A stretch of DNA of 60,326 nucleotides, from positions 1-60,326 of the forward strand of contig MQRK01253414.1 in assembly GCA_001938485.1 (NCBI GenBank). The letters are read 5' to 3'. The notes beneath the pieces were generated by a model. That model had not been told where the DNA came from, did not search any database, and worked only from the letters and a program-made list of their open reading frames with translations. Of this stretch, positions 1 through 60,326 are shown piece after piece. Each line of letters begins with the position of its first letter. Within the stretch, counting starts at the first letter, position 1. The position numbers were made by a program, and so were the translations under genes. The DNA is from Girardia tigrina. Taxonomy: Eukaryota.

Positions 1-233
1 AATCACCGATGGTATACAATCAATTGACAATGAGTTGTGCCAAAGGGTGTGCCAGTCGGTATCTTCAAGGCTGCAGAAATGTTTGAACAGCGATGGTCAT
101 CATTTCGAAGACTGAATTACTATTCGAAAATGAATTGAAACGACGTTTTTAGTTGTGATTGAATAAAAATTTAATGTTTTACATGTATATTGTATCTAAA
201 TTTCATGTTTTGCGTTACTTTTGTCACACCCTG
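1..233 (+). mobile_element. 3' end of a Tc1/mariner-superfamily transposon (rosa/maT-like), truncated by the window edge
   Basis: Bases 2-115 translate to ITDGIQSIDNELCQRVCQSVSSRLQKCLNSDGHHFED*, the typical 'RL..C....G.HFE' transposase C-terminus. The right TIR ends ...TCACACCCTG and is followed by TA at 234-235. Confidence 0.75.
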
Positions 234-955
234 TATTATACTCGAAATATGTAAACTTCAAGCAACAAATTAAATAAAAGAAATGATAAATGAGTACAGA
301 AGATATCCATCTACCCTCCTATCACTGTACTGAAGTGGTACAGACGAACAGACATATAGAAATACCAATGCCATTTAAACCACTGCCATGCAATTTTGTC
401 TCGGTTTTTTTATATTCAGTTTTGTTGAAGAAATTTGATTTAGTTCTACTTATTTCCTATTTTTTTTATAGAACGACATTTTATTATTCTTTTTATTAAT
501 TATCTCAATAATTTATTGAATACAAATATTTAAAGGACCACACATGTACAAATTAACTTTCAATTCAATATATTGAACCACAATTTTCATTACGTTTGGT
601 GGTCGCTGATATAAAATTGTAAAAAATAATGTCAAGAAACGCAACGTTTTATGTTCTATTGTGTAAATATTAGCTTGTCATAACATTATATTCTTAGAAA
701 AACTATCAAATGATGCTGGTACTATGTTAATCATAATAATAGTAGTTATAATAATAATAAACTTTTACTGATTGCATCCTTCAGAAATATTTAGTCTTTA
801 ATGTTTAGAAAATTCATTAACCCAATTTCGACTTTATTATTTTTTTTGATATTTTTTAATTATTATTTTTTTTATTATTAATTTGAATTATTCTTATCAT
901 ATTAAGTTGTAAGTTAAATATAAAATTTATTTTCAAAGCAAATAAAAGAATCTAC

Positions 956-1056
956 TTTATTGTCTTGAATAATGCAGTTGATAGCCTGAGTGACATCGGC
1001 AGCATGAAGTGCGTTGTGATAAGGGTTGGACTGGTGATAAGATCTTTCAATTGTAA
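956..1056 (-). CDS. pde7: PDE7-like cAMP phosphodiesterase, internal exon (start of catalytic domain)
   Basis: Splice sites TTTTGCAG| and |GTAGA. Translates (V)TIERSYHQSNPYHNALHAADVTQAINCIIQDNK, containing the PDE signature NPYHN..HAADVTQ. Phase 1 start and phase 0 end, in frame with exon 3603-3698. Confidence 0.92.
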
Positions 1057-1223
1057 CTGCAAAAGGTAAGTACTGTTAACTTAATAACTTAAAAAATTTA
1101 ATAATAGGAAATTAATTATCAAATATTTTTTTACAAAATTTCATATTACTTAATACCATCAGTTTCTTTTTTTCATTCTTCCATTCTTTTTATTAGCTTA
1201 CTTTCTTTATAGGTATATATATA

Positions 1224-1650
1224 CTACCCAAATTCATATGTATTCGGACACGTAAAATAATTCTTATTAAAAATTTTAAATTATAAATAATATATACTTA
1301 TTTGTATTATAGATGAATTAATTTGATATTTTACAATAATCTAAATACAATTCTAAAATAATTTGAAGAAATCAAATAAAAAAGTTTACTAATAAAAATT
1401 TTATTCGCGTTTAAAAATTTGTTCTCAAATTCAAAAGAATTCGGACACCTACTATTTAAAATTTTGTAACATCGCCCTTTGCTTTTATGACATCTTCCAT
1501 TCTTCTATTCATTGAATTGTATAAATCCTGACATTCCATATTGCTAAAATTTTATTCTTCAAATCAATTTTATTTTTAGGACGTTTTTTTCGTAATTCCT
1601 TTTTCATAATTGCCCAAACATTCTTTATGGGACTTAAATCTCGGCTTCAA
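1224..1650 (-). mobile_element. Tc1-like transposon remnant (transposase C-terminus and terminal region)
   Basis: Minus strand reads SRDLSPIKNVWAIMKKELRKKRPKNKIDLKNKILAIWN..SMNRRMEDVIKAKGDVTKF (decayed SPDLNPIE.W motif). TTCGGACAC is repeated at ~1243 and ~1440, like the inner and outer repeats of a Tc1 terminus. Confidence 0.7.
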
Positions 1651-2197
1651 TTATTCATTGCCTCTCAGTCGAATATTCAAGTCACCCATATTTTCACAAA
1701 TGTTGTATAGTATTTTTGTTCACTCTAAATACATAAGACTTGTTTATCCAGTCGATATATTTACTTAAAATACCATTGTAAATTAATCTCCTGGTTCAGT
1801 TTAACAAAATAAGTCATGGAAAAAATGGAACTTGCGGTCTTTTTCCAGCAGAAGAAACAAACCGCAATCAATTTTCCTTTATAAAATAAATTACCATGTT
1901 TAATATTTATAAAATATTTTTATTTAATTATTTGACCTTCAAAATTTGCGGGATAAAATGTCGATTTATGTTTGATTGAACATTTAAGGAACATTAAAAA
2001 TCCGGTTTATGGGTAACTGAGATTAGATTGGCACCCATCCGTTGAGATTGAATGAAAATGTAAATAAATTATCTTTAAAATCAAAATTTGAATTAAAAAA
2101 ATTGAAAATTGTTAAACGTTTGACTTATTTTAAAATATTATTGGAAATATTAATTATAAAGAGAATATTAATTATGATATTAAAGAATATTCAAATA

Positions 2198-3144
2198 TTA
2201 GGGTGAACCAAAAGTCTTTTCGTATTTTCTACGTCTTTTTGTTCAATTGTTTCTCATTACCAAATAAAGATATTTTATATACATGTTTATATGTTTTTAA
2301 AGTTCTTGAACTGCTCTATCACAATATATATTAAAACTTATAATTAGTCGTTAATATAATTTTTATGATCTTTTAGAAAAATCATGAAAAATTTTGAAAT
2401 TCGTGTTCTTTTACGCCATTACTGGAAACAGGGCTTAAACGCAACTGCAGCAACNNNNNNNNNNNNNNNNNNNNNNNNNNNNNNNNNNNNNNNNNNNNNN
2501 NNNNNNNNNNNNNNNNNNNNNNNNNNNNNNNNNNNNNNNNNNNNNNNNNNNNNNNNNNNNNNNNNNNNNNNNNNNNNNNNNNNNNNNNNNNNNNNNNNNN
2601 NNNNNNNNNNNNNNNNNNNNNNNNNNNNNNNNNNNNNNNNNNNNNNNNNNNNNNNNNNNNNNNNNNNNNNNNNNNNNNNNNNNNNNNNNNNNNNNNNNNN
2701 NNNNNNNNNNNNNNNNNNNNNNNNNNNNNNNNNNNNNNNNNNNNNNNNNNNNNNNNNNNNNNNNNNNNNNNNNNNNNNNNNNNNNNNNNNNNNNNNNNNN
2801 NNNNNNNNNNNNNNNNNNNNNNNNNNNNNNNNNNNNNNNNNNNNNNNNNNNNNNNNNNNNNNNNNNNNNNNNNNNNNNNNNNNNNNNNNNNNNNNNNNNN
2901 NNNNNNNNNNNNNNNNNNNNNNNNNNNNNNNNNNNNNNNNNNNNNNNNNNNNNNNNNNNNNNNNNNNNNNNNNNNNNNNNNNNNNNNNNNNNNNNNNNNN
3001 NNNNNNNNNNNNNNNNNNNNNNNNNNNNNNNNAAGCTATAGATTCAAATGGCCTTTACTTTGAAACTTAAATGTTTTTTATTTGTTGTAAAATTATGTTT
3101 AAATTTTTAATAAAAAATACGAAAAGACTTTTGGTTCACCCTAA
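2198..3144 (+). mobile_element. mariner transposon, interior hidden by an assembly gap
   Basis: Matching ~30-bp TIRs TTAGGGTGAACCAAAAGTCTTTTCGTATTTT with TA on both sides. Transposase N-terminus MKNFEIRVLLRHYWKQGLNATAA and C-terminus AIDSNGLYFET flank the N-run. Confidence 0.92.
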
Positions 3145-3602
3145 TAATATATAAAGAATATGCATTATAAAGAAATACATAGTAAAATATTTTATTAATT
3201 TTTAGTTTCATTTTTCATTGAGTTTAAAGGAAATCTGACACAAAATATCCAAATTATTTATGTCCTAGATTAGTTCAAGATCTTTATGGGTGAAAATTGA
3301 ACCCCAGATGTTTGAAGCATAAAGTTGATCTGCATATATCAAAGAAAAGAAATATTATTTTAAAATTTCATTGAAGAAGTAAAACTCTAATAAATTAAAA
3401 ATTAAATTTTCTTCATGGAAATTGTATTTTTCAAAGTGGGACACACGAAACAGACACATGATTTCAATATTGGTCATATTCATAACAATTCAATCAATTT
3501 TAAGACCAAATACAATTTGAACAATAATGATTTTTCTGAAAATTTTATTATTATCATCCTTATAATGACTTACAATTTATACAGAATAAACAAGGAACTA
3601 AC

Positions 3603-3698
3603 CAAGGAATTGGAACAATGTCGATATGTCCAAGTGAAAATTTTTTATCAAATTGTGCTTTTCGAAAAGATGAATAGAGAGATATGTCAGAGGCGTAC
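3603..3698 (-). CDS. pde7: PDE7-like phosphodiesterase, internal exon
   Basis: TTTAG| ... |GTTAGT, 96 nt, phase 1 to phase 1. Translates (G)TPLTYLSIHLFEKHNLIKNFHLDISTLFQFL(V), resembling the PDE7 segment 'L..L.FHLF..HGLI..FHLD...L..FL'. Confidence 0.9.
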
Positions 3699-4601
3699 CT
3701 AAATCATAGAATAATAACATATAATGTTCTTTAGTACATATGAATACTAAAAAATTATTTATATTATGTTCTTTTATTATTTATCATATTATTTATTTTT
3801 GAGCTGTTCTTTCAGAATACAATTGTTGAATGTAAACAATTTATTGGAAGAGTATAATTCGGATTTTTGAAGAGCTTTAGGTGTATGAGGAGTTAATTTA
3901 AATTTGCATTTCGCCAAAATAGTTTATTTTTTTAATTTGAAAGTTTTAAAAAAAAGTAAATAAATACAAAAATTTTAAAATTAAAAATGATATAATAAAG
4001 AAAACCATAAAAAATTAAATACTTATTTAAAAATAAAAATATGTTTACAGTCATAACAATTGATACATTTTAATAACAAGTTTTGAAATAATTTTAAATT
4101 TAATTTTAAAATAAATTTTTAAATAAATTTGAAAATAGATAATAAACGGATTAAACTTTATATTATGTTAAGAAATAATTTAAATTTATTAAATAATTTA
4201 ATTAAGAAATAATTTAAATAAAAGGCTTATATGATATATTTAAATTAATCAGTTTTAGGATAAAATGTTATAAAAATTTTTAGTTTTAATTTAAAAATTA
4301 TTTTATTAATTTAAACCTTTAAAATTTATTAAATTTTACAAATTGAATTGGAAGAAAAATTTAATAGATTAATTTTTGGCGAAATAATTAAATTAACAAG
4401 AAATTTGTTTAAACGAGTGAATTATTTTTATTAATAAATATTTTGGTGTTGAGTTATGTGCATTGAATCTGTTAATAATGAAAGTGACATAAATGATACT
4501 TACAAGGTGAATTTAACATTTGAAGATGTCACTAATACACATATTTTCTACAAAATTAATTAATTATAATATAACTTAAAGTTATTATTTTTTGGCTTTG
4601 T

Positions 4602-5405
4602 CAGGGGTGGATTTAACGGGTGTCAAACTAGGCAGTCGTCAGGGGCCCCAAGCTTTTTAGGGCCCCGAGATTGTTTAAGAATAAACAATTTTTTTAAAAG
4701 ATCACCTATTATAAACCTTTCGGTTTATTTGGAAAATTTATATCTAATTTCTTAGAATTTAGTAAGGATGATTAATAAATAAGAAATATTTTTTGTTGTG
4801 TTTTGAATCTCGGGTTAAAGATAATCGAGATAAAATATTTATCAATTATTATTTAAGCAATTTTTATAGAATGCTACGAACCAATATATCTGGTTTATTG
4901 CGGTTATAAATAGCTAGTAAAAATGAGTTCTTTGTTAAAAAAATTGTTTTTTTACAGCATTTTATGAAATAAAAGAAAATGACAAAGAAATTAATTTTAT
5001 ATTGTATGTTGTAGTAATACTACATTAGGTTAATTAGTCATAAATTATTACTTAAAGTATACATTAGTGTCTTAACCTAAAGAGGTAACCTTTTAAAGAA
5101 TAATTTACTCAATATATAATTTATTTTATATTGATCACTCTTTGGGTTTTCATAAAAGTATATAAAGGTAAAAGAAAAAGGAATAGTTATGAAGTTTAAT
5201 AAACCATCCTTTATTCAATCTACTAAATCTGTTACCAATACGTCATTGTCCATCTACCAACGATACATCAAGCCTGGTTCCCTCAAACGAGGTTACGACA
5301 CATGTAAAATAAATTTTTTTTCAAGCATGTAATTTTTTATTTTTCTTATGGGGCCCCCATTCACTCTGACCGCCAAGGGCCCCGTCCATGCTAAATCCAC
5401 CGCTG
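4602..5405. mobile_element. non-autonomous hAT element (MITE-like)
   Basis: TIRs CAG(G/C)GGTGGATTTA, subterminal GGGCCCC motifs at both ends, 8-bp TSD GGCTTTGT / GGTTTTGT (7/8 match). No ORF. Confidence 0.85.
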
Positions 5406-5587
5406 GGTTTTGTCACTTTTTTTGGAATATACTTATCGATGAAGTGTATATTTAAAGTAAAAAAAATTAAAAAATAGTTGCAATTTAATTTTAAAATCAC
5501 AAATTTTTATTTTCAAGGACAATTAATGTTGACGGTATAACAGTCATCGCTACTTCATCAAGAAACTATGAATTTTAAATCTGCTTA

Positions 5588-6750
5588 CGAGGGCGAATCG
5601 ACAAGTCAGTGACTTTTAGCATGAAATATTTTTTTCGGCAAAAAAACCTTTTATTTCTGAACATATTCTGCTGTGTGCTCAATACATTTCATCAAACATT
5701 TCTCCAATTTGTTGATTTTTTCTAAGTAATTATATTTGCAGAGGCCCTTAAAATAGGCGTTTGTTTGAGCTATGACTTCATCGTTGAAGCCAAATCTGTT
5801 TTCCCCCTAATCACTTCTATAAGAAAATAGTCACTGGAGTCTAAATCTGGAGAATATGGTAGATTAAAAGCAATTCATAGCCTAATTCATAAAATTTCGT
5901 AATAATGATTACTTAAGTGTGCATCAGTGCATTGTTTTGATATAGGATTTAGCCAAATGCAGTCATTTTCCATTCAAAATTGTCTTTGAATCGGTCCAAT
6001 AAGTTGGCATAATATTTACCAATGATTGTGTTACTATTTTCAAGGCAATCGATGTGGATAATTCTGTGTTCATCCCAAAAATTGTTGCCCTGACCATGTT
6101 GGTAGATAAAACTGCCTTGGACTTCTTTGGAGTAGGTCCAACACGAGAAGTCCACGTCTTTAATTGCTGCTAAGCCTTGATGTGTTGTAGTGGATCTATG
6201 TTTTAGCCACAGTTATAAAACGGCGCGAAGATTCTTTCGAATTGCGATTGAACAACACAAAACACTCCTTTCAAATTGTCACACGATTAAATTTATTGTT
6301 AATTGAGAGCAGGCACGGTAGCCATCTTGCAGATATCCAAATTATATAAAAAATACAAACCACTGAGTCATGTTATAAGACTGTGGCTTTTACAATCTTG
6401 CGCACTTTCAATCTTCGATTAGCCAACACCATATTGTGAATTTTTCGATTATTTCGGGTACAGTGATTCCAATCGTGCATCCAAAGTATCAATTGTCACA
6501 GTATCAATTGTGCGACCAAACCGAAATTAAGTACACCACTTTTTTCTATTGCAATTGATAGTGCAGAGTTACAATGGTATTTATCAAGTTTATTCTTGGT
6601 TTGAGTGATGTTTTTTTACTCAAAAAATTATGCTTTGTGAGAACACAAAATNNNNNNNNNNNNNNNNNNNNNNNNNNNNNNNNNNNNNNNNNNNNNNNNN
6701 NTACTTTACCATCAGTATCTGAATGTAGGCAAAAGTAACCCGTAACCATC
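5588..6750 (-). mobile_element. degenerate mariner transposon (pseudogenised transposase)
   Basis: TA|CGAGGG terminus at 5586-5593. Minus strand gives LPYSPDLDSSDYFL (YSPDL motif), FWDEHRIIHIDCLE..TIIGKYYANLLDRF and an N-terminal FCVLTKHNFLSKK. Many stops and frameshifts; right boundary approximate. Confidence 0.85.
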
Positions 6751-7318
6751 ACGAAATTGGTACGTGAAACATTTACTATCTCAAGATTCCATAAACTATA
6801 CTTCTTGTTGCTTTATCAAGATCCCTGGTTACAACCTCTTATTCTCTTTTCCACTGCAAACATCTTTTCACATTCAGCCAAAGCACCTTCATATTTTTAT
6901 TAAAATCAATTCTTTTTATCAGTTTCGACTCAAATCCAAAGCACTGAAAAATTTTTCATCACCTCCTTTACATTGTAAGAAATTTCGGTAATAAATATGT
7001 CATCAACGCAGAAATCTTTGATTATCCTTCAGTATAGTTCCGACTATACAATTTGATTTATTATACTCAACTTTGACACATTTAAAATATTTATATTGAC
7101 ACATATTTTGTGAGTGTCCAACCCAATTGCTTTCATTGTCGCGATGATTTGATAAATTGATAATAAGATATTTAAAAGGGATTTATTTATCTCCATAATA
7201 CAATATCCAATCTTTAATATTAAAATACACCAGATAATATTTTTAAATAATAAAAAAATGGTTTATGATATGATGAAAGAAAAATCAAATAATGAATTTA
7301 GATTATAATTAGTCATAC

Positions 7319-7382
7319 CTGATGAAAATCTTTCCAAAGCAAAAATGTTGAAATCCCAAACATCAATTGATTTTAAAATCAT
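7319..7382 (-). CDS. pde7: PDE7-like phosphodiesterase, internal exon
   Basis: TTTTACAG| ... |GTATGA, 64 nt, phase 0 to phase 1. Translates MILKSIDVWDFNIFALERFSS(G), the W.F.IF motif that precedes PDE catalytic domains. Confidence 0.9.
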
Positions 7383-7423
7383 CTGTAAAAATGTTATATT
7401 TCCACAAAGTGTTCGACATTTAC

Positions 7424-7623
7424 CTTAATTGATGGATATTGTCTTGAATCAATTAATCCTTTGTAAGAATACATTTGAGAATATGCATATCGATCCTTAA
7501 AACGGTCTTTCCGAGTTGAGCATGGTAAATATGATGTAGACATTCTCAGCGAATCAGACATTCTAGGGAATTGAGTACAATTGGTATCTGAATTATTTTT
7601 TGACAGTCTTAATAGAATATAAA
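7424..7623 (-). CDS. pde7: PDE7-like phosphodiesterase, N-terminal region exon
   Basis: Open frame (V)YILLRLSKNNSDT...KGLIDSRQYPSIK ends at an AAG|GTAAAT donor and is separated from the next exon by a 41-nt intron (7383-7423), in phase. The acceptor (TATAG| at 7624-7625) is less certain. Confidence 0.7.
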
Positions 7624-8505
7624 CTATAATAACTAATGAATCTTTAAGTATGACCAGATCAGCATTCAATGATGAAAAATAATTGGCGTGCTTGGCAGCT
7701 CAACAGTTACTAATGAATCATTACTACTAATACACTATTGATTGCCAAATACAAAACACCATTAATAAAAACTATTTGTAGAGTAAAATATTATCATTTT
7801 TTCTTTCGTGGGTTATAACAATAAAAAGAAAATTCAATCGGATAGTAAAATAGGGTGGGTTACTCAAAAATATGAGTTTATGTACTAATCAATTCCTACC
7901 AGCCTAGTATCTTCATATTACCTGCGTTAGAATTAAAGGTTTTGATTATTATTTCAGAAAATACGCTACTATAAAATGATTATGATATTATTAATTATTA
8001 TAACCAAAATAGCAATAAGACGAACACTAATTAATTTATTAGATTTTAAAATTAAGTAAAAGTCCATTCAAGTTAACTAATCACAGATATTTATTAGTTG
8101 TCACTTGAGAAAATGACATGTTTGCTATATTGTTGCGTATCTTTTATCATCACGGAGACATTTAATAATAACGAATGACAACTTTGAGACGAAAAAACCC
8201 GCAGGCAATGTAATCCATATAATTTTAGCCTTATAAATTAATCCAAAGCCATTCCATAAAAATTTAAAATCCAAACCAGCTGAAATCAGCTACAAAATAA
8301 TATTTGCGAAAACAGTCTCCTCTCTTCAGAACGGGGTTTCAAGCTGATGAAATTCGGTACAATACACTCAATCTATGCAAAAATCAATTATAGACGAGAT
8401 ACATTTTGTTTTGAATTCCATTTCTAAGTACGAAATTTTTATTTTTCATGTTCAGTCGAAAACATACTCAATTATAAAAATTTAAAAATTAAAAAAAAAT
8501 ACTTA

Positions 8506-9422
8506 GGGTCCGTAATTTTTGGAGCTCACCAATTTGACCCGAACGGTTTTGACCCTAGTTTTAGTTTGATTCAATTATTTTTTCTATTATTGATGGATCT
8601 GAACCATTTTTTTAAAATTTAATTTTCTGAATATTTTTAATTTAAACGGTTTCGATACCATTTATCAAGATTTAATTTTATGAATAATTTAATTTTGATG
8701 GTTTTGAACTCATTTTTTAAAATGTAATTTTATGAATACTTATTTTTGATTATTTTGAACCCATTTTTCAGTTTAATTCAATTTTTTTTATTTTTGACGG
8801 TTTTTTGACCACAATTTTTTAGTTTAATTTGATTACTTTTTTATTTTGATGGTTTTGTAATTTTTTGTAATTTAAATGTAATCCGCCAAGTGACCCAGCA
8901 CACCAGAAATGCCTATAACACAGTCTCAGTTCAGATGATTAATCGCGAATCTATTGAATTACCCGAATCGTATACTCTTTATGAGAAGTTTCCAAACCAT
9001 TTTGAGAAATTCTTGTTAGTTGATTCTGGATTAGGAGATCGTAATAGAATTTTGATCTAATCGTGATTTATAAATGTAATTGTAAAAATTTTATTTCTGA
9101 TTCTTTTCTTAATTATTAAAAAATATTTTTAAAACAGTATTGTACGTTTTTATTATTCAATAAAATTTCAGTAAACAATAATTTTCTGGGTTTTTATAAA
9201 AATATATTGCTAAATTAAAAAAAATAATTGAAATAAACTAAATATGGGTTCAAAACCATCAAAAATGAAAATATTCATAAAATTAAATTTTGAAGATGGG
9301 GTCGAAACCGTTTAAATTAAAAATATTCATAAAATTAAATTAAAAAATGCTTCAGATCCATCAAAAATACAAAAAAACAATAATTGAATTAAACTAAAAC
9401 TAGGGTCAAAAAAATTGCTTCC
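8506..9422. mobile_element. Foldback-type Mutator (MULE) derivative with long modular inverted arms
   Basis: Arms at ~8545-8870 and ~9180-9410 are inverted and built from ~50-bp subrepeats (TTTTGATGGTTTTGAACCCATTTTT...AATTTAATT). The centre (8941-9060) translates NRESIELPESYTLYEKFPNHFEKFLLVDSGLGDRNRILI*, like the FLL.DSG..D..RILIF segment of invertebrate MULE transposases. A further partial arm copy lies at ~9445-9515. Confidence 0.7.
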
Positions 9423-9612
9423 TAATAAATATTAGGTCCTACTTTGTTTTGATTCTAGTTTTAGTTTAATTTAATTATGTTTTTTATTTTTGATGGATCT
9501 GAACCAATTTTTTAAAATTATAATTATACATAAAACTTTACATAACTTTTAATATTAATTCTAATTTTAATAGTTTAACTTCTTTTATTAAATTTCTTTT
9601 TATTGATTAAAG

Positions 9613-11150
9613 TTGTTACAATACGAAGGCGAGACAACTGAGCTGAATTTTTTAGCTTACACTGACGATCTCTGTCTCATCGATCTTGACTACAACAATC
9701 TGGTCAGCAATCTTGATATATTAAATAGTGTTTTCACTAAGATGGGTCTGAAAATCAATGTCTCAAAAACTAAGATTATGAATCTGAATGGACAAAGGAT
9801 ACATGCAGCCGCGAATATCAATGACATACAAATAGAATGGGTAACTGAATTCAACTATTTGGGTTCCCAGTTTACCACAAAAGGTACTTGTGAGCACGAC
9901 ATCAAGTAAAGGATAAAGAAAGGAAAAACCAAACTAAGGGAACTCGCTCCGGTAATCACAGTTAATATGCTTACCCTAAGACGTAAAAAAGCACCGATTG
10001 AAAGCTGTATATTTCCTATTGTATACTTTGACTCGGAGAACTGGCGTACAAACGAGAGCCTCATCAGAAAACTTGAAACCTACATAACGCGTGCACAAGA
10101 ACAGCACTTAATGTAGATAAGAAAGATCATATAAGAATGGACTCGATCAGTATCGGATTAGATCATCCAATGAACATCGTTGCCAAGAGACGGCTTTTAT
10201 TCCACGTCCCCTTGGCAACAGAAGAAGGTCAGCTATGTGTGCAAAGAATTCTGAAAAGCACAATGAAATACAATAGAAAGATCGCGAGAAGAAACAAACA
10301 GAAACTCGAAGAATGCCTACGGATCAATGCGGAATGGCTGTTCGGAGAGACCACCTCTGTTCACTCAGTTATCAGCCTGTTAGCATATGGCGCTCAACTC
10401 TGAATGCGAGACAGGCTCGATCATTTAATCCACAACAGGAGTATCGTAGGGAGGAAGACCGAAGATCTTCCGAACCTGATCAAACCGAGAATGAAAATGG
10501 TCCAATGTCACTATGAGCTTTGCGAGAAGGCCTTTGCAGAACAAAAGGAGCTCAATAGACATATTAAAATGGATCATGAAACGGCACCGGACAAGCAAAA
10601 ACCTTATCCATGTCAGTACTGCTCCAAGAGCTATGTATCAATGGGGTGGCTGACCAGATACTACAAGATAGATCACACGGAACAAGCAAATCAATCCAAT
10701 CAAATCCAACAGAAGCATCAAAAAAGAAAAGCAGGTGACTGTTGTGATGGAGATTTGTGTGGTGGGGTAAAATTGATCGGCGAAACCAGGAAGAAGGAAG
10801 ACAATCCAACAATTACAAACTGTATTCAGGTACGAACCGTCGATACGAATGTTTCAAAGATTCTCTCGGAAACGATCTCCTTAGAAGTGTTAAATTTCCG
10901 TTTAACGGATTTATCTGAAAAAAGAAATTTCAACTGTCCTTTCACTAGCTTTTCAAAGTCCACAGGAAAGACCAAAGGAATGCTAAATCATGGAACATCC
11001 AAACATGGTTGGTCGTTTTTTACTGGGGGTCCGAAGAGACATCGTAAGCGTAAAGCGGACAACCTCGTAGGAGGCCTATCGGGGGCTGCTAGTGCTTTTT
11101 AGTTGGGGTGGACCCTCTAAAGAGCCTAAAGAGATAGGAGGTCCACGTGT
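9613..11150 (+). mobile_element. 5'-truncated RTE-like non-LTR retrotransposon (RT C-terminal half plus C2H2 zinc fingers), decayed
   Basis: RT motifs LAYTDD, GLKINVSKTKIM and FNYLGS, followed by C2H2-like fingers CHYELCEKAF..KELNRHIKMDH, KPYPCQYCSKSY..GWLTRY..IDH and CPF...GMLNHGTSKH. In-frame stops and frameshifts. Short GC-richer 3' end at 11101-11150. Confidence 0.85.
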
Positions 11151-11796
11151 ATTATGCGTAATTTAAAGTTAAATTAATTGAAAAGATTTTCTAATGGTTT
11201 AGGGAAATTCTATAAACTTAACTGATACAGAATGAATTGAGACCTTTTATTTGTAAAAGAACAATACTAAATGGGAGTGCTTGTGAGATGTATGTATGAG
11301 CACTCTTTTACAGTAATAAAAAACCAGTTTTTCATTTCTTTAACGAACATAATAACGAAATCTACATTTTTTTAATTCTGTTTAACAAAGACAGTATTGA
11401 AGAAATTTTCTAATTTCTCAGATTTCATTATAAAATTGGATTTTTTTTAAATCTTCTCCTTTACACTCAGAACGAAAATAAATAATTAGCAAATATATAA
11501 TTTAATTAAAATTAAAAAGCATTTGAAATGTAATAAGTTATTAAATGTCAAATTATATTAAAAATGATTATTATTAGATAAAATACATAAGATGTTTTAT
11601 TTATAATAATTTCCTTATTTTGTTATTTGTGACAAAATCTACAAAATGATTTTATTATCAAGTTATTATACATATGTATTTATTTCAATAAATGACTGTA
11701 AATACAATTATCTATATACACGAATGTTTTTAAAAGATTTTGATTAAACATGACTTCAATCATCTTGCAGTGATCGAAAAATTAAATTACATTAAT

Positions 11797-11799
<3 letters not shown>

Positions 11800-11840
<41 letters not shown>
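11800..11840. repeat. (TA)n microsatellite
   Basis: Pure TA run. Confidence 0.95.
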
Positions 11841-11843
<3 letters not shown>

Positions 11844-12645
11844 TTCAGATGGCTATCTCAACACATATTTTTCAAGAAAAATTCAATTCAGAAATGAATG
11901 GTGAATGAATTCATGAATACAATCAAACCACAACATTCAAACATGCAAACACTACACAAAAACATCAACACACCCAATATTCCTCATAGTTATAAAAACA
12001 ATTGCTGTATATTAATAAATTAATTGTGATAATAATGACGATTTAGACAATTTGTTTAATGTGTTTTTTTCTATTTCTTTTAACGAAATGCAATTGTATT
12101 CTTTTTTAAATTTGTAAATACACGATTTTGTATTGTTTCCTTTTTTAACAACACTATCAATTTTCCTCGAAGATATAATCGGTATTAGTTTCCACGATAA
12201 TTTGAATTTATTCTGTTGTCCACCACGTCAGGTTCAAATCGTAGTCGAATTGGCATTTCTATCGCCAAATCCGACAATATGCAAATATTCATGAACGAAC
12301 GGCACAGAACACAAAACATTTCTTCACGAATAGTTTTGATTTTTTATTTAGTCGTTGCTTTTATTGTTTTTAAAATTGTGTTACAATAAAACCGTTTAAA
12401 AGTCACATTTTAAAGAGATTTAAGTGCGTATAAACGCAAAGTGCTTTTGTCAAACTCTGTCACTGTTCAAATTCGTGTTCCATTGGAAGAAACCAGACTA
12501 TTCTTGAAAATTTAACCTTAGGACGTCAAGACACTTGCAAAAAGGTCTCATGTTAGCTCTATTGACTAGATCTAATGCACAGAGAGAAGGAAGAGATAAT
12601 TTGTTTAATAAATAATATTTAGTGTCTGAAATGAAAATTATAACT

Positions 12646-12731
12646 GTGAGGAATATTTTGTGTGTTGATGTTTTTATGTAGTGTTTGCATGTTTGAATGT
12701 TGTGGTTTGATTTGGAATTGTGCCTCTCCTA
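12646..12731 (+). repeat. dispersed LTR-terminus-like repeat (TGTGAGGAATATTT...ATTGTGTCTCTCCTA)
   Basis: Related copies at ~11920-11988(-), 20308-20377(-), 22766-22860(+), 23748-23850(+), 39560-39680(+), 42690-42766(-) and 49020-49101(-). Most begin TGTGA(G), have a variable TG-rich middle and share a CTCTCCTAC-like block. Confidence 0.6.
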
Positions 12732-12732
12732 A

Positions 12733-13955
12733 TTTCTTCAAAGTATGAAACATTTGTATTAAAATATAAAGAATTTGTTTCAAAAATATAAAATATTTGT
12801 TTTAAAAATATATAATATTTGTTTCAATACTTTATTTTAATTATGTTCATAATTCGTTGATTAATTAGATGTTGGTTACATTACCCACAAGAGTCAACAA
12901 ACCAAAAATCAGGATCAAAATTACTTTAGATGTTCTAAAAACAGTTAGGTCAATTGAAAAGAAGCTAACACAAAAGTATAGCGAAAGAAGCGGAAATTTC
13001 TATTTCTTGCGCCAGAATATTAGCATCTATTTAGGAAAATCTGATGAAATTATAAATGTTAAAAAAGGTCGAATTTTTAGGGACAACAATGCTCTAAAGA
13101 CCAAAATAAGAAAGCTTATCGATTGCGAGCCTGACAACACTACAAGATCGATTACAGAAAAATTGACATAGGTGAACAAATTAATATCGATTTCACTGGT
13201 GCCAACAGAAAGAAACACGGCCAGAACCGTTGATTTAAGACAGGAATACTGCCGGTATATCTCGAACGTTTTAAACTAAAACCTCATGTTTCTGGATGAA
13301 ACAGGATTTAATTTGCATTTGAAAAAACATTATGGTTATTTCCTAAAAATATCAAATGTTTTATTACAGTGCCTTGGAACAAAGGGCGAAACGTTAGTTT
13401 GATGCTGGCTATTAAACAGACCGGTATTATCACTAAAGGAATTGTAGATTGTGTATTCAACGGAGATCGTTTTAAGAGTTTTATTCAGATGAACTCAAGC
13501 AGAATTTTTCAAACCACTCGCGAGATGTGCTTGTGATGGAAAATTGCTCTTTTCACCATAAATGCTATGTTACTACTTGTTTGAGAGTTTCGGTACTTCT
13601 GTCCACTTTGTACAACCTTATTCGCTTCAATTAAACCCAATCAAAGAATATTTTAGTCATCTGAAGTTTATGTATCGTTCAGAGGCACGACCAAGAAATA
13701 ATACTGAACTTGAGAATGATTGAAGAAGAACGAATTAGTTTTGATGGATGGTTTGCACACATGCGATCTTGGGTTAAAAAGATGTGTGTCATCAAGAATT
13801 TAATTAAATTGTGTGTTTTAAGTTAATTCTGATTATCAGGTTTTTTAAGCATGACTATTCACGATGCACTTTTTACTATATTAATCAGAAAGATTAAATT
13901 TGTTTAAATTTGCTTTATATTTTAATACAAATGTTTTATATTTTTAGAAGTCCGG
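12733..13955 (+). mobile_element. degenerate IS630/Tc1-like (DDE) transposon
   Basis: Inverted ends (AAACATTTGTATTAAAATATAAAG at ~12748 and ~13913-13936); right end ...AGTCCGG|TA. Fragments LMFLDETGFNLH, NKGRNVSLMLAI, VLVMENCSFHHK and PYSLQLNPIKEYFSHLK. Confidence 0.8.
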
Positions 13956-14567
13956 TAATAGTTTTTATGGTTTTTCATTAATTTTAAAAGGAGGGAAAAT
14001 AAAATTTAGTTTAAAGTAAAACGTAGAAAATTGGAATTTTGGTGAAATAAAAATTTAATTTGTTGAGTTTTGTTGTTGTGAGAATCTTTGCTCTTCGATC
14101 GATAAAAATTGAAAATAAATTCGTATTCAATATTGTTTTCGAACTGCATGTGGACTGATAAATCATGTGGGATGTGGATTCAAGTGATTTACAAAGTTTG
14201 ATTTAAAACGAAAACTGAAGTTTGGATGGAAATTCATCACACAAGTGTCAGTATATAGGTTATAATCATACTAATATATGGTGGCAAGTGAGTTGTAGTT
14301 CCTTAACCAAACGAGCTGGTGATTCGGACCGAAATGAGAGACGAAAACAATATGATTGTTATTTGTTGGCCCTAGAAAGTGATCCATTGAGGACAGAGCG
14401 CAACGGTGTCGATGCAAATTGGAAAGTACAACATACTCAAAAAATTTCAATCAACATACAATTATTATCAGACGAACCCTCACATCCCCCTCGATTTAAA
14501 TTTTCTTAAAAGAACCACAAAAATCGATATACTCTTTGAAAAGGTTCATCTAACTTAAGTGTAATTA

Positions 14568-16961
14568 CACTGTGTAACAAAATTTTTCAAAAGTTTCTCT
14601 CGCAAACGGTTTTCAGAATTTTTTGATACTTTTTAACGTGCTGGTTTTGAATTTGTTATCGGTTTTCTTTTTCCGTCTCCGAATTAACCTAGGAATTAAA
14701 AAAAAGAATTTTGCAAAAAACCCTCATTTTTTAATTATTTTCGTATCAGATTTGTTGTAATGACCAGAAAATGTCCCACAAGAAGTTATAGTTCAAAATA
14801 TCAATAGCAAAGAAGCTCAAACTGACAAGCATAGCATAACAGTGGATTGTAAAGTCATGTGTAAACAATCAAAAGTGAAAGTTTGAACGGGACTGTCTTT
14901 TATGTTGTGTGCTATCGTCTCTTATCAAAAACCAAAGGTAATCTCCCCTCATTGCTGTATCCAACGCTCCTTGGTACCTTTTCTCCATTGTTTGGTGGAA
15001 GCGTTCAACCTGTTCCTCGCTAAAGTCACCAAGGTTTTCCCGAAACCAATGTAGATGCGAATGCAAATAATGAAGTTTCTCCGACATTCTGCAGCCATGT
15101 TTTTCGAAGTGTTTGAGCAAATCATTGATCAGTATTTGGTACTCGTCACACTTCTTATTTCCGATGAATCCTTCCACAACTTTTCTAAAGGCTCTCCAGG
15201 CATTCCTTTCTTTAGGAGTCATCTTCTTTTCCAAGTCCTCTGAAGCCAACATAAATCTAATTTGAGGGCCCGTGAATACACAGCTTGGACTTCAGCTTCA
15301 GAAAACTTGGGAAACATTTTGCTAATATATTTGAATGCCCGTCCGCTGGGATTTAAAGCTTTTACAAATTGTTTCGCAAATCTTACCTTTTTGTATGTAA
15401 TGGTGGNNNNNNNNNNNNNNNNNNNNNNNNNNNNNNNNNNNNNNNNNNNNNNNNNNATCGGTTTTCTTTTTCCGTCTCCGAATTAACCTAGGAATTAAAA
15501 AAAAGAATTTTGCAAAAAACCCTCATTTTTTAATTATTTTCGTATCAGATTTGTTGTAATGACCAGAAAATGTCCAAATTGTTTCGCAAATCTTACCTTT
15601 TTGTATGTAATGGTGGAAGCAAAATCTTTTCTTTTCAGACTAAAGGAGGGTGTATGACATTGTACTTTCCAGGAAGAAATGCATCTCTAAGGGGCCAATC
15701 TTTTGTAGCATAATGTTGATCTGTAGCCCGACTGTCCCAGAGACAAAGAAAGCAGGAATATTTTGTATATCCACCTTTTAATTCAAGTAAAAATCTAATC
15801 ATTTTAAAGTCTCCGCAGACCTCACACTTATATTTGTCGTAATCAATCATTTGTGATAAGATTTTCACATTTCCGTACTCTTCTTTGAGGTGGACGGAAT
15901 GGAATATTGGGATAGAAGGGAAAATATTGCCGTTATGGAGTAAAATAGCCTTTAGGCTTCTATTTGAGCTGTCGATAAATAGCCACCAGTGACTTGGATG
16001 ATGTTCATAACCAATTTTTTGAAAAAGCCCAGTCAGGTCTGAGCAGCAGCACAAAGAGTCTTTCATCGTATAAAACTTCGAGAAACATTCATGTCGTTTT
16101 CGATAAAATGATGATTTGCAGATTGGATCCAGCAAACTCCACTCTTTCAAACGAGAGGCAAATAGTTCAGCATTTGATTTCGTAAGTCCTAGGTCTCTTA
16201 TTAAGTCATCAAGCAGGACATTCATTGGACTTTTTTCAACAAAATCCACGTCAGTGTCACTATCTTCTTTATGAGAAAACTCATCGTCAGAGATGGCTTT
16301 TAGAGGTGGTGGTTGAGGTACTGGTAATTCTTTAGAGTGGAGCACGGGGCTAAAGATGATGGGATGTTGGGATAAATAAGACTTTTTTGATCTCTGGGAT
16401 TTTTAAATTTAGAAATGTCTACCATACAGTAATAGTAATCATCGTGGTGATTTGTTGGCTCTCTCCATATCCGAGGGATTCTAAAAGGCATGCTGCTGAG
16501 ATTACCATTTACCCATTTTCCTAAATTTGACCGGTAAGTATCACAACTGAAATGTGGCGTCCATGATTTGTCTTCATCAGTGACAGGAACACCAAAGTAA
16601 GCCTCATAAGCAGGGCATAATTTACTACCAGTTGAAAATGCATATTTTCGCTGTTTTGGAGCTATATAATACCCGCATATATAGCAAAAGGAGTTGTGGA
16701 AGATTTCACAAGCTCGCTTGCTCGTCATAGTAGGTAATTGAAAATACTTAATAATGTTAATGAGCTATTGATACGTTTAAACAAAAGGGAAATCTATTAC
16801 GTATTAATCTAAAACAGAAAAAAATAGAAAATAAAGAAAATATTAAATAGCGGCAAATAATTAGATGGTGTGCAAAAACTAATATCATATTCGTAATCAA
16901 CATACTCAAATTGTGTAAGGAACATAGAAATTATTTTGCGGGAAAAAATTGTTACACAGTG
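14568..16961 (-). mobile_element. Chapaev3-type (CMC/EnSpm superfamily) DNA transposon, frameshifted transposase at 14869-16728
   Basis: TIRs CACTGTGTAACAA and 3-bp TSD TTA on both sides. Protein motifs FCYICG, MPF.IPRIWREP..H.DD.Y.C, WWLFIDSS.RSLKA.LLHNGN, CGDFK, GYTKYSCFLCLWDSRA, KLHYLHSHL and SEEQVERFHQ. Confidence 0.88.
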
Positions 16962-17615
16962 TTATTGGTTCTTTTGTTCCTACGGCTTATACCTTTCTTT
17001 TCTGACATTCAATGTGGCTTTGTACAATATTTTTTTCATAATACCATTCATATTCTCTATATCAAAGTCATAAATGAGATACTTTTGTACTTTCTTATTG
17101 CCAGCATGGCAAAGTTTTAAGTGAATATATGCAGTAAATTCAGTTCTTTTAAGTTTCGGAATCCAAATTTCTCCATTCTTTAAAACAAGAGATCAACTTT
17201 TCAATTACCAAATAGTATTTTTTGTGCATGGATTTGTTATTTAACATTTATTATTTTTGAATCGTTATCTTGTCATATAAAGTCTTCTTTATCTGTTAGA
17301 AATACTAAAATCTATTTTTATTTTAACACTTTCTTGCTTTTTCATGAGTTTTCTGGCATTGCTCGAATAAATCCATTGAGTTTCTAGATATGCCATTATA
17401 ATTTGCGTGAAGATTTTCTTTTCAACACTCTATTTCCACGTCAAGACTGCCCTAAGAAATCTACACATGTCTGAAACTGTATAGTAATAGGATTTTTAGT
17501 CGTCATGATAAAAATTAATGCTTTATGATCAGTTCGAAGTAAAAATTTCTTTCCATATAAACAGTAAAACAATTGAGTAAAACAATATATTATTAATAAC
17601 TATTTTCTGGTTATA

Positions 17616-19100
17616 AAGTGCGTTCAGAAAGTCACTGTGCACCTTTCATTGTCTGGTTTATTTTTAGATAATCAGCGTTGTAGTAGACTTTTTAAATGCA
17701 AATTTCTATGAAATCGAACTATGAAATAGATTCGTGAACAAAAAATATACCTACACACTTTGACCTTGACACTGAGCGTTTTAAATTTTTTAAAAAAAAT
17801 ATCATTTTGATATTCAATCTAATCATTGACGAAAGTCAATCTATTGCGAAGTTAATTCCAATTGAAAATGGTTTTGTCAACGGAGGAGAGAATATTTTTG
17901 ATTGAACATGTCTTTCGTGCGAATGATGAATACACAGAAGCAGTGAAGGAAAAATTTGCCNNNNNNNNNNNNNNNNNNNNNNNNNNNNNNNNNNNNNNNN
18001 NNNNNNNNNNNNNNNNNNNNNNNNNNNNNNNNNNNNNNNNNNNNNNNNNNNNNNNNNNNNNNNNNNNNNNNNNNNNNNNNNNNNNNNNNNNNNNNNNNNN
18101 NNNNNNNNNNNNNNNNNNNNNNNNNNNNNNNNNNNNNNNNNNNNNNNNNNNNNNNNNNNNNNNNNNNNNNNNNNNNNNNNNNNNNNNNNNNNNNNNNNNN
18201 NNNNNNNNNNNNNNNNNNNNNNNNNNNNNNNNNNNNNNNNNNNNNNNNNNNNNNNNNNNNNNNNNNNNNNNNNNNNNNNNNNNNNNNNNNNNNNNNNNNN
18301 NNNNNNNNNNNNNNNNNNNNNNNNNNNNNNNNNNNNNNNNNNNNNNNNNNNNNNNNNNNNNNNNNNNNNNNNNNNNNNNNNNNNNNNNNNNNNNNNNNNN
18401 NNNNNNNNNNNNNNNNNNNNNNNNNNNNNNNNNNNNNNNNNNNNNNNNNNNNNNNNNNNNNNNNNNNNNNNNNNNNNNNNNNNNNNNNNNNNNNNNNNNN
18501 NNNNNNNNNNNNNNNNNNNNNNNNNNNNNNNNNNNNNNNNNNNNNNNNNNNNNNNNNNNNNNNNNNNNNNNNNNNNNNNNNNNNNNNNNNNNNNNNNNNN
18601 NNNNNNNNNNNNNNNNNNNNNNNNNNNNNNNNNNNNNNNNNNNNNNNNNNNNNNNNNNNNNNNNNNNNNNNNNNNNNNAATGAGATCTTCCCGAAGAGAA
18701 TCATTTCCAAAGGAATTTGGCCGCCAAGATCCCCAGATCTAAGTGTTTTGGACTTTTATCTGTGTGGAGCGATAAAGCAAAAGGTTTACCGAAACAAACC
18801 ACAAATTTTGCAAGACCTACATGATAACATCCTACACCAAATTGAAGCCATCACCCAAGAGGAAATTCATCGAGTGTTCGAAAACTTGAAACGTCGAATT
18901 AACGTTTGTATTCACGAACTTGGTGGGCATTTCCAACAGTTGTTGTGACTCTTTTCTTGTTATTTTTAATAAAGTAAGAGACGGTCATTGTTCTTCACAT
19001 AAAATTGACTATTCAAAATATTTTGTTATTGATTTTTAGAACACAGGATATCGTTCTTGTTTTGAAATTGCAGGTGCACAGTTACTTTTTGAACGCACTG
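17616..19100 (+). mobile_element. Tc1/mariner-superfamily transposon (rosa/maT-like), interior hidden by a gap
   Basis: TIRs (C/A)AGTGCGTTCA(G/A)AAAGT(C/A)ACTGTGCACCT with flanking TA. N-terminus MVLSTEERIFLIEHVFR; C-terminus WPPRSPDLSVLDFYLCGAIKQKVY...CIHELGGHFQQLL*. Confidence 0.92.
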
Positions 19101-20876
19101 TACTATATCCTATTTCGTGCTTATTAGTTTTGTGTGTTCCATAAACGATAACCCTTTTATTATTGTCTTCATCCCGCTGTGAAAATACCGCTCCATTATC
19201 ATTATCATTATATCATTTTCTTCAAAATTTTTAATAACTTCGTCTAATTTTTCATCAAAATGCCTTGGTTGTCTATAGGGCTTTACTAACACCGGTTCAC
19301 CATTAGTTTCTATTTTGTGTTTCGTCAATGATGTTTTCTCAATATCCCATTTAACTGCCATGAATATCGACTTAAACTCTTTTATCATGTTCATCAACTG
19401 ATCATCGACCTTACCTCCGTATAAGTCCGTTATCCTTTTCAATCTGTCTTCATCTGATAGGCTATCCCTTATCATAAATACATCACTATTTTGTATTGAT
19501 TTCTTAATCAGCTTTATCCCAAAATTATCCAAAAAGTTCACTCCTGCTATCCTTTCTGGGTTCATTCCTTTGACAACATAGAATTATATATTCTTTTGGT
19601 TCCCTTCAATTTTAATCTTCAAGAGTACTGTTCCATAATTTATTAATTCCGAAGCATTTACGCATGCTTAACGTCTTCGCGATTCTCTAATCCTAATATT
19701 TGGTATGTTTTTAATTAAATTTAATTCAATCACATTTCAAAGACAGTGTACTTCTCTATCTTTAATGTAAAAATATATACTTGGTCTACCATCCAGTTTG
19801 TCATATTTAATGTTAAGCTTTGTTATTTTAAAAATTTCTTCATTCTTCGTTTTGTTTCTTTTTTCTTCCATTTTACTACTAAAACAGTTTCCTTCACATT
19901 CTTCTTTCCAACAATCTAATTTACAAACTTCGAGGGGGTTATTTCCAGTCATACAATTACATATACAAACACACACACATTCACACACACAATCACACAC
20001 ACCATCATACTTATTTTTATCACTTAATTAAGCACATTAATCACCTCTCCTTGCGATCGTGCCTCCTCATTTCCCTGACCATTTTCATACTTTTATCTCT
20101 TATCTGGGAAGACCCTTTTAGTTAACTTTCCTTGATTTGATCTAGGCTCTTCGTATTCGCTGTCGTCATTGCATTCATCAATTTCCGCAACTGGGTATTG
20201 ACGATCTTGAGGTCTATTATGGTATTCTGCATTATTTTTTTTCTTCCAATCGCTGTTTCTACTGTACTGTTCTCTTTCCTTAAATCTATTCTTTTTGAGA
20301 TAACATTGAGTAGGAGAATCACAAATCTAAACAGCAGACAAACAACAAACTTACAACATTCCAAATTATCCCTCACAATGATATTGATATGTTACTGATT
20401 AGTTATTTAAATCTGATGAGATTAATGTTTAAATAATAATTAATTAAAAGTTTTATAATTAGAAATTTTTATTTTAAATTTTTGAGTAAACAATTTAACT
20501 TATTAAATTTAATATTATATAAAAACTAATGTTTATTTTAAAAATTTATTTGATGCATTTTTATCCAATAAAGTTTTAAGAAATTAAAACTTATTCTTAT
20601 TCATATCTCATTTATTAATCAAAGATTTTAATATAGATACAAAAAAATAATAATCAAGAACGATGCTTTCCGCAGACGGTGCTACTAAAAATTATTGTAA
20701 AAATGAGTTTATTTGTGTTGTTAGTAAACATTTTCACGCAAATTGTGGTGTTGCTAATAATAATGACAGACATATAACATATAAACATAGATGTGGCCAA
20801 TAAGACAGATAGAAAATATATTTACTTGTACTATATTTCAAAACACACAAAATAAAATAAAATAAAACGAACAAAC

Positions 20877-20952
20877 CTGGCAGTTTAGCAATGTGAAAGT
20901 AGTCCTTCTCTTGAACTATTGAGAATTGCGGATCTAGATTTTCAAAACTCTC
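20877..20952 (-). CDS. candidate 5' coding exon of the PDE7-like gene
   Basis: TTATTTAG| ... |GTTTGT, 76 nt, only one open frame (ESFENLDPQFSIVQEKDYFHIAKLP). It ends in phase 1, matching the phase-1 start of exon 7424-7623. No strong homology evidence. Confidence 0.5.
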
Positions 20953-23900
20953 CTAAATAATAAAATAAATAATTATTTCAAAAGTAAAACACAAAGAGTA
21001 TATAAAATTATAATTTCCTTTAGTTTAAAAAAATATTAATAACATGATAAGTAATATTTTTAATTTTTGCACAGAGAACAACACAATTTGAATTTGTAAC
21101 ACGTTTTTGCTATTTATAACTAATTTTTCATAAAATCTAATTTAATAAATTGAAAAAAAATGGACAAATTGTCTACAAAGAATTTGAAAAATTATGAAGC
21201 TAAATTAGAATCAATTTTAAAATTAAAAAAGAAAATTTAAGGTAACTAGAATATTATATTTAAATTTATGCACGTATATTTATTTATATTTAAATATATG
21301 TGCACTGTATATTGGTCGATTGATAATTTTGTATATTGAAATTGGGAATTAACAGTGTCAAAAGTAAATATTAATCAGTTTATCCGACATAATCCACGAG
21401 GTCGGAAAAGTCGAGTTACAGTGGAATAAGTAGTGTACAAAAAGAAAGGGTCACTGATAATTCTTTATTTAAAAGAAAAATTAACTACAACACATAAAAT
21501 TATTTATAATACATAAAAATATATAACACAGGACATGAGAATTTAAAATTACATACTTAAAAATAGAGGTATTTTGAGCAACTTTTGAAAGTTTCTTTTA
21601 AATTAAAAACATTTTTTTAAGAAAGAACATCTGGGTAAAATTTGACTATTTTCAAAATATCTTTATCCATGAAAAACGATAAAAATTATTATTTTATTAC
21701 CAAAAATTATTTGTCATTAACCATTGCAAGAGTAGTAAAAGTACTGTTAAAGTTACTCTTAGTAGTATAAGTACTCTTAAAGTATACTTAACCTAAAGAG
21801 CAGTAAACATATGCTGATTACAGAGCAGGATATTATAACCAAATTGAAAGAGAAACTCATGATACAGAGGGTAAATGAGAGCTTTAAGTCTTCTGCTGTG
21901 AGTCCTTAAAAAACATGAAACTACTATTACACAGCTTAACAATTTTATATTTCAAAATGACGTCCATCAAATCGAATAAGGCAGTGACGAAACATTTAAT
22001 ATGTTTACCGTTGTTGGTCTAAAGAAAAATCTACAAAAGTTTCTAACCAAAATTTTGTAATTAGGAAACAATAACTGAAGAAACAGAATAATTTTTCCTC
22101 AATAAAGACCTGCTTATTCGACCCAGCTTTCTTGCAAAAAGAACAAAGTAATTTTCTATTTTCTAGATCATATCATTGTATGAATTGTTCAGCTGTGTAG
22201 AAAATGTACACAGTCGGTAAAGCTCTAATGCAAAGGGAAGTCTTATCAGCATAATAAATGCTGACTTGACTTTTGTTAAATCTGGCCACACTTTCTCCAA
22301 TTCAATTGTTCTGTTCCGCTGAAATCGAGGCTCCATTCTTTCCTTGTACTTTAATATACATTGTTTCACTTTTTCAAACTTTCAAGCTACCTTTTTCTGT
22401 CACCAATACCTTAGATTCCATGCGAGATAAAAAAATCAAGCTGTTTTATGAGAAGTGAACAATTAATAACAACATTATTTGAACATTTCCGAGGAAACCA
22501 TTTGATAAGGATGCTTCCGATACACTTCTGAATTTAGCCTAGTGTTTCTATTTCCTTCATTAAATTTCCGATTATTGACATTATATTGCTAACATAAATA
22601 TAAAAAACAACTTTTAATGTAACTTAAAAATGAAAACAAATTGAATTGATCCAAGCAATAATTTTCTTGGGGCAAAATATTTTTGCATGGAAATTGAAAT
22701 TGATGTATGCAAGTAACTTCTGAATATTTATTATTGTGTTTATGTTGTTTCTTGCTTCTAAATAGTGTAAAGAATGTTTGATGTTTTGTGTTTGAATGTT
22801 GTGTGTTTGTTTAAGATTGTGTCGCTTCTACTCAGGTGGTCGATGAATATTTTAATTCTTGTTATCTGAAAGTAATTTTATTTAATTTTGTATTTTAATA
22901 TTTAAATTTATTTTAAAATTAATTTCGATATAAATATCTAATTTTTATTAGTGTGCATATTATTATGTAAACGTTACCTAAGAATATCAACTCCGTTCCA
23001 TGTACTTGCAATGGTTGGGGAAATATTCCATATTTCATAAATTATTATAATTATTAATAATATTCTCTCATTTTTGGATATTCTTGTTAAAAGAATAATT
23101 GGTAAATAGTAAACGGACTGTGACAGAAAGGTAACAGACCCATGACTTTATACAAAATAAAAAATAACTGAGAAAACAGATATAAAGATAGTATGATCAA
23201 GGGTTTATTTCATAGAATATAGAATCTTTCCTTAACCTTTACAAGTTCATGCGACGGACTTGACATTCTTAGATAATATTTTAACAATATATTTACCAAA
23301 ATAAGCAAATAAAAAAACAAAAAAAAACAAAATTAAAAGTAAATTCAGACAAATCAATAATAACTAAAAATTAAAAGAGAAATATCATTAGAATAAAAAT
23401 ATTTATCATTTGAAATTATTAAACATTCAGAGAAAATATGCTTTTCTTCTGTTTGTGAAATATAAACTAAAGGAGTATTAATAAAAAAGATAAGTTTTTG
23501 TAACTCGTAAAGATAATATAACCGATATAAGAAAGATATTAAGATTAAATATTACATTACCCAATAATTTGCTTAATTTTCATTTATAACTAATTTAAAA
23601 TTTTACTTGGAATGAATTAGTAAAAATTTTTTTATATCCATTCTTTATGTTGACAGAACTCCATTTGACCAAAAGAATTTTTTGTTATTTTTTGTAGAAA
23701 GGAAAATTACAATTACATTTATTGATTTATTAATACGTTTTTATGTTTGTGAAGAATTTTTTGAATTGTGTGTTGATATTGTGCATGTTGTATGTTGATT
23801 CAGATTGTGTCTCTCCTACCAAGATGAATGATTGGTATTTTCTTTGATTCCTACTAATTAAAAATAATTTAATTTAATATTAAAGTAAAAATATTTAAAA

Positions 23901-24190
23901 TAACTTTTTTACGTATTATTTAATTTTTAATATAATTTAAAATTTTAATATATTAATTTAATATGTACTTTTTAAAAAATGTTTAGATTTAATTTTTACC
24001 AATTAGAATCTATTCAATTAATAATTTTTATTAAATGATTTTCATTTATTGACAAATATTAGTATTAATTTAGAAATATATTAATCAAAAAAATGTCAAG
24101 TAGTGATGTTAATAAATGTTTAAAAACTCATATTTGATGTTGTTAATAATGTTTACTTTTTACGTAATATAAACTACTTATAATTTATAA

Positions 24191-25005
24191 TTGATAAAAC
24201 AAAATCCAGATGATAATTTTCTTTTAAAAACAACACTCATCCATTTAAAATTATATTTATAGACAATATATTTCGACGGATCTACCGTCATCTTCAGGTC
24301 ACTAATTAATAATCAATTCACCTGTATATAAATACAAAAATGAAGGTTATGTAATCGATTGTATGAAGTCATGCTAATCAAAAAATAAGATGGTTGAGAC
24401 TGCCGATTGAACATTCATCTTAGGGCAACGTGACCAATGCTTCACACGACACTCCCAATAACTGTCAAAATGCTTACACAGAATTTTGAAATTATCAAAA
24501 TTAACATCACATTTATATTTTTTCCTATGTTCTACAATGTTACTCTTACTCTCTTTTCGACCATGTTCTTGAATTCGTTTACAGAGATAACGGGCAGTCT
24601 CTCCAATGTATGTGACATCGCACCCATTACATTTATATTCATAAATAATATCAGAACAAAGTGTTAAAGGTGTAATAGATTTATTACTGAACATATTTTG
24701 AATTTTATGAGATTGTGATATAATTTTAAAATTTAATTCATTGTTAGTTGCTTTTAACAATGCATTTTTAAAGTTTTTAAATCTTTCAGAATAAGGTACA
24801 ATTAAGCAATATTTAGGCATATTATTAATATCTAATGATCTTTCGATTTCTTTCTTAGATCAATCAGGAGATTCTGATTTTTCGAACTCTGATTTTTCGA
24901 AAAATCAAAAGTATTTTATCAATTGTTTCCTTTATTAATATTTCTAGAAAAATGGATCTAAGAAAGAAATTCTATAAATATATTTTTTAATGGATGAGTG
25001 TTGTT
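24191..25005 (-). mobile_element. Penelope-like retroelement fragment (GIY-YIG endonuclease, pLTR with hammerhead, short inverted tail)
   Basis: ORF 24374-24820 contains IIYEYKCNGCDVTYIGETARYLCKRIQEH (GIY-YIG of Penelope-like elements). 13-bp TSD TTATAATTTATAA at 24178-24190 and 25006-25018. Inverted piece at ~24951-25005. Confidence 0.88.
24262..24300 (-). ncRNA. minimal type I hammerhead ribozyme (Penelope-type)
   Basis: GAC-CUGAAGA-U-GACGG-UAGAU-CCGUC-GAAA-UAUA-UU-GUC: intact core, 5-bp stem II, palindromic AUAUAU stem III, GAC/GUC stem I. Confidence 0.8.
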
Positions 25006-27289
25006 TTATAATTTATAAAATGATCTTTTTCAATTAATATTGTTCATGAACTCCGATTTTCACAATTCTGAGACCTTAAAATGTTTTTTTAATCAATTTT
25101 TCACATTATCATTTATTGTCATCAAAAATTAGTAAGTGTGCAAAGTTTGGAGAAAATTGATTGAGTAAAAGGCCTTCAAAAATATGTTTTTAAATTCCAT
25201 GGATACATAGAAAGTAAGCTAATATAAAGAATGAAAAAATGATAGAAACTTTGATATAAAGGTTTAAAAATAAATTAATTACTAATTTGTTTTCTAATAA
25301 ATTGTTTTATTGATTGGATTGAGAATCAAAATATACAAATGCGCTTGATGTTGTATAATACTAACTCAGATTTATCTTTAATAAAAAAACTTCAAATAAA
25401 AATTAGTTGTTTTTAGAAAAAAATCAGTTGATATGAAAGGAGATATTTTTTCTTTTCAATTAATCTCCCTACTCTAATTATAGGATTAGAGAATTGTACA
25501 ATCAAAGATAATTAAAAAAAATAACTAAATTTTCGTTGATAAAACTTTTGTTTAATCGAAAATTGTTTTACATACATTCTGTATTTTTTTATTTTTAAAA
25601 ATTGTTTTTAGTTATTATGTATTTTAATTCATAAAAAAAACTTTTCAAAATGTAAATTGAAACATTTTGAAGAAAGAAATTTGTATTTTAATAAACTTTA
25701 TGGTGGTTCATCCGTGCAAAATCTGCAGGCATCAAAAATCTTACCCGGACTACTCTTAGACTACTAATCCGGGATATGAGATTAATGTTAAACAAAAGAA
25801 AGGTTAAATAAAATATCACATCTACTATGGCAAGGGTTTATCATCAAATAATAAATATAATAAAATTAAAGAATGAATTATTTATATTCATTATTTATAT
25901 TCAATTGTCGTTAATTTAATTACCGTGATGATTTTAATTCATATATACGTATATTATAGTAAAAGTAAATTTAGTAGTAATATAGTTTATGTACCAAATT
26001 CACCTCTAATATAATACTAAAATTAAAAAAATATGTGAAAGTCAATAAAACTGTATTAACTAATAATGGTATTAACTTGATGGTAAGTGACTCAAAGTTT
26101 GTTGTTGGTACGAAGTGAATAGTAATAACGTCGTTTAGCGAGGATTCGTAAAGTTGATTACTGGAGGATATTATTTGTTTTTGACAATAATAATTTTGGC
26201 GATATACGGTAGTAGATCATTGTATAGCTTTTGATTAACAATAATTTGTAATGATTAATTTAGTACAATAACAGTAGGTTCCTATTTCTTGATTAGTCGA
26301 GTAAAACACAGGAATTGTCCGTTATTCAAATTGTTAGTCGTCAGGTAAGTCTTATTAATCTTTTTTTTAATTTTTAATTTAAATTTAATAATGAACAATA
26401 TCGATTATGAAATTTAACCTATAATATCTTAATATGATAAATATTTATTTTTATTTACGTGCGGTTGGTCTAGTTTAACTACTTGGATGTGGCAGCTTAA
26501 AGCATTGCTCCCCATGTGGTACTGGCCCAGAATAACTGGATGATATCGCAATATATTACAATATATTTAACATTGTATGAATTTTTTAAATACCGGCTTG
26601 CTTCGAAGTAACCTTGCCCAAAATAATCTGAAATAATGGTTAGAATAATTGACACTAACCAATTTTATTATGACTTATAATAAAATGTGCATTATTTTTT
26701 AATAAATAAGCATTTAATATTTTTAGAGTTAAAAATTTTAAACTGTCTTTAATTTTAATAAAAGATCATTAAACATTTCTAGTGAGAGTTAAAAAAATAA
26801 GTAAACATTATTTTAATTGAAATAATTTTAATAAATTGTATAATAATTATATAACAGATAAGGATATTAATTAACTTAATTTTGAGCATTAATTTTTAAT
26901 AAATGAGCATTATATGAAACGATTTATATTTGTAATCGAATAAATCTGTAAGGGTTATTGTTAATTTTTTAATTTTCGAAAATAGTTATTTTGCTTTTTT
27001 AAACTTTCGAATTATAAACGAAATTAAAAAAAATATTGGAAAATAAAATTAAAAAAGGAAAATAAAAAAATAAAAATTTGCTTAAATAACAAATTTAACC
27101 TTTGGTAGTTTTAATAATTCACAACTTAACAAGAACAATTGATCAAAAATTTAAATAATAAAATAAATCAAGATAAAGATAAAAAAATTAGAAATTAATA
27201 AACAATGGCTCAACGAATGGCTCCATATGAAACTAAAAGTGAAACAAAATTGAAAACATACAAACTGATACAAATGTTAAGATACGTTC

Positions 27290-28100
27290 CGAGCAAATTA
27301 GAAGACAAAAAACATAACAAGTGATGGAAAAAAGATATATTACAGATACAATCAGGTTAAAAGATTCTCAAAACAATTCCCAGCAGTTGTTAATTTACTC
27401 TACCACAATAAATTTGAAGAAGTTATATTGTTTACAACAAACGAGAAACTTATGTACGAAGAACGAAGAAAAGTACCAATTCAATTATCAAAAAATGAAC
27501 ATACATTTTAAATGGCAAAATGTAAAAATTAAACCAGATTATTAGAATACTGTAAAAATGAATGATTATCAACACAGAATGGCTGGTAAGAAGGCTTACA
27601 ATTATTTACCCCAATCAAAGTAATGTAGTTGAAGCGACAAATAGAATAATCAAAGATGAATATACTTTGCCAGAACGTTTACCACTTTCAAAGTTCACCG
27701 TTGTAATTTTCTCAATAGTAAAAATGGTCAAAAGAAAGCGATAAGTGGTATGTACCGATTTTATCCTTAAGAGACTTCATAAAAAATGATGCCACTCTGC
27801 CGTGTGTCTCTCAATAATTGATATCGTAAAATATAAAGTCACAAAGGTTCTTTATTCATTATTGAATCTCTTGATTTCCAATAAATTGGAGATCAGGGAT
27901 AGCTTTGAATGCAAAGATTTAAAATGTAATTTATTTAATTTTTTAGCCTTCTAAGCAAGGCGATTCTGAATGTATGGTCTCATTTGATGTATCCAGTCCA
28001 GAGATTTAAATAAATGTGATATAATATAATAAATATGTACAAATATATATCTCGCAAACGGATGAAAGGAAGACGACGCGTTTAGAGATAACAATCTCAT
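27290..28100 (+). pseudogene. highly decayed MULE-type transposase remnant
   Basis: Fragments NE*LSTQNGW*EG and SNVVEATNRIIKDEYTLPERLPLSKF resemble the WYEG / TNN.LEA.N..IK...TLRERL segments of MULE transposases. Boundaries approximate. Confidence 0.55.
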
Positions 28101-29026
28101 CAGCAAATCAATCCACTGCATTTATTAAACTAACACATTATACAACTAATAATTAAAAATACTTTATCAGTAAATCTTTGGATTAAAATAAAGTTATTTC
28201 ATTATTTTAAAAATTAAGCAAAAATACACTAAACGCGATCAATTTCACGATCTATCAATTGCCGCTTGAGAAAACGATATGTTTACTTCAAACAATATTT
28301 CTATGATTTAAAATGCTCACAGACTTTAATCATTCGACTTGGTTGTGTATATACGAAAACTGAGATGTCGACGTGTCTCTCTGATTTACGATTTGTTTAC
28401 ATCCGTGATATAAAACATTTAAAACAATATTAGCTCGAAGACTCAAATCAGTTTTCAATTTTAACAAGAAAAATCTTTCTACCTTCAATTGACAGGCACA
28501 ACTTTTATATCCTTGTTAAAGTAATTATACAGTCATTTTAAATTTTGAAAATGTCATAATATGGCACTTTCACAATTGTTTTGAAACTCTCCTCCAATTT
28601 ATCATCTTGATCTTTAACTTTTTAAATTCATCCTATTCATTGTCTGCTTCAACTGTTTATCAAAAACAATATCAGATTACATATTCTTCTTTACTCTTCC
28701 TTATTTACCTTTATTATCTTTATTTCGGGCAAAAGTTACATCTAAATCACATTAACATTTATTTTTAATTCATCTATATGATCTTTTTATGACAAATAAA
28801 TATTCATTTGCATTAATTGAGTGACGAAAGACTAAAATATGAAACTTTTAATAACAACGCTACAATACATTAATTTATGTTTTAAAATTATTACTCATAT
28901 TTCTATAGATTATTAACAATAAAAACTCTAAATTACTATATCAACTTATTTAATCAGTATATAAATAAATTATTAAATTATTAGACACAGGCACACAAAC
29001 AGACAGACCCACACACATATACAAAA

Positions 29027-29060
<34 letters not shown>
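29027..29060. repeat. compound (CA)n(TA)n microsatellite
   Basis: Visible directly in the sequence. Confidence 0.9.
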
Positions 29061-29061
<1 letters not shown>

Positions 29062-29454
29062 AACTACTAAGAATATAATTGATTATTTAAATTAAATATA
29101 TTTTTAAAAATTTATTTTAATTATATATTTTAATATATATATGTTAACTTTTAGAATGATTAGATTTGAAAAATATTTTTTAATAATATTATTTTACTAA
29201 ATTCATGTACAAGGATTGACTAGAATTATATCAAACATCAGACCATGTGAGAAAATGTTACAAATTTCGTAAAAATTATAATAATAAATAAATTATTAAA
29301 AGAAGTTTGATAATATGTTTAAAGTGAAGGGTAAACAATTGAAAAATAAAAAAAATATAAATGTTAAAAAATGTTTTAAAACAAATAGTTAAATTATAAT
29401 AACTAATTTATGTGAATCTTATAATATATAATATTTTAAACATTCAAATCTTAC

Positions 29455-29488
29455 TTCTTCAGTATACTTCCTTAATTCATTCCAAAAC
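29455..29488 (-). CDS. candidate first coding micro-exon of the PDE7-like gene
   Basis: TTTCAAG| ... |GTAAGA, 34 nt, only open frame is G-TTT-TGG... = (M)FWNELRKYTEE. It ends in phase 0, matching exon 20877-20952. Confidence 0.35.
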
Positions 29489-29926
29489 CTTGAAATTATA
29501 AACAATATTATATGTAAATAACAATATTATTTTTTACATGAGAACGAATTAATGATCTCACTGTATTTCTTGTGGAGAATAATTCCTATGAAATATGTTT
29601 GTTTGGAATAATTACAAGGATCTGGAACATATTAAGAACGTATAATGACGTAATATTGCAGACATGAAAACATTGAATAACAGAATCAGTTGTAAAAGTT
29701 GAAAAAGGAATTATTTTATATAACAGGAAGTCGCTTTATACATTTATTTAACATATGAATTTGAAATGACATCACAATTATTAATATTAAATGATGCTTT
29801 ACTCTTAACTTCAAGCAAATGCAAGATAGTACTGTATGTGAATGTATAGACTGTGAAAAACTCAAGTTATTTTTGAAAACATTGTTTTGAAAAGATAAAT
29901 TAAACTAGTAAATCAAAAAATTAAAA

Positions 29927-30310
29927 TTTTTATATCCATTCTTTATGCAGTCAAAACTCTATTTTGTCAACAAAGTTTTTAAAATTAAAAAAAAATTTAA
30001 TTAAAAAAACACAATAAAAATTATTATAAACTACTTATAATTTATAAGTAGATATCTTGCAATTAATATTGTTCGGGAACTCCGAATTTTCCGTTTTTTT
30101 CCAATTTTGGGATCTTAAAAAGTTTCTTTCGATCAAATTTTTATATAATCATTTATTGACATCGAGAATGAGTAAGTGTGCAAAGTTTGGAGAAAATTGA
30201 TTGAGTAAAAGGCCTTCAAAAACAGGCTTCTAAATTTCATGGATATATATATATATATCATAAATATATATAAATATACATATAAAGTAAGCTAATAAAA
30301 AATGGAAAAA
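29927..30310 (+). mobile_element. Helentron/HINE-like non-autonomous repeat
   Basis: T-run start, short subterminal inverted repeat CCATTCTTTAT / ATAAAAAATGG, internal TA microsatellite, AAAGTAAGCTAATA 3' block. Homologous to 23628-25238 and to a 3'-end fragment at ~1180-1206(-). Family assignment is inferred from architecture. Confidence 0.5.
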
Positions 30311-32089
30311 ATAAAATTGTTTAGCGCAAATTACAATGGTTAAAATATATTTACGTGTTATATAAATCATTGTGAATATTTTGAATTCATATAAAAAATA
30401 GTGATCGAAAGAACTTATGAATGAGAAATAACTAGCAAAGAAAAGAATTCTAAAAGAATATAAAAAGTTAAAACAAGAAGTTTATTATCCAAAAATAATT
30501 GACCGCAAATCTGACTTTCGATACCGTCAACACAAACAAACATCTTTTGATTCGGAGAAAATATTTTTAGTTGCTAATAATTTCTGTACTAAGATTCTAT
30601 TATATTTAAAACAAATAATGGGACCCTCTGGTTTTTTAAAATATTTTTTATTAATAACAATGACTTAATAAATTTTGTAAAAGTAATAAAATACTTTATC
30701 CCGTAATGTGTTTCTATGATAATTGATATTATATAATTATGATAGAAAGCTCAAAGAAATAACTGAGACTAGGTACAAATGAGCTTCAAACTTCCAAGCA
30801 TATCGATATCCTAGAGGGAAAGAATGAAAAAAACGGAAGAGTTCAATAGAATGGTGATATTTGTTGACAAATAGTAATTAATACCTATAACATTCATTTT
30901 AAAAATTAGTGAAAACAATAACCGCTTCATTGAACTGTTAAAATTAAAACTCTATATATAATCAGAATGTATAAATACTTATTGCTTAAGCAATCGGAAG
31001 TTTCAAAATGAAACGTTAATTTATATCAGTACAAAATATATATTTTTACTACGAATTTAAATAATATTTTGATGATTAAAATTATTTTCGCCTAAACATA
31101 CAAATTTTCATTTATAATATTTTTGTGTTTTCTTTGACACTTATGAAAATATATTTTCAGTCTTCCAGTCAAACGGCATTGACAGTTGCTCCACAGACTG
31201 GCAGAATTAATCCCGTTCGTTTATGTGTGTTGTGGAGAGGAGGTATCTGGACGATCGCTCTCATTCGTGTAATTTTTCTCAGGAAAACTTCAAAATTTTG
31301 TTGAATAAAATTGTTCATTCTCCACCAACAAGATTCTTCTCAAATACAAACACAACAATTATTACATGCATTGACGAAAAAGAATTCTTTTTCTTGAATA
31401 TAAATTTTCTAACTTCATACAAACTGGTTTTGATTTACTATATCTTTAAAATAATTTACTTCAATAGTTTTAGTAAAATTGATTTGAAAGAAAAATTGAA
31501 TTCAAATTATTTTAAAATTCTAAAATTAAAAAAAATAATAGATGGTATCTATATATAGTATATATATAACTTTCACAATTAAACTAAATTACAAGCTTTC
31601 AGTTATATCTAAATAAACGCTTTTTAATTCTATTGAACAAAACATTTTGTTATTTTATCTATATTTGGAATTTCCATTTAAGCTAATTAAAAATATTTTA
31701 TTAATAAAAAATTTTGAGATAAATACAAAATCCTTTTAAGTCTTGTTAAAAATATGCAATAGTATTATTTTTATGGAATAATTTTAAATGTTATTAAAAC
31801 CCATTTATATTTATAATTTAATCATGTTTAAATTTTTTAATAAATTAATAAAATATCTTTAAGTATATAACTTTGTTAAGAAATGAAAAACTTCAAATTT
31901 CAAATAGTGTATAAACTCATCCAATTTAAGTATATTTGCAATAATAAATTTAAAATAAATATAACATAAGAGGATGCAAATAAGAAATTAATAATATTTT
32001 AATTAATATAATTTGTAAATTACTTAAAAATCAATTCAGAAACGGTATTCTCAGGCAGCTTTTTGAGAATTTTTGATTTCCGTGAATAT

Positions 32090-32240
32090 ATACAATCAAT
32101 TACACAATCATTATTTTTATATTTATATACAGGTGAATTAAATTATTAATCTGTGACCTAAAGATGACGGATGATCTATCAAATGATCTATTCTCTATAA
32201 ATATATTTTGAAATGAATAAGTTTTGTTTTTAATAAAAAA
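32090..32240 (+). mobile_element. short Penelope-like pLTR fragment with degenerate hammerhead
   Basis: TTTATATACAGGTGAATT...GTGACCTAAAGATGACGG matches the pLTR of the 24191-25005 element. Confidence 0.7.
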
Positions 32241-32451
32241 AGTTTCAACTGGATTAAAGTTTATTGTTTGTTAAAAGATTTAGGCCAGATTAAAACTTTC
32301 TTCATGAATTATCAAAGATAAAATTCCTATTTTTTAAGATGTATAGTTTATTTTACAAAGATACGAAATGTAATTGTTTAATTAATAATTTGATCAGATT
32401 TTAAATTCAAAATTTTATGAACTAACCAAAGCTCCTAACAATTGCTATTAA

Positions 32452-32533
32452 CACGTTGACGGACAGTAGAAACATATTTATATTAATTTATATATGAACT
32501 TGACGGCTATAGATGCAACTGTCCGTCAACGTG
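32452..32533. mobile_element. 82-bp piggyBac-like MITE
   Basis: Perfect 16-bp TIR CACGTTGACGGACAGT with TTAA on both sides. Second copy at 51765-51845. Confidence 0.85.
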
Positions 32534-35500
32534 TTAAAAAAGTAATTATTACGAAAACTGTTAAAATTATTTGAGTTTTTAAGATAAACATTTTGATATA
32601 TAAATATGAAATTTTGATGTCTTCGTTTGTTTCCAGGAATTATTAGGATATGCAAGAATACTTTATTTTGATTTTATTTCGTAACACTTCAAATCAGCTG
32701 TTGCCAGCTCAATATTGTGTAACAAATATTCTTTTATTTCTACTGATTTTCTAATTTCAACATTCTAATTTTAATTTTATATATTTCTCCATAAATACAA
32801 TATTTTTATTGTAAGTAACAAATAATAATGAAATATTGTTTTCGTGTCAATCACTGACAACAATTGCTTGACTAAAAGGCTTTGCATTTTTGTACTTTAA
32901 AAAATATTAAACGTTCTATTTGAGTATAATGAACGATTTAAAATACATTATGAACCTTAAATTACATTGACTAATCAATTTATAAAGTAGAGAGTATAAG
33001 CGATCAAATGTTATATATTAATTAATTGTTATTATTTACAATATACACATTTATAAACTTCTTGTAACAGAAGCTACAGGTTTGCTGCACTGTTCCTTAA
33101 GGTTGTACATTTTACACAACTTATATTTAACTTTAGTGTATTTTTGTACTGAATCTTCTATCTTATATTATTGTATTACAAACAATTGTAAAAAATTTAT
33201 ATTCTAATATGATGTTAGTTTATATTTTACATATTAAATAAATCCAAAAAAAACTAAAATTGTTAGTTACATTTCAACAACTTCTGAAACATATTTTGAT
33301 ATCAAGCATAAGATCAAAGAACACAAACAAATCGTAACAGGAAAATATAAACACTTTATGAAAATGTATAAATACGTACCAATAGTCACGCTAAACATCG
33401 TTAATCAAAAGAATAATTGTTGAATAGGAATCTCGTTAATCACAAAAGCTGTAAAAATTAAGAAATAAACAAGTTATAAATACAGAAAATGCTATAATGA
33501 TTCAAATAGGGAAGCTGCATGCATGTGAGATAAGACTGGTGCTTCAACAATTATCCCAACGTCGCCCACTCTGTCTCTGATGCACAAGTCAATAGAATTC
33601 AGATCAGACAGAATCACTAATAAATTCTAATCAAATATTCATAAATTCATTTTCATCCATTCTGTTATTTTTAAACAAATTAACATTGTTAAATTTAACG
33701 TTTAGTTGAATTAAGGAAGATCGAAAATAATTGAAATTATTTATTTTTATTCATATTTAACTTATATTATATTTTACTTATTCATGATTTTGGTCCAATT
33801 TATAAAAAGTTCATTTTTTATATGATCACCGGTGTCATAATACAACAAAAATGTAACTTGAACCTGATCCTTTTAAACTATAAAAAGTAAATCGAACTTA
33901 AAATCAAATCAGTTTAAATTTATGAAAAATTTTGTCTTATAAATTAATTAAAATACACTTTTACGACATATTATTTTGATTGCATTGCAGTTCATATTCT
34001 TCGAGTTAATAAATATTTAAAGCTCAAATTTTATGATATTCTTGAGGGATATGTTGTTTTAATATAGTTACAAAACATTTTAAACAGAGCAATCTCTCTG
34101 GGCCAAATACATTTTTTGGAAAACAATATTTTAGGCGTCTCAGTAACAGCAGATGAAGTAGGTAACGATTTATTACCATTGCAACTAGAATTGTTTTTTT
34201 CAATTCTCGATAAAGCTTTCAAGGTTACTCAGAGTTAAAATTTGTTTTATTAATTATTATCCAATATCTGAGTATTCGAAGAACGTATTTATTAATATTC
34301 AAAATTATTAAAATTCATTTTACTTTTATTTGTATTTTAATTCTTTCAAAACAGATAAAAACACAGTTTATACTTATTTTCAAATCTAGTACAATGATAA
34401 AATTCTTAATAACTCAAATTCTTCAAAAGTCTTGACAACAAGACAACACGGTTACTCTATATTTATAGAGTAAACATAAAAAAGTAATATAAAAAGCGAG
34501 TAAATCTTACTGAAAAACAAAGATGTCAAAATAAGTCTTCTGTATTTAAAATTTGTAACTAATGATAAAATATGAATCTTTATCTCCTAAAAATATCTTC
34601 ATTAATACATTTTATAGTTTTTGTTATCCCCTGTACCGACTTTGCTTTTTGTTTATGTAATTCATCACTCCAAAATTATTTAACAATTTCATATTTTTAG
34701 ATCTTAAAACTAAAGTAAAGAGACTACCAAATAGTATTTACAGTTATCTGTGAATCTCTTTTTTAGCTAAAATATGTAATGAGAAAGAAAGTATAAATAA
34801 TATGATAAATATTTTTATAATGTATAAATATAATTGATACAATTAAACTTCTAAAAACAGGCAGAGAAGAAAAAAGTATAGATCTAGCTTGACCACAATA
34901 CTAAATCTTTAATCAAAGTTTTAATCATAATTAAATGTAACTAACTAATTTTAAATTCAAATCTCTGATTTTGATGATGAAAAATACCAAATAATCGTTT
35001 GAATGGGAGTCGAGTAACCACAAGGAGATTGAGTTGGTAAAATTTCCCTCTAGACTCGGAAGACTATTTTTATGTAAACAATTTCTGATAATGTTTCCAA
35101 CAATAAATGATGTTTTCGGAAATAAGTTGATTTAAGTTGACAGTCACTTACTCCAAACTAAAAAGATTTGGAATTTTAATTAGACCACTTGGTTTAATTG
35201 AATAATTTTATTTCTTTTTTAAATTCACAAAGTTGTCTAACGTATTGGAATTGATCTTGAACCAGAGAAAGATTTCTTGGATTAAAGTTTTGATATAAAT
35301 GTACGAATTGAATTTTTAAATTCCAAGTTGGTTTGCCGACTGAGTTTGTTTGAGTAATTTAAATGATATTAAACAAAAAGGGCTTCTGATGTTCTGGTAA
35401 ATTCTAACGGTAAGATTGCTTTTTAAAGTTTTTCAATTGATTTTTTTTGAATTTTAATTTTGGTCAAATATTTATAACTATTATAATATGTATGTATATT

Positions 35501-36473
35501 TATATCTATATCTACATAAAGCATTGCAACTACGTCATTTTTAATAATAATATTTTATATGTGAATATTTTTGCAGTAAAAAAAATATGCATCAAAAATA
35601 AACAAAAATAGTGGAAATTCGCATATTGATTCATGTTTTCATTAGTTAGAAAAACGTATTTCCATTACAACATTTTTTAAAATATATTTTTCGAAAAACT
35701 TTACAATTTTCAGTGTAACACATAAAGAAAAGAAAGGTTAAATAAAATTAAAGTATGGGAAAATTACGTTTTAAAATTAGAAGAAAATATTTTCAAATAA
35801 TTAAATCATTTTTTAGATATTTTAGATATTAATATTTATTATTAAAATCTAATAATTGTGCTAATTAAAAGAAAAATAATTTCGAAAAATTTCGATGTGA
35901 TTGGAACAGTGTAGTGAACCAGTACAATCTCACTGTGAAACAAATGATTCTAATTCAATAATATGATCTCACTACAATAACAACAAAACATGTCAAATTA
36001 AAAATTAAAGAAAACAAACGAAAATTATGCGAAGTGCAAATTACAATAATTGACCTAAAGCTTTAAACATGGGGAAAAATGAGGAGTACTTTAAAACATC
36101 AATGGATAATAAGATATCAAGTGATGGAGTATCTAACTATGTTGTGTTCACATATTTTATTAACACTGACTTACTTCACCCATTGTAAGACTGTGATATT
36201 CTAGATAAGATAGATAGCAGTCTCCCTATCATATGGATGGTATTTCCTTTTTAAATTAAGTAAATATAAAATATAAATATCTTCATCTATGTTTACAACA
36301 ATGGCATCAAATTGGAAAAAAATAATTAATTTTAGAATAAAAAAGCATTTCATTGCACAAAACTTTGAAATACTTGTACAGGTTTTACCAAAATAAGTAA
36401 TTTTGCTTGTTGACGTAACCTTGAAGATAAACATGAGGTTCATTTTTATACATTACGTTATTAATATTTATTT

Positions 36474-37300
36474 GGGGCATTATAAAAAAAAAGAATTTTT
36501 TATATTTAATTATAAAGCATAGAAATTTTTTTGCTTAAATTTATTGATGTAAAAATAAAACAGAATTAATATTATAACAGAATATTACAGGACTAGGTCT
36601 TAGTAATAAATTTAATACTATTTAAGACTCTAAAACGTTTTACAGGTAAAAATTTATTTGACATGTGTTTTTTAGAAACAATTAAAAAATCTAAACAATA
36701 TACTCAAAATGATGATTTATTTTAATGCAAAATTAACAATTTTATTATAAAATGCAAAAACATAAATTTTTAAGAGTAATGAAAATATAAAGATTTTTAA
36801 AAATACTCAAAAATAAATTACCTTAAATCGGAAAAAATTAAAAAAAAAACAATATTGCAATATGCCAACTCTATTCTGTTGAAAAGTCAAGCAATGATAT
36901 ATTTTTAGTTAATCGCCTGTATATTACAGATTTTAATTTGAAGACATGTTCTTGTAAAAGAATATTTGAGTTTGGCATTCTATGCAGCGATTTATGCGCT
37001 GTGATTCTATTTTTAAGACAAGATCTGATGATTTTCACTGAAGAATTCTTTATAGGAAGTAACTATTCAAGATCTTATGCAGAGTCAATAGTTCCACTAT
37101 CATCGCATTGTTTAATCAAAGTCGGTGTTTTATCTTCCTTATCTAGAAGAGATAGATGAAGACCAAGAATAGCTAGATTCAGATTATATTTAATTCTGTT
37201 TTATATTTAAATGAATAAAAATTCTATGCTTTATATTTAAGTAAAAAAAAATCAATACTTTATAATTAAATATAAAAAATTCTATTTTTTATATTTTCCC
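36474..37300 (+). mobile_element. non-autonomous Mutator (MULE) element retaining a SWIM zinc-finger fragment
   Basis: 9-bp TSD TATTTATTT (36465-36473 and 37301-37309), GGG...CCC termini with ~50-bp TIRs. Internal LKTCSCKRIFEFGILCSDLCAVI...YSRSYAESIVP is a decayed SWIM and post-SWIM segment. Confidence 0.8.
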
Positions 37301-37764
37301 TATTTATTTTCCCGCATTTTTTTCATGGTAATCATCTTGTTTACGAATCCCCATTACTTACTAATAAATACCAACTTCAATATTCATTATTCTTTATAGC
37401 TATGATCTCCTCATGTCGAAGATTTTCTAATATTTTTTTCACTTGATCCAAGGTATTCTTGAAATGTTTACAATAATTTTACAAAAATTAGATTCCAAAT
37501 TTTATATAAAAATGCTCGTCTTGACGAGCTAATTACCATTCAGTACTCTGTGTACCAATTGGGTCACCCTATATATTAAACTAAATCTAACCAAATAAAG
37601 ATCTAGTATAATTATGACAAACACTTTGGTAAGTTTCTATTTTCTCCCTTTTACGAAAAAAAATTTCAAATTATTGTCACTCACATTATCTTTATGCTCA
37701 ATTTAAATTTTATAAATTACCGAAATTCTATTCTAATATTAAGACCGCAGATATTGTTTTATCT

Positions 37765-37890
37765 TCAAATGCTGATAATTAAGGGAAACATATATCACCT
37801 CCTTTATAAATTTAAAAATTCATAATTTCAAATGCTGATAATTAAGGGAAACATATATCACCTCCTTTATAAATTTAAAAATTCGTAATT
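37765..37890. repeat. tandem duplication of a ~63-bp unit (2 copies)
   Basis: TCAAATGCTGATAATTAAGGGAAACATATATCACCTCCTTTATAAATTTAAAAATTC(A/G)TAATT occurs twice in tandem. Confidence 0.9.
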
Positions 37891-38228
37891 GTAGACTTAT
37901 TGCTAGTAAAAATATTAGTCTATTAAATGGTTATTTAAAGCATTAAATTTCAGTTCTATATAAACATCTTACATCACAGTTTATCAAGATCTGAATATTG
38001 GAATTGTAATATTTGTGTTACTGTCGTTTGCAAAATACAGCTGTAAATCGTTACAGTATTGTTAATAGAATATTATTTCAATTTTGTAGCATCGTGTACC
38101 ATGTATAGTGCACGACATAGAAGTACGAAGATTAATTGCTACAAACAGTTGTTGTCGTACAAATTCCTTCTGCTATGTGTTTCACCTTTTTTGTTGTTAT
38201 GGTTCATATATATTATATCTATTATATT

Positions 38229-38232
<4 letters not shown>

Positions 38233-38266
<34 letters not shown>

Positions 38267-38316
38267 NNNNNNNNNNNNNNNNNNNNNNNNNNNNNNNNNN
38301 NNNNNNNNNNNNNNNN

Positions 38317-38354
<38 letters not shown>
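38233..38354. repeat. (TA)n microsatellite spanning a gap
   Basis: TA runs on both sides of a 50-N gap; a similar structure is at 39010-39164. Confidence 0.9.
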
Positions 38355-38358
<4 letters not shown>

Positions 38359-38399
38359 CAGCAATATTTGAAAATTTTGAGGAGTATTAGTAGAACGAT

Positions 38400-38972
38400 A
38401 AGTAGTGCCAAAGTAGTGTCTGTCACATCCAAAGTTCAAAGTTTCCTCTCAAACAAATCGAAAACAGTTTGTGATTTGCAAGCTAATCTGGTATATATAT
38501 TTAATTGAAACGGGTGTCAAAACTCGTACATCGGAGAGACAAATCGTCATCTCAAAACCCGGATTAGCGAGCACTCGCAAATGAGTCGATCGAGTAAGGT
38601 TCTTGATCATTGGTTATGTTGTAAGGATAGAACCTCATCCATTTCAAAAGATGAGTTTTCTGTTCTACAAAAGGAATTCGATTCACAATACGAACGGCAG
38701 TTTTGTAAATCTCTACTAATGAAACACTTCAATCCATCAATTATCATGTAGAATTGGCAAAGTAAAGTTATTTCAATACTTAAAATTTTTAATTAAAATA
38801 TTTTTAGCCATTATTACCCAATAATAATTTAAAAATTATAATAGTCATGATTATTTTTACCGATTAAAATTAATAAAATTTTAAAATCATATTATTTAAA
38901 TAAAACAATTGAAATATTAAATTTTCAAATTATGTTGATGATGATGTATTTAACATCAAAACATGTCCAATA
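38400..38972 (+). mobile_element. Penelope-like fragment of a second family (GIY-YIG) with decayed hammerhead
   Basis: NLVYIFN*NGCQNSYIGETNRHLKTRISEH...KHFNPSI. At ~38935-38972 TTGATGA-T-GATGT-ATTTA-ACATC-AAAA-CATG-TC-CAATA keeps hammerhead geometry with two core changes. Confidence 0.75.
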
Positions 38973-39006
38973 ATTATATAAAAAAAGCTTTAATCAAATT
39001 ATATTT

Positions 39007-39077
<71 letters not shown>

Positions 39078-39127
39078 NNNNNNNNNNNNNNNNNNNNNNN
39101 NNNNNNNNNNNNNNNNNNNNNNNNNNN

Positions 39128-39168
<41 letters not shown>

Positions 39169-40059
39169 TCAAGATGAATCACCTTGCACATTTAAGCATG
39201 GTTTATGATGTTTTATTAACAATGCTTCGGCAATAATCTTTTCAAGTAAAAATTCCCATTATGTCATAAAAGAACTAAAATTTTAATTATTAAAAATCAT
39301 ATATGAAAAGTAATTTAGTAATACTAAGGTAAATTATTAATATTTTAATTTATTTTCGCAACTAAAAGTTTCTTTAAATACTTATGTTTCGCTATGAATG
39401 GCTCATAGATTTTTATAGTGAATAATATGAAAAAAAGGAAATTGTTGAAACAGTTTAAAAAAACATTATACGTATAAATAAAATAATATTTACTATCGGA
39501 AAAGAACAATTAAATTACTAAAGTTGGGAAAGCATTTTCAAGACTTATCTTTTTCGGGTTTGTGAGGAATATTTTAATTTTTGTATGCTGCATTTTTTAT
39601 GTTGAATTTATTACTTCAAAATGGGTTGGTAAAATTCAGGTTGAAATTTGGTATTTTGGATGTTTGTGATCTCTCCGAGTACGATTCAAATTTAAAATTG
39701 CCACAAAAGTATTTAAAAGCTTAAAGTAAATTTTTTTCAAAAAAAAGAATAAAAGTTTGTAAATAAAAAAATATTAAAATAATTTTTAAATAAAATTTAT
39801 GATAAAATTGAAAAATCGATCATTTGAAGGTGTTTAAAATTAAATCATTAAAATTAATTTGATTGTGTAAAATGGAAATCTTTGTTCGAATATTTTTTTT
39901 AAAAAGATTAATTCTCAAATCTTATAAATTTAGTTCGATGTCATTTGACGATAATTTTATTTAAAGTTGATATATAAGACAATTCCAACTGTGGTAATAA
40001 TAAAAGTGCTGAAAATCATAATAGTGTTCTTTACGGATATATCAATTAGTTTGCTCGAG

Positions 40060-41415
40060 GCGCGTGTGATACTGGTGAAACTACGCATTGTATTCTTTGA
40101 GTACAATAGATGAAAAGGTGTACGTGAGGTAAAAAGAGTATTAAATTCTGAAATGGCCTCAGGAAATAGAAAAGTCAGCGGCCGTAAAAAACAGTTGATG
40201 AAAGAGCGTATTATTTGCGATATGCTCTGGTTATTTGGCGGCCAAGAAGATCTGGTCAAATACCAAGAATACGTGAATGACAGAGAAATTCTCGACACTG
40301 ATGAGGAAATCAAACACTTGATCAAAAGAACTGTCTGAAAAACTGACAAAAGTGATTGAACAAGGAAAAGAGTACCCGAGAATGCTCCAACCGTTTATCA
40401 AAAGAGTGCAATGCACGTATCCTTCTTGTTTCAAAGCTTTTGTGGAACAGAAGGAACTAAAAAGACGCATCAAAAACGTGCATGTGGTCACGACGTCGCA
40501 GCGTCAGAATGGTGAAAAACCTTTCCAATGTCCCCTAAAAATTGTTACAAAACCTATAAAATGGATGGATGGTTAAAGCGACATTTATTGATAGATCACC
40601 GAAACCAAGGCAGTACTAGTGGTACTAGTGCTTCATAAAATAACGAAGATGAAGGATGTATAAAATCTTCAAACCCATATCGATGCATGATGTGTCAGTG
40701 CTCTTCGACGGTTCCACGGAGATGGACTCAGGAGTGATTACGAGGATGATTCTCGACCTTCTGTTATGTAATACAAATGATATGAGACATTTAATTGTAT
40801 GGAATGATTATTTATAAAATTCAAGCCGGATGAATATATTGAGATTATATTTGAATATTGGTCTCAGGTATTTCTTTAAACACAGTATATATTTGAGGGA
40901 TCTGATTTATTCAGAGCATTTGGAAATTTTTTAGACCTTTGTTTACTGATAAAATCTTCTGTATACTATTCTGTATACTTTGTAGACGAAAAATCTTACG
41001 ATATTGAAAATTATAAATATTTGAGTTATAGTTACGGTATGTCTTTTCATTTATGCAATACGTTAAGTGTCCGCACTTATTATTTTATCCCCTTAAAAAT
41101 AATTTATTAAAATGCATTAATAATCATTTTAAAAATAGCAATGTGTTTACACAGCCAAAGCTATACAGAATCACGATACGAGGGATCATAACTGGTCCTT
41201 TCTGACTGGGAAACCGAAGAGTGCCCGTGCACTGAAAGCTCGCATTTTTGCATCTAAAGCCGTTCGAGAAAGTCAATTGGCTCTGTATTGTCTATTTATG
41301 GTTTCTACTCAATACAGAGTCTATGATTCCAATACCCTTTACGCCAATGCTGGTACTGTAGTCTCTACAAAACTCAGTTATCCGTTCAGTCGGGGAGGCT
41401 TATTGGTATTCTTAA
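40060..41415 (+). mobile_element. second, diverged RTE-like zinc-finger LINE 3' fragment, interrupted at 40785-41127
   Basis: VQCTYPSCFKAFVEQKELKRRIKNVH...NGEKPFQCP..CYKTYKMDGWLKRHLLIDH parallels the 9613-11150 element. After the interruption, 41139-41220 reads AIQNHDTRDHNWSFLTGKPK versus GMLNHGTSKHGWSFFTGGPK in the first copy. Confidence 0.75.
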
Positions 41416-41758
41416 TATGATTATTAATGCATTTTAATAAATTATTTTTAAGGGGATAAAATAATAAGTGCGGACACTTAACGTATTGCATAAATGAAAA
41501 GACATACCGTAACTATGACTCAAATATTTATAATTTTCAAATCGTAAGATTTTTCGTCTACAAAGTATACAGAATAGTATACAGAAGATTTTATCAGTAA
41601 ACAAAGGTCTAAAAACTTTCCAAATGCTCTGAATAAATCAGATCCCTCAAATATATACTGTGTTTAAAGAAATACCTGGGACCAATATTCAAATATAATC
41701 TCAATATATTCATCCGGCTTGAATTTTATAAATAATCATTCAATACAATTAAATGTCT
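40785..41758. repeat. long inverted repeat: ~342-bp arms (40785-41127 and 41417-41758) around a ~290-bp spacer
   Basis: Arms are reverse complements with only about five differences by eye. Confidence 0.95.
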
Positions 41759-43345
41759 TGATAAGTCAAGTTGTAACATTAATTTAAGCAAACATTTTGA
41801 ATTGAAGCTAAAATTTGAAAATATATATCAGATCTTAACTTTTAATCGTCTGACTTGTAATTAAACATTAAAAATCATTGGATTATTTATTAAATAATAT
41901 CACATTATATTTTGGGCAATTAATAATATCAAAATTTATCGATTAATCAGCGACTCATATTTAGTGGGAAAACAACTTTTCAAAATATGTAAACCAATTT
42001 TTAATTAATTTATCTCAGCAAGCAAAGAAAAATTAAGTAAATTTTCCAATATGAATTTCGTATTCAAGTTATTAAAAGTAAATTAATAATCAAACTTTAA
42101 ATATCATTTTCAGAAAATTGAAATGAATAATTATTATATTTTTAAATATTTAAAATAAAATTTATGAAATATTTAAATAAAATTGATATACTTTTAGTTT
42201 CTCAAATCTGAGACAATTAAAAATTAGATTATTCTTATTAAGAACACAAATATGGTTTTTCAATCATGTATTTTCATAACAATTATAATTGTCTTTGGTA
42301 CAATCCTCAGCCAAGCTCTCATAATTCGACATCTCGCTAAATTGATAAATCTTTATTAATGTCTCATTGATAAACAACTATTCGAACAAATTTTTATTTT
42401 AAATAATTTTCAGATTTTATTTTTATAAATTCTACTTTTATAATTTTGTTAATAATTTGATCTAAAAATTAATGTAATTTTAAAATGATTTTATTTAACG
42501 AAAAATATTTATTTATTGCACTTAAAAGTAAGTTAAAAATTATTTACTTTAATAAAATTATTTAATATTAAAATTTTAAACGATTTAATATTTTTGAAGT
42601 TTTTTTATATCTTATGTTGAAATTTGAAATGCAAACTATGCACGAATAACTATTCATCGTGAACTTCCAAAATACCAATTTTCCATATGGGTGGGGGAAA
42701 CACATTTCCAAATACTAAACTCAACATACAAAATTCAACATACAAAATTTAAAATATTCCTCACAATTCTATTAGAACTATGTAATCATCAGAAATATCA
42801 AACATATTATTAACGCTTTCGCAAGTAATGACTTCAGTGTTCATAAAATCAGAAGAAAAACAAATAATGACAAAACTGTGAAACAAATGTTTCTTCGTTC
42901 ATAATATCATTGTTCGAATGATGTAAAACACTAAGTCTTCCATGGCAAACTTATATGAAGCCTATTAAACCTCCAGTAAGCCGGTTTATTTTACAAATGA
43001 GATTCCTGCCGTTTGATACAAAAGGATTAGGTTAATCTTTGAGTTGATAAATTTTATTTTAGTGTTATGTAGTGTATAATTTATTTGAGTGAAATATCCA
43101 GTCGATATTTCTTAAAACATTAATGAAACAGAAAATTCTCCACCAGAGATATATGTTCAAAAAATCTTATGAGTCTTCACATGTATTAAACATTCTACAA
43201 ACATAAATAATTATCAGATTAACGTTTTTAAGAAGAATTAATATAATTTTACATTGGTTAATAAATTCTTATATATATTAAAACTTGAATAACATGTCAT
43301 TTTTCTAATTTTGGATATTGAATTTTGAACATTTTGAATAATATA

Positions 43346-44455
43346 TTAGGTTGGTCGAAAAATAATGGCGGTTTTTGAGCTTTATACTTTGTTTATCTAC
43401 TTTGTTATGTATATAAGTTTAAATGCATTAGTGTTAGATATTATTTGAAATCTTATGCCTANNNNNNNNNNNNNNNNNNNNNNNNNNNNNNNNNNNNNNN
43501 NNNNNNNNNNNNNNNNNNNNNNNNNNNNNNNNNNNNNNNNNNNNNNNNNNNNNNNNNNNNNNNNNNNNNNNNNNNNNNNNNNNNNNNNNNNNNNNNNNNN
43601 NNNNNNNNNNNNNNNNNNNNNNNNNNNNNNNNNNNNNNNNNNNNNNNNNNNNNNNNNNNNNNNNNNNNNNNNNNNNNNNNNNNNNNNNNNNNNNNNNNNN
43701 NNNNNNNNNNNNNNNNNNNNNNNNNNNNNNNNNNNNNNNNNNNNNNNNNNNNNNNNNNNNNNNNNNNNNNNNNNNNNNNNNNNNNNNNNNNNNNNNNNNN
43801 NNNNNNNNNNNNNNNNNNNNNNNNNNNNNNNNNNNNNNNNNNNNNNNNNNNNNNNNNNNNNNNNNNNNNNNNNNNNNNNNNNNNNNNNNNNNNNNNNNNN
43901 NNNNNNNNNNNNNNNNNNNNNNNNNNNNNNNNNNNNNNNNNNNNNNNNNNNNNNNNNNNNNNNNNNNNNNNNNNNNNNNNNNNNNNNNNNNNNNNNNNNN
44001 NNNNNNNNNNNNNNNNNNNNNNNNNNNNNNNNNNNNNNNNNNNNNNNNNNNNNNNNNNNNNNNNNNNNNNNNNNNNNNNNNNNNNNNNNNNNNNNNNNNN
44101 NNNNNNNNNNNNNNNNNNNNNNNNNNNNNNNNNNNNNNNNNNNNNNNNNNNNNNNNNNNNNNNNNNNNNNNNNNNNNNNNNNNNNNNNNNNNNNNNNNNN
44201 NNNNNNNNNNNNNNNNNNNNNCCTACGTGAAAAAATTTTCAAAAACCAAAATGATGCTCAAAATGCCTTCCAAGAATTCGTCGCTTTGAGAACCGATGCA
44301 TTTTATGCTGATGGAATAAAACAACTTGTTTCTCGTTGGCGAAAATGTATTGATGCCAACGGTTTATACTTTGATTAATAAACTTTTGTTTCTGTGAATT
44401 TGCACGTCTTTGAAGTTTGTGTCCCAAAACCGCCATTATTTATCGACTAACCTAA
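43346..44455 (+). mobile_element. mariner transposon, interior hidden by an assembly gap
   Basis: TIRs TTAGGTT(G/A)GTCGA(A/T)AAATAATGGCGGTTTT with flanking TA. C-terminus FYADGIKQLVSRWRKCIDANGLYFD*. Confidence 0.92.
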
Positions 44456-45539
44456 TAATATTGTATAACAATTAGTAAATATAAAACATTATTCGAATAT
44501 TGTGATTAATAATTGTAAAACCTCCCTTTCTTGAATTCAATAGCTAAACTACTGCTTTCATGTTAAATCAGTCTAATATGTAGTTCATCAATCTTAAATC
44601 TTTTATGATCAGTTTCTGTCATTTTTATTGACAATCCTCATAAATCATTCAACATTGTAGCCTCCAGATATAAGATTCAATCTTATGTACATAATTGCTT
44701 AGGATCCTTTTCAGATTTACTTAAATGATATTGAATGTATGCTTTTGTCTGAAAAAAGTTTTAGTATTTTAACTGACTTTATTTCATATTATATTGAAAG
44801 TAGAGATTAAATTTACCGTGTTTGAATTATTACAATATTGACTTAATTGTATTGACTCACAATAGAAACCTATGTTATATTGTTTTTCTATTTTATTTTA
44901 ACATTTATTACATACAACATTAATTATATTAGGGTTATGACTTTTTAAAATCTGTTTTTCTGGGATGTCAAATGATGAAGTTTAACCTATCTATGACGAA
45001 TATATCTTTTAATTTGATCACCGTATCAAAATGTTGGCGAGTCAAACACAAAATGAATACTCTGCAAAACATATTAAAATAATTACTCAGTAATTAATAT
45101 AATTTAAAAATCGAATTTGATCTTTTAATGGCATTTTATAATTGTTCCTTTTATTTAATTATTTTATGATTTTTTTAATAATTATTACTTTTATTTGTTT
45201 TATAATTAATTTTAAAAATATCTTATGTAACTCATTTTTAATTATTATTTTATTAAATAGGACTTCTTTTAATTATTACAATACGAAATCTTACGTTATT
45301 CTTTTGTTTTATAGTGTTTAAGTTATTTCTTCATGAAGTAGTTATGGGTGTTTACTTATATATAAAATTCTTTTAATCTTTCTATCTTTTCTCCATTTAT
45401 ATTTTTCTTCTTCATTAATGTTTTTTTAGTGTCATGGACAATTTGTTTGACATCTGCATCATATGAAAGATCTTTTTATAGATTGAAATTATTAGAAAAT
45501 TACTTAAGATTAAAATTTTTTAATATCTTTTATTGATAA

Positions 45540-45912
45540 GTTTATATCCGGATGAGAATTTTTATGAAGAAAAAAATAGATCCATTTAAATATATAATTT
45601 ATGATAATATATTTCGTCGGATCAACCGTCATCTTTAGGTCACTGATTAATAATTACCACATTTTTCGTGTATAAGACCCACTTTTTGTCAAAATTTAAT
45701 GAACATTTAACGTGAATTTTCAAAAATTAGTAAATATTTTAAATATTTCTCATACACAAAAGATTTCAATCTATTTTCTTGAATGAAGTAGAGTACTTTT
45801 TTGAACTTTTTTTCAAACATGTACACACAAAAATAAGGGGGGATCTTATACACGGAAAAATACGGTAATTCACCTGTATATAAATACAAAAATGATGATT
45901 GTGTAATCGACT
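45540..45912 (-). mobile_element. short Penelope-like pLTR fragment with a nested MITE
   Basis: Matches 24195-24360. Continuity TAAT[TA]ATTCACCTG is restored when 45657-45865 is removed. Confidence 0.75.
45657..45865. mobile_element. Tc1/pogo-like MITE
   Basis: TIR CCGTATTTTTCCGTGTATAAGA (left copy degenerate) with TA duplication. Confidence 0.75.
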
Positions 45913-46464
45913 TCCATCAAAACAATTTAATTTTCTTTTCAATCATTGAAAGTTAGCGTTGTTTGTTGTAGGGACACAGTATTTTTGGGTTTGAACAAGC
46001 TACAATTAAGTTAAATAGTAATACAAATTCAATTGGATCTAATTTAATTTGACTTATATTTAACTTAAATTTAATTTCTTAATTTCTAAATTCAAATTTC
46101 ATAATACCTTGTACCAGAGTTACTCAGTTATTGTATTGTATTTTTGTATATTTACTTTGAGATTTTATTTTTTTTATTGCATGCGTTATTATTTTTTTGT
46201 GTACTTTTATATTTTTATTTTTTTTGTTTGTGTCTAGGAGATGTCATAATAAGGCTCCAGATTATCAAAGAGCATCCAAAGAGTATATCAAAGTCAGAGT
46301 GTCCAAAAATACTAAATTAAAAATTGAATTATAAAATTAAAAAAAATCAATATATAAATTAATAACCATTAATTACTTGGCTACGACAATTTTAATTTCT
46401 GCTCGGACAACGTTAGGCATTTGATTGTTTGTTTTGCAATTATACACTGATTTCAGAGATTTAG

Positions 46465-46545
46465 TGACAATTGGTATCGAATTCAAACTGAGTGACAAAT
46501 TGATTTCATAATTAAACTGAGTGACAATTGAAACTGAGTTACGAT
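46465..46545. repeat. short imperfect tandem repeats (AAACTGAGTGACAATTG, 3-4 copies)
   Basis: Motif seen at ~46465, 46485, 46514 and 46531. Confidence 0.7.
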
Positions 46546-46849
46546 TAACATCATCATCATTTTTGTTGTTTATTACATACCAGTGTCTCAGAACTTTTTT
46601 TGACGTGTGATAAAATCGGTCTAACGTACGGTATAATTTTTATTTTTTGAAGAGTTGATTGTTATTATTCTGAAGTTAATTTTTTCATTAACATTAAAGT
46701 TTACGGAATTGTTTTTGAATATCTTTTGAATATTTTTTTAAAACTAAACAACTAAATTCATCAAAGGAACTTCTTCTTTTGATTAATTTAGTTATTAAAT
46801 TTTGGTACATTTTTTATATACACTCGGTCTACGCCAACATTTGCTAACA

Positions 46850-47240
46850 TTGAACCTATTGGGGAGGCTGTCCGTTATCTCTGTAATAAAATTAAAGAAC
46901 ATGGTCGAAAAGCGAGTAAGAGCAATATTGTAGAACATAAGAAAAATGTGCAGGTGATGTTATCGATAATTTCAAATTTCTATGTAAGCAATTTGATAGT
47001 TATTGGGAGTGTCGCGTGAAACATTGTTAATTAGGTCCCGTTGCTTTAAAATCAATGTTCAATCGGATGTCACAACCGGCTCATTGAGAATTTTTGATTA
47101 GCGTGATTTCATGCAATTTCAACATAGTCATCATTTTTGTATTTATATACAGGTGAATTAATTATTTATCAGAGACCTAAAGATAACAGTTGATCCGTCA
47201 AAATATATTTTCATAAAATATATTTTTAAATGAATGAATA
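46850..47240 (+). mobile_element. decayed Penelope-like fragment (GIY-YIG end plus pLTR, degenerate hammerhead)
   Basis: TYxGEAVRYLCNKIKEHGRKASKSNIVEHKK, collinear with the 24191-25005 element. Confidence 0.8.
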
Positions 47241-47614
47241 TCTTTATATCTTTTCATTTAAAATTTTTAAAAAAATAACTTTGTTAAAGCTTTTTAAGAG
47301 ATTGATTATTATACATGTTTTAAAAATTCTTTTTTCATAATCAGCAACTATATTTGTTAGTTATAATGTTACTTTTTTATAAAGTTATTTTCAAATGGAA
47401 AATTTATTTATTTATCTTAATTTAAGATATTATTGGATAATGTGGTGTGATTCAAAGACTTTCTATAAATCAGAAAACTCATTCTTTGAAATAGAAGAGA
47501 TTCTTTTTGAAAATCTAACAAATGATCAAGAACCTTACTCGATCAACTGGATTGTGAACGCTCATTAATCCGGATTTTAAAATGACAATTGGTCTCTCAT
47601 ATCACTTTCAATGG

Positions 47615-47680
47615 TATTGAGCCTCAAGGCTTATTAGGGGGTCCACCCAAACTTAAGAACATCTGGCAACTCCCGGGATT
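47615..47680 (-). mobile_element. 3'-end-only fragment related to the zinc-finger LINE
   Basis: Minus strand GGGAGTTGCCAGATGTTCTTAAGTTTGGGTGGACCCCCTAATAAGCCT aligns with 11081-11128 GGGGGCTGCTAGTGCTTTTTAGTTGGGGTGGACCCTCTAAAGAGCCT. Confidence 0.6.
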
Positions 47681-50600
47681 TGTTATTAAACCCTTTGATT
47701 TAAAATATTAAGTTACTTAAGATGATTTAAAATGTTAAATGATAATATTTTTAAATTGCTTTAACAAATATCTACTATAAAATATAAAATTAAAGTTCAA
47801 AAGACTATATATATTACCTAAAAATAAATATTAAATCCTATAATAAAAATCTTGATTTATTCCTTTCTTTTTTTCTGATAATAAAGCTTTCAAAATTATA
47901 AAATAGCATATTTTTATCAAACAATACAAAATTAATATAAAATTTTTTGTTCATTCTAATATTTTATTCATTTAAATTTACTGTTTTTTTATCATCTATT
48001 AGATATTAATGTTTCATGGACATCTTGAATTGTTTTACAATTTGAAGAACAATTCAATTATTTTAAATTTATCAAAAAAACAAAAGAATAAGCTATGTTT
48101 ATTAAAAAAATAAAATTTAAAATCTACATTACAGCATTACTTATTCGTACTGATGAGGCATTCTAAAATTATCGAAAGAAGTATTTACTGTTATATATGT
48201 ATATAAAATTTATATTATTTGATTTTAAAACAATATTATACGCTGAAATGTTTAAATGACACTTTTAGATAATTAAGAACACCCATTTTACTTTTCATAT
48301 TTTTATTATTACAACACATTTCATTGTCCTCAGGACAATCTTGTCAAAGCTTTCGTAAGATTGAATCCGTCTAATTAATTAAAAACATAACTGTTAAAAC
48401 CCAAATATTACGATACAACCAACGTGAAACAAACAGATTTTAATAAAAAAATAAAATAATAAACGATACATATAATTAAAACGATAAAAAAACGTACAGA
48501 TTAAAAAAAGAATGTCCGGAGTATTTAAATAAATACGCTTTCCTTTTTTATGGTATTTGACTTGCAATTGAGTGGATTCTACGTATTTTGTTTTGTTGGA
48601 TATTTTTGTTATTGTCTATATTGTTGACATAATTCCTAGATCATATTATTTTTTTTAAATCGATTTTTTAAATGATCGTTAATTTTTTTTGAAATATTTT
48701 TATTAATATTTATCAAACGGCTGCCAAAAAATGCTTTTCAACAGGAAGGAGGGGGAAATTGCGATTGCTTCATATGTTCATTTTTTCTTTTATTTCAAAT
48801 GTTTCTCTTTTTGCCTTTCTTTTGGACTTGATTTTCTCTTTTCCGAACCACTGTCTTTCTCTCGATAAAATAAAATTAAATAAAACAACAATCACAGATC
48901 ACAAAACACAGTCAAATGGAAAACACACACAACTACAAACAAATAGTAAAAAAACAAACACAAGACACAACTGTCTTTTAAAATCTAATGAACACTACAA
49001 TAACATATTTTGAGATAATAAGAATTAAAATATTAATCAACCATCTGGGTAGGAGAGACACAATTCCAAATCAACATACAATACTCAAAATATTCCTCAC
49101 GTAGTTAAATTACAGGCGTTAAAACAAGTACATTTTCCCTTTACATTAATTCTTTTAATAATAAATATTTTTTTTATTTAAAGTAATAAACATTAATAAA
49201 TTTCACAAAAGCACCACATCGAGGTATTCCACTTTTTACTGTGTTAAAAAACAATTTCTATATGATTTAAAGTGCAGAAACAGAGCTTCAAAGACCACTT
49301 TATTCAAATCAGCGATAAACACAAAATAGGTTGAAATTTGAATAATTTAATTAAGTAATCTTTGAATCTTTATAACAGAGCACACATATCCACAGAAAAC
49401 GGTTCGTCTCGAAGATTAACTGATTCACACTATCAATTTTTAACTTATTGGAAAAATAGTTTTGCTTTTTAACATCAATATAGGTCTTAAAATCTTTCTG
49501 CAATTTAATGACATATAAGAAAAGAGAATAGACAAAAATGAAGTCGAGAATATACAAAAATTTAGAATAGTTGTTTTAAAGTTTTAAACTACAATACTAT
49601 AAAATTTAAATTTTTAATAAAATACATTAAAAAATTTGCAAATTATTTTCAGAAACAAAATTAAAGAAAAGAAGAATAAGTGTTTAAACTAACTAAAAAA
49701 GTAGCATGACCTTTATGGAAAGTACTGATAAATAACTTAAATTCATTTACATAATTTATATATTTAGTCGGAATATTACAATATTTTTGAAGTGTATTAT
49801 AAAAGATTTCCGTTTATCTTGATAAAGATACAAGTAAGACTAATATAAAAGTGAAAGTAAAACGTTGTACAAAAATTATAAATAGAAAACAAAACATAAA
49901 ACTTTTTATGCATGCAAAATAAATTTAATTTATTTTCTTAAGAATAAACTTCCATTGTTACGTAAATTAAATTTTAAATCTAAAATTGTTTATTTTTTCA
50001 CAATATATTTTTATAAAAATCTTTTATATCTTGTAAGTCAAATTTATTAATACAATAAATACTGCTGACACAAATGAATAAAAATTTAATACAATTTAAG
50101 TTTACTTGATTAATTTGTTAAAATAAAATTTAATAAAAATATAAATTTATTGTTTAAAATTTTTTGACTTAAATAGTTTTAAGAATTTTGTAATTAATTT
50201 TAAAAATTTGAATAAAAGAATAAAGTGAAACTCGTCTGATCTGATCTTTTATACTTTCAATAAACTTTTGAGTGTTTTAATGCAATCGATTCTAAAAGAT
50301 TTCCTTTAGACATTTGCTAAACATTGAAAATTTTTGAGATACTTAAAACACTATTTTTTTAGCTTTTATTTTACATAAATAATGAATAATCACATAAATT
50401 TCAAAAGTTAAGATTTTTTAACTTAACAAAATGATATTGATCTCAAGAAGTTCTTATAATGATGAGAAATTAAGGAAAAAATACTCAATTGATTATCGGT
50501 TCATCTTCTATGTTCTGTAAAATATTTCTTAGAATTATCTGTTATAATAACACATGCAAAAGTGTTAACATCTGTGTTAAATATGTAAACTTAACATGAA

Positions 50601-51764
50601 GATACCAAACCACAACAGTCGAATATTTAAACTTATAGACATCTTTACTTTGAATATTGACCATAATATTAAGGATAGATACTTAGAGGTTGTCAACTTG
50701 AACTAATTATAGTTTGAAACATAAAATTTAAAGTCAGTCTTCATAAACAACTTGAAGGTTTAATATTGATAAAAATAAATACAAGTAATTTACATGAAAA
50801 AATATTATTTTAGTTGTTTTCTTACTATTCCAGTTTCTATTTATATTTAGATTATTTATAATTTATATTATTACTTATTTTAAAATTCCAAGCAAGATAC
50901 CAAATATAAAATGGTTAACTTGAATATTAATAAGTAGGTTATATTTACAAATATTTTATTTTATTTCTTATTATGTTCTAGGTCATTATTATTATAAAGA
51001 AAACGTAAATATTTAGACAAAGTTTTTATTACGTTTGTATAAGACAATAAGTGTTTTATTAATGTCTAATTTGAAGATTGAAAATAAATTAATCCGTCAT
51101 AAAAATTACGTTAACTTCAAGACCAAAATACAAGTATTATTTATGACTTAATTTACCAGTTTAATCTTTCAAGAAATGAGTTACAAATACTTTAATATTT
51201 AAACTCCATATGGATTTAAGTATTTCACTCACAATTGAAGTCAACATTCTGCCCTAAATAGTAAAATTACTATTAATCAAAATGTATTATTAGACAAGTA
51301 TTATAGTTTGGTTATGTAGATTTAATATCCAGGTGAGTAAAAATTGAAATCTACAGAATTGTAATACAAGAGTTAAGCTCAGATATAGTTGTTGATGAGA
51401 CTTATATGAATGTTCAAACATAAATCGTCTGACGCCATTGATATCAAGCTAAAATCGCGAATTAATAAATATTCTACATTTATATCAAAAAAGTCCAGAA
51501 AAATTTTCCCTAAAGTAAATTATAATTTCTAATTTATTATCATCATCAATATTATTATTTTTATTATTATTATAACTATTGTTATTATTAATAATATTAT
51601 TATAATAATTTAATTATTTGTATTCAAAATTTTCAGTTATTTTACATTTAGATTATTATATATATTTTTAAATTCCAAATAGGATACAAAAAATAAATTT
51701 GTTAACTTGAATACTAAAAAATAATTAACATTTAAAAATATATTATTTTATTTATTTTTTTTAA

Positions 51765-51845
51765 CACGTTGACGGACAGTAGATACATTAATACATATAT
51801 TTTACATTTTAATGACGGCTATAGACGCAACTGTCCGTCAACGTG
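51765..51845. mobile_element. 81-bp piggyBac-like MITE (second copy)
   Basis: Same 16-bp TIR and TTAA flanks as 32452-32533. Confidence 0.85.
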
Positions 51846-54441
51846 TTAATAATAATTATTTTTATTGCTATTATTATAGGTTCCAAATTTCGGATCATTA
51901 TGCAAAAATAAATTTAAATATAATGCAACAGATAAAACTTTTAGCAAGATAAAACTTAGATAAATAAAACAAAACTCATTCATTTAATATACTTCAATGA
52001 TGAAACATTTCCTAGATGAAGATGTAATATTGGAACTTGTAAGGAGTTTGTGCAATGAGATTTTTCGAAAATCATTAATAATGATTTATTATAAAATCTT
52101 AATCATTATGATGGTTCAAAACAGTTAAAAGTTTATTCTTAAATTCTAAAAAATCTAAACAAATTAAAGATTAAAATATTGATTTTACAAAATTAATATC
52201 GATTTTAAAGAATGAATCAAAAGTTTTTTATGTAATTTTCCTTAGAATTCACAAGAGATTGAATTGTGAAAAAGAATACAATTGGATTGATTTGTAGTTA
52301 ATTAAATTGTGGTTTATCTTATGCTTTGAAGAATGATAAACAGTTTATTTTTTCTTCAAGTTAATAGTGAGTTTGATGACGAAAATTAACTTTTCAAACG
52401 TTTATTTTCTACGAGTAATGTTTTTTTAATTTCTTGAACTTTTGATGTTTTGTCAATCTATTTTCTTAATTGTGACAAAAAACTTTACTTTTGAATAACC
52501 TAATGTACAAGAATTTAGTAATTTTTATCATGACTTTTGATTTTCATTTTCAGAGAGTTGAAATATAATTATAATTTTTCATACTTATATATTCATTTAT
52601 ATTGTATTTAAACATAAGTCATCTTAGATCAGAGAAAAAATTAACTTAATCTAGTAAATAGTTTAAATATAAAAATCTTATAAATTTAAGAATAATTTAG
52701 AAAATATAAAACATTTTTTGTGTTATAATCTTAAATGAAAGATTAATAAGATGGTTTATAAAATATTTATTAACAAAAACAATGTTTAAACAGTAATATT
52801 TAAACAACATATAAATTACTATTTTTAATAATATCTATTCTTTTATTCATTTTTTAATAATTAACATAAATCATAATATAACATATTGTTAATTTAGTTC
52901 ATTCAAATATTGGTATAATAGGTAAAGCCTTTTCATTTTTACCCATGTATGAAATGGTTATTTGAATACTGCTTCATGAAATCTGTTATATATATTTTTA
53001 TTAATGAAGTTTTAAATTTTGATGACAAATTAAATTAAAATACATAATAAATTTAAGACTATTTAATTATCATTAAATAAATATTTTAAGCATTAAACTT
53101 TCGCATCTTGTATTGTTTGAAAATTTTACAAACAACTAGAAATGGTTATTAAGATAGGCAAAAAAACATTGAAACTACAATTTCGCAACGGAACTTGTGC
53201 ACTTATTAAGAATATTCTTCTGTAAGGCAAAATGAAACTCTGGCAATTGATTAAACAAAACAGTGTCATGTGGCATTTGTTACTATTAAATATTTACCTG
53301 TTACTTAAAATATATTCTGCGTTCTAAATTATTTAAAAAAATTATTAATATAAAAAATAAATTAAAATACATTTATTAATGAAAATGTTTTTAAAAGACA
53401 TTATAACAGATGACTTGTACAGTAAAATAGAAAGTGACATTATAATTTACTAAGTGTAATTATACTTAATTTGGAACTATTAACGAACATACACTATCTG
53501 TTCATCAATTGTGATTAAGCAATAACAAAAATTATAAACAATAGTTCTTATTTGCATTTATTTCATTTTATGTATTTTACTATTTGTTTTATTAATTGTA
53601 TAATTATATAAGTATAATACTTTCCATCAAAGTATTTAAAATATAAACCGGAAAGATAGAACATTATTCGAAAAAGAACTACATAAGTCTTCAAAAAAAT
53701 AGTCAACAAAAAAATATCAGCAGCTAAAAACTATACATATTTTTTCGTACAAAGTCTTCGACAAGACAACATTTAAATCAAATTCAGCAACTCCTTACTG
53801 TCTATCATTTATCCTACCAGACCATATTAAAATTGTCCTACTAATTATCAGTGGCGTTATTCTCCAGTCGTTCATTTGAAACCCAAAAATTCCAACTGTC
53901 TTGCATGTTATTTTGACTTTTATATGCAAAATTTTATATTGCTGTCATTGTAATTGTGTTTCATCGATTATTTTATCCCTGGGATTTATAATTTTCTTCC
54001 TTTAGATGGGAATATTTAAATAAAAATTGTATGTTTCAAAAAATTAATTAAAAACAAATCATTTTTTTATATTTGAAAAAAAACTAACCGTTACTTAAAT
54101 TTGTTATTTCCTGTGTTATTAATCATAAGCCAATACATTATAATCATTTTATGTATAAATTATGTTTCAACTGAGTACAAAATAAGTATCAAAAAACAAA
54201 ACATCATTTTTTTAAAAATATTTACTGAACAAATCGCGTTTCGCCGTAACAGAATTGTTGATTGCAAGTGAGTTTTGAATCAGTTTTGATGTTACACACT
54301 GACTATTATTTTAGAATTTTACTATAAAACAAAGAGTACTTCAAAATAAAATAATAAACATTTATAAAATTGATAAAACGAAATCCGGATGATAATTTTC
54401 TTTTAAAAACAACACTTATCCATTACAAAAATATATTTATA

Positions 54442-54480
54442 GACAATATATTTCGACGGATCTACCGTCATCTTCAGGTC
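54442..54480 (-). ncRNA. minimal type I hammerhead ribozyme (Penelope-type)
   Basis: Identical to 24262-24300. Confidence 0.8.
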
Positions 54481-55444
54481 ACTAATTAATAATCAATTCA
54501 CCTGTATATTGAGACTGCCGATTGAAAATTGATTTTAGGGTAACGTGATCTAATTAACAATGTTTCACACGACACTCTCTCCCAATAACTGTCAAAATGC
54601 TTACACAGAATTTTGAAATTATCAAAATTAAGATCACATTTACATTTTTTTCCTATGTTCTGCAATATTACTCTTATTCTCTTCGACCATGTTCTTGAAT
54701 TCGTTTACAGAGATGATGGGTAGTCTCGCCAATGTATGTGGCATCGCAACCATTACATAAGGTACAATTAAACAATATATAGGCATATTATTAATATCTA
54801 ATGATCCTTCGATTTCTTTCTTAGATCCATCAGGAGAAGCCAAACTCTGAGTTTTTGAAAAATCAAAAGTATTTAAACTACTGTTTCCTTTATTAATTTT
54901 TCTAGAAAAATTGATCTAAGAAAGAAATCAAAGGATCATTAGATATTAATAATATGCATATAATATGCCTTAATAATATTGTTTAATTGTACCTTATTCT
55001 GAAGGATTTAAAAACTTTAAAAATGCATTGTTAAAAGCAACGAACAATTAAATTTTAAAATTATATCACGATCTCATAAAATTCAAAATATTGTTCAGTA
55101 ATAAATCTATTGCACATTTAACACTTTGTTCTGATATTGTTTATGAATATAAATGTAATGGGTGCGATGCCACATACATTGGAGAGACTGCCCGTCATCT
55201 CTGTAAACGAATTCAAGAACATGGTCGAAAAGAGAGTAAGAGTAATATTGCAGAACATAGGAAAAAATGTAAATGTGATGTTAATTTTGATAATTTAAAA
55301 ATTCTGTGTATCCATTTTCAATCTATTTTCAATCGGCAGTCTCAACCAGCTTATTGACAATTTTAGATTAGAATGACTTCACACAGTCGATTACATAATC
55401 ACCATTTTTGTATTTATATACCGGTGAATTGATTATTAATTAGT

Positions 55445-55483
55445 GACCTGAAGATGACGGTAGATCCGTCGAAATATATTGTC
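55445..55483 (+). ncRNA. minimal type I hammerhead ribozyme (Penelope-type)
   Basis: GACCTGAAGATGACGGTAGATCCGTCGAAATATATTGTC, with intact CUGANGA and GAAA core. Confidence 0.8.
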
Positions 55484-56265
55484 TATAAATATTATTTTAA
55501 ATTGATGAGTGTTGTATTTATAAATTTGTTTTTATTATAATTATAATAATTAACTTTTTATTTTATTTTCTAGTACTTTAATTTCAATAATAAGATTATT
55601 CAAACTAAATGTACATTTTCCGTCGGTAGTTCTAGTAAAAATCATGGTTTGAAGGTTTTTTTTGTTAATGTATCAGAACTGTTTGTCATTTATGTTAGAT
55701 CTCTCTAACGAATAATTTATCTTGATTTGATATTTTTATATGATATAAAATTGATTTATTTCTACTCAATTGTGTATCCTGGTAAAGAGATGACGATTTG
55801 TTTCTCAAAGGTACATCTTTTCAAATTTAGATAACTTTAAATTGATAAACTATAGTAGCTTGTTCTCTGTGGATAGCTTTGCAGTTAGATGTCATTATCG
55901 AACTTGGTCTCACAAGGCTCCTCAGAATTTCAAGATTACATCCTGTAGAAAGAAACTTCATTACGAAAAAAGAAGAAATTAAATTTATCGTCATTTATTG
56001 GACATAAATGTACGATTTTCCACAAAATACTACTCGGATTGACAAATCTTATAGCGATTATGATGGTATAGTTAAATTTTCTATATATGAAGAGTTAGTT
56101 AATTTTCATTTAACTGATCAAGATTTAAATTATTTGAAACTTCAAATAGATTTAAAAAATATAAAAAAAATATGGTAAAAATTAAAAATTTAAATTAAAG
56201 TAGAATTAAATATTATCGTTAATTTTGTAAAATCCAATAATAATTCGGTTAGTCATCGTTTCACA

Positions 56266-56573
56266 ATGAATTATTTCAGCGGTTTTGTCACCGTTAAAAT
56301 TATTGAAGCCGATCTCCGCGAGAATTTAAACCCATATGTCATAATTGAAACCGACAAGAGAATCGTAGGGAAGAGTCCCATGAAAACGATAAACAAGAAT
56401 GCGAAATGGAATGATGAGATTTGTTGACATGTGACTCATGGATGAAAGAAGATTTCGCGGTGTACCACGATGCGGCCATTCCTCTGGATGACTTCATTGA
56501 CATTGCCGGTAAGTCATTCAAGGCGGCGAATGAATACTGGTCGGATCTAGAGCCAGACTATAAATCTGTTTAA
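56266..56573 (+). pseudogene. novel PKC (epsilon/eta-type) N-terminal C2-domain pseudogene fragment
   Basis: MNYFSGFVTVKIIEADLRENLNPYVIIETDKRIVGKSPMKTINKNAKWNDEIC*HVTHG*K, then after a frameshift DFAVYHDAAIPLDDFIDIAGKSFKAANEYWSDLEP. Matches the nPKC-epsilon C2 pattern F.G..K.KI.EA / DPY / W.DEF...V.NG / LAVFHDA.I..DDFVA / W.DLEP. Two TGA stops and one frameshift. Confidence 0.8.
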
Positions 56574-57150
56574 TATGTTTTTTTAAGGAGGACAAACAAT
56601 TAATGATGCTACTGAGTTTTAACGATTGAATTACATTATTTAAATGTAGGGATCAAATAAATTCAATAATCGTGGGATTAATTTACTTACTTGTGTAATT
56701 AGAAGAATTGTCAAAATCTTTTTATAAATTTAAGAATCAGTTTATTTACTCATGTGATTGTTTTAATCAGTTGATAAAAAAATGAAAAGAAAGAAAAATA
56801 AATTTAAAAATATAAAAACATAAAATAAAATTAAACGATTAAAAAATTGAAAATTAAAATAATTCTATAAATAATTTTAATATTTTTTATAATATTTAAA
56901 TTCATTAATGAATTTCCATTTTAAATTCTCCATAATTTAAATCTTCAAATAAAGAAATTGATTCTGATTTTGTTATGTTTAAAAAAATAATATTTCATTT
57001 AAATTAAACTCTTCTTTAAAATGGATAAATTTTAAGTATAAATCAAAGATAAATTATTTGAATTATTTAATTGGTTGTTTTTCAAATTATAATCATTACA
57101 TAAGGTAAATAATTTTGATTTATTAAAACAAAGTATTTAAATTATTATTT

Positions 57151-57506
57151 TTTACGGACCATAGTCGTTGGGCCGTGGGTGCACCCAATTATGCACAACA
57201 TATTTTTTAGTGTTTCAGTAGGCAAATAATCTAGTGGCGTCTATCTCATCTCCAGGTATGATTGGCCGTTGGCTTCAAGGAGTTCATCCAACCTTTGACA
57301 GGTTTTGTTTAGTGTCGACACAGCCTCTCATACTAGGTTAATATGGGTGAGGGAGCCGGTTGCAGACATTCTTGTCTAACCTGATCTGAATAGTCAATGG
57401 CTCAACAAATTCCCTATCTGTCACTCACATAAGTACTAACGCGGCCGTTGGAAGGTTACCTTCGGTGATCGGACGAGATCCGGTGTAACTAACCGCGGCC
57501 ACTGAC
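57151..57506 (-). mobile_element. 5S rRNA-derived SINE-like element (SINE3-type)
   Basis: The 5' 114 nt (57506-57393) is 5S-like (CCGGATCTCGTCCGATCACCGAAG, GCGTTAGTACTT, GGGAAT) with helix I GUCAGUGGC/GCCAUUGAC paired. Then a ~240-nt GC-richer body, a 3' stem-loop and an A-rich tail. No TTTT terminator inside. Possible TSD TATTATTT. Confidence 0.8.
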
Positions 57507-58837
57507 TATATTATTTATTTATATTTTTATTAATTTAATAAATTATTTAATATATTCCAAATTAAGATTTTCTAATTATTTTTAAAACAATCAAAAATAT
57601 AAATCTGAAGATAAATTATTTGAAGTATGTAAATGGTTGTTTTTAAATAATAATAATCATGCAATTCAAATAATTTTGATTTATTAAAACAAAGAATTTA
57701 AATTATTTAATATATTTTGGTTTAATATTTTTTAATTAAATATAAAACAATCAAAAATTTTTAAAAAAGAACGCTTTTACATTTTTTTTAATCAAAAATA
57801 ATAAATTTAAATCTTTAATAATTCTCATAAAAAATATTTAAAATTAATATAACAAATTGAAAATCTTTCATCAAAAATAAATTCATAAATCAATAAACAA
57901 AACCGTACCGAATCATTCTGATAATTCCGAAGAATCATAAAAATTGAGGTAGAAAACGGGAACATTTCCAATATTAGCAATACTCTCTCATCAAATTTTC
58001 GTGCTGATAAAAAAACCGAATCGAAATTGAAATATCCAAAAATTAAATTTTAACGAATTTGTTGTTTTTTGGTTTTTGAAGCGAAAAAAGTAATTAAATC
58101 ACGAAATATAATTAATGATAAAATGTTAATATTGGTTGTTTCTTCAATGATAAAAATATGAAACGCAATTCAAATTCACTATACAAATGTAAATTTTTAG
58201 AATTTTTTAGAATGCACCGATTGCAGCTACCTGGCTTGATATATCCAGTACTTCATTTGTACATAGAGCCAAACACACACGATTTTCTCTACCAACTTCA
58301 ACAAATCTCAGCCAATCAGAATTTACTATCAGTGTTATACCTGGTAAGAAAAAACGTGTTGGTGTGTCGAAAACTACTGCTATTTTATGTTACAAATTTT
58401 CTCTCATAAAAAATTTAGACAGTCACTTTGAGTTGTCAAATTTTTTTGAATTTTATGAACGATGTTTTGTGGTTTTTCAAAATTTATTATCTTTTTTTTA
58501 ACAAATGAAATTTAATATCTTTTGTAAAAACGAAAGACAAAAAAAAAGAAAATTAATTTTAAGCATTGAGAAATTATCAAGTCGTTTGTTGTCATAATGA
58601 TTTATATATAAATATTTTGTAAACTTAAATTTAAACTTAAACATGTGCCTAGTTCAAATATATTTACTTTGATAATGTGTGTTGTTTCGATATTTTTCAA
58701 TTTAAATTATAGTGATATTAATAATAATAAATGACATTTTTATAATTGAAAATTATAATAATTATATTGTTAACTTAATTTATATGAAATTTTAATTTCA
58801 ATGAAAAGTTTTCTGTAAATACATCTGGTGTATACAA

Positions 58838-59262
58838 TGGTGTATTACTTGCCATATTTTGATACGCGAATAAAGAGAAAACGACATTTTTCTAAAAATG
58901 AAAATATTTGGTGATAAATCTCTTTAGATTTATCGAATTTTTATATAGATTATTGTTTTTCCTCGATTTGTCTTGTGTTTCTTTGTTTTGGTTTTTTTAG
59001 GATGAGCGCAATGCAATTTGTCATTGAAATATTCAGTTGTGATAAAATTTGATTATTTCAGCAAAAAATTTTCACAGAAAAATCAATTTTTTCAGATTTT
59101 TCGAAAAATTTAGCACTTTGATTTTCACAATGAAAACTATAGAATCTGATTGAGCACGTCAAGACAAGAAAAGCGGTGTATAACTTGCTATATTTTGATA
59201 TTCGAATAAAGAGAAAACGAAATTTTTCTAAAAATGAAAATATTTGGTGATAAATCTCTGTA
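58838..59262. repeat. diverged ~85-bp direct repeat pair (58838-58925 and 59175-59262), probably subterminal repeats of an unclassified DNA element
   Basis: GGTGTAT.ACTTGC.ATATTTTGATA..CGAATAAAGAGAAAACGA.ATTTTTCTAAAAATGAAAATATTTGGTGATAAATCTCT occurs twice. Confidence 0.7.
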
Positions 59263-60326
59263 TCCATTTAAAATATAATTGTTAATTATTTTATATTTCG
59301 ACAAAAAAAAATAAAGAAAAAGGCAGAATGAAATTGTAAAGAAGCTGACAATGATTCAATTTGCACTATATAATGAAGGTGGTAATTTTTTTCATTTGTG
59401 TTTTATTATATGCATTGTTAATTCGAACAGTTAATATATATAAAATTAATGTATAAATATTAAAAAAGTCACTTCATACTTTGTGTTCAACTTATGTAGT
59501 AAAGCAAATATTCATATTTTATTTTTAACAAATTCGTAATAATTATATTAGTTAACGTGTGATTATTATGACATCATATAAGTGGCAAAATTTGATGATT
59601 TTCCAAAAATTATGCAATTTATTTATTAATAATAATTTATATATTTAATTAATTTATCGTAATTGTCCTAAATTATTTTTAAGTAACATGATACGAGATT
59701 TGAGTTTTCATGCAAAATTTCAGCTTAATCGAATAAAAAAAAGTGGATTAGTTTAAACAATGCATTTTTGAGTCATGAAAATATACAGAGAGAGATAATT
59801 TACAAGCTGATATTATGAATTTGAAAAGTTTATATCTGTTTAAGATTTATAACACGAATTGTTTATCAGAAAGAAGAATTTTGTTTAAATATTAGATTTT
59901 AACATTTTTTTGTGTATAATAATAAAATTTTGATGTCTAAAGTAACTCTTAATTATAATTCCAAGGATATTCCAAGAACATCTAATATTGTTAATAAAGC
60001 TAAATCAAAGCAGATTCACGAAATACAAAGCTTATAAATTATAATTTTTCTAACTAACTAACGAATTTGCTTTCATATATGTATATATGAAATAAAAATA
60101 TTCTTAGATTATTAATATTTTAGTTTTTAACATCTGGGCGAACATTTGATTTTAAAGTAATTGAAAGGTAAACAAAACCACATGTAAATTCAAATATCGT
60201 TTGGACTTTACCCAGAATTTAGGGCCAAAAATCATATTGTCAAATAACTTTGTGAATTCATATGTTCTTTTCAAATTTTTAATTCTTGTATTAACGTCAT
60301 TCAAAAATTATTTGTTAAAATGATAT

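Follow-up and report, generated by a model that had tools for sequence, protein, structure and literature searches.

The window analysed here, a 60,326-nt stretch of the Girardia tigrina genome (contig MQRK01253414.1 of assembly GCA_001938485.1), has ~25% G+C and contains a GC-rich island, and the minus strand of this island begins with a sequence that resembles 5S rRNA. Does it represent a 5S gene, a non-coding RNA with a fold of its own, or a mobile element? The preliminary description, made from the window alone, left the choice between a ~355-nt Pol III retroposon with a 5S head and a structured RNA with a remodelled 5S fold. In the rest of the genome, we find a dispersed family with a three-part anatomy, whose numerous copies fall into two subfamilies, are in part flanked by target-site duplications with an upstream T patch, and are often 5'-truncated. 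We consider it very probable that this family is a SINE that combines a 5S head with both termini of an RTE-type LINE, is likely transcribed by Pol III, and is likely moved by the endonuclease and reverse transcriptase of that LINE.

The head, 115 nt in length (57392..57506, minus strand), scores 42.3 bits against the Rfam 5S family RF00001 (gathering threshold 38; E = 2e-05), in agreement with the homology first proposed. Helix I is fully paired, as had been described, with a probability of 0.99–1.0 in the head alone and 0.54 in the whole copy. The head contains the three elements of a type 1 Pol III promoter, the limits of which we assume from Xenopus numbering: box A at 57447..57461, the intermediate element (IE) at 57439..57444 and box C at 57414..57431, all on the minus strand, with 4/15, 0/6 and 4/18 mismatches to the host 5S gene. 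In the subfamily consensuses, these mismatches come to only 0–1 in box A and 1–2 in box C. No T-run terminator follows the head and no TTTT occurs in the element, just as the preliminary description had it; the T-run is likewise missing from both consensuses, and TTTT is found in five of 39 aligned, decayed copies.

Where did this head come from? The host genome encodes intact 5S genes of two widely differing types, both ending in T-runs. Compared with the type represented by L031, the older SINE consensus has 5 differences in 115 positions and a 4-nt deletion in loop A, and the younger has 11 differences; compared with the second type, both consensuses have 29–33 differences in 115, the older one 29–30. 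The loop-A deletion is present in 39/39 aligned copies. Since the head is close to one host type and distant from the other, it derives from the lineage's own 5S gene, and sequence comparison points to the first type as its only source. An ordinary 5S rRNA gene was considered for the element itself and rejected, as its loop A is incomplete and it lacks the T-run terminator. Two side observations concern the host genes. The types, comprising L031–L036 and L037, L039, L041 and L054, also differ in arrangement, with the second occurring in short tandem units of ~311 bp. Moreover, the 5S copies at L039, L044, L047 and L054, which have an intact loop A, continue into non-SINE sequence; three of the four have a similar downstream motif, possibly a 5S sequence joined to another element.

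The head is not confined to the window. A DNA search of the species' own genome (1.43 Gb in 255,254 contigs) gave 52 matches, from 40/2145 candidates scored; two of these are repeat assemblies of the same locus, with no difference over 3356 nt, and the others have head and body in common and unrelated sequence on both flanks. Exact patterns for the head-body junction, the 5' end and the tail occur 368, 160 and 464 times, with zero matches for each reversed control. Among 90 tail matches that were fetched, 11 were duplicates, 21 LINEs and 58 SINEs, from which we extrapolate ~340 SINEs among the 464. Only a share of the copies selected by other means has the tail pattern; dividing ~340 by this share yields an estimate of ~2,400–4,500 copies for the assembly, with duplicates counted. 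The range is wide because this share differs between subsets: it is 4/28 among loci selected by their 5' end, 7/92 among the listed junction matches (counted by hand as those sharing a place with a listed 3' match) and 0/46 among fetched loci selected by their junction.

For the alignment, 39 distinct head-bearing copies were taken from the first 109 loci, after removal of 12 duplicates and two near-duplicates. They separate into two subfamilies: in the younger, 28 copies differ from a 434-nt consensus by 7.1%; the older, to which the window copy belongs, comprises 11 copies with a divergence of 14.0% and a consensus of 440 nt. The unit of 434–440 nt joins the 5S head to the first ~265 nt and the last ~50 nt of a LINE and ends in a short A tail. 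Six loci (L090, L095, L097, L100, L107 and L089) have a part of the element inverted beside a direct part, as in twin-primed or rearranged insertions, and one (L242, G000:C75820) has two copies head to tail. In contigs guessed to stem from RNA, three short body pieces were the only matches, in two of four runs.

The LINE origin of body and tail had escaped the preliminary description. It became apparent from 30 reverse-transcriptase loci of the same genome, four of which match the SINE profile. In each case, the match is to the final ~50 nt of the profile and lies at the end of a member of a single LINE family; these four are the only RTE-type loci among the 30. The tail is also present in 32/34 further loci of this LINE family (three pairs being redundant), and its exact 25-mer is carried by 21 copies of an older LINE subfamily. 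The body, for its part, lies directly ahead of the endonuclease frame in long LINE copies, that is, in the LINE 5' UTR. Among 30 loci chosen for this 5' region, 28 match from profile position 98–128, and the LINE 5' edge is sharp, with a common first base preceded by unrelated flanks. From this first base, the SINE consensuses are identical to the LINE 5' end at 246/267 and 239/265 positions (90–92%).

The LINE is ~3.2 kb long and has Exo_endo_phos_2 and RVT_1 domains, short UTRs and a GAA-type tail; its nearest relatives are single endonuclease-RT proteins of ~1020 aa. This is the layout of RTE elements, and by its layout and motifs the partner LINE is a putative member of the RTE clade. The LINE subfamily that was sampled looks younger than the SINE, at 3.9% from its consensus (best matches only) compared with 7–14%. 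The likelier donor, and probably the actual driver, is therefore the older LINE subfamily with the exact tail 25-mer. Just past the part taken by the SINE, at ~nt 285–320 of the LINE 5' UTR (L188–L217), the LINE has an 8-nt and a 13-nt word that are also found in the host 5S in the same order; they could reflect a recombination aid or chance. Fragments of another non-LTR element, at window positions 9607–11102 and at L129, encode a reverse transcriptase followed by C2H2 zinc fingers; the SINE tail is absent from this element.

With these parts in hand, the window copy can be read throughout on the minus strand. It starts with a 3-nt extension, ATA, ahead of the old 5S +1 (57507..57509), which base-pairs with the three nucleotides that follow the head and is likely the transcript start. 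The head is followed by a linker in place of the host T-run terminator (57386..57391; 6 nt in the older and 4 nt in the younger subfamily), the LINE-derived body (57199..57385; across the family, this part extends from LINE nt 1 to nt ~265), the tail shared with the LINE loci (57154..57198, from its last ~45–50 nt) and an A6 tail (57148..57153), which bears out the A-rich tail first described; most full-length copies have A5–8. Relative to its subfamily, the copy has lost 56 nt at 57362/57361, 12 nt at 57311/57310 and 20 nt at the 57199/57198 joint. The length of ~355 nt first described is that of a shortened copy rather than of the 434–440-nt unit. The copy differs from the older consensus, which includes the window copy itself, at 44/352 positions (12.5%), and its promoter boxes are damaged, with four mismatches in box A and as many in box C. 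It is probably inactive.

Its target-site duplication is AT-rich and ambiguous. Runs X1 and X2 each contain one contig with a joint that skips 57154–57510, but with only 21 letters on its short side, in AT-rich DNA, the joint is too weak a signal to count as an empty site. Pieces of the element are present in organism A (runs X1 and X2) and in organism B (run X3); no pieces over the element were seen in run X5 of organism C, sampled at 1 in 100 reads and 82% likeness and hence too thinly to indicate absence. The copy is enclosed by a decayed AT-rich repeat with a ~160-bp period (57040–57146 and 57539–57760), ~110 bp of which recur on both sides, 561–562 apart. Elsewhere in the window, the intervals 2369–3070, 17856–18948, 43379–44378, 14869–16764, 24374–24859 and 55052–55357 are presumably transposon remains. 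Judging by motifs, they comprise frames of mariner/Tc1 type that surround runs of N, a long stretch resembling a DNA transposase, and two fragments of Penelope type with a GIY-YIG-like motif.

Insertion marks that are ambiguous in the window become legible across the family. Duplications scoring at least 8 flank 12 of 40 full-length copies, compared with 2.3% of 1560 mismatched pairs (one near-duplicate pair remained in this sample, both members below threshold). The same score is reached by 18 of 54 tail-selected copies, compared with 3.7% by chance; here, four of the 58 copies were without flank, and one locus is common to both samples. The duplications are of variable length (9–17 nt), and two thirds of the copies have no clear one. 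A T patch lies 10–14 nt upstream: against a background of 40%, T is found in 9–11 of 12 sites at -14 to -12 in the first sample, with 11/12 at -13, and in 12, 10 and 8 of 12 at -12 to -10 in the second. A further T at -1 is artefactual in part, as the scoring runs into the A tail. Nishiyama and Ohshima, in the portion of their paper available to us, describe a T stretch near -10 in RTE-driven SINE insertions (PMC6007223). Finally, 39/58 tail-selected copies are 5'-truncated.

Taken together, the family has what distinguishes a SINE3: a 5S head that matches the Rfam model and has boxes A, IE and C intact in the consensuses, a short unit with fixed ends dispersed in many head-body copies, and target-site duplications, 5' truncation and a simple tail as traces of retroposition. 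As far as its sequence tells, the element is thus a true SINE3 and one of the bipartite RTE-derived SINEs, as the preliminary description had suspected for the 5S part, and the window holds an old, decayed copy of it.

The life cycle of such an element may be outlined as follows. A master copy would be read from its internal A/IE/C promoter, and transcription would run on because the T-run is gone. Type 1 Pol III promoters fix the start by distance, so that the loss of 4 nt between +1 and box A would place the start 3 nt further upstream, where both subfamilies have a purine. The LINE protein would then bind the shared tail and prime at the nicked target. At the far end of the template, the 5' end and the end of the head would form a helix of 12–13 bp, at which reverse transcription would often stop, leaving headless copies.

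Several observations bear on this terminal helix. Up to three extra bases precede the old 5S +1. In the younger copies, -2 is T in 30/34 and -1 is A in 32/34; at -3, G is found in 19/34 younger and A in 8/9 older copies (background A 36%, G 11%), a difference between the subfamilies with P = 3e-5 that represents one evolutionary event only. The three bases are complementary to the three bases after the head and extend the helix to 13 pairs, the outermost being G-C in the younger and A-U in the older subfamily; one pair further inward was gained by a single change from the host 5S gene. The 12–13 bp terminal helix thus holds up, with one compensatory change between the subfamilies. In every prefix of the younger consensus up to 400 nt, its probability is 0.99–1.0, but in a global fold of the full consensus it drops to 0.05, as pairing of the 5' end with the tail is better by 3.7 kcal/mol, and only 7/39 decayed copies exceed 0.5 in global folding. 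In the younger consensus, a one-base change in the tail relative to the LINE makes it complementary to the G-started 5' end, and the predicted fold pairs both ends.

The truncation points of the 58 tail-selected copies are unevenly distributed: 19 copies are full length, 5 are cut at 28–48, none at 49–108, 10 at 109–119 and 24 in the body. From the body rate, 0.78 cuts would be expected at 105–119, against which the 10 observed give P = 0.0012 when any 15-nt window is allowed. Five of these 10 copies have duplications, which marks them as insertion products. This hotspot at the foot of the helix fits a reverse transcriptase that stops at a helix in its template.

That the 5' extension arises anew by fold-back synthesis whenever a copy inserts was considered and rejected: -4 is T in only 10/34 younger copies (background 40%) and A in 2/9 older ones. 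Since the complementarity does not continue to -4 and -5, as fold-back synthesis predicts, a start encoded by the master fits better. Tentatively, and at somewhat less than an even chance, we propose that the masters rebuilt the terminal stem of 5S: the start moved by 3 nt upstream, the new bases came to pair with the linker, and the 13-bp helix was kept even though roughly three in ten of the copies that reach it lose their promoter. If this were true, the family would document in the genome how RNA structure acts on the reverse transcriptase of an RTE, and would serve as a natural test of why some SINEs can keep the very 5' end of their LINE.

The headless copies have another conceivable origin, which we regard as unlikely but still the most serious competitor: processing of the RNA, with the head cut off at the helix foot, or a second transcription start at the retained LINE 5' end. 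After discounting the overlap with duplications, 8/10 headless copies begin at 116–119, at most 4 nt from the LINE start at 120, as such an origin would suggest. However, none begins exactly at 120, five contain linker bases and two reach back to 109; a second start is further at odds with the LINE copies, which have no common bases before the first G. As regards self-cleavage by a ribozyme at the LINE 5' end, 6 SINE and 8 LINE loci have no Rfam ribozyme match, and an HDV-type descriptor (of our own design, used without a positive control) gave none.

Far less probable is that the locus represents a functional structured RNA, or a variant 5S gene, with a remodelled fold. The head exceeds the Rfam threshold and is more stable than shuffled sequences (z = -3.5; 0/200 as stable), but the whole window copy folds no better than they do (z = -1.16; 16/100 as stable). 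The alternative pairing on which the remodelled fold was built does not stand, because its GGCCG arm and helix I both use nt 7–9 and are mutually exclusive; its probability is 0.00 in the head and 0.05 in the whole copy, and that of GGUUA:UAACC is 0.00. Other structural features are indeed where they were described, but are not those of the family: palindrome GUGUCGACAC occurs in 1/39 copies, namely the window copy, and GGGUGCACCC, which is the LINE's own 3' sequence, in 2/39, while the terminal hairpin is present in its letters, with a closing CCGU that neither subfamily consensus has. These special pairings are a matter of decay in the window copy, with its three deletions and eight promoter-box mismatches. 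Moreover, the copies are dispersed with duplications, and the head is conserved no more than the body (8.1 vs 6.7% and 13.8 vs 14.1% divergence in the two subfamilies), hence there is no sign of selection on them; a variant 5S gene is also disfavored by the intact 5S genes with terminators elsewhere in the genome. Least probable of all are one-off chimeras of 5S and LINE RNA, formed by template switching at each insertion without a master gene, for although both parents are abundant in the genome, the fixed head-body junction in 368 exact matches refutes them, as do the loop-A deletion common to 39/39 copies, the one internal LINE deletion and the subfamily-specific bases along the unit.

The genuine SINE3 that we favor instead has several known relatives. 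The design of a 5S head on RTE ends is already known from moths, python, coelacanth and a rodent. The part of Kojima's account available to us lists HaSE3, CoeSINE5 and SINE-1_Pmo as 5S-headed SINEs with RTE 5' and 3' parts (PMC5786205). HaSE3 shares its tail with HaRTE1 of Helicoverpa armigera (PMC3272025) and, as far as the two sources at hand describe it, resembles the present family in the A, IE and C boxes of its 5S head, its piece of RTE 5' UTR, its ~43-nt RTE tail and its length of 349 nt (PMC3272025, PMC5786205). It differs, by the same partial accounts, in that its RTE piece is internal and 54 nt long and its body comes from a tRNA SINE, whereas the family described here has ~265 nt from the LINE's first base and a head that is 90–96% identical to the host's own 5S. 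Likewise, CoeSINE5 (coelacanth), SINE-1_Pmo (python) and Ped-1 of the springhare, a 5S head joined to BovB (PMC3747384), combine a 5S head with RTE 5' and 3' parts, but according to the available portions of these reports they are of independent origin and have shorter RTE parts (PMC5786205, PMC3747384). The TRIMs Cassandra and Ajax also use a 5S-derived promoter in a non-autonomous element; as described in the accessible part of the source, however, they are LTR elements, unlike a family with a LINE tail, an A tail and duplications of variable length (PMC10886601). A TRIM was rejected as a candidate for the element, since two 5S-holding LTRs would be expected and a single head with a LINE tail is found.

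A preprint on Dugesia genomes reports an expansion of SINE/5S and LINE/RTE (bioRxiv 10.64898/2025.12.11.693146); in its available part, this is given as class-level proportions, with no anatomy, partner or subfamilies. The present family may be the one counted there as SINE/5S. Our search of the literature, conducted mostly without full texts, found no account of the family's anatomy or of its truncation hotspot.

The general view of SINEs is left unchanged by this family, in which a 5S head was once more joined independently to the ends of an RTE. The family adds Girardia tigrina to the animals with the RTE insertion signature and, with the parent 5S gene, the parent LINE and two subfamilies preserved in one genome, allows the steps of its birth to be read directly. 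Finally, the truncations clustered at the helix foot make it simple to test how the structure of an RNA limits its reverse transcription by non-LTR elements.
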